A DNA stretch of 6,485 bases, from contig NZ_CM001976.1 in assembly GCF_000406145.1 (NCBI RefSeq), positions 1,428,730 to 1,435,214 on the forward strand, in the 5' to 3' direction. The notes under the pieces were generated by a model. The model was not told the origin of the DNA, made no database searches, and saw only the letters and a program-made list of their open reading frames with translations. The stretch comes from Dickeya dadantii NCPPB 898. GTDB taxonomy: Bacteria > Pseudomonadota > Gammaproteobacteria > Enterobacterales > Enterobacteriaceae. Of the stretch, positions 1-6,485 are shown piece after piece (positions within the stretch are counted from its first letter, which is position 1; each line of letters begins with the position of its first letter). Position numbers and translations under genes: made by a program.

Positions 1-421
1 CGCTCATTGAGCGATCCAGCTTCAAATTGGCACCGTCGATCACATAGGGATAAGGGATTTCCTTGTCCGACAGCGCGACTTCGATAGTGGCCGAATAATC
101 GTTTTCCAGGATCGCCAACTGTTCCGCCAGATAGTGCCGGAACAGCTGCGGCCGGGTGACGGTGGTGCGGTAGTTGCCGCCGTGGGTCAGGCGGCCGTAC
201 GCGCGGGTTTTGCTGTGCTTTTGGGACTGCCCGTCCCAACTGATGCGCAGTTCCGGGTAGACAAATAGCCCGTTGGCGCGCTCGGCGGCATCCGGCAGGG
301 TGCCGTGGGTAATAAAATCGCCGATTGCGGTGCGTAACGCTTTGACTGCGCGATCATACAGCGCTTCCAACTGGTCCAGCGCCTCGCTGGCGGACAGGCC
401 TGCGCCAGGTGCATAACTCAT
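1..421 (-). CDS. amn: AMP nucleosidase, N-terminal 140 codons; the gene continues past the left edge of the window
   Basis: Not in the supplied ORF track, probably because it is open at the edge. My minus-strand translation from ATG (complement of 419-421) reads MSYAPGAGLSASEALDQLEALYDRAVKALRTAIGDFITHGTLPDAAERANGLFVYPELRISWDGQSQKHSKTRAYGRLTHGGNYRTTVTRPQLFRHYLAEQLAILENDYSATIEVALSDKEIPYPYVIDGANLKLDRSMS. This is colinear with E. coli Amn as I remember it (LFVYP, WDG, KTRAFGR, ITRP.LFR.YL.EQL, EIPYPYVIDG..L.LDRSMS). A GGAG Shine-Dalgarno (complement of 427-430) lies 5 nt upstream of the ATG. The 75-aa track ORF at 187-414(-) is an out-of-frame artefact of this gene. Confidence 0.85.
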   Translation of the reverse strand, partial: MSYAPGAGLSASEALDQLEALYDRAVKALRTAIGDFITHGTLPDAAERANGLFVYPELRISWDGQSQKHSKTRAYGRLTHGGNYRTTVTRPQLFRHYLAEQLAILENDYSATIEVALSDKEIPYPYVIDGANLKLDRSMS

Positions 422-694
422 CTTCACTCCTTTTTTCCGATGCGATGGCCGACGCCATACAGTGCGCCCATTGTGGCACAGCACACATCACGGCACGATG
501 GGATAAAAGTGAATTTGAAAAGTCAGGGGGCGGTACCTTCATAGAAAACTAATTTGTGATTTATATCTCAAATTTAAGGGGTCGTTTCGCTCGCTTTTTA
601 AACCAATAAAGAACAAATGCAAAATCTGCGCATGGTCATTGCTTTATGAACGGGCGAAGTCACACCTAACCGTTCAACAACAAGGAGCAAGACC
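422..694. promoter_or_regulatory. Divergent amn / hcp intergenic control region
   Basis: This 273-bp non-coding stretch is clearly more AT-rich than both flanks and lies between two divergently oriented start codons (amn 421, hcp 695). It must hold both promoters. I could not place a convincing -35/-10 pair or a sigma-54 -24/-12 element by eye. Confidence 0.5.
551..572. promoter_or_regulatory. Candidate CRP (cAMP receptor protein) operator
   Basis: ATTTGTGAtttataTCTCAAAT has TGTGA at 554-558, a 6-nt spacer, and TCTCA at 565-569, against the consensus TGTGA-N6-TCACA. By my count it matches about 15 of 22 positions of the AAATGTGATCTAGATCACATTT consensus. It lies roughly midway between the divergent amn and hcp starts. 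Confidence 0.3.
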
Positions 695-1213
695 ATGCCA
701 ACTCCATGCTATATCAGCATCGAAGGTAAAACTCAGGGCAATATCACCGCCGGCGCCTTTACTTCCGACTCTGTCGGCAACATCTACGTGCAGGGCCACG
801 AAGATGAGATGCTGGTGCAGGAATTCAAACACATCGTCACCGTGCCGACCGACCCGCAGTCCGGCCAGCCGTCCGGTCAGCGCGTGCACAAACCGTTCAA
901 ATTCACCGTCGCCCTGAACAAGGCCGTGCCGCTGCTGTATAACGCGCTGGCGTCCGGCGAAATGCTGCCGACCGTGACCCTGAAGTGGTACCGCACGTCT
1001 GTCGAAGGCAAGCAGGAGCATTTCTTCACCACCAAACTGACCGACGCCACCATTGTCGACATCAACAACCAGATGCCGCACTGCCAGGACCCGTCCAAGC
1101 AGGATTACACCCAGCTGATCGAAGTGTCGCTGGCGTACCGCAAAATCGACTGGGAACACACCGTGGCCGGGACTTCCGGCTCTGACGACTGGCGCGCGCC
1201 GATCGAAGCGTAA
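695..1213 (+). CDS. hcp: Type VI secretion tube protein Hcp (TssD), 172 aa
   Basis: The translation MPTPCYISIEGKTQGNITAG...HEDEMLVQEF.H.VTVPTDPQSGQPSGQRVHKPFKFTVALNKAVPLLYNAL...KWYRTS.EGKQE.FFTTKL...MPHCQDP...AGTSGSDDWRAPIEA is near-identical in pattern to enterobacterial Hcp. AGGAG at 683-687 lies 7 nt before the ATG. The size (172 aa) is typical. Confidence 0.97.
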   Translation: MPTPCYISIEGKTQGNITAGAFTSDSVGNIYVQGHEDEMLVQEFKHIVTVPTDPQSGQPSGQRVHKPFKFTVALNKAVPLLYNALASGEMLPTVTLKWYRTSVEGKQEHFFTTKLTDATIVDINNQMPHCQDPSKQDYTQLIEVSLAYRKIDWEHTVAGTSGSDDWRAPIEA

Positions 1214-1222
1214 TCACGCCGC

Positions 1223-1255
1223 AACCCGGACTCCGGTCCGGGTTTTTCTGTTTTT
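1223..1255 (+). terminator. Rho-independent terminator or attenuator after hcp
   Basis: A perfect 9-bp stem pairs AACCCGGAC (1223-1231) with GTCCGGGTT (1236-1244) around the 4-nt loop TCCG. It runs straight into TTTTTCTGTTTTT. It starts 10 nt after the hcp stop codon. Confidence 0.7.
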
Positions 1256-1378
1256 GTCTGCGCTGAGCGATGACGCGCCCATCGCTGAGTGCAGTCGTAT
1301 TGATCATGATTTTACGCTGACGCACGGCATCAGACCGGGTGTGCGGTAGCTATGGAGCCGGGGAAAGGAGGAAGCAAG

Positions 1379-3416
1379 GTGGCTAACAGTACAGGATTGC
1401 AGTTTACCGTGAAAATCGGCGCATTGGCGGACACCACCTTCGCGGTGGTGGATTTCGAACTGAGTGAGGCGCTGAACCAGCCGTTTGCGCTGTCGCTGAG
1501 TCTCGCCAGCAGTCAGGCCGATATCGATTTCGGCGCGGTGCTGGACCAACCGTGCGAGCTGATGGTGTGGTACGAAGGCGCACTGCAACGCCGGGTCAGC
1601 GGTATCGTCAGCCGCTTTGCCCAGGGCGACACCGGCTTTCGCCGCACCCGCTATCAGGCCGAGGTGCGCCCGGCGCTGTGGCGGCTGGGGCTGCGTACCA
1701 ACGCCCGTATCTTCCAGACCAAAAAGCCGGATGAGATTATCACCGAACTTGCTGCAAGAAGCCGGGATCACCGATTTTGCCTTTGCCCTGCGCCACGACC
1801 ACGCGGTGCGCGAATACTGCGTGCAGTACCGCGAAAGCGACCTGGCGTTCATCCACCGGCTGGCGGCGGAAGAAGGGCTGTTCTACTTCCACGAATTCGA
1901 AGCCGACAAGCACCGGGTGGTGTTTGCCGACGACGCCGGCGCGCTGACCAAAGGCCCCGAGCTGTTTTTTAACCTGGCAACACAAGGGCTGACCGAAGGC
2001 GCCTACGTGCGCCGTTTCCGCTACGCCGAAGCGGTAAGCACCGCCGAGGTGGAACTGAAAGATTACTGTTTTAAAACCCCGGCCTACGGGCTGTCGCACA
2101 AAAAGACCAGTAACGAGCTGGAGCACCAGCGCGAATCCTACCAGCACTTCGACTACCCCGGTCGTTTTAAGCAAGATCCGAGCGGCAAGGCGTTTACCGG
2201 CTACCGACTGGACGCGCTGCGTGCGGATGCGATAACCGGTGTGGGGGAGTCCAACGCCGCCGAACTGCGGCCGGGCAGCGCTTTTACCCTGACTGAACAC
2301 CCGAACCCGGCGTTCAATCTGGCCTGGCAGGTGGTGGCGGTGACCCACAGCGGTCAGCAGCCACAGGCGCTGGAAGAGGAAAGCGGCGGCGAGCCGACCA
2401 CGCTCAGCAACAGCTTTGAGGTGGTGAAAGGATCCACCACCTGGCGCGCGGCGCTGCCGTACAAGCCGATGGTAGACGGCCCGCAGATTGCCACCGTGGT
2501 CGGCCCGGCGGGCGAAGAGATTTACTGCGATAAATTTGGCCGGGTGAAGCTGCAATTCCCGTGGGACCGCTACGGCGCCAGCGACGACCAGAGCTCCTGC
2601 TGGGTGCGGGTCAGTCAGGGCTGGGCCGGCGGGCAGTACGGGTTAATCGCCATTCCACGTATCGGCCATGAGGTGGTGGTGAGCTTTCTGGAGGGCGACC
2701 CGGACCAGCCGCTTATCACCGGCCGGACGTTCCATGCCACCAACCCCACGCCGTATGTGCTGCCGGAGCACAAAACACGCACTACGCTGCGTACCGATAC
2801 CCACAAAGGCAGCGGTTTCAACGAACTTCGTTTCGAAGATGAGGCCACCCGGGAGCAGATTTACCTGCACGCACAGAAAGACATGGACGCGGTGATCAAC
2901 AACATTCATCGCCAGAGCGTCGGGTTGGATCAGCATCTGAGTGTGGCGAACGACCAGTTCCAGCGGGTGGATCGCCATAGCCATCGCACCATCGGGCAGG
3001 ATGATTTTGAACAGATTGGGCAGGACCATCATCAATCGATTGGTCGCCATCTCGTACAGAGCATCACCCAGTCATTCAAGCGCTTTATCGGCGGCGGCGA
3101 GATCACCCGTATTGAAGGCAGCCGCCAGACTACGCTGTCTGGTTCGGAAGAGACGCTGATCGGCGCGCATCAGCGGGTGCTGGTCAATACCGACAGCTAC
3201 CTCAAGGCGGCGGATATCGTGCTGGAAGCCGGGCAGTCGCTGACTATCAAAGCACCCGGCGGATTTATCAAAATCGACGGCGCCGGCGTCACCATCTCCG
3301 GCACGGTGGTGAAAATCAACGACGGCGGTTCCGCAGGCGCGGGCACGGCGCCGGTGTCGATCGAGCCGGAGGCTCCCACCAGACCGACGCTGCCAGATGC
3401 GCCGGACCGGCGTTAA
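1379..3416 (+). pseudogene. vgrG: VgrG (TssI) spike protein gene with a +1 frame disruption near 1748-1751
   Basis: The 5' part (track ORF 1352-1972) reads (M)[43 protein letters not shown]...[36 protein letters not shown] and then turns into Arg/Pro-rich nonsense. VgrG-like sequence resumes one frame over (track ORF 1617-3416) as [47 protein letters not shown]. That frame continues through the gp5 OB-fold ([33 protein letters not shown]...[47 protein letters not shown]) and the beta-helix repeats to a stop at 3414-3416. The likely true start is GTG 1379, with GGAGG at 1367-1371 and a 7-nt spacer. ATG 1352 has no Shine-Dalgarno sequence. Removing one nucleotide from CTTG (1748-1751) gives a single 678-codon ORF. 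Confidence 0.88.
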
Positions 3417-3425
3417 GGAGTCACC

Positions 3426-4796
3426 ATGCCAGGAGCTGCGCGTTTAGGGGACAGCTGTGCCGGTCACGGCTGCTTTCCCGCCACCCCGGTGATTGCGGGC
3501 AGTGGCGATGTGATTATCAATGGCAAACCGGCGGCGCGTAAAGGCGATGCGGTGTTGCTGCACGCCTGCCCATGCCCGAATATGCCGCACGGGGTTCACA
3601 GCCGGGCGATTTCCGCCGGTTCTGGTACGGTGATCATCAACGGTAAGCTGGCCGCCCGTATCGGCGATGCCATCGGCTGTGGCGGCTCGGTGGCGGCCGG
3701 CAGCGGGGATGTGATTATTGGCGATACGCCTTACCAGTCGCCGGTTAAATCCTGTGCGGAACAGTCGGCGAAAAGCCGCGCTCCGCTGCTGGCGCTAACG
3801 CCGATGCTGCTGCCCGCCATGATGGAATGGGCAGCAACCGTCGAACTGCCGGTGCTGGATGAAGCGCTGACGGTATTACAGCGTAAGGATCGCTATCTGG
3901 CGCGCGCTAAGCTGGCGCAACAGGCGGCGACCATGCCGAGCCTGAAAGACGCCGCCACCCGACTGGCGTTTAACAACGACAGCATCTTGCGCGCCGAAGC
4001 GGCGCAGTATGTTTATCCGGTGGATGAATTTAGACGTAAGGTAAGGGCTGTTTTGCCAAAGCCTCCTGTTGGACTTGAGGTTATTGATATAAAGAGCTTT
4101 CCTAAAATTACTCCTAAGCAATTTACTGACCCAGACTCAGGATTTGGAGCAGCGCTATTTAAGTCATCTATTAATAATGAAACGATGTTGACATTTAGAG
4201 GAACCAATAATGGTGTAACAGGTGCTAAAGATTGGCTTACAAATGGGGCTCAAGGAATAGGATTTGAAACAGCTCAATATAATCAGGCAATGGATTTGGC
4301 AAAATTGATGAAGAGACTTGTATCTCCAGAACCTGTTATTGTTGGTCACTCTTTAGGGGGAGGGTTAGCTTCTGCTGCTGTTAGTGCAACCAAATTACCA
4401 GGGTATATTTTTAATGCTGCTGGTCTTCATGCCAACACTGTTGCTAGGCAACAAGGTGCTGATTTGGCTACTACCAGTTCCTTAATTAAAACTCAAGCAG
4501 TAGATGGCGAAATCCTTACTATGCTCCAATCCTATGGCAAAGTTGCTGTACCGGGTTTACTTTCTGGTGCGGGTGCTTTGATCGGGGGTAAGGTTGGGGC
4601 TATTGCTGGTGGAGTGGCTGGTATTACGACATTGTTAGCTGGCTCTCTTCCCAGCGCTTTAGGTGAGATGAAAACATTACCTAGTTCAGGGGGATCTCCA
4701 TTAGCCCGACACGGCATGGACCAAGTTGTAGCCGGTATTGAAAAAGAAAAGAAAGAAGATATTGGAAAAATTACCAGCACGCTTAAGGGGGCATAA
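3426..4796 (+). CDS. tle: PAAR-domain T6SS effector fused to a GxSxG alpha/beta-hydrolase (class-3-like lipase/phospholipase) toxin domain, 456 aa
   Basis: The N-terminus (aa 1-100) is a PAAR spike-tip domain: AARLGDSCAGHG...VIINGKPAARKGD...VIINGKLAARIGD...GSGDVIIGD, with Cys/His metal-ligand candidates. The C-terminus has lipase_3-type motifs: GFGAALFKS...MLTFRGTNNGVTGAKDWLTN, the nucleophile elbow VIVGHSLGGGLA (Ser309, nt 4350-4352), a candidate Asp360 (4503-4505) and a candidate His429 (4710-4712). AGGAG at 3416-3420 precedes the ATG, 9 nt after the vgrG stop. The symbol tle is used only in the generic sense of type VI lipase effector, and no Tle1-4 subfamily is assigned. Confidence 0.9.
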   Translation: MPGAARLGDSCAGHGCFPATPVIAGSGDVIINGKPAARKGDAVLLHACPCPNMPHGVHSRAISAGSGTVIINGKLAARIGDAIGCGGSVAAGSGDVIIGDTPYQSPVKSCAEQSAKSRAPLLALTPMLLPAMMEWAATVELPVLDEALTVLQRKDRYLARAKLAQQAATMPSLKDAATRLAFNNDSILRAEAAQYVYPVDEFRRKVRAVLPKPPVGLEVIDIKSFPKITPKQFTDPDSGFGAALFKSSINNETMLTFRGTNNGVTGAKDWLTNGAQGIGFETAQYNQAMDLAKLMKRLVSPEPVIVGHSLGGGLASAAVSATKLPGYIFNAAGLHANTVARQQGADLATTSSLIKTQAVDGEILTMLQSYGKVAVPGLLSGAGALIGGKVGAIAGGVAGITTLLAGSLPSALGEMKTLPSSGGSPLARHGMDQVVAGIEKEKKEDIGKITSTLKGA

Positions 4797-5575
4797 TGCG
4801 ATGGTTACAGAAAATCAAATGGATCGCCGTATTGTTTGCGGGAATATTGACCGCCTGTCAGGCCGGAGGGCACAGCATGCAGGCCAGTGAATTGTTCCAG
4901 CCACCGATGGCGGCTTTATTGCAGACCATCCGCAAAGGTGATGAAGCGGAAGCACGGCGCCAGCTAGCCCAGGGGCTGAATCTGAATATTCAGGGTAAAG
5001 AAGGGATTACGCCGCTGCTGTGGCTGATTTATGAAACGCAGGATAAGAACGCAGTACGGCTGGCGTTAAAACTGGGGGCCGATCCAAATTACAAAGATGG
5101 CTCAGGCGACAGTGCGGTAAACCGGGTATCCGGTGTGCGTGATCCGGACTGGTTGCGCATTGTTCTGGATGCCGGGGGAAATCCGAATGCCATTGGGAGA
5201 CTTGAGCAACCGGCGTTATTTAGTGCGATAGGTGAAGAGCGCTGGGCCGATATCAAACTGTTGGTAGAGCGAGGGGCAGATATAAATTTAAAAGATAGTT
5301 TGGATAGAAACAGTGTGTTGTATGCGGGGTATTTGAATAAATATGAAATCGCATATTGGCTAATAGAAAAGGGTGCTGATATTACCATATATGATGCAAC
5401 AGGTAGTAATATGGCATGGACTGTGGAAGATAGTTTATCTGTTATGCCACATAATGCAGCGTCGTATCCGTGGGGCATTAAAGTAAGAGAATTGCTACAA
5501 CAACGCGGTATTAAATTTCCCCCCTTATCTCCGGCAGAAGTACGGGAGCGCCGTGCTAAAGGGGAGCCGCTTTGA
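4796..5575 (+). CDS. tli: Ankyrin-repeat lipoprotein, putative cognate immunity protein for the lipase effector, 259 aa
   Basis: The start ATG overlaps the effector stop (TAATG, 4794-4798), which suggests translational coupling. The N-terminus MRWLQKIKWIAVLFAGILTAC is a lipoprotein signal peptide with lipobox L-T-A-C (Cys21, 4856-4858). The body contains several ANK repeats (GITPLLWLIYE..NAVRLALKLGADPNYKD; DWLRIVLDAGGNPNA; RWADIKLLVERGADINLKD; YEIAYWLIEKGADITIYD). The position directly 3' of a periplasm-acting lipase toxin fits an immunity role. Confidence 0.88.
   Translation: MRWLQKIKWIAVLFAGILTACQAGGHSMQASELFQPPMAALLQTIRKGDEAEARRQLAQGLNLNIQGKEGITPLLWLIYETQDKNAVRLALKLGADPNYKDGSGDSAVNRVSGVRDPDWLRIVLDAGGNPNAIGRLEQPALFSAIGEERWADIKLLVERGADINLKDSLDRNSVLYAGYLNKYEIAYWLIEKGADITIYDATGSNMAWTVEDSLSVMPHNAASYPWGIKVRELLQQRGIKFPPLSPAEVRERRAKGEPL
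4852..5290 (+). repeat. Direct repeat copy A (about 435 bp, 5' two-thirds of tli copy 1)
   Basis: My hand alignment to 5616-6054 (offset 764 bp) finds about 26 mismatches and no indels, or about 94% identity. Identity starts within a few nt of the lipobox Cys codon and drops abruptly after ...GCAGATAT(A/C)AATTTA. Confidence 0.85.
4865..4879 (+). promoter_or_regulatory. Internal ribosome-binding site plus in-frame ATG (Met28) just after the lipobox Cys of tli copy 1
   Basis: GGAGG at 4865-4869 is followed by the 7-nt spacer GCACAGC and ATG at 4877-4879. The ATG is in frame, 7 codons after Cys21. The Shine-Dalgarno sequence is stronger than the one at the annotated start. Confidence 0.55.
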
Positions 5576-6339
5576 GGTGGTGGCATTGTCTGCTGGCTTG
5601 CGTGCCGCTGTTAAGCGCCTGTCAGGCAGGAGGGCACAGCATGCAGGCCAGTGAGTTGTTCCAGCCACCGATGGCGGCCTTATTGCAGGCCATCCGCAAA
5701 GGTGATGAAGCGGAAGCACGGCGTCAGCTAGCCCAGGGGCTGAATCTGAATATTCACGGTAAAGAAGGGATTACGCCGCTGCTGTGGTTGATTTATGAAA
5801 CGCAGGATAAGAACGCGGTACGGCTGGCGCTAAAGCTGGGCGCTGACCCGAATTATAAAGATGGTTCAGGCGACAGCGCGGTAAACCGGGTATCCGGTGT
5901 GCGTGATCCGGACTGGTTGCGCATTGTTCTGGATGCCGGGGGAAATCCGAATGCCATTGGGAGACTTGGTCAACCGGCATTATTGAGTGCGATCAATGAA
6001 GAGCGCTGGGCCGATATCAAACTGTTGGTAGAGCGTGGGGCAGATATCAATTTAGCAGACAGGCAGAAAAGAAATAGCGCGCTTTATGCTGCGTATATCA
6101 ATCAATATGAGATTGTTTATTGGCTAATAGAGCGTGGTGCTAAAGTCGACACTTATTCTGCCACCGGTGGCAGCCTGGCCTGGCGGGTATATGAAAGCCT
6201 GTCAATAATGGCGCAGAATTCGCCACAATATCCCTGGTTGTTAAAGGTTAAACAGCAGTTACAACAGCGCGGTATTAATTTCCCCCCGCTGTCTCCGGCA
6301 GAGGTACAGGATAAATGGGAACGGGGTGAATTCCTTTAA
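5572..6339 (+). CDS. tli: Second ankyrin-repeat lipoprotein paralog (putative additional or orphan immunity protein), 255 aa from a TTG start
   Basis: This is a paralog of the upstream gene. The only in-frame start that includes a signal peptide is TTG 5572-5574, which overlaps the upstream stop (TTGA, 5572-5575). GGGGAG lies 5 nt upstream. The signal peptide is short: MRWWHCLLACVPLLSAC, with lipobox L-S-A-C (Cys17, 5620-5622). The 5' end is uncertain, and translation may begin mainly at the internal ATG 5641. Confidence 0.8.
   Translation: MRWWHCLLACVPLLSACQAGGHSMQASELFQPPMAALLQAIRKGDEAEARRQLAQGLNLNIHGKEGITPLLWLIYETQDKNAVRLALKLGADPNYKDGSGDSAVNRVSGVRDPDWLRIVLDAGGNPNAIGRLGQPALLSAINEERWADIKLLVERGADINLADRQKRNSALYAAYINQYEIVYWLIERGAKVDTYSATGGSLAWRVYESLSIMAQNSPQYPWLLKVKQQLQQRGINFPPLSPAEVQDKWERGEFL
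5616..6054 (+). repeat. Direct repeat copy B (about 435 bp, 5' two-thirds of tli copy 2)
   Basis: This is the partner of 4852-5290. See that entry for the alignment details. Confidence 0.85.
5629..5643 (+). promoter_or_regulatory. Internal ribosome-binding site plus in-frame ATG (Met24) just after the lipobox Cys of tli copy 2
   Basis: The arrangement matches copy 1: GGAGG at 5629-5633, the 7-nt spacer GCACAGC, and ATG at 5641-5643, 7 codons after Cys17. It is conserved even though the upstream signal-peptide codons are unrelated between the copies. Confidence 0.55.
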
Positions 6340-6485
6340 AAAAGACATCGCGGTAATTCTGTCCGTATTTCAATAGCAATATATTATTTTTTTTCGTCAT
6401 CGTGGTGGGGTTTATTTCCTCAGCCGAGGTTTGTCGCTGTTCTCATTGTCCGGTTTTTTCTTATTTAAATAACGATTAATTATCC

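Follow-up and report, generated by a model that had tools for sequence, protein, structure and literature searches.

We analyzed a 6,485-nucleotide stretch of Dickeya dadantii NCPPB 898 (contig NZ_CM001976.1, positions 1,428,730 to 1,435,214; hereafter "the window"), in which positions 3,426–6,339 very probably encode a polymorphic type VI secretion system (T6SS) effector–immunity module of the Tle6 family, with a proposed activation step, two forms of each Tli immunity protein, and an orphan second immunity protein, Tli2. Based on sequence comparison, the lipase and both ankyrin-repeat proteins are homologous over their full length to the Enterobacter cloacae Tle:Tli pair, and the cassette, though real, is an uncharacterised and unremarkable member of a family already described, with a published mechanism (PMC11470151; bioRxiv 10.1101/2023.03.28.534661).

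Island organization and the PAAR–lipase effector

All features described here lie on the forward strand. The island begins with hcp, encoding the TssD tube protein (695–1,213; Pfam T6SS_HCP, E = 1e-32; TIGR03344, E = 7e-65, exceeding the model cut-off), followed by a terminator-like hairpin and T-tract (1,223–1,254) with a 9-bp stem, including 6 GC pairs, leading into TTTCTGTTTT. A group II intron found in the near-identical genome L001 maps to this hairpin, at window position ~1,251. The vgrG gene for the TssI spike (1,352–3,416) is split into two ORFs, 1,352–1,972 and 1,617–3,416, which match TIGR03361 at model positions 1–117 and 114–512, respectively. Sequence comparison located a net +1 frameshift near 1,743–1,746, within a patch of clustered substitutions, while vgrG of L001 is unbroken (678 aa). 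This strain may therefore lack a working dedicated spike, or the frameshift may be an error in the sequence.

The effector gene tle6 (3,426–4,796; Shine–Dalgarno AAGGAG, 7 nt upstream) encodes a 456-aa PAAR–linker–lipase protein that is an exact match to WP_038910662.1 (D. dadantii) and identical to the effector of L001. It is followed by tli1 (4,796–5,575), encoding the cognate Tli6 immunity lipoprotein (259 aa, lipobox Cys21 at 4,856–4,858), and by tli2 (5,572–6,339), encoding a second Tli6 paralogue (255 aa, lipobox Cys17 at 5,620–5,622). The gene junctions can be read directly, with the tli1 ATG inside TAATG and the tli2 TTG inside TTGA. The first-pass annotation had noted the absence of an adaptor gene, and this is correct within the window but not beyond: in L001, the window end is followed after ~15 bp by two DUF4123 genes and an Rhs toxin, and the absence is thus a window-edge effect.

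The effector starts with a PAAR domain (aa 1–99; 3,426–3,722), i.e., a VgrG-spike-capping cone, matched by Pfam PAAR_motif (E = 9.7e-19), by the PDB PAAR proteins 4JIV and 4JIW (E = 1e-16 and 4e-14), and by NCBIfam T6SS_PAAR_dom (NF033420; aa 1–99 to model positions 1–94 of 94, E = 7.9e-32, scoring under the curated cut-off of 124 bits). A linker with low model confidence follows (aa 100–153; 3,723–3,884). Because the PAAR domain is poorly modeled by AF2 (pLDDT <50 for aa 1–146), this architecture rests on sequence models. The remainder of the protein is a Tle6 phospholipase domain (aa 154–456; 3,885–4,793), which matches the E. cloacae T6SS lipase 7UBZ_B (E = 6e-28 over aa 154–451), is modeled by AF2 with pLDDT >90 across most of its length, and has 9CYS_A as its best PDB fold in Foldseek (E = 4e-17, target TM 0.71; runner-up 1.5e-5), although it shares only ~28% identity with the characterised lipase of E. 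cloacae. Matches to Lipase_3, Abhydrolase_6, and Mbeg1-like in a Pfam search were all sub-threshold, and the precomputed annotation for the effector is PF26363, Phospholipase-like. This profile and structure comparison, proposed as a check in the first-pass annotation, confirms that PAAR is fused to a GHSLG hydrolase in one ORF and places the C-terminal domain with the 7UBZ/9CYS pair, the ankyrin-lipoprotein system of the Hayes laboratory to which the cassette had been tentatively related. Membership in the Tle1–4 class, also suggested at that stage, was rejected: profile searches of the effector returned no match to DUF2235, DUF3274, PGAP1, or PLD models, and the E. cloacae homologue was set outside Tle1–5, in a group named Tle6 (Jensen et al. 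2024, Nat Commun; PMC11470151).

The single GxSxG motif of the effector, GHSLG (aa 307–311), includes the putative nucleophile Ser309 (4,350–4,352), which is conserved in 73 of 73 homologues and aligns with Ser341 of the E. cloacae effector, Tle(ECL). The candidate catalytic acid Glu362 (4,509–4,511; Glu in 69 homologues, Asp in 4) and base His429 (4,710–4,712; 73/73) align with Glu393 and His448. Similarly, Arg160 (3,903–3,905; 72/73) aligns with Arg180, described as the Arg side of MODIC, the activating methylglyoxal crosslink of Tle(ECL) (PMC11470151), and Glu439-Lys-Glu-Lys442 (4,740–4,751), corresponding to the Lys side of this crosslink, aligns with Glu458 and Lys461. Glu439 is found in all 73 homologues and Lys442 in 72; the sole homologue without Arg160 and Lys442, P0112, has lost both together. 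This conservation could reflect an ordinary salt-bridge network instead of a glycation crosslink. A predicted lid helix (aa 283–298; 4,272–4,319), equivalent to alpha6 of Tle(ECL), precedes strand 304–309 and Ser309; the lid of Tle(ECL) and its contact with Tli have been described (Jensen et al.; PMC11470151, bioRxiv 10.1101/2023.03.28.534661), and here the helix is among the allele-variable patches, differing from that of allele L081. Between the catalytic Glu and His lies a hydrophobic glycine-zipper segment (aa 375–405; 4,548–4,640), the hydropathy peak of the whole protein, with a GxxxG run at 383–399 (Gly at 383/387/391/395/399) that AF2 models as a helix with low pLDDT. This segment is kept in 70 of 73 homologues, and hence is a family-wide trait rather than the distinctive insert it was initially taken for.

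The founding Tle6/Tli6 pair, from E. cloacae ATCC 13047 (ECL_01553/ECL_01554; 7UBZ, 9CYS), includes a lipase homologous over its full length, with the same Ser/Glu/His triad and Arg/Glu/Lys at the MODIC positions. The two effectors are similar in size (456 aa vs 472 aa for Tle(ECL)). They differ in the Glu–His interval, which holds the ~30-residue glycine zipper here and a shorter non-glycine segment in Tle(ECL), and at the N-terminus, where Tle(ECL) has, instead of a canonical PAAR, a "novel N-terminal domain" with a presumed VgrG-binding role. Slp of Serratia marcescens is presumably not a PAAR fusion. According to Jensen et al. (PMC11470151), Slp (Cianfanelli et al. 2016) is a homologue of Tle(ECL) in the same proposed Tle6 group. 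The direct PAAR fusion, once considered distinctive, has been reported before: from bioinformatic analysis, Jensen et al. 2023 (J Bacteriol/bioRxiv) list PAAR-, VgrG-, DUF4150-, Rhs-, and CdiA-fused homologues in Erwinia, Dickeya, Burkholderia, and Vibrio, with PAAR fusions in Dickeya, Erwinia, and Vibrio. A "PAAR phospholipase A1 PldA + two ankyrins" gene set has likewise been noted in D. zeae EC1 (2015; PMC4522980) and Pectobacterium (PMC8831359). The window represents one of these listed Dickeya PAAR fusions, in an hcp-vgrG-(tle-tli)-DUF4123-rhs arrangement. These three sources give annotation only, and among the terms searched in them, residue conservation, the internal start, allele structure, and orphan arrays were not found.

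Immunity proteins and internal start signals

Both Tli1 and Tli2 match Pfam Ank_2 above threshold (E = 1e-11 and 5e-12) and carry a lipobox, ILTAC in Tli1 and LSAC in Tli2, in agreement with the initial reading of two overlapping genes for ankyrin-repeat lipoproteins. Tli1 matches 7UBZ_A in one stretch (aa 34–244 to chain residues 9–227, E = 8e-20), Tli2 matches the same chain at E = 1e-20, and each can be aligned with Tli(ECL) over its whole length, the non-ankyrin tail at the C-terminus included. As in E. cloacae, the effector gene is directly followed by a gene for a homologous six-ankyrin-repeat lipoprotein, but unlike the E. cloacae pair, the Dickeya cassette has two tandem tli genes. Across 79 species-level loci, which included tle genes with other delivery domains and in differing neighbourhoods, every tle with readable downstream DNA directly precedes one to six tli genes, and tandem arrays are common. 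The mosaic two-gene immunity arrangement singled out in the first-pass annotation is real but not distinctive, with a further precedent in D. zeae EC1.

Seven codons past the lipobox Cys, both tli genes harbor an internal start signal: GGAGG (4,865–4,869), a 7-nt spacer, and the Met28 ATG (4,877–4,879) in tli1, and AGGAGG (5,628–5,633), a 7-nt spacer, and the Met24 ATG (5,641–5,643) in tli2. Among 84 non-redundant tli genes, 63 have a match of at least 4 nt to the Shine–Dalgarno consensus ahead of the conserved Met. At Met-4, Gly is encoded by GGA in 43 of 50 cases, by GGG in 7, and never by GGC or GGT, compared to a background Gly codon use of 21/19/31/28% in the same genes, with these counts drawn from related sequences and hence not independent observations. 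For the adjoining Ala codon, all four synonymous codons occur. Annotated second-position homologues often begin at the internal Met, giving products of 232 aa, and E. cloacae tli also has in-frame start codons with ribosome-binding sites just past the signal peptide. Judging from these sequence signals, the internal starts agree with the model published for the family, in which Tli exists as a lipoprotein for immunity and in the cytosol for activation.

Tle1–Tle5 were reportedly described by Russell et al. in 2013 as T6SS phospholipases with Tli1–5 as immunity proteins. They are likewise delivered by the T6SS, act in the periplasm, and are neutralised by periplasmic or lipoprotein immunity proteins; Tle1–4 also have a GxSxG motif, and some of their loci include tandem immunity paralogues. 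However, these are separate families from the Dickeya effector, and none of their immunity proteins is known to contain ankyrin repeats. Representative Tle1, 2, 4, and 5 proteins are active without their immunity protein (PMC11470151).

Toxin-allele structure and the second immunity gene

From the lipobox Cys onward, tli1 and tli2 DNA is ~95% identical over alignment columns 61–480 and ~65% identical over columns 481–780, while the signal-peptide regions are unrelated. The conserved tract, at 4,856–5,275 in tli1 and 5,620–6,039 in tli2, is a likely substrate for recombination between copies. The diverged C-terminal third of tli2 (6,040–6,336) spans ankyrin repeats ~4–6 and the tail, and is predicted to be the lipase-contacting, specificity-determining part of the protein. 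The interface helices of Tli(ECL) are alpha8, alpha10, and alpha12 (Jensen et al.; PMC11470151, bioRxiv 10.1101/2023.03.28.534661), which we infer to correspond to repeats 4–6 here. Over this third, Tli2 shares 60% identity with Tli1, compared to 87% with the first-position Tli of another D. dadantii allele, L081, and 97% with the Tli in third position in L082. Meanwhile, tli1 occupies the first position after tle and accompanies the Tle allele of the window in L001 and L002.

The effector itself includes an allele-variable toxin core (aa ~205–456; 4,038–4,796). GC content falls from 63% to 46% across the PAAR–lipase junction, and at ~4,040 the DNA goes from 82–97% to 50–75% identity with the L007 allele. 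Among divergent Dickeya alleles (L007 and L081–L083), Tle aa 1–204 are 96.6–98% identical, compared to 67–75% for the core. In L082 (D. dadantii CP077422), a third Tle core and a new tli in first position precede tli1 and tli2 of the window type, the former 99% identical over the last 99 aa and the latter 97% identical. Among first-position Tli proteins, none identical to Tli2 was found, and the closest, that of L081, is the one 87% identical in the variable third. Tli2 is most likely the product of an orphan immunity gene left over from toxin-allele replacement.

This structure resembles polymorphic Rhs and CDI toxin loci with orphan toxin–immunity modules, in which a constant N-terminal delivery region is joined to a variable toxin core with a sharp break in GC and identity, and the cognate immunity gene comes first while displaced ones pile up downstream. 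In contrast to these loci, immunity genes alone accumulate here, with no orphan toxin fragments seen in the window, and the recombination tracts extend into the immunity gene itself, including its conserved 5′ two-thirds.

Proposed mechanism and alternative explanations

In the mechanism we propose, the PAAR cone would cap the VgrG spike, and the effector would therefore be fired with the needle without a separate adaptor. The linker would connect this cone to an alpha/beta-hydrolase with a Ser309/Glu362/His429 triad, for which we infer an activity degrading membrane phospholipids in the target-cell periplasm. Homology with E. cloacae Tle makes it probable that the lipase stays inert until bound by a cytosolic Tli without signal peptide; this binding would let endogenous methylglyoxal form a crosslink between Arg160 of helix alpha1 and Lys442 of the C-terminal helix, with help from Glu439. 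Because activation by homology needs a cytosolic Tli, each tli gene is predicted to yield two products: a lipoprotein from the first start codon, which would sequester the lid helix of incoming lipase and so shield the periplasm, and a cytosolic Tli from the conserved internal Shine–Dalgarno sequence and ATG. Tli1 would be the cognate partner of the resident lipase, while Tli2, with its shared N-terminal two-thirds and different C-terminal third, would be an orphan against another Dickeya Tle6 allele, left behind when the toxin core and its cognate tli were exchanged through recombination within conserved 5′ portions of tle and of tli.

Alternatively, both Tli proteins might serve the resident toxin, with Tli2 having arisen by recent duplication and been retained for dosage or, for example, for a division of labour between periplasmic shield and cytosolic activator. 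The near-identity of the first two-thirds of the genes and the retention of lipobox and internal start in both copies are compatible with this idea, and the weak TTG first start of tli2 alongside its perfect internal AGGAGG could favour a cytosolic form. However, the divergence sits in the third that by homology holds the lipase-contacting inner helices, and Tli2-type C-termini adjoin other Tle alleles, with both window tli types trailing a third allele in L082. This trailing pattern points to displaced immunity genes rather than dosage duplicates, and makes the duplicate reading unlikely. Also improbable, marginally more so than a duplicate, is that the cassette is a decaying remnant in this strain: a frameshifted vgrG could leave the PAAR–lipase undelivered and the immunity genes alone still relevant, and in relatives L028, L033, and L044, tle is broken and tli kept. 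Yet tle, tli1, and tli2 are intact here, the identical effector of L001 lies beside an intact vgrG, and a single-base indel can also come from misassembly. Dickeya genomes also carry several hcp-vgrG sets that would be usable by a PAAR protein. Several such sets are described in Pectobacterium as well (PMC8831359).

The ankyrin proteins could also be considered accessory or chaperone factors for the downstream DUF4123–Rhs toxin, as their genes sit between vgrG and the DUF4123-rhs genes in relatives, and a 2025 preprint on plant-pathogen Rhs toxins speculates that ankyrin proteins protect Rhs (10.1101/2025.05.08.652813). This is very improbable, given that both are full-length homologues of the crystallised Tli with lipoprotein signal peptides, that such genes directly follow tle in all 79 loci whatever the delivery domain or neighbourhood, and that the overlapping stop and start codons suggest translational coupling of tli to tle. 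Marginally less remote, but still quite improbable, is a lipase that serves mainly as a soft-rot virulence factor, with eukaryotic (plant) membranes and not competing bacteria as its chief target. In favour of this, Dickeya is a plant pathogen, phospholipases of the T6SS can act on more than one kingdom, and plant membranes are named as possible targets in a review. Nevertheless, periplasm-facing lipoprotein immunity, orphan arrays, and allelic toxin replacement are signatures of competition between bacteria, and the Tle6 family is also found in Aeromonas, Shewanella, Vibrio, and marine metagenome-assembled genomes. Plant-directed and antibacterial roles of the lipase can coexist.

Architecture and family placement of the cassette

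The six-frame ORF listing, read together with the family scans, places all genes of the cassette on the plus strand: hcp (695-1213), a vgrG split into two ORFs (1352-3416), a 456-aa effector ORF (tle6, 3426-4796), and two ORFs of 259 aa (tli1, 4796-5575) and 255 aa (tli2, 5572-6339). The tle6 ATG at 3426 is preceded, 7 nt upstream, by AAGGAG, the tle stop overlaps the tli1 start within TAATG, and the tli1 stop overlaps the tli2 start within TTGA, so that tli2 initiates at TTG. Everything that the first-pass annotation had observed directly in the sequence, i.e., the ORFs, their junctions, the PAAR domain, the GHSLG motif, and the ankyrin lipoproteins, was reproduced by the ORF listing, junction inspection, and scans. 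The effector is identical in sequence to WP_038910662.1 of Dickeya dadantii, and GHSLG (aa 307-311) is its sole GxSxG motif. An Rfam scan of the whole window returned no RNA family, and a promoter and terminator scan returned nothing over shuffled expectation except a hairpin 3' of hcp.

The elements of type VI secretion (T6SS) delivery associated with tle are its own N-terminal PAAR domain and the hcp and vgrG genes directly upstream. The PAAR domain was detected over the Pfam cut-off (PF05488, E 9.7e-19), by a match to NF033420 that spans model positions 1-94 of 94 (109 bits, under the equivalog cut-off of 124), and by similarity to the PAAR proteins 4JIV and 4JIW (E 1e-16 and 4e-14, PDB sequences). 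These sequence models delineate a complete N-terminal PAAR fold of about 95 aa, as found in PAAR spike-tip proteins; in the AlphaFold2 run of the full-length effector this domain was modelled poorly (pLDDT < 50).

For the hydrolase domain, NCBIfam and Pfam yielded no above-threshold lipase family: Lipase_3 reached 18.3 bits (cut-off, 22 bits), and Abhydrolase_6, Mbeg1-like, and Abhydrolase_1 were likewise sub-threshold (Pfam, E <= 0.1). Since these generic lipase models remained sub-threshold, we took the family placement from PDB sequence and fold searches. Residues 154-451 match residues 15-311 of 7UBZ_B, an entry titled "T6SS lipase effector" that holds the Enterobacter cloacae effector Tle(ECL) (phmmer, E 6e-28). 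An AlphaFold2 model built on 73 homologues, with pLDDT > 90 across most of the lipase domain, found its best Foldseek match in 9CYS_A, from the same effector-immunity pair (E 4e-17, target TM 0.71), followed by fungal feruloyl esterases and lipases at E about 1e-5 in the PDB fold search. The precomputed annotation of the lipase includes PF26363. Identity to the characterised E. cloacae protein is about 28% in the fold search, and sequence and fold alike mark the lipase domain as a homologue of residues 172-472 of Tle(ECL), the feature by which Tle6 is recognised.

The first-pass annotation had discussed the effector alongside the Tle1-4 class. Tle1 lipases carry DUF2235, Tle2 a class-3 lipase domain, Tle3 DUF3274, and Tle4 a PGAP1-like domain, and Tle5 is a dual HxKxxxxD phospholipase D. 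A Pfam scan of the effector (E <= 0.1) gave no match to DUF2235, DUF3274, PGAP1, or PLDc, and the E. cloacae lipase has been stated to fall outside all of Tle1-5 (Jensen et al. 2024, PMC11470151). Membership in Tle1-5 was rejected on both grounds. Homologues are already in print: lipase-domain homologues of Erwinia, Dickeya, Burkholderia, and Vibrio have been described as fused to VgrG, PAAR, or DUF4150 and linked to ankyrin genes (Jensen et al. 2023), and a GxSxG phospholipase gene, with "ank" among the putative immunity genes, was noted in a Pectobacterium T6SS cluster (2022, PMC8831359). The class is hence known and this particular protein uncharacterised. The cassette is a new, uncharacterised member of Tle6/Tli6, a family already published, and the direct PAAR fusion, earlier proposed as distinctive, belongs to a Dickeya subclass that Jensen et al. 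(2023) had reported.

Both ankyrin proteins resemble Tli(ECL), the E. cloacae immunity protein (7UBZ_A), in one full-length stretch each that includes the non-ankyrin C-terminal tail (Tli1, E 8e-20; Tli2, E 1e-20). Both pass the Pfam threshold for Ank_2, and both carry a lipobox (LTAC with Cys21 in Tli1, LSAC with Cys17 in Tli2). Direct tle-to-tli linkage held in all 79 species-level loci taken from a genome scan, wherever the downstream DNA could be read. A 2025 survey of Rhs proteins in plant pathogens considered such ankyrin genes to be chaperone-associated and Rhs-protecting (bioRxiv 10.1101/2025.05.08.652813); because they are homologous to Tli(ECL) and were always linked to tle, they are more probably lipase immunity genes. 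Common and poorly annotated "PAAR domain-containing" and "ankyrin repeat domain-containing" genes of Dickeya and Pectobacterium can thus be assigned to Tle6/Tli6.

Conserved residues at the crosslink positions and a predicted internal tli start

Tle(ECL), a phospholipase A1/A2, uses S341/E393/H448 as its catalytic triad on a nucleophilic elbow, and its activity requires a methylglyoxal-derived Arg-Lys crosslink (MODIC, +36 Da) between Arg180 on alpha1 and Lys461 on alpha13, assisted by Glu458; this crosslink forms solely when cytosolic Tli is present (PMC11470151). In the phmmer alignment to Tle(ECL), for which full-length Tle numbering is the alignment chain numbering offset by 159, effector residues S309/E362/H429 align with the triad and R160/K442/E439 with R180/K461/E458, the latter being a comparison of residues and not of the crosslink itself. 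We then counted these positions across an alignment of 73 homologues that range from 98% to 43% identity and differ in their N-terminal domains. The equivalents of Ser309, His429, and Glu439 are present in 73/73, the catalytic acid is Glu in 69/73 and Asp in 4/73, and the equivalents of Arg160 and Lys442 are each present in 72/73. The only homologue without the crosslink Arg (Asn) is also the only one without the Lys (Ile), namely a 308-aa protein of Thalassotalea euphylliae (P0112). Such joint loss is what would be expected of a functionally coupled pair. P0112 stands alone, lacking any delivery domain, and could represent a natural crosslink-free variant.

Between the catalytic Glu and His lies a glycine zipper (Gly at 383, 387, 391, 395, and 399), where 19-residue windows are the most hydrophobic of the protein and where AlphaFold2 places a low-confidence helix. 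This segment had been singled out as a distinctive insert, a suggestion that we discarded because it is family-wide: it is kept in 70/73 homologues and missing, within that alignment, only in a Vibrio nigripulchritudo-type trio. Tle(ECL) also lacks it in the pairwise alignment. The zipper might act as a membrane-insertion or second-lid element of the lipase.

Both tli genes contain a candidate second start downstream of the lipobox. In tli1, GGAGG (4865-4869) is followed after a 7-nt spacer by the ATG of Met28; in tli2, AGGAGG (5628-5633) is followed after a 7-nt spacer by the ATG of Met24. In the 79 species-level loci surveyed, most tli genes have a Met seven codons past the lipobox Cys, among them those of Dickeya, Rheinheimera, Halovibrio, and a metagenome-assembled genome (MAG) of Geopsychrobacteraceae, and a correctly placed match to the Shine-Dalgarno consensus of at least 4 nt precedes it in 63/84 non-redundant tli genes. 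At Met-4, Gly is encoded by GGA in 43/50 genes, by GGG in 7/50, and by GGC or GGT in 0/50; elsewhere in the same genes the Gly codons are used at 21/19/31/28%, and the adjacent Ala codon takes all four synonymous forms. Although these counts come from related sequences and are non-independent, the pattern indicates probable selection on the RNA sequence, beyond that on the protein alone. Automated annotation often begins second-position tli genes at the internal Met, yielding 232-aa products, which is consistent with a selected internal start. Tli1 and Tli2 thus combine a lipoprotein signal peptide with a predicted alternative downstream start and cytosolic form, as Tli6 proteins do.

The 232-aa public annotations (P0145, P0157, P0164, P0170-P0179, and others) miss a TTG-initiated lipoprotein signal peptide. 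Second-position tli copies consistently start at a weak TTG overlapping the upstream stop, and this weak start may shift the balance between the lipoprotein and the cytosolic isoform.

Considering these patterns together, immunity-assisted activation by glycation could be ancestral and general in Tle6 irrespective of how the lipase is delivered (as a PAAR, VgrG, or Rhs fusion or as a stand-alone protein), a reading that we hold tentatively and at somewhat below even probability. It draws on the near-invariant Arg, Glu, and Lys, with the sole exception lacking both Arg and Lys, and on the Met seven codons past the Cys with a Shine-Dalgarno sequence kept through synonymous codon choice in many gammaproteobacterial genera and the Geopsychrobacteraceae MAG. 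If true, every tli, orphan copies included, would have a dual output as periplasmic shield and cytosolic activator, and the Dickeya PAAR-Tle6 would offer an independent system in which to test the E. cloacae mechanism. A crosslink mechanism described in one species is thereby extended to a prediction for the whole family, one that can be tested at specific residues and at a specified internal start.

Mosaic tli genes and probable allele replacement

DNA identity between tli1 and tli2 is about 95% over the stretch that runs from the Cys codon to approximately codon 160 and drops to about 65% beyond it; the two signal-peptide regions are unrelated. The effector gene is also mosaic: between the window and the divergent alleles of loci L007 (D. 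oryzae) and L081-L083, Tle aa 1-204 are 96.6-98% identical and the core 67-75%, identity at the DNA level drops sharply around nt 4040, and GC content falls from 63% in the PAAR domain and linker to 46% in the lipase. When two D. dadantii alleles are compared, their differences cluster in two patches, aa 205-235 and the predicted lid helix (aa 283-298). In the Tle(ECL):Tli(ECL) crystal, the lid helix packs on Tli inner helices alpha8, alpha10, and alpha12 (PMC11470151), which in our reading belong to ankyrin repeats 4-6, i.e., the diverged third of tli. The allele-variable patches coincide with the predicted Tle lid helix and the Tli C-terminal third, which lends indirect support to the prediction that Tli binds and neutralises its cognate lipase by sequestering the lid.

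The two-gene immunity arrangement had been regarded as a potentially distinct variant. Tandem tli arrays of 1-6 copies are common, however, with six in D. oryzae, five in Brenneria alni, and four in one Shewanella, and two tli genes are not unusual. The content of these arrays bears on the role of each copy. In L082 (D. dadantii CP077422), a third Tle core is followed by a new first tli and then by window-type tli1 (99%) and tli2 (97%), and in L007 a window-Tli1-type copy (97%) occupies array position 4. A first-position Tli identical to Tli2 was sought and not found; the best candidate, from L081 (another D. dadantii strain), shares 87% identity with Tli2 over the variable third and, given its position, is presumably cognate there. 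Because signal-peptide type is set by array position, recombination must lie within the conserved 5' two-thirds of tli. We read the arrays as a likely history of allele replacement, and conclude from these comparisons that Tli1 is the putative cognate immunity protein. Tli2 is quite probably an orphan immunity protein against another allele, either circulating now or ancestral.

These loci would then evolve like polymorphic toxin loci, through allele replacement with orphan immunity kept, a pattern relevant to how strains of soft-rot pathogens compete. In three other loci, from Symbiopectobacterium (L028), Lonsdalea britannica (L033), and Brenneria rubrifaciens (L044), tle is broken into two ORFs and tli genes persist downstream, intact in L033 and L044 and N-terminally truncated in L028. 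This combination fits toxin decay with immunity retained.

Judging from its domain content, the PAAR domain would cap VgrG and the effector would leave with the spike, after which the lipase, by homology and its conserved triad, is predicted to hydrolyse phospholipids in the target periplasm. Within the producer, the conserved residues and the internal start make it slightly more probable than the opposite that cytosolic Tli1 translated from Met28 binds nascent Tle and permits the methylglyoxal crosslink between Arg160 and Lys442, and lipidated Tli1, given its lipobox and homology, would shield the producer periplasm against sibling attack. The array comparisons point, with fair probability, to Tli2 guarding against a non-self allele. 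The additions made here, namely the family-wide crosslink residues, the conserved tli internal start, and the allele-replacement view of the arrays, are modest, and none of these findings overturns current understanding.

The surrounding island

No adaptor gene lies inside the window, as the first-pass annotation had stated, but its use of this absence as evidence for self-loading was rejected as a window-edge effect. In CP023467 (L001), a near-identical genome, tli2 is succeeded by two DUF4123 genes, one DUF6531-Rhs toxin gene (1670 aa), and a DUF7716 gene (L001 13072-20308, beyond window position 6485), a series that starts about 15 bp past the window end. What looked like an orphan hcp-vgrG island corresponds to the hcp-vgrG-tle-tli-DUF4123-rhs cluster of Dickeya. 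A lipase that carries its own PAAR domain would still be expected to load without an adaptor, and the more plausible client of the DUF4123 proteins is the Rhs protein. The order tli2-DUF4123-rhs-DUF7716 also occurs in L081, L082, and L083, and the window cuts the island midway.

The vgrG gene (1352-3416) carries a net +1 frameshift near 1743-1746 that produces its two overlapping ORFs; the L001 copy is intact (678 aa). A 57-bp patch (1743-1799) holds this break, with one extra base near 1746, and departs at 8 further positions from the L001 copy, which is near-identical elsewhere. The pattern looks like conversion by a vgrG paralogue combined with insertion of 1 nt, or else like an assembly error. 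The frameshift may accordingly be real decay or a sequencing error. Upstream, hcp and its leader (630-1251) differ from L001 at 16/622 positions, the preceding 632 bp are 100% identical, and a 145-bp segment (L001 5195-5339) is missing in the window around 632. The hcp divergence and the missing segment suggest possible recombination among hcp paralogues.

Between hcp and vgrG, L001 carries an insertion of ~1.87 kb (5962-7827) with a group II intron reverse-transcriptase ORF (RVT_1 and GIIM). It maps to window position ~1251, in or beside the T-tract of a terminator-like hairpin (1223-1254), and the window is without the insertion. Bacterial class C group II introns typically insert beside terminators. 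At the other end, window positions 1-421 cover, on the minus strand, the 5' portion of a gene for AMP nucleosidase (AMNp_N/PNP_UDP_1, identified through the L001 gene at 3526-4983); this side of the island is conserved in the chromosomes of several D. dadantii strains.

What the first reader, a model, noticed from the sequence alone, without database searches (positions are those of the whole stretch)
4005..4796. Abrupt GC-content break inside the effector ORF: the lipase core looks like a horizontally swapped toxin module
Seen in sequence from hand counts of 60-nt lines: 3901-3960 is about 72% GC. In contrast, 4021-4080 is about 47%, 4081-4140 about 33% and 4141-4200 about 33%. The low GC persists to the effector stop and on through the tli copy 1 signal-peptide codons (4796-4855, about 45%). 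The switch falls within about 25 nt around codons 194-202 (AEAAQYVYPVDEF). This lies downstream of the PAAR domain and linker, in what looks like the first conserved helix of the lipase fold. Codon style changes as well, from GC3-rich to AT3-rich. Established knowledge: polymorphic toxins exchange C-terminal toxin domains and their cognate immunity genes by recombination at conserved junctions. Inference: the host-like PAAR and linker acquired a foreign, low-GC lipase core.
Basis: partly seen in the sequence, partly recalled or inferred. Interest (0 to 1): 0.65.

Follow-up and report, generated by a model that had tools for sequence, protein, structure and literature searches.

The report
Swapped toxin cassette in Dickeya lipase
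The sharp GC drop inside this Dickeya type VI secretion lipase gene is real and marks where a conserved delivery part joins an exchangeable low-GC toxin cassette with its matching immunity segment, which is the usual behaviour of polymorphic bacterial toxins.

Summary
GC3 in the effector ORF (3426-4796) falls from 0.70 to 0.27, with the change point after codon 194 (nt 4007; support 3995-4025; 0 of 2000 permutations). Host codon usage predicts a GC3 of 0.76 for the same amino acids, so the shift is synonymous.

The gene is a PAAR-fused 'Tle6' phospholipase (PDB 9CYS/7UBZ, E 6e-28). Two ankyrin lipoprotein tli genes follow it, in the Dickeya amn-hcp-vgrG-Tle-tli-Rhs locus.

Ten Dickeya loci share codons 1-197 (95-98% aa), and that part groups by species. 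Codons 198-456 fall into three or more allele classes (68-77% aa) that cut across species. The window's class-a core is 96-98% nt identical in D. chrysanthemi, D. zeae and D. undicola, where the flanks are 85-93%. A D. dadantii strain carries class b at the same locus: flanks 96-97%, core 69%.

The C-terminal third of tli1 (about 5280-5520) co-varies with the core. tli2 resembles the first tli behind class-b effectors, so it is probably an orphan immunity gene.

- The swapped piece is a divergent allele of the same lipase, not a different toxin.
- The junction lies inside the lipase domain.
- No donor outside Dickeya was found.

This is a known kind of system.

The parts
1..421 (-). 5' part of amn (AMP nucleosidase). 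It is the housekeeping flank that anchors the locus and was used as the species-level divergence yardstick.
   Evidence: Window 1-632 is identical to L080 4563-5194, which overlaps the called amn gene (PF10423/PF01048). Identity to other Dickeya species is 83.5-92.4%.
695..1213 (+). hcp (T6SS tube protein), host-like composition.
   Evidence: Pfam T6SS_HCP, E 1.1e-32. GC3 0.80.
1352..3416 (+). vgrG spike gene, split over two reading frames in the window by an extra G at 1745.
   Evidence: Pfam Phage_GPD, Phage_base_V and Gp5_trimer_C hits fall on two overlapping ORFs. Comparison with L080 shows a 1-nt insertion at 1745 plus clustered mismatches at 1743-1799.
3426..4796 (+). PAAR-Tle6 phospholipase effector, 456 aa.
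   Evidence: Pfam PAAR_motif covers aa 19-90, E 9.7e-19. PDB 7UBZ_B/9CYS 'T6SS lipase effector' matches aa 154-451, E 6.2e-28. Full-length homologs occur in Dickeya, Pectobacterium, Brenneria, Aeromonas and Shewanella.
3426..4016 (+). Constant, host-like part of the effector: PAAR, linker and the first two helices of the lipase domain. It includes R160 (nt 3903-3905), the counterpart of the E. cloacae crosslink residue Arg180.
   Evidence: GC3 0.70. It is 95-98% aa identical in all Dickeya alleles and its tree follows species. The AF2 model has helices at aa 150-167 and 171-203. R160 is invariant in alignment A1 and aligns with chain residue 21, which is Arg180 (PMC11470151).
3995..4025 (+). 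Junction: the GC3 change point coincides with the 5' recombination boundary. All Dickeya alleles are near-identical through ...GCGCAGTATGTTTATCCGGTGGATGA and diverge after about nt 4027.
   Evidence: Change-point support interval. Nucleotide alignment of 11 alleles. In the comparison with D. dadantii class b, mismatches per 30 nt jump from 2 (bin 3990-4019) to 10 (bin 4020-4049).
4017..4775 (+). Variable low-GC cassette block 1. It holds the lipase core with S309 (4350-4352), E362 (4509-4511) and H429 (4710-4712), and the C-terminal helix with E439/K442 (4740-4751).
   Evidence: GC3 0.27. Identity to class a in other species is 95.7-97.8% nt, and to classes b and c 65-71% nt. The 3' boundary against class b is at about 4775. 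The triad and crosslink residues are invariant in A1 and align with S341/E393/H448 and E458/K461 of 9CYS.
4796..5575 (+). tli1, the presumed cognate ankyrin-repeat lipoprotein immunity gene. It overlaps the effector stop codon by 1 nt. The lipobox LTAC is at aa 18-21.
   Evidence: Pfam Ank_2, E 1.3e-11. PDB 7UBZ_A (Tli), E 7.9e-20. Every class-a effector examined is followed by a tli whose C-part is 95-99% aa identical to this one.
5280..5520 (+). Variable low-GC block 2: the C-terminal third of tli1, which co-varies with the lipase core. It is the likely specificity-determining part.
   Evidence: GC is 31-41% across 5221-5520 and GC3 is 0.34. Mismatches against D. dadantii class b cluster at 5280-5519, while 4775-5279 is about 96% identical. 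Identity to class a in D. undicola is 94-97% here. In E. cloacae Tli most contacts come from helices alpha8, alpha10 and alpha12.
5572..6339 (+). tli2, a second ankyrin lipoprotein gene and a probable orphan immunity gene of class-b type. Its variable part is about 5880-6245.
   Evidence: Pfam Ank_2, E 5.3e-12. Its C-part is 88% aa identical to the first tli behind the D. dadantii class-b effector, 94% to that of D. fangzhongdai b2, and only 64% to tli1.
4847..5146 (+). Repeat copy 1, shared by the 5' parts of tli1 and tli2 (copy 2 is at 5611-5910, 94% identical). It is the proposed 3' homology arm for cassette exchange and array growth.
   Evidence: the repeat finder family D1. The N-parts of tli1 and tli2 are 97% aa identical.

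Best explanation
The window is the Dickeya amn-hcp-vgrG locus. It encodes a PAAR-tipped T6SS phospholipase of the Tle6 family and ankyrin-lipoprotein Tli immunity proteins.

The GC break at nt 3995-4025 is the boundary between two kinds of sequence:
- A constant delivery part: PAAR, linker and the first two lipase helices. Its composition is host-like and it follows the species tree.
- An exchangeable toxin cassette: the lipase core (4017 to about 4775) together with the matching C-terminal third of tli1 (about 5280-5520).

The cassette exists as several deeply diverged allele classes. I infer that it moves between Dickeya lineages by homologous recombination. In this model the 5' crossover lies in the conserved NNDSILRAEAAQYVYPVDE coding stretch or upstream of it. 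The 3' crossover lies in conserved tli sequence.

The window carries class a, the most AT-rich class. Across species, class a is far more similar than the surrounding DNA.

tli2 looks like the immunity gene of a class-b toxin. It was probably retained as an orphan after an earlier exchange (inferred).

By homology to E. cloacae Tle/Tli, the effector should be a periplasm-acting phospholipase A1. Tli should neutralise it, and it may need Tli-dependent Arg-Lys crosslinking (R160-K442) for activity (inferred).
For: Composition:
- GC3 is 0.70 before and 0.27 after the junction. The change point is at nt 4007 and is not explained by amino-acid usage.
- Housekeeping neighbours have GC3 0.76-0.82.

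Family:
- PAAR Pfam hit and 7UBZ/9CYS lipase at E 6e-28.
- The aligned triad S309/E362/H429 and the crosslink residues R160/E439/K442 are invariant in 19 homologs.
- Tli matches 7UBZ_A at E 8e-20.

Constant versus variable parts:
- Within Dickeya the N-part is 95-98% aa identical. The C-part is 68-77% between classes, as divergent as between genera.

Orthologous-locus replacements:
- D. dadantii class b (L090): flanks 96-97%, core 68.6%, tli1 5' part 95.9%, tli1 3' part 72.8%.
- D. zeae (a) vs D. oryzae (c): flanks about 97%, cassette 60-73%, with sharp edges.

Incongruent trees: the N-part follows species and the C-part follows allele class.

Cross-species similarity of class a:
- The core is 95.7-97.8% nt identical. 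amn is 85-92%, vgrG 87-89% and the N-part 89-93%.
- Fisher test of (vgrG+N) vs C mismatches: p = 5e-13 to 3e-11.
- Class a occurs in at least six named Dickeya species.

Immunity:
- Every class-a effector examined is followed by an a-type tli1.
- Window tli2 is b-type.
- D. oryzae keeps an a-type tli without an a-type toxin.

Precedent in the same locus: GC3 of the downstream Rhs drops from 0.76 to 0.49 over its last ~700 nt, which contain the PxxxxDPxGL motif. Its immunity gene has GC3 0.22.
Against: - No donor with a closer core was found outside Dickeya; the best non-class-a match is 78% aa or less. No copy was found on plasmids or phages, or in metagenomes by one exact pattern.
- In the nucleotide NJ tree all Dickeya core alleles group together against other genera (bootstrap 100). 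An origin from a distant low-GC taxon is therefore not shown.
- Class-a core divergence from the window ranks the three other species in the same order as flank divergence (chrysanthemi < undicola < zeae). The ratio is roughly constant at 0.3-0.4. Co-divergence at a slower rate would give the same pattern.
- Between class-a loci of different species, the high-identity tract stops at the GC boundary instead of running into the flanks. This needs either crossovers close to the junction or later re-homogenisation of the constant parts within each species.
- Function and Tli specificity are inferred from homology only.
Confidence: 0.82

Rival explanations
1. Ancient balanced polymorphism inherited vertically. 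Under this view classes a, b and c pre-date Dickeya speciation and were never transferred. The class-a core looks young across species only because AT-rich DNA accumulates synonymous changes about three times more slowly.
For: Class-a core divergence from the window keeps the same species order as the flanks and a near-constant ratio of about 0.3-0.4. The identity step coincides with the GC boundary in all three cross-species pairs. All Dickeya core alleles group together in the nucleotide tree.
Against: A simple mutation-selection calculation predicts nearly equal synonymous rates for GC3 0.27 and GC3 0.70 (ratio 1.11; this is my model, not a measurement). Class c, which is also AT-enriched (GC3 0.38-0.39), shows no slowdown: between D. 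chrysanthemi and D. oryzae the cassette is about 0.90 identical and the flanks about 0.91. The species-order argument rests on three points and would arise by chance 1 time in 6. It is also what transfer that favours close relatives would give.
Confidence: 0.12
2. The low GC arose in place rather than in a low-GC donor. Cassettes cannot recombine with other allele classes, so they escape GC-biased gene conversion and selection on codon usage. They then drift toward the AT-rich mutational equilibrium. The constant parts recombine freely and stay GC-rich. This rival concerns only the cause of the low GC and is compatible with cassette exchange.
For: In nearly all Pectobacteriaceae orthologs the C-part has lower GC3 than the N-part (0.44-0.55 vs 0.54-0.71). 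Dickeya classes form a graded series: b 0.38-0.52, c 0.38-0.39, a 0.24-0.28. No external donor was found. Where a majority state could be called among non-a alleles, class-a third positions show more GC-to-AT than AT-to-GC differences (28 vs 15).
Against: Reaching GC3 0.27 from about 0.7 needs near-saturation of synonymous sites on the class-a branch alone, although class a is the allele with the least cross-species divergence. The 28 vs 15 count is weak, and 154 of 259 codons had no majority state. The neighbouring Rhs tip and its immunity gene show the same drop, and such drops are usually read as lateral acquisition (PMC2935791).
Confidence: 0.25
3. The break is an artefact or chance: an assembly chimera, or an effect of amino-acid composition.
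For: None found. GC1 and GC2 also fall slightly (0.655 to 0.544 and 0.538 to 0.479).
Against: The same effector sequence, or a near-identical one, with the same junction occurs in independent assemblies: CP023467.1, D. dadantii JABEOZ01, Ech1591 CP001655, CM001985, QJJH01 and D. undicola JSYG01. Expected GC3 from the amino acids is 0.76 against 0.27 observed, and 0 of 2000 permutations reached the observed change point.
Confidence: 0.01

Closest known systems
Tle6 / Tle(ECL)-Tli of Enterobacter cloacae ATCC 13047 (PDB 9CYS, 7UBZ; Jensen et al. 2023, bioRxiv 10.1101/2023.03.28.534661; Jensen et al. 2024, PMC11470151)
   Same: It has the same lipase fold and a GHSLG nucleophile elbow. The aligned Ser/Glu/His triad and the Arg/Glu/Lys crosslink positions are conserved. 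An ankyrin-repeat lipoprotein immunity gene lies directly downstream, and the locus is T6SS-linked. Jensen 2023 already lists Dickeya PAAR fusions of this lipase with ankyrin immunity genes.
   Different: The match to the solved lipase is distant (E 6e-28 over aa 154-451). Here the lipase is fused to a canonical PAAR domain. The locus carries two to six tandem tli genes. None of the papers I read here describes allele classes or an intragenic composition break for this family.
Rhs C-terminal displacement and polymorphic toxin systems (Jackson et al. 2009, PMC2935791; Zhang et al. 2012, PMC3482391)
   Same: A conserved N-terminal or core part is evolutionarily decoupled from a variable C-terminal toxin plus immunity gene. 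Exchange is by homologous recombination at a conserved junction. Orphan immunity genes accumulate downstream. A GC drop occurs at the junction, and the Rhs gene of this same locus shows one.
   Different: The variable pieces here are alleles of one lipase family, not unrelated toxin folds. The junction lies inside the toxin domain rather than at a domain-boundary motif such as PxxxxDPxGL. No displaced toxin fragments were seen in the loci examined, only extra immunity genes. The immunity gene is itself a mosaic, with only its C-terminal third varying between classes a and b.
Slp of Serratia marcescens, and the PAAR-lipase (PCBA_RS18045) with Ank immunity of Pectobacterium brasiliense 1692 (bioRxiv 10.1101/391854)
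   Same: The Pectobacterium gene has the same PAAR, alpha/beta-hydrolase GxSxG and downstream Ank arrangement. Pectobacterium brasiliense proteins of this family are 78% identical to the window effector over the full length.
   Different: Pectobacterium orthologs show only a modest GC3 difference between the two parts (about 0.54-0.63 vs 0.44-0.53). The relation to Slp is taken from Jensen 2023/2024 and was not tested here.

Membership tests
Tle6 T6SS phospholipase (E. cloacae Tle type) | Significant sequence similarity to the solved Tle lipase domain | tested here: met
   phmmer vs PDB: 7ubz_B/9cys 'T6SS lipase effector', E 6.2e-28, query aa 154-451 against chain residues 15-311.
Tle6 T6SS phospholipase (E. 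cloacae Tle type) | Ser/Glu/His catalytic triad with the serine in a GxSxG elbow | tested here: met
   GHSLG at aa 307-311. S309, E362 and H429 align with Ser341, Glu393 and His448 and are invariant in 19 homologs.
Tle6 T6SS phospholipase (E. cloacae Tle type) | Arg (helix alpha1) and Lys (last helix) pair, plus a Glu, used for the methylglyoxal (MODIC) crosslink | tested here: met
   R160, E439 and K442 align with Arg180, Glu458 and Lys461 and are invariant. Only residue conservation was tested. The crosslink itself cannot be tested with these tools.
Tle6 T6SS phospholipase (E. cloacae Tle type) | Ankyrin-repeat lipoprotein immunity gene immediately downstream | tested here: met
   tli1 has Ank Pfam hits, matches 7ubz_A at E 7.9e-20, carries the lipobox LTAC at aa 18-21 and overlaps the effector stop codon.
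Tle6 T6SS phospholipase (E. cloacae Tle type) | Phospholipase A1 activity, Tli-dependent activation and T6SS-dependent delivery | not testable with these tools
   Only the context supports it: hcp and vgrG upstream and an N-terminal PAAR domain.
Polymorphic toxin system with exchangeable C-terminal cassette | Conserved N-terminal delivery part joined to a variable C-terminal toxin part in close relatives | tested here: met
   Within Dickeya the N-part is 95-98% aa identical and the C-part 68-77% between classes.
Polymorphic toxin system with exchangeable C-terminal cassette | Immunity gene co-varies with the toxin part | tested here: met
   All five class-a effectors are followed by a tli1 whose C-part is 95-99% identical. 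The first tli behind class-b and class-c effectors is 62-76% identical in that part.
Polymorphic toxin system with exchangeable C-terminal cassette | Evolutionary decoupling of the two parts (recombination) | tested here: met
   Bootstrapped NJ trees are incongruent. Identity steps are sharp at an orthologous locus. Fisher tests give p = 1e-5 to 5e-13. No formal recombination-detection program was run.
Polymorphic toxin system with exchangeable C-terminal cassette | Orphan immunity genes or cassettes downstream | tested here: met
   Window tli2 is b-type. D. oryzae has six tli genes, including an a-type one without an a-type toxin. No orphan toxin fragments were seen.
Polymorphic toxin system with exchangeable C-terminal cassette | Cassettes encode unrelated toxin folds | tested here: not met
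   All full-length relatives carry the same lipase domain. Different C-termini behind a related PAAR occur only where the match ends at about aa 99-166 (loci L040 and L043-L051), and those were not examined further.

The most novel reading that the evidence does not exclude
The class-a cassette is a recent arrival from an unsampled low-GC source. It has spread across at least six Dickeya species by recombination at a junction placed inside the lipase domain.

That placement would keep the first two lipase helices, including the crosslinking arginine, as a universal adaptor in the constant part. Any incoming core carrying the conserved C-terminal lysine could then still be circularised and activated.

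Toxin-immunity specificity would reside only in the lipase core and the last ankyrin repeats of Tli.
Probability: 0.25. Interest if true: 0.45.

Novelty: new member of a known kind. Interest (0 to 1): 0.3.

Why it matters
The result turns a composition oddity into a mapped exchange unit for a recently defined effector family (Tle6).

- It delimits which parts of the lipase and of Tli vary together. That points to testable specificity determinants: the lipase core and the last Tli repeats.
- It shows that the residues needed for the unusual glycation crosslink are kept on both sides of the junction.
- It suggests that Dickeya strains of one species can differ in this toxin and may therefore antagonise each other. 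That bears on strain competition in soft-rot disease.

It does not reveal a new kind of system.

Tried and rejected
- Looked for a donor with a protein search using the core alone (aa 198-456). Nothing closer than 75% turned up.
- Searched the cassette DNA (4017-5560) against plasmid and phage collections in distant mode. There was no match.
- Scanned metagenome contigs for a 41-nt stretch that is invariant in class a. There was no match. I did not use the second scan that was allowed.
- Looked for a Chi site at the junction. The only exact GCTGGTGG is at 4605-4612, inside the cassette.
- A GC-only hairpin followed by a T-rich tail sits at 3991-4005 on the junction. Such sites are not more frequent than in shuffles (4 found vs 3.2 expected), and it lies in conserved coding sequence, so I treat it as coincidence.
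- I first thought the variable block was bracketed by the two crosslinked helices. The fine map shows that the DNA of the last helix diverges at synonymous sites up to about 4775, so only its protein sequence is conserved.
- D. chrysanthemi CP128510 (L088) and D. fangzhongdai (L089) carry their copies in different genomic contexts. They may be paralogous loci, so I based the allele-replacement argument on loci that share the amn-hcp context.
- The AF2 model is unreliable for aa 1-146 (pLDDT below 50). I used it only for the helices from aa 150 onward and ran no fold search.
Full report
**Observation**

The window holds, on the + strand, hcp (695-1213), a vgrG split over two frames (1352-3416), a 456-aa effector (3426-4796) and two ankyrin genes (4796-5575 and 5572-6339).

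- In the effector, GC3 is 0.695 for codons 1-197 and 0.274 for codons 198-456. GC1 and GC2 fall only slightly. The Fisher test on GC3 counts gives p = 2.8e-19.
- The maximum-likelihood change point is after codon 194 (nt 4007), with support nt 3995-4025. None of 2000 permutations reached it.
- Re-encoding the C-part with the codon usage of hcp, vgrG and the N-part predicts GC3 0.76 (all).

The break is real, sharp and synonymous. Low GC runs to about 4860. It returns at 5221-5520, with a GC-richer stretch in between.

**What the gene is**

- The N-terminus is a PAAR domain (aa 19-90, E 1e-18).
- Residues 154-451 match the solved 'T6SS lipase effector' of Enterobacter cloacae (7UBZ/9CYS, E 6e-28).
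- That paper names the group Tle6. It defines a Ser341/Glu393/His448 triad and a methylglyoxal crosslink between Arg180 (helix alpha1) and Lys461 (last helix), helped by Glu458.
- In the HMMER alignment these map to S309/E362/H429 and to R160/K442/E439. All six are invariant in an alignment of 19 homologs running from Dickeya to more distant marine gammaproteobacteria.
- tli1 matches the Tli chain 7UBZ_A (E 8e-20) and has a lipobox.
- An AlphaFold model is confident only from aa 150 onward. It shows helices at 150-167 and 171-203.

The junction (codons 194-201) therefore lies inside the lipase domain, at the end of its second helix. It is not at the PAAR/linker boundary.

**Source**

The effector is nucleotide-identical to CP023467.1 (a 4.99-Mb Dickeya chromosome). 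The 90%-identity cluster of this protein includes D. dadantii 3937, D. zeae, D. chrysanthemi Ech1591, D. fangzhongdai, D. undicola and D. ananatis.

The locus is syntenic across Dickeya. The order is amn, hcp, vgrG, PAAR-Tle, a tli array, two DUF4123 genes and Rhs.

**Comparative evidence**

*Composition in relatives.* Full-length PAAR-lipase proteins occur in Dickeya, Pectobacterium, Brenneria, Lonsdalea, Aeromonas, Shewanella and Vibrio. The fusion itself is therefore old. After splitting every ortholog at the RAEAAQYVY motif, most Pectobacteriaceae show a modest GC3 drop (0.54-0.71 to 0.44-0.55). Only the window's allele class reaches 0.24-0.28.

*Constant and variable parts.* Within Dickeya the N-part is 95-98% aa identical everywhere. 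The C-part falls into classes:
- class a (98% to the window);
- class b (75-78%);
- class c (68-70%).

These classes are as far apart from each other as from Pectobacterium or Brenneria.

*Replacement at the same locus.*

| Comparison | Flanks | Core | tli1 |
|---|---|---|---|
| Window vs D. dadantii L090 (class b) | 96-97% | 68.6% (4029-4796) | 5' part 95.9%, C-terminal part 72.8% |
| D. zeae (a) vs D. oryzae (c) | about 97% | 65-71% | 60-73% |

Against D. dadantii class b, mismatches per 30 nt jump at 4020. They fall back at about 4775, rise again over 5280-5519 and once more over 5880-6245.

*Trees.* NJ trees with 200 bootstraps are incongruent. The N-part groups by species (100 for dadantii+solani, for the two chrysanthemi strains, and for zeae+oryzae+parazeae). 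The core groups by class (94 for class a across four species besides the window, 100 for oryzae+chrysanthemi class c).

*Breakpoints.* The nucleotide alignment shows all alleles near-identical up to about nt 4027. D. parazeae keeps class-a sequence to about 4078, so breakpoints differ among alleles.

**Age of the class-a core**

Against D. chrysanthemi, D. undicola and D. zeae the class-a core is 97.8, 96.6 and 95.7% identical to the window. The N-part is 93.4, 90.7 and 89.5%, the vgrG 3' part 89.1, 88.1 and 87.0%, and amn 92.4, 86.9 and 85.2%. The difference is significant in each pair (N vs C p about 1e-5; vgrG+N vs C p = 5e-13 to 3e-11).

I read this as spread of the cassette among species after they diverged.

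There is a caveat. The three ratios are similar (about 0.3-0.4) and the species order is the same as for the flanks. A slower clock in AT-rich DNA could mimic this pattern.

Two points argue against a slower clock:
- A simple mutation-selection calculation gives nearly equal synonymous rates for the two compositions (ratio 1.11). This is my own model.
- Class c, which is also AT-enriched, has diverged as much as its flanks between D. chrysanthemi and D. oryzae (about 0.90 vs 0.91).

**Immunity genes**

- Each of the five class-a effectors is followed by a tli whose C-terminal part is 95-99% identical to window tli1.
- Window tli2 has a C-part 88-94% identical to the first tli behind the class-b effectors of D. 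dadantii and D. fangzhongdai, and only 64% identical to tli1.
- D. oryzae, which has a class-c effector, carries six tli genes. The fourth is a-type (97%).
- tli1 and tli2 share a 300-nt repeat at 94% identity, starting at the lipobox codons.

In the E. cloacae complex most contacts come from Tli helices alpha8, alpha10 and alpha12. Tli sequesters the lid helix of the lipase. This fits the C-terminal third of Tli and the lipase core varying together, although I did not map the contacts residue by residue.

**Proposed mechanism**

Shown:
- A constant, species-tracking part and a class-tracking cassette, with a boundary at nt 3995-4027.
- Co-variation of the lipase core with the C-terminal third of tli1.
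- Extra tli genes whose types match other toxin classes.

Inferred:
- Exchange is by homologous recombination. One crossover lies in or upstream of the conserved NNDSILRAEAAQYVYPVDE coding stretch and the other in conserved tli sequence.
- An incoming a-type core plus tli was placed in front of a resident b-type tli, which survives as tli2.
- The constant parts are later re-homogenised within each species.

Inferred from homology: phospholipase A1 activity in the target periplasm, neutralisation by periplasmic Tli, and Tli-dependent R160-K442 crosslinking.

**Origin of the low GC**

No closer core was found outside Dickeya, on plasmids or phages, or in metagenomes. In the nucleotide tree the Dickeya cores group together.

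Two readings remain open. The AT-richness may come from an unsampled donor. Alternatively it may reflect decay of a non-recombining cassette toward mutational equilibrium.

The same locus offers the textbook parallel. Rhs GC3 is 0.76 and drops to 0.49 over its last ~700 nt, which contain the PxxxxDPxGL motif. Its immunity gene has GC3 0.22. Jackson et al. 2009 described core/tip decoupling and C-terminal displacement by homologous recombination for Rhs.

**Comparison with known systems, and novelty**

The family (Tle6 with ankyrin Tli) is known, and its PAAR fusions in Dickeya and Pectobacterium have been noted. Cassette exchange with orphan immunity genes is the defining behaviour of polymorphic toxins.

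I did not find the following points in the papers I read:
- allele classes of this lipase at one Dickeya locus;
- a junction inside the lipase domain that leaves the crosslinking arginine in the constant part;
- the mosaic tli;
- the cross-species similarity of class a.

This is a new member, and a well-resolved example, of a known kind. Interest is modest.

Noticed in passing
window 1743-1799 (vgrG): Relative to CP023467.1 the window has an extra G at 1745 and eight further mismatches clustered in 1743-1799. These split vgrG into two frames (1352-1972 and 1617-3416). The pattern looks like a short gene-conversion patch from a paralogous vgrG, or a sequence error.
   Followed up: partly
L080 5195-5339 and 5962-7827 (CP023467.1), corresponding to window ~632 and ~1251: The otherwise 99.7-100% identical chromosome carries a group II intron reverse transcriptase gene (RVT_1/GIIM) between hcp and vgrG, and 145 extra bases upstream of hcp. 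The window lacks both. hcp itself is only 97.4% identical.
   Followed up: no
window 4847-5146 and 5611-5910: A 300-nt direct repeat (94% identical) is shared by the 5' parts of tli1 and tli2. It starts exactly at the lipobox codons. It suggests concerted evolution of tli 5' parts and could serve as a homology arm for array growth.
   Followed up: partly
L006 7371-11952 (Dickeya oryzae ZYY5): Six tandem tli genes follow a class-c effector. The fourth is 96-97% aa identical to window tli1, although no class-a toxin is present in that locus. It is an orphan immunity gene.
   Followed up: partly
L080 14974-20308 (downstream of the window): The Rhs gene of the same locus has GC3 0.76, falling to 0.49 over its last ~700 nt, which contain the PxxxxDPxGL motif (aa 1527). 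The following DUF7716 gene has GC3 0.22. This is a second low-GC toxin-immunity tip in the same cluster.
   Followed up: partly
window 3991-4005: A perfect 6-bp GC-only hairpin (GCGCCGAAGCGGCGC) followed by AGTATGTTTA sits exactly on the junction. The number of such terminator-like sites in the region is not above that in shuffles.
   Followed up: partly
window 4605-4612: The only exact Chi sequence (GCTGGTGG) in the window lies inside the low-GC cassette. One-mismatch Chi-like octamers are more frequent in the window than in shuffles (19 vs 7.3 expected).
   Followed up: no
L088 (D. chrysanthemi CP128510.1) and L089 (D. fangzhongdai CP119773.1): These PAAR-Tle copies sit in other genomic contexts: near rpsF-priB-rpsR-rplI without a called hcp or vgrG, and next to an Hsp70-like gene. 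Some Dickeya may therefore carry paralogous Tle loci besides the amn-linked one.
   Followed up: no
L040, L043-L051: Several genomes, including Pectobacterium versatile and Lonsdalea species that also have the full-length gene, encode a second protein. It matches only aa 1 to about 128-166 of the effector at 61-74% identity. These are presumably related PAAR-linker parts joined to other C-termini.
   Followed up: no
window 481-720: A low-GC (35-43%) intergenic stretch lies between amn and hcp. It is probably the hcp promoter region.
   Followed up: no

Follow-up and report, generated by a model that had tools for sequence, protein, structure and literature searches.

The window analysed here, a stretch of 6,485 nucleotides of Dickeya dadantii NCPPB 898, carries the D. 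dadantii hcp-vgrG-PAAR-lipase effector locus, with a lipase of Tle6 type, and downstream of it two tandem genes for ankyrin lipoprotein immunity proteins. It raises the question how two adjacent immunity genes (tli copies 1 and 2, with 259 and 255 codons) came to be nearly identical over their 5' two-thirds and strongly diverged in the remainder. An earlier note had proposed that the toxin core and copy 1 arrived together, that the 5' part was later homogenised with the resident copy 2, and that the divergent C-terminal repeats determine specificity. The comparison covers 26 related loci; the analysis of tli copies draws on 48 genes from 22 loci.

Organization of the effector locus

The lipase and both ankyrin lipoproteins are members of the Tle6/Tli family known from Enterobacter cloacae, and all features lie on the + strand. 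The first gene, hcp (695-1213), codes for the T6SS tube protein (172 aa; Pfam T6SS_HCP, E=1e-32) and is 98% identical to the D. undicola copy. The spike gene vgrG (1379-3416) is read in two frames, with Pfam domains Phage_GPD, Phage_base_V and Gp5_trimer_C spread over both ORFs; aligned against the intact gene of D. dadantii L024 and L026 (678 aa), it shows a 1-nt insertion near 1749. Given this apparent frameshift, the effector may be undeliverable in NCPPB 898.

The effector gene tle consists of two contrasting parts. Its 5' part (3426-4049; PAAR domain and linker, Pfam PAAR_motif, E=1e-18) forms a conserved left homology arm, with a GC3 of 0.71 and 98-100% identity among D. dadantii strains until about 3990-4050. 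The lipase core (4050-4766; Tle6-type alpha/beta-hydrolase) is the first of two AT-rich variable islands, with a GC3 of 0.27, only 50-83% identity to other D. dadantii strains and 97-99% identity to D. undicola (dS 0.095). The tle product matches the T6SS lipase of E. cloacae ATCC 13047 (7UBZ_B, E=6e-28, residues 154-451): the domain is homologous and carries the GHSLGG nucleophile motif, and Arg160, Glu439 and Lys442 align with the crosslink residues Arg180, Glu458 and Lys461 (E. cloacae numbering).

Identity and GC profile of the two immunity genes

Copy 1 adjoins tle, its ATG overlapping the tle stop by one base. Its signal peptide (4796-4852, lipobox LTAC) is of the ATG class, which is found in every position-1 copy of the related loci, and 4796-4855 matches 60/60 with L024_1, the position-1 copy of a strain with a different toxin. 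The signal peptide of copy 2 (5572-5616, lipobox LSAC) is of the TTG class: the start codon (5572-5574) overlaps the TGA stop of copy 1 (TTGA), and the Shine-Dalgarno sequence (AGGGGAG, 5560-5566) sits inside the copy 1 tail. It is 96-98% identical to downstream copies in other D. dadantii and 89% to D. oryzae. The TTG overlap start recurs in downstream copies of Dickeya, Brenneria, Pectobacterium and Samsonia, whereas Erwinia and Aeromonas use ATG instead. The signal-peptide codons, described before as unrelated apart from MRW, are indeed only 25% identical (4796-4851, ungapped register); this divergence is positional and family-wide.

After the signal peptide follows the N module (lipobox Cys through ANK1-4; 4853-5290 in copy 1, 5617-6054 in copy 2). 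The earlier estimate of about 94% identity without indels is borne out, as 4852-5290 and 5616-6054 differ at 26 of 439 nt (94.1%) in ungapped register with an offset of 764 nt. At the protein level the modules are even more alike than the noted 7 differences in 145 residues, with 5 in 146. The tract had been said to start at the lipobox Cys codon, which is nearly correct: identity begins at 4847, two to three codons before Cys21 (4856-4858).

Downstream of the tract, identity drops to 62.8% (5291-5575, 285 nt). Most of this region is the variable module (ANK5-6), of type V1 in copy 1 (5291-5500, the second AT-rich island, GC3 0.30) and type V2 in copy 2 (6055-6264), with 61% nucleotide identity between the two. 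The 55-60% identity given before for the C-terminal third agrees with our values of 54% for residues 166-235 and 57% for residues 166-259. The genes end with a conserved 3' patch and tail (5501-5575, with QQRGIKFPPLSPAEV, in copy 1; 6265-6339 in copy 2, where a TAA stop ends the array), and the re-conserved patch noted earlier is recovered at 82% identity over 5501-5545. The flank past the array (6340-6485) is 97% identical in L024 and L026.

The GC content of the tract is 54.4% in copy 1 and 55.1% in copy 2, against 42% for the 3' part of copy 1 (34% at 5281-5460, confirming the AT-rich stretch) and 43.6% for the toxin core (3981-4796). The claim of a host-like tract holds in part. The 60% GC at 4861-4920 is correct, but the GC3 of the tract (0.55) falls between that of host-like sequence, with 0.76 in vgrG and 0.71 in the N-terminal part of tle, and that of the AT-rich islands, at 0.27-0.30. 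Furthermore, N-module GC exceeds variable-module GC in 40/40 tabulated copies, so that the GC step is a family-wide property.

Modular architecture across the family

Arrays in the related loci hold 1-6 tli genes, and the signal-peptide class follows the array position. The N module occurs as two deep types, A and B, which differ in the ANK2-3 loop, and N types and variable types combine freely among the copies compared. D. oryzae and D. dadantii L026 carry both variable types; V1 is also found in D. undicola, and V2 in D. dadantii L024 and L025. V1 and V2 are neighbours in the D. oryzae array (positions 4-5) and in that of L026 (positions 2-3). The variable module of copy 1 has counterparts in D. 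undicola copy 1 (96% identity), the D. oryzae orphan copy 4 (94%) and the L026 orphan copy 2 (L026_2, 100%). Similarly, L024_1 (cognate position) and L025_2 (orphan) share a 100% identical variable region. Thus, the copy 1 variable type is an orphan in L026, and the cognate allele of L024 is an orphan in L025.

For copy 2 the closest variable module is that of L026_3 (97%), followed by L024_1 and L025_2 (86-87%), and its relatives above 88% protein identity all belong to the 255-aa downstream class. A position-1 gene with exactly the copy 2 variable region was not found among the relatives (the nearest has 88% identity). The module has a dN of 0.097 and a dS of 1.67 against D. oryzae copy 5, which points to purifying selection. 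Overall, the comparison shows that tli genes are built of four modules: a positional signal peptide, a homogenised N module, a toxin-linked variable module and a conserved 3' patch.

Recombination in the tract and probable joint import

Sequence comparison shows that the homogeneity of the tract reflects recombination and not constraint, since dS between the copies is 0.21 within the tract and saturated after it. The earlier note had tied gene conversion to a non-uniform divergence profile, and such a profile is seen here. By a triplet maximum chi-square test, the breakpoints fall at 4847 and 5278 (permutation p<=0.002). Painting of copy 1 assigns 4796-4855 to L024_1, 4856-5095 to L026_3 (60/60 per window) and 5186-5545 to L026_2, where L026_3 is the copy-2-type gene of another D. 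dadantii strain. Hence, recombination in the tract is upheld, but the resident copy 2 is not the best donor: the copy 1 tract is 98% identical to L026_3 and 94% to the present copy 2. The history is thus reticulate, maybe with exchange between strains and not strictly within the genome. Also for the N module of copy 2 the top matches are scattered among several D. dadantii copies, a reticulate pattern. Conversion may have run in either direction, and in one or several events.

Concerted evolution by gene conversion leaves paralogues within a genome more alike than orthologues over the converted tract, with sharp boundaries and homogenised synonymous sites. The Dickeya tli tract displays these hallmarks, but here conversion halts before the segment in which the alleles differ, presumably because recombinants that break the pairing are lost to self-intoxication or loss of activation.

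The proposed co-arrival of toxin core and copy 1 is supported by the comparison with D. undicola. Here vgrG, the N-terminal part of tle and the N module reach dS values of 0.57, 0.43 and 0.455, respectively, against 0.095 for the lipase core and 0.187 for the variable region, and a sliding identity profile agrees with this contrast. As the islands are far less diverged than the flanks and the N module, joint import followed by overwriting is supported. Among D. dadantii strains, identity is 93-100% over the flanks together with 4767-5240 (93-98% in the latter), whereas the variable region drops to 52-73%, and both islands switch together between strains. One import with interspersed recipient segments would yield an identical island pattern.

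Alternative explanations

It might be argued that no recombination took place, and that both copies share one history with strong purifying selection on the 5' two-thirds and fast (relaxed or diversifying) evolution of the 3' third. In agreement with this, column entropies show stronger protein conservation in the N module than in the variable region for 48/48 copies, and the GC step described above runs in the same direction in all 40 tabulated copies. However, synonymous sites step too (pS 0.19 in the N module, 0.82 and saturated in the variable region), and the N module groups by genome whereas the variable region groups by type, each at 100% bootstrap. In neighbour-joining trees of the N module the two window copies form a pair (100%), as do D. 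oryzae copies 4 and 5 (86%); in the variable region copy 1 joins D. undicola copy 1 and D. oryzae copy 4 (100%), and the window pair receives 0%. Since the copy 1 variable region is moreover 94-100% identical to other species or strains, with an N module closer to its own neighbour, we consider this explanation very improbable. Even less credence is given to a recent tandem duplication of either copy with rapid 3' divergence under positive selection in this lineage. The genes are adjacent, similar in length and alike over 439 nt without indels, as expected for recent duplicates, yet V1 and V2 both pre-exist in other strains and species, the same V1-V2 pair stands in the D. oryzae and L026 arrays, and variable-region synonymous sites are saturated. 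An assembly artefact is equally hard to sustain. Short reads can collapse or mis-join near-identical tandem repeats, the copies have identical runs of about 90 bases in common, and the apparent vgrG frameshift could be a sequencing error. Nonetheless, NCBI holds D. dadantii proteins rounding to 100% with both copies on 4.8-5.0 Mb contigs, the complete chromosome CP077422 has the pair in colinear form over 1.6 kb (95.7% identity), as does D. oryzae over 1.49 kb without gaps, and reading frames, overlaps and lipoboxes are all intact.

A more serious alternative, though still an unlikely one, is a single patchwork import, in which the lipase core and variable region derive from a donor and the signal peptide and N module were kept from the recipient, without conversion between paralogues. 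Mismatch repair or several strand exchanges can break up imported DNA in this manner. The identity of 4767-5240 across D. dadantii toxin alleles, including the position-1 signal peptide, is what recipient sequence predicts, and the downstream paralogue could not have given that signal peptide. On the other hand, 4856-5095 equals L026_3 and neither the position-1 copies nor L026_2, and the D. oryzae paralogues group by genome as well; both observations point to exchange between array members. The two explanations differ only in the order and number of events.

Probable determinants of specificity and a candidate internal start

The ANK5-6 differences probably set which toxin each Tli blocks. 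In the AF2 model of Tli (pLDDT 92), from which the helices of the copy 1 N module were also taken, residues 166-235 correspond to ANK5-6. The top structural matches are E. cloacae Tli 9CYS_I and 7UBZ_A, and inner helices alpha8, alpha10 and alpha12 account for most contacts in that protein (PMC11470151). Mapped onto our model, ANK5-6 would supply two of these three contact helices. Distances of the Tle C-terminal domain and the Tli variable region are correlated (Mantel test, r=0.77, p=2e-4), as are those of Tle residues 205-345 and the variable region in pairs with the same N module (r=0.83), although the loci are phylogenetically non-independent in both cases. In Pectobacterium, Tle C-terminal classes coincide exactly with variable-region classes, with N modules 94-99% identical in all.

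Specificity is probably not confined to ANK5-6, given the A/B difference in the ANK2-3 loop and the correlation that the N module retains with the Tle C-terminal domain once the variable region is controlled for (partial r=0.66, again for non-independent loci). The ANK2-3 loop is a contact site in E. cloacae Tli, and 3 of the 5 amino-acid differences of the N module fall at the inner helix of ANK4. Both the loop and ANK4 may also shape specificity.

At the start of the N module, an SD-like GGAGGG with ATG (Met28; 4865-4879) is a candidate start for a cytosolic Tli isoform; the counterpart in copy 2 comprises AGGAGG (5628-5633) and ATG (5641-5643). The internal ATG is invariant in 48/48 tli copies, with GGAG or GAGG about 7 nt upstream in 40/48. 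A cytosolic Tli from alternative internal starts has been proposed for E. cloacae (bioRxiv 10.1101/2023.03.28.534661), and the site might serve the same role here.

Comparison with known systems

The closest known system is the E. cloacae Tle/Tli pair, proposed as Tle6-Tli6 (Jensen et al. 2023, bioRxiv 10.1101/2023.03.28.534661; 2024, PMC11470151; PDB 7UBZ, 9CYS). Besides the lipase domain, it shares an immunity gene directly downstream of the lipase, a six-ankyrin-repeat lipoprotein (the best structural match of the Dickeya Tli model, TM 0.76) and an in-frame ATG just past the signal peptide, with a possible cytosolic isoform. In contrast, Tli sequence identity is about 27%, the Dickeya effector is fused to PAAR in place of the E. 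cloacae N-terminal domain, and its lipase contains a hydrophobic, Gly/Ala-rich stretch (about 40 residues), of which the E. cloacae chain has a much shorter version, aligned with gaps. Neither paper of Jensen et al. (2023, 2024) describes homologous immunity genes in tandem arrays of 1-6 with modular mosaicism.

The immunity arrays of Vibrio cholerae, which arose by sequential displacement of T6SS effectors (Kirchberger et al. 2017, PMC5361080), likewise have extra orphans downstream of the effector-immunity pair, alleles that are cognate in one strain and orphan in another, a conserved 5' effector/spike part as homology arm, and horizontal module transfer between species. Their members, however, mostly come from unrelated families, for which homology-facilitated illegitimate recombination was invoked, whereas the Dickeya genes are all of one family and share a conserved N module of 440 bp, through which the right-hand crossover could come about by ordinary homologous recombination. 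The Dickeya genes also abut with 4-nt overlaps, without effector remnants, and show concerted evolution over part of the gene. Polymorphic toxins (Rhs, CdiA-CT/CdiI; Zhang et al. 2012, PMC3482391) similarly combine conserved N-terminal delivery with a variable C-terminal toxin and linked immunity, in cassettes swapped by recombination, with AT-rich variable parts and orphan modules. Their immunity genes are usually unrelated whole genes; in Dickeya the variable unit is sub-genic (two ankyrin repeats) with conserved sequence on both sides.

Implications for the tli family

Taken as a whole, we regard a modular-mosaic reading as probable, including its import, displacement, specificity and isoform components. 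The signal-peptide class is set by position (ATG beside tle; downstream, TTG overlapping the preceding stop). The N module of about 440 bp (lipobox-ANK1-4) is kept alike within genome and species by homologous recombination or gene conversion, and the variable module of about 210 bp (ANK5-6) is inherited with the lipase-core allele and moves between species. The 3' patch and tail double as source of the ribosome-binding site and start codon for the next gene. Copy 1 combines a D. dadantii position-1 signal peptide, an L026_3-like N module (240 bp identical) and a D. undicola/D. oryzae-type variable module. Lipase core and copy 1 may have been imported as one cassette, after which resident sequence overwrote the stretch between the islands.

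The bound lipase allele would be determined by ANK5-6 with some contribution of the ANK4 inner helix. Copy 2 may be an expressed orphan, protecting against a lipase allele absent from NCPPB 898. For entering tle-tli cassettes the N module could act as the right-hand homology arm, which would push the previous immunity gene downstream as an orphan. Judged from the related loci, the mosaic is a recurrent architecture of the family and not a single event.

Divergence between the two immunity genes

Using an ORF listing combined with Pfam scans, we identified in the window hcp (695-1213), vgrG in two reading frames (1352-1972 and 1617-3416), the gene of a 456-aa PAAR protein with a weak lipase/alpha-beta-hydrolase signal (tle, 3426-4796) and two ankyrin-repeat immunity genes: tli copy 1 (W_1, 259 aa, 4796-5575) and tli copy 2 (W_2, 255 aa, TTG start, 5572-6339). 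In the ungapped register of 764 nt the two copies differ at 26 of 439 nucleotides without a single indel between 4852-5290 and 5616-6054 (94.1% identity, as against the estimate of about 94% in the earlier note). This tract covers the lipobox through ankyrin repeats 1-4 (ANK1-4) and is referred to here as the N module. At the protein level 5 of its 146 residues differ, fewer than the approximately 7 of 145 given before. The signal-peptide codons in front of the tract are 25% identical and the 285 nt behind it 62.8%, after which identity is back up to 82% in a patch at 5501-5545. The C-terminal thirds, previously put at about 55-60%, are 54% identical over residues 166-235 (the variable region, which comprises ANK5 and ANK6 of the copy 1 model) and 57% over residues 166-259.

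The signal peptides were described in the earlier note as unrelated, and the 25% identity bears this out; their divergence, however, tracks array position throughout the family. Position 1 (directly after tle) is invariably occupied by a tli gene that starts with ATG and encodes an 'M(Q/R)WL..KW' signal peptide. Downstream tli of Dickeya, Brenneria, Pectobacterium and Samsonia all have a TTG start overlapping the preceding stop (TTGA) and a signal peptide of the 'MRWWHWLLAC' type; those of Erwinia and Aeromonas have ATG starts. Since signal-peptide class follows position in the relatives, the unrelated signal peptides of W_1 and W_2 reflect their places in the array, and it is because these are position-specific that homology between the copies begins at the lipobox.

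Evidence for recombination

If the tract were conserved by selection on the protein, the step should be confined to amino acid replacements. The tract indeed has a low dN (0.02, against 0.34 for residues 166-235; W_1 versus W_2, Nei-Gojobori), but synonymous sites show the same step (dS 0.21 in the tract, a saturated pS of 0.82 after it), so protein-level selection alone cannot account for it. The profile is thus stepped and not uniform, in keeping with gene conversion. Host-like GC was also considered as a mark of the tract as resident DNA. The GC figures quoted in the earlier note are correct on recount; their meaning is another matter. GC3 of the tract (0.55) is intermediate between vgrG (0.76) or the N-terminal part of tle (0.71) and the AT-rich parts (0.27-0.30), and in 40 of the 40 homologous copies tabulated the N module has a higher GC than the variable region, so that the GC step is a property of the family. 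We therefore rejected GC alone as a criterion; the divergence profile against D. undicola (described below) is stronger evidence that the tract is resident.

Neighbour-joining trees (300 bootstraps) of the two regions conflict. In the tract W_1 and W_2 group with 100% bootstrap support, whereas the variable region joins W_1 to copy 1 of D. undicola and copy 4 of D. oryzae (100%) and never to W_2 (0%). Identities follow the same pattern: the N module of W_1 is 94.1% identical to W_2 against 90.9% and 88.4% to the orthologues, while its variable region is 61% identical to W_2 against 96% and 94%. Gene conversion, as proposed in the earlier note, was tested with maximum chi-square on triplet-informative sites, taking W_1 as the child of W_2 and the D. 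undicola orthologue. This places breakpoints at 4847 and 5278 (chi-square 62.5), and 0 of 500 permutations reach the observed value.

The identity of the donor was approached by painting W_1 with its nearest neighbour in 60-nt windows. Positions 4796-4855 coincide base for base with L024_1, which occupies position 1 next to a different toxin in another D. dadantii strain; 4856-5095 do so with L026_3, found in yet another strain as the orthologue of copy 2; 5096-5185 are nearest to W_2, and 5186-5545 match L026_2 (a variable-type orthologue of copy 1) at 57-60 of 60 bases per window. Taken over its full length, the tract of W_1 has 98% identity with L026_3, 95% with L026_2 and 94% with W_2. These matches demonstrate exchange between copy-1-type and copy-2-type genes. 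For the homogenisation with the resident copy 2 proposed in the earlier note, the present W_2 is not supported as the donor, L026_3 being closer (98% against 94%). The closest donor for 4856-5095 is a gene of another strain, and exchange may have taken place between strains as well as within the genome. In the same painting, the N module of W_2 is made up of pieces from several D. dadantii variants. Mechanistically, a conserved module undergoes concerted evolution within a polymorphic effector-immunity array.

Probable joint import of the lipase core and the variable region

The comparison with D. undicola separates two islands from their surroundings. Nucleotide identity is approximately 89-90% through vgrG and the 5' part of tle, 97-99% in the AT-rich lipase core (4113-4790), 88-91% across the N module of copy 1 and 98% at 5283-5420, after which it drops. 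The corresponding dS values are 0.57 for vgrG, 0.43 for the N-terminal part of tle, 0.095 for the lipase core, 0.455 for the N module and 0.187 for the variable region. Hence the lipase core and the variable region are younger than the species background, with the N module between them at background level. Within D. dadantii the picture is complementary: compared with strains L024 and L025, the window has flanks of 98-100% identity as far as ~3990 and a lipase core of only 50-83%; the region 4767-5240 (end of tle, signal peptide of copy 1 and N module) is 93-98% identical and the variable region 52-73%. The proposal that toxin core and copy 1 arrived together, and that the tract was overwritten afterwards, agrees with the low dS of both islands and the background dS of the N module, and in every testable part the overall reading of the earlier note is upheld. 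Presumably the two linked divergent islands are kept by selection against mismatched toxin-immunity pairs.

Family assignment of the effector and its immunity protein

Residues 154-451 of the window Tle align with residues 15-311 of 7UBZ_B, a 'T6SS lipase effector' chain (E=6.2e-28, phmmer against PDB sequences). Its GHSLGGG and RHGMDQ motifs line up with those of E. cloacae (the GxSxG nucleophile elbow and the catalytic His near the C-terminus), and GHSLGGG and RHGMDQV are invariant in 17/17 aligned Tle sequences. In a Pfam scan of the same protein all lipase and hydrolase matches fall under their cut-offs. Arg180, Glu458 and Lys461 of E. cloacae Tle form an Arg-Lys methylglyoxal crosslink (PMC11470151). 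With numbering derived from the chain offset and that paper, Arg160, Glu439 and Lys442 are the aligned residues in the window, a matter of residue conservation alone that does not imply the crosslink itself. A Gly/Ala-rich hydrophobic stretch in the lipase (window ~4510-4650, Tle residues ~362-408; GKVAVPGLLSGAGALIGGKVGAIAGGVAGITTLLAGSLPSALG) occurs in all 17 aligned Tle and is much shorter in the E. cloacae chain, where the alignment has gaps; it looks like a glycine-zipper or membrane-insertion segment.

Both tli copies match Ank_2 and other Ank families of Pfam. An AlphaFold2 model of copy 1 (32-sequence alignment) has a pLDDT of 92.4 and six ankyrin helix pairs, and its top Foldseek matches are the E. 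cloacae Tli chains 9CYS_I and 7UBZ_A (E ~1e-12, TM 0.76). Read from the sequence, a lipobox follows the hydrophobic N-terminus (LTAC in copy 1, LSAC in copy 2), and its Cys is present in 48/48 tli copies. By sequence and model, the window pair is a member of the group for which Jensen et al. propose the names Tle6 with Tli immunity; they mention PAAR-fused Dickeya homologues linked to ankyrin genes, and do not describe arrays or mosaicism (PMC11470151).

The first feature inside the shared tract, just past the lipobox in both copies (4865-4879 and 5628-5643), is a Shine-Dalgarno-like GGAGG followed seven bases on by an ATG (Met28 in copy 1). This internal ATG at residue 28 is invariant in all 48 tli copies from six genera, with GGAG or GAGG ~7 nt upstream in 40 of them. 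For E. cloacae it has been proposed that lipase activation requires a cytosolic form of Tli translated from internal start codons (bioRxiv 10.1101/2023.03.28.534661), and conservation suggests that the internal ATG of the window genes may have such a role. Many public annotations of downstream tli start at the internal ATG (232-aa forms), which omits the TTG-initiated signal peptide. Within the locus, the stop of tle and the ATG of copy 1 share one base. The last codons of copy 1 (5546-5575; AAAGGGGAGCCGCTTTGA) also serve copy 2, as its ribosome-binding site, its TTG start and the overlap of that start with the stop, whereas the tail of copy 2 (GAACGGGGTGAATTCCTTTAA), with no tli following, differs. 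The 3' conservation of array members may therefore be due in part to translational coupling instead of protein.

Candidate specificity determinants

Distances between Tle C-terminal domains and adjacent Tli variable regions are correlated over 20 loci (Mantel r=0.77, p=2e-4), and the correlation persists with control for the N-terminal part of Tle (r=0.70) or for the N module (r=0.67). Pectobacterium gives the clearest case: across all its strains identity is 97-100% in the N-terminal part of Tle and 94-99% in the N module of Tli, and here the C-terminal classes of Tle (L007 and L008; L011, L012 and L017 with L006 nearby; L010 and L018) are exactly the variable-region classes. In pairs with the same N module, identity of Tle residues 205-345 follows variable-region identity (r=0.83, a descriptive value as pairs are non-independent). 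Clustering of the Tle C-terminus at 88% identity was abandoned as too coarse: it merges Pectobacterium alleles that differ in the 205-345 patch and unites L003 and L015 despite their different position-1 variable types. Class-level tables and the 205-345 patch were used in its place.

In E. cloacae Tli the contacts are made by three inner helices (alpha8, alpha10 and alpha12) together with the loop that joins repeats 2 and 3 (PMC11470151). By our own mapping, these helices would be the first helices of ANK4, ANK5 and ANK6 in the copy 1 model. Three of the five amino acid differences in the tract (E137G, F142L and G146N) lie on or beside the inner helix of ANK4, and the N module falls into two deeply separated types, distinguished by the repeat 2-3 loop. 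N module and Tle C-terminal domain remain correlated with the variable region controlled (partial r=0.66), and N types and variable types recombine freely. We therefore regard the C-terminal repeats (ANK5-6) as the main candidate for the specificity determinant, but, given the N-module types, their partial correlation and this free recombination, probably not as the sole one.

Immunity arrays and probable displacement of copies

A genome scan yielded 18 related loci, from Dickeya, Brenneria, Samsonia, Pectobacterium, Erwinia and Aeromonas; an exact-sequence search of the contig index with copy 1 gave no match, and the D. dadantii loci L024-L026 (L024 being GCA_037136695) were reached through the homologues P0006, P0007 and P0009. 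All 18 have the order hcp-vgrG-PAAR-lipase followed by one to six tandem tli, and tli comes immediately after tle in every related locus where tle is present. One and the same immunity allele can stand beside an effector in one strain and behind another immunity gene in a related one. L024_1, in position 1, shares 99% of its N module and 100% of its variable region with L025_2, in position 2, but the two differ in signal-peptide class. The variable region of W_1 (position 1) is 100% identical to that of L026_2, which sits in position 2 behind a different tle-tli pair, and that of W_2 is 97% identical to L026_3. An alignment of the W_1-W_2 pair with D. oryzae copies 4-5 runs colinear and gap-free for 1.49 kb, and one with L026 copies 2-3 is colinear for 1.64 kb. 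Reading frames are intact in 48/48 tli copies. In the variable region dN and dS are 0.006 and 0.36 between W_1 and the D. oryzae orphan L002_4 (an orphan being a tli further downstream), and 0.097 and 1.67 between W_2 and L002_5; judged by these rates, orphan tli are under purifying selection. A protein search found no position-1 gene with exactly the variable region of W_2, the nearest being L024_1 (P0007) at 88% protein identity, and the W_2 variable region looks composite.

These arrays fit the sequential displacement model proposed for immunity arrays in Vibrio cholerae (PMC5361080), except that in tli arrays the crossover on the right could lie within the conserved N module, which would also account for the change of signal-peptide class. 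The Vibrio model needs illegitimate recombination, whereas members of a tli array share a conserved module and ordinary homologous recombination would suffice.

Several other loci show further variation. D. oryzae ZYY5 (L002, 3712-8293) has six tandem tli and Brenneria alni (L003, 4397-8244) five; neighbouring genes overlap by 4 nt and all are intact. Several of their variable types adjoin tle in other genera (for instance V3 in Pectobacterium L007 and L008, or V7 in Brenneria roseae L015). The second tli of Pectobacterium polonicum (L018, 6634-7431) has a 10-residue insertion in ANK2 (PLRGVKFPPL) that duplicates the conserved C-terminal Tli motif RGVKFPPL; the insertion resembles a scar left when the 3' patch recombined aberrantly with the N module. 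In Brenneria rubrifaciens (L004, 3851-5216) the match to the tle homologue is broken into three segments that lie in different frames, and the gene is probably a pseudogene. Two tli downstream are intact (the second reads through into a 14-residue extension), and so immunity appears to have been retained after effector decay. In D. undicola (L001, 7535-8225) ~690 bp without window counterpart separate the second tli from the flank matching window 6367-6483. This stretch may be what is left of a tli; the protein search matches include a D. undicola ankyrin protein that is partial, at 164 aa (P0113).

Locus setting and expression

In three other D. dadantii strains the locus lies between amn on one side and two DUF4123 genes followed by rhs on the other. 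A protein search with W_1 and W_2 gives matches rounding to 100% identity in NCBI Dickeya dadantii records with contigs of 4.8-5.0 Mb. Judged by position relative to L024, window 1 to ~420 (minus strand) is the 5' part of amn. The amn-hcp intergenic region has an indel of ~145 bp (window ~630 versus L024 2695-2839), with ~99% identity on both sides. In an alignment with the intact 678-aa vgrG of L024 and L026, the window vgrG has one extra base near 1749, within a locally diverged patch (1710-1990, 80-90% identity). The frame break is either a real frameshift or a sequencing error; if real, the spike is a pseudogene and delivery of the lipase is in question. The L025 vgrG has a 1-nt deletion elsewhere, close to the position corresponding to 3279. 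A scan of 3300-6485 for promoter and terminator consensus sites found them no more numerous than in shuffles, with no sign of separate transcription of copy 2 nor of a terminator after it. Short direct and inverted repeats in the window (D2-D4, I1-I4) look like chance or PAAR-internal matches.

Significance

The kinds of element involved are known ones (Tle6/Tli pairs, orphan immunity arrays and gene conversion) and do not make up a new kind of system. A more far-reaching reading, which we consider rather unlikely, is that Tli arrays in Dickeya, Pectobacterium and Brenneria constitute a cassette system with the N module and the short 3' patch as built-in recombination arms. Ordinary homologous recombination could then copy or exchange ANK5-6 modules, together with matched lipase cores, from one array position or species to another, and mismatched recombinants would be removed by self-intoxication or failed Tli-dependent activation. 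The archive of orphans would be a reservoir for re-pairing with new toxin alleles, besides giving passive protection, and their putative cytosolic isoforms could modulate activation of the resident lipase.

Apart from that reading, the results narrow the likely Tle6/Tli specificity determinants to ~70 residues (ANK5-6) plus a few ANK4 positions, and natural chimeras in sequenced strains make the candidate residues directly testable. Since all members share a conserved module, they also offer a route to immunity-gene arrays by ordinary homologous recombination alone. The locus is a clear case of islands, one with the toxin core and one with the immunity specificity module, held together across a homogenised interval, as expected if selection opposes broken toxin-immunity pairs. 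Pairing constraints may be unusually strong here, because E. cloacae Tli both neutralises and activates its lipase. For the ecology of this plant pathogen, the tle/tli allele differences within D. dadantii predict which strains can exclude one another.

Follow-up and report, generated by a model that had tools for sequence, protein, structure and literature searches.

The lipase-immunity locus of Dickeya dadantii NCPPB 898 raises the question of how a single immunity gene could provide both a periplasmic and a cytosolic protein. Examination of the window, the whole 6,485-nt stretch of DNA analysed here, points to a probable answer: each tli frame would carry two ribosome-binding sites, the outer one yielding a periplasmic lipoprotein and the inner one a cytosolic Tli that activates Tle. 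Initiation at the inner site, the cytosolic product and its requirement for Tle activity are what we infer from the comparisons described below.

All genes discussed lie on the plus strand. The first is hcp (695-1213), coding for the T6SS tube protein (Pfam T6SS_HCP, E=1e-32), followed by vgrG (1352-3416), in which a 1-nt insertion near 1749-1751 separates two frames, 1352-1972 and 1617-3416; the Phage_GPD profile of Pfam is divided across both ORFs, and the extra base is absent from five homologous loci. This frameshifted vgrG and hcp precede tle (3426-4796), in which a PAAR domain is fused to a Tle6-type lipase. The tle stop codon TAA (4794-4796) shares one base with the ATG at 4796 of tli1 (4796-5575), an ORF coding for an ankyrin-repeat immunity lipoprotein precursor of 259 aa whose sequence is 100% identical to Dickeya dadantii proteins. 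A second immunity lipoprotein of 255 aa is encoded by the ORF tli2 (5572-6339).

Judged by sequence comparison, the locus is a distant Tle6/Tli6 lipase-immunity pair, related to the Tle6/Tli6 pair of Enterobacter cloacae ATCC 13047 (ECL_01553/ECL_01554; PDB 7UBZ and 9CYS; Jensen et al. 2023, 2024). The N-terminus of Tle is a PAAR domain (Pfam PAAR_motif, E=1e-18; PDB 4JIV_D, E=2e-16), and its lipase region, residues 154-451, matches PDB 7UBZ_B in a phmmer search (E=6e-28), while BLASTP against the E. cloacae Tle gave 33% identity (E=6e-34). The nucleophile elbow GHS309LGG (G307-H-S309-L-G-G) aligns with G339-H-S341-L-G-G of the E. cloacae protein, a GxSxG motif around Ser341. In the BLASTP alignment R160, E439 and K442 face Arg180, Glu458 and Lys461, which are essential for the methylglyoxal crosslink of E. 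cloacae Tle (PMC11470151). The tli1 product has Ank matches in Pfam and matches PDB 7UBZ_A (E=8e-20), and its gene lies directly 3' of tle, with overlapping ends. The Pfam families Phospholipase-like and DUF8093, markers of E. cloacae Tle, had no match in the window's Tle with the Pfam copy used, so the homology is drawn from the PDB and BLASTP matches. What the sequence-only reading says of the E. cloacae literature is accurate. The locus is homologous, and the crosslink residues are conserved.

Both immunity genes have an outer start that would deliver a lipoprotein. In tli1, a Shine-Dalgarno (SD) sequence TAAGGGGG (4784-4791) stands before ATG 4796 with a 4-nt spacer, and inspection of the sequence predicts the signal peptide MRWLQKIKWIAVLFAGILTA followed by C (4796-4858), with lipobox L-T-A-C and the Cys21 codon at 4856-4858; in the AF2 model residues 3-20 form a helix and residues 18-25 a linker of low confidence. 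The TTG start of tli2 overlaps the tli1 stop codon (5573-5575) as TTGA and is the only start in the sequence that gives this gene a signal peptide, predicted likewise by inspection as MRWWHCLLACVPLLSA followed by C (5572-5622), with lipobox L-S-A-C and the Cys17 codon at 5620-5622. Its SD AAAGGGGAG (5558-5566), 5 nt before TTG 5572, is encoded by the C-terminal Lys-Gly-Glu codons of tli1. By inspection, both precursors have a basic n-region followed by a hydrophobic core and a lipobox.

The second candidate start lies just inside the mature part of each protein. Positions 4856-4879 of tli1 read TGT CAG GCC GGA GGG CAC AGC ATG, or C-Q-A-G-G-H-S-M, in which the Gly24-Gly25 codons hold GGAGG (4865-4869), separated by the spacer GCACAGC (4870-4876) from a predicted start codon ATG (Met28, 4877-4879). 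The predicted cytosolic product (4877-5575) has 232 aa, begins M28-QASELFQPPMAALLQTIR and is preceded by Ser. In tli2, GGAGG at 5629-5633 (AGGAGG if the preceding A is counted) and a predicted ATG at 5641-5643 (Met24) would likewise give 232 aa (5641-6339), the 15-mer of tli1 4865-4879 being repeated at 5629-5643. These positions and the C-Q-A-G-G-H-S-M reading, which the sequence-only reading had put forward, hold in both genes. The inner ATG is in frame and seven codons beyond the lipobox cysteine in each, and GGAGG-N7-ATG has just two matches in the window, both strands searched, against an average of 0.22 in shuffled sequences; since the two sites are paralogous, they do not count as independent.

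SD strength was expressed as duplex energy with the anti-SD ACCUCCUUA. The inner sites rank third and fourth by this measure among the 162 ATGs of the window. It had been proposed that the inner SD is better than that of either annotated start; this is true of tli2 (-10.8 kcal/mol for the inner site, -7.8 for the outer TTG) and fails for tli1, where the outer site is the stronger (-11.2 vs -10.0). Similarly, the expected shortening of about 27 residues applies relative to the precursor (27 residues in tli1, 23 in tli2), whereas relative to the mature lipoprotein the predicted inner product lacks 7 residues and the lipid. The AF2 pLDDT of the tli1 product stays below 50 at residues 18-25 and exceeds 90 from about residue 30 onward, the high-confidence fold beginning at about residue 29-30, which places Met28 at the domain boundary. 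No plus-strand sigma-70-like site that could serve as an internal promoter was found in 4600-6485, by what is a weak test.

The two copies of the block are identical except for GCC/GCA, and the signal-peptide codons upstream of the Cys codon differ, as had been pointed out. The further argument that this identity marks a special conservation does not stand: the block lies within a tract of roughly 430 nt, from the Cys codon onward, over which tli1 and tli2 are about 94% identical anyway, and paralog identity was rejected as evidence for selection. The tli genes are arranged in tandem, as two copies in this window and as many as six in Dickeya oryzae; their 5' halves are conserved and their 3' halves diverge, and the inner site may be passed along by gene conversion of the 5' half. 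The orphan downstream copies retain both the inner site and the lipoprotein start. Their inner site counts against the model in one respect, as activation of Tle should be a task of the cognate Tli alone.

A more informative comparison comes from homologues, for which the sequence-only reading had suggested a check of conservation beyond the protein's needs. A set of 63 gene copies from 40 loci was assembled from Dickeya, Brenneria, Samsonia, Pectobacterium, Erwinia, Lonsdalea, Aeromonas, Shewanella, Vibrio and MAGs. The inner start codon is ATG in 63/63 copies, Met28 being invariant in the protein alignment, and an anti-SD energy of -8 kcal/mol or lower is reached at the inner site of 55 of the 63; among the 899 other ATGs of these coding sequences the share is 4.3%.

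Part of this pattern could be explained at the protein level. C-Q-A-G-G-x-S-M may be a conserved lipoprotein tether or N-cap with no internal initiation, the spelling GGAGG riding on codon preference and on the homogenisation of 5' halves within arrays. This explanation, which we consider unlikely, draws on the paralog identity described above, which indicates conversion, on the persistence of the motif in orphan copies and on the conservation of G-G and M as amino acids: in Nitrospirae and Halopseudomonas, whose homologues are very distant, G-G-M is present but spelled with GGC/GGT codons and without a clear SD, so that conservation is in part protein-level. The codons themselves argue otherwise. 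GGA is a minority glycine codon elsewhere in tli genes (about 17%; 2-38% in other conserved Gly columns), yet it occupies Gly24 in 51 of 55 copies, where GGT and GGC never occur, while the next Gly codon varies freely among GGA, GGG, GGT and GGC. With 0.38 bit, the third position of Gly24 has the lowest entropy of the 46 conserved four-fold columns of the same phylogeny, most of which show 1.5-2.0 bits. In a thinned set of 17 representatives below 75% identity it again ranks lowest, now among 44 columns, with A 12 times and G once, the next column having 1.24 bits. GGAGG is 7 nt from the ATG even with the longer linkers of Vibrio (C-SPLSNVM-GG-TK-M) and Shewanella hanedai; where linker length differs, the motif thus tracks the ATG and not the cysteine. 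An invariant Met would also be unusual at the edge of a domain that AF2 models with low confidence. These comparisons show selection on the inner start element beyond what the protein needs, and they support the earlier proposal of a selected inner SD and ATG giving a signal-less Tli isoform.

Still less probable is that the inner ATG is the sole real start of downstream copies such as tli2, the TTG signal peptide being a decaying remnant and the protein purely cytosolic, as the public 232-aa annotation would have it. The annotation of 42/120 homologue clusters from the inner Met, as 232 aa, agrees with this reading, as does the weaker SD (-4 to -9 kcal/mol) of the outer TTG start in downstream copies; the cluster annotations also speak for an inner start used beside the outer one. 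The frame is nevertheless open from the cTTTGA junction through n-region, core and lipobox in 19/19 downstream copies, which belong to four genera and all keep that junction. Their signal-peptide sequences diverge while the features persist, and conserved K-G-E codons in the copy before supply the SD of the TTG. In E. cloacae, moreover, immunity to the periplasm-acting lipase needs periplasmic Tli (bioRxiv 10.1101/2023.03.28.534661; PMC11470151).

Predicted mRNA accessibility of the inner sites, from single sequences, is unremarkable and similar to that of bona fide starts, although the tli2 inner ATG is paired in the minimum-free-energy fold; a search for conserved structure at the inner start in 15 downstream copies found a tiny hairpin with no meaningful covariation. 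That the SD-like sequence is an elongation pause or an mRNA structure tuning lipoprotein translation or export, and not an initiation site, is highly improbable, for the predicted small CCUG/CAGG hairpin overlapping the SD and the predicted base pairs between signal-peptide codons and the tli2 ATG are set against an absence of covariation (term -0.85 kcal/mol; 2/19 pairs compensatory), a pause at codon 28 would find the signal peptide still inside the ribosome tunnel, given the established tunnel length, and the invariant in-frame ATG at optimal spacing would be left unexplained.

The two-site reading of each tli frame would operate as follows. Translation from the outer start (ATG 4796 in tli1; TTG 5572 in tli2, coupled to the tli1 stop through the TTGA overlap) would produce a precursor with a lipoprotein signal peptide, to be exported and lipidated at Cys21 or Cys17, giving periplasmic immunity against incoming Tle. 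Independently, the inner GGAGG-N7-ATG would recruit 30S subunits for translation from Met28 or Met24. The resulting 232-residue product would be the folded ankyrin domain without a signal peptide and would therefore stay in the cytoplasm. There, by homology to E. cloacae Tle6/Tli6, it could bind newly made PAAR-Tle and permit the methylglyoxal Arg-Lys crosslink (here R160-K442), activating the lipase before T6SS export.

A Tli with two starts has already been proposed in E. cloacae, where, paradoxically, the toxin is activated by its own immunity protein, which requires a cytosolic pool of a protein otherwise exported (bioRxiv 10.1101/2023.03.28.534661; PMC11470151). In that species cytosolic Tli is "presumably" made from Met10, Met16 or Met24, and Tli-Δ23, beginning at Met24, is active and restores Tle deployment (bioRxiv 10.1101/2023.03.28.534661; PMC11470151). 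Met24 is four residues beyond Cys20, and the crystallised activating Δss-Tli chain, 230 of 253 residues, is compatible with a start there. The cytosolic activity could in principle also come from precursor Tli before its export. Literature searches turned up neither a study of the inner element in Dickeya nor a later mapping of the E. cloacae Tli start.

The loci of Dickeya and E. cloacae have in common a homologous lipase domain that contains GxSxG and the crosslink triad Arg/Glu/Lys, an ankyrin lipoprotein immunity gene 3' of tle and overlapping its stop codon, a Met that opens the folded domain a few residues past the lipobox Cys, and a proposed dual localisation through alternative initiation. 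They are nonetheless distant, Tle being about 33% identical and the Tli match similarly remote (E=8e-20), and Tle is fused to PAAR in Dickeya and to a DUF8093 N-domain in E. cloacae. The inner start is much cleaner here: in contrast to the three candidate Mets (10, 16, 24) of E. cloacae, with a weak and distant SD CAGGGGTG 12 nt before Met24, Dickeya has a single canonical GGAGG-N7-ATG. The inner Met, nearly invariant in the Dickeya clade, is not so in the Enterobacter/Serratia clade, where it is found at the corresponding place in 82 of 120 clusters. A further difference from E. cloacae is that the Dickeya tli genes stand in tandem arrays with TTG starts coupled through TTGA. The Slp lipase of Serratia marcescens belongs to the same Tle6 family (PMC11470151). 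Its ankyrin immunity lipoproteins read Q-G-C-K-K-N-M, the lipobox Gln-Gly codons providing an SD-like AAGGA 12 nt upstream of the Met. We know of no study of an alternative start in these Serratia proteins.

In-frame internal initiation giving two isoforms per gene is established for IF2 alpha/beta, ClpB 93/79, CheA-L/S and the type III secretion proteins SctQ/SctQ-C. The tli genes would resemble these in having an in-frame internal SD and start and a second product that lacks the N-terminus and has a role of its own; the difference is that truncation of Tli removes a secretion signal, so that the two products would differ in compartment and not in domain content. Arrays of orphan immunity genes occur downstream of T6SS, Rhs and CDI effectors, and the tli arrays are like them in their tandem paralogs with conserved 5' and divergent 3' halves. 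Unlike them, every tli copy keeps a lipoprotein start together with an inner start.

A bolder proposal, which we regard as possible but doubtful, is that two ribosome-binding sites in one frame are an ancient, family-wide design of Tli6 and that orphan copies deliberately keep their cytosolic isoforms. If true, non-cognate Tli would have a cytoplasmic job, such as activating or titrating a recombinant or newly acquired Tle, and the TTGA-coupled TTG starts would set a periplasmic:cytosolic ratio specific to each copy. From Gammaproteobacteria to Nitrospirae, the homologues retain the Met at the edge of the domain.

The 232-aa homologues were also considered as naturally signal-less proteins; this was ruled out by upstream in-frame signal peptides, usually with a TTG start, kept at the DNA level in 63/63 copies, including downstream array copies of the type that databases list at 232 aa. 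In about a third of the family's database entries the protein is taken to begin at the inner start and the signal peptide is lost, a misannotation that hides the periplasmic role. The origin of the cytosolic Tli pool of E. cloacae has so far been presumed, and the branch formed by Dickeya, Pectobacterium and Aeromonas, in which a single canonical inner start is selectively maintained, makes that presumption cleanly testable: changing GGA GGG to GGC GGC, or Met28 to Leu (M28L), should split immunity from activation while leaving the mature lipoprotein otherwise untouched.

The window is a T6SS effector island of Dickeya dadantii and carries hcp (695-1213), a frameshifted vgrG (1352-3416), the PAAR-lipase gene tle (3426-4796) and two tandem genes coding for ankyrin-repeat lipoproteins, tli1 (4796-5575, 259 amino acids) and tli2 (5572-6339, 255 amino acids). 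Tli1 is 100% identical to D. dadantii proteins. The two vgrG frames lie at 1352-1972 and 1617-3416, and at 1745-1755 the window reads CTTG where five homologous loci read CT-G, a 1-nt insertion that is either a real frameshift, making vgrG a pseudogene, or an assembly error. If real, it leaves the spike meant to carry PAAR-Tle broken in D. dadantii NCPPB 898.

By sequence comparison, Tle and Tli of the window are distant members of the Enterobacter cloacae Tle6 family, a name given in PMC11470151. Tli1 matches PDB chain 7UBZ_A (E=8e-20) and the Tle lipase matches 7UBZ_B (E=6e-28). The two Tle proteins share 33% identity (full-length BLASTP), and R160, E439, K442 and S309 of the window Tle align with Arg180, Glu458, Lys461 and Ser341 of E. 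cloacae. The sequence-only reading had stated correctly that cytosolic Tli was reported to be needed for phospholipase activation in E. cloacae, with periplasmic Tli giving immunity (Jensen et al., bioRxiv 10.1101/2023.03.28.534661; J Bacteriol 2023). In that work, Δtli cells did not deploy active Tle, and deployment was rescued by plasmid-borne Tli-Δ23, which starts at Met24 (bioRxiv 10.1101/2023.03.28.534661). The lipase is activated by a methylglyoxal Arg180-Lys461 crosslink, which Δss-Tli promotes (PMC11470151). The Tli start was neither mapped nor mutated in either study (bioRxiv 10.1101/2023.03.28.534661; PMC11470151).

Positions 4856-4879 read TGT CAG GCC GGA GGG CAC AGC ATG (C-Q-A-G-G-H-S-M), exactly as first described. 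In tli1, GGAGG (4865-4869) is separated by a 7-nt spacer from ATG (4877-4879), and the same 15-mer recurs in tli2 at 5629-5643. These are the only GGAGG-N7-ATG matches in the window, against 0.22 in shuffled sequences. The identity of the block between the paralogs, which had been offered as evidence, is uninformative because the copies are ~94% identical over ~430 nt from the Cys codon. Between 4856-5575 and 5620-6339 identity then falls to ~60% in the 3' third, whose counterpart makes the lipase contacts in the E. cloacae structure, a pattern that fits gene conversion of the 5' half with diversification of the lipase-contacting part. The inner Shine-Dalgarno (SD) sequence had also been judged better than both annotated ones; by anti-SD duplex energy this holds for tli2 (-10.8 versus -7.8 kcal/mol for the outer TTG) but not for tli1, where the inner site (-10.0) is no stronger than the annotated start TAAGGGGG (-11.2 kcal/mol, 4-nt spacer). 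Predicted mRNA accessibility of the inner site was ordinary, and no internal promoter was detected in a weak test, a search for plus-strand sigma-70-like sites over 4600-6485.

The proposed alignment of homologues for conservation beyond protein needs was carried out on 144 homologues and 64 genomic loci, yielding 63 tli copies with identity down to 38% from Dickeya, Brenneria, Samsonia, Pectobacterium, Erwinia, Lonsdalea, Aeromonas, Shewanella, Vibrio and several MAGs. At the position aligned with Met28, 63/63 copies have ATG, and Met28 is among the 23 invariant columns of a 22-sequence alignment. For the first Gly, 51/55 copies use GGA and 4/55 GGG, none GGT or GGC, against 2-38% GGA use at 14 other conserved Gly columns of the same sequences. 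The third position of this codon has the lowest entropy (0.38 bit) among 46 conserved four-fold-degenerate columns, the rest lying mostly at 1.5-2.0 bits; all columns share one phylogeny, so the comparison is an internal control for relatedness. When thinned to 17 representatives (<75% identity), this position (12 A, 1 G) still had less entropy than any other of the 44 columns (1.24 bits in the next, median 1.81). For the second Gly, GGA, GGG, GGT and GGC all occur, as expected if GGAGG alone matters. Moreover, Vibrio sp. MA40-2 (C-S-P-L-S-N-V-M-G-G-T-K-M) and Shewanella hanedai have longer linkers after Cys with the GGAGG-to-ATG spacing still exactly 7 nt, and thus GGAGG tracks the start codon rather than the lipobox. 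Duplex energies of -8 kcal/mol or better were found at 55/63 inner sites but at only 4.3% of 899 other ATG triplets of the same CDSs. The motif is under selection. A protein-level constraint on the tether combined with gene conversion, which we consider unlikely, is disfavoured by the synonymous-site result and by the constant spacing to the ATG.

In the most distant members the purine tract is weaker (AGGAAAG, AAGGAAG). A Candidatus Symbiopectobacterium copy (L029 3926-4726) has GTA GGG for GGA GGG, disrupting the SD (-4.3 kcal/mol), and an unusually long N-terminal extension of 47 residues, which may stem from decay in a reduced genome. In homologues of ~30% identity from a Nitrospirae MAG (L042 4073) and Halopseudomonas salina (L043 2443), G-G-M comes after a signal peptide, with the conserved Phe six residues on from the Met and with GGC or GGT as the G-G codons; the Met is therefore much older, and occurs more widely, than the canonical SD.

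An upstream in-frame start, basic n-region, hydrophobic core and lipobox are kept in every tli copy (63 at DNA level). For 19 downstream array copies in four genera, the outer start is a TTG within an invariant cTTTGA junction with the preceding stop, and the conserved Lys-Gly-Glu codons at the C-terminus of the preceding copy supply its SD. This junction lies at 5558-5575 in the window and recurs in loci L001-L005, L009, L010, L016, L017 and L020; tli2, the last copy here, ends R-G-E-F-L-TAA and has lost the SD and TTG context. Six tandem copies occur in Dickeya oryzae (L002 1700-6300) and five in Brenneria alni (L003 4000-7850), with a period of ~765 nt and an inner GGAGG-N7-ATG or GGGGGG variant in each. 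Gene finders skip the outer TTG and choose the inner ATG, so that the annotated proteins of 42 of 120 homologue clusters (P0001-P0120) begin at the inner Met and lack the signal peptide, 35 having a length of 232 amino acids. The immunity family seems to be systematically mis-annotated, and the choice is indirect testimony to the start-like look of the inner ATG. That the inner ATG might be the sole start of downstream copies is improbable in view of the conserved TTG-signal-peptide architecture.

The E. cloacae Tli N-terminus, recovered with its DNA, is MKSFLSGWIMLCLILMVQGCKQNMDLKPDNYF. Cys20 precedes Met24 by four residues and the conserved Phe follows Met24 by eight, as against six after the Dickeya Met, and the crystallised 230-residue chain is consistent with Met24-to-end of the 253-aa protein. 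The sole SD-like element, CAGGGGTG, lies 12 nt upstream of Met24 and is made by the lipobox codons. In the E. cloacae-type clade, Met occupies the inner position in 82/120 clusters and stands two residues later in 8 more. The second array copy of one E. cloacae genome (L066 3501-4274) has Ser instead, and in an Aeromonas array the third copy (L068 2501-3262) has CTG with GGAGG intact, the sole exception found in the Dickeya-type clade. No other individual copy seen lacks the inner Met. Neither of the two is the first member of its array, an anecdotal hint that orphan copies can dispense with the inner start or cytosolic isoform.

We consider it probable that tli carries two ribosome-binding sites in one frame. 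The outer would yield the exported lipoprotein conferring immunity, and the inner a 232-aa cytosolic ankyrin protein that would license crosslink-dependent activation of PAAR-Tle prior to export. An elongation pause or RNA structure at the SD-like sequence is very improbable, showing no covariation and leaving the ATG unexplained. In the AlphaFold2 model of Tli1 (mean pLDDT 92.8), a signal-peptide helix spans residues 3-20 and pLDDT is <50 at residues 18-25 and >90 from about residue 30; the Met28 product would thus consist solely of the folded ankyrin domain. Compared with the mature lipoprotein, the predicted inner product lacks only 7 residues and the lipid, not about 27 residues as first proposed, which bears on the suggested immunoblot.

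The alternative-start concept is already published for E. cloacae, and the comparative evidence is the new part: across several genera, no other synonymous feature of the gene is protected as strongly as the single canonical internal SD-ATG. The comparison exposes widespread mis-annotation of tli immunity genes. Although not surprising for specialists, it backs the still-unproven alternative-initiation model and pinpoints the nucleotides to mutate, making an open mechanistic point directly testable.
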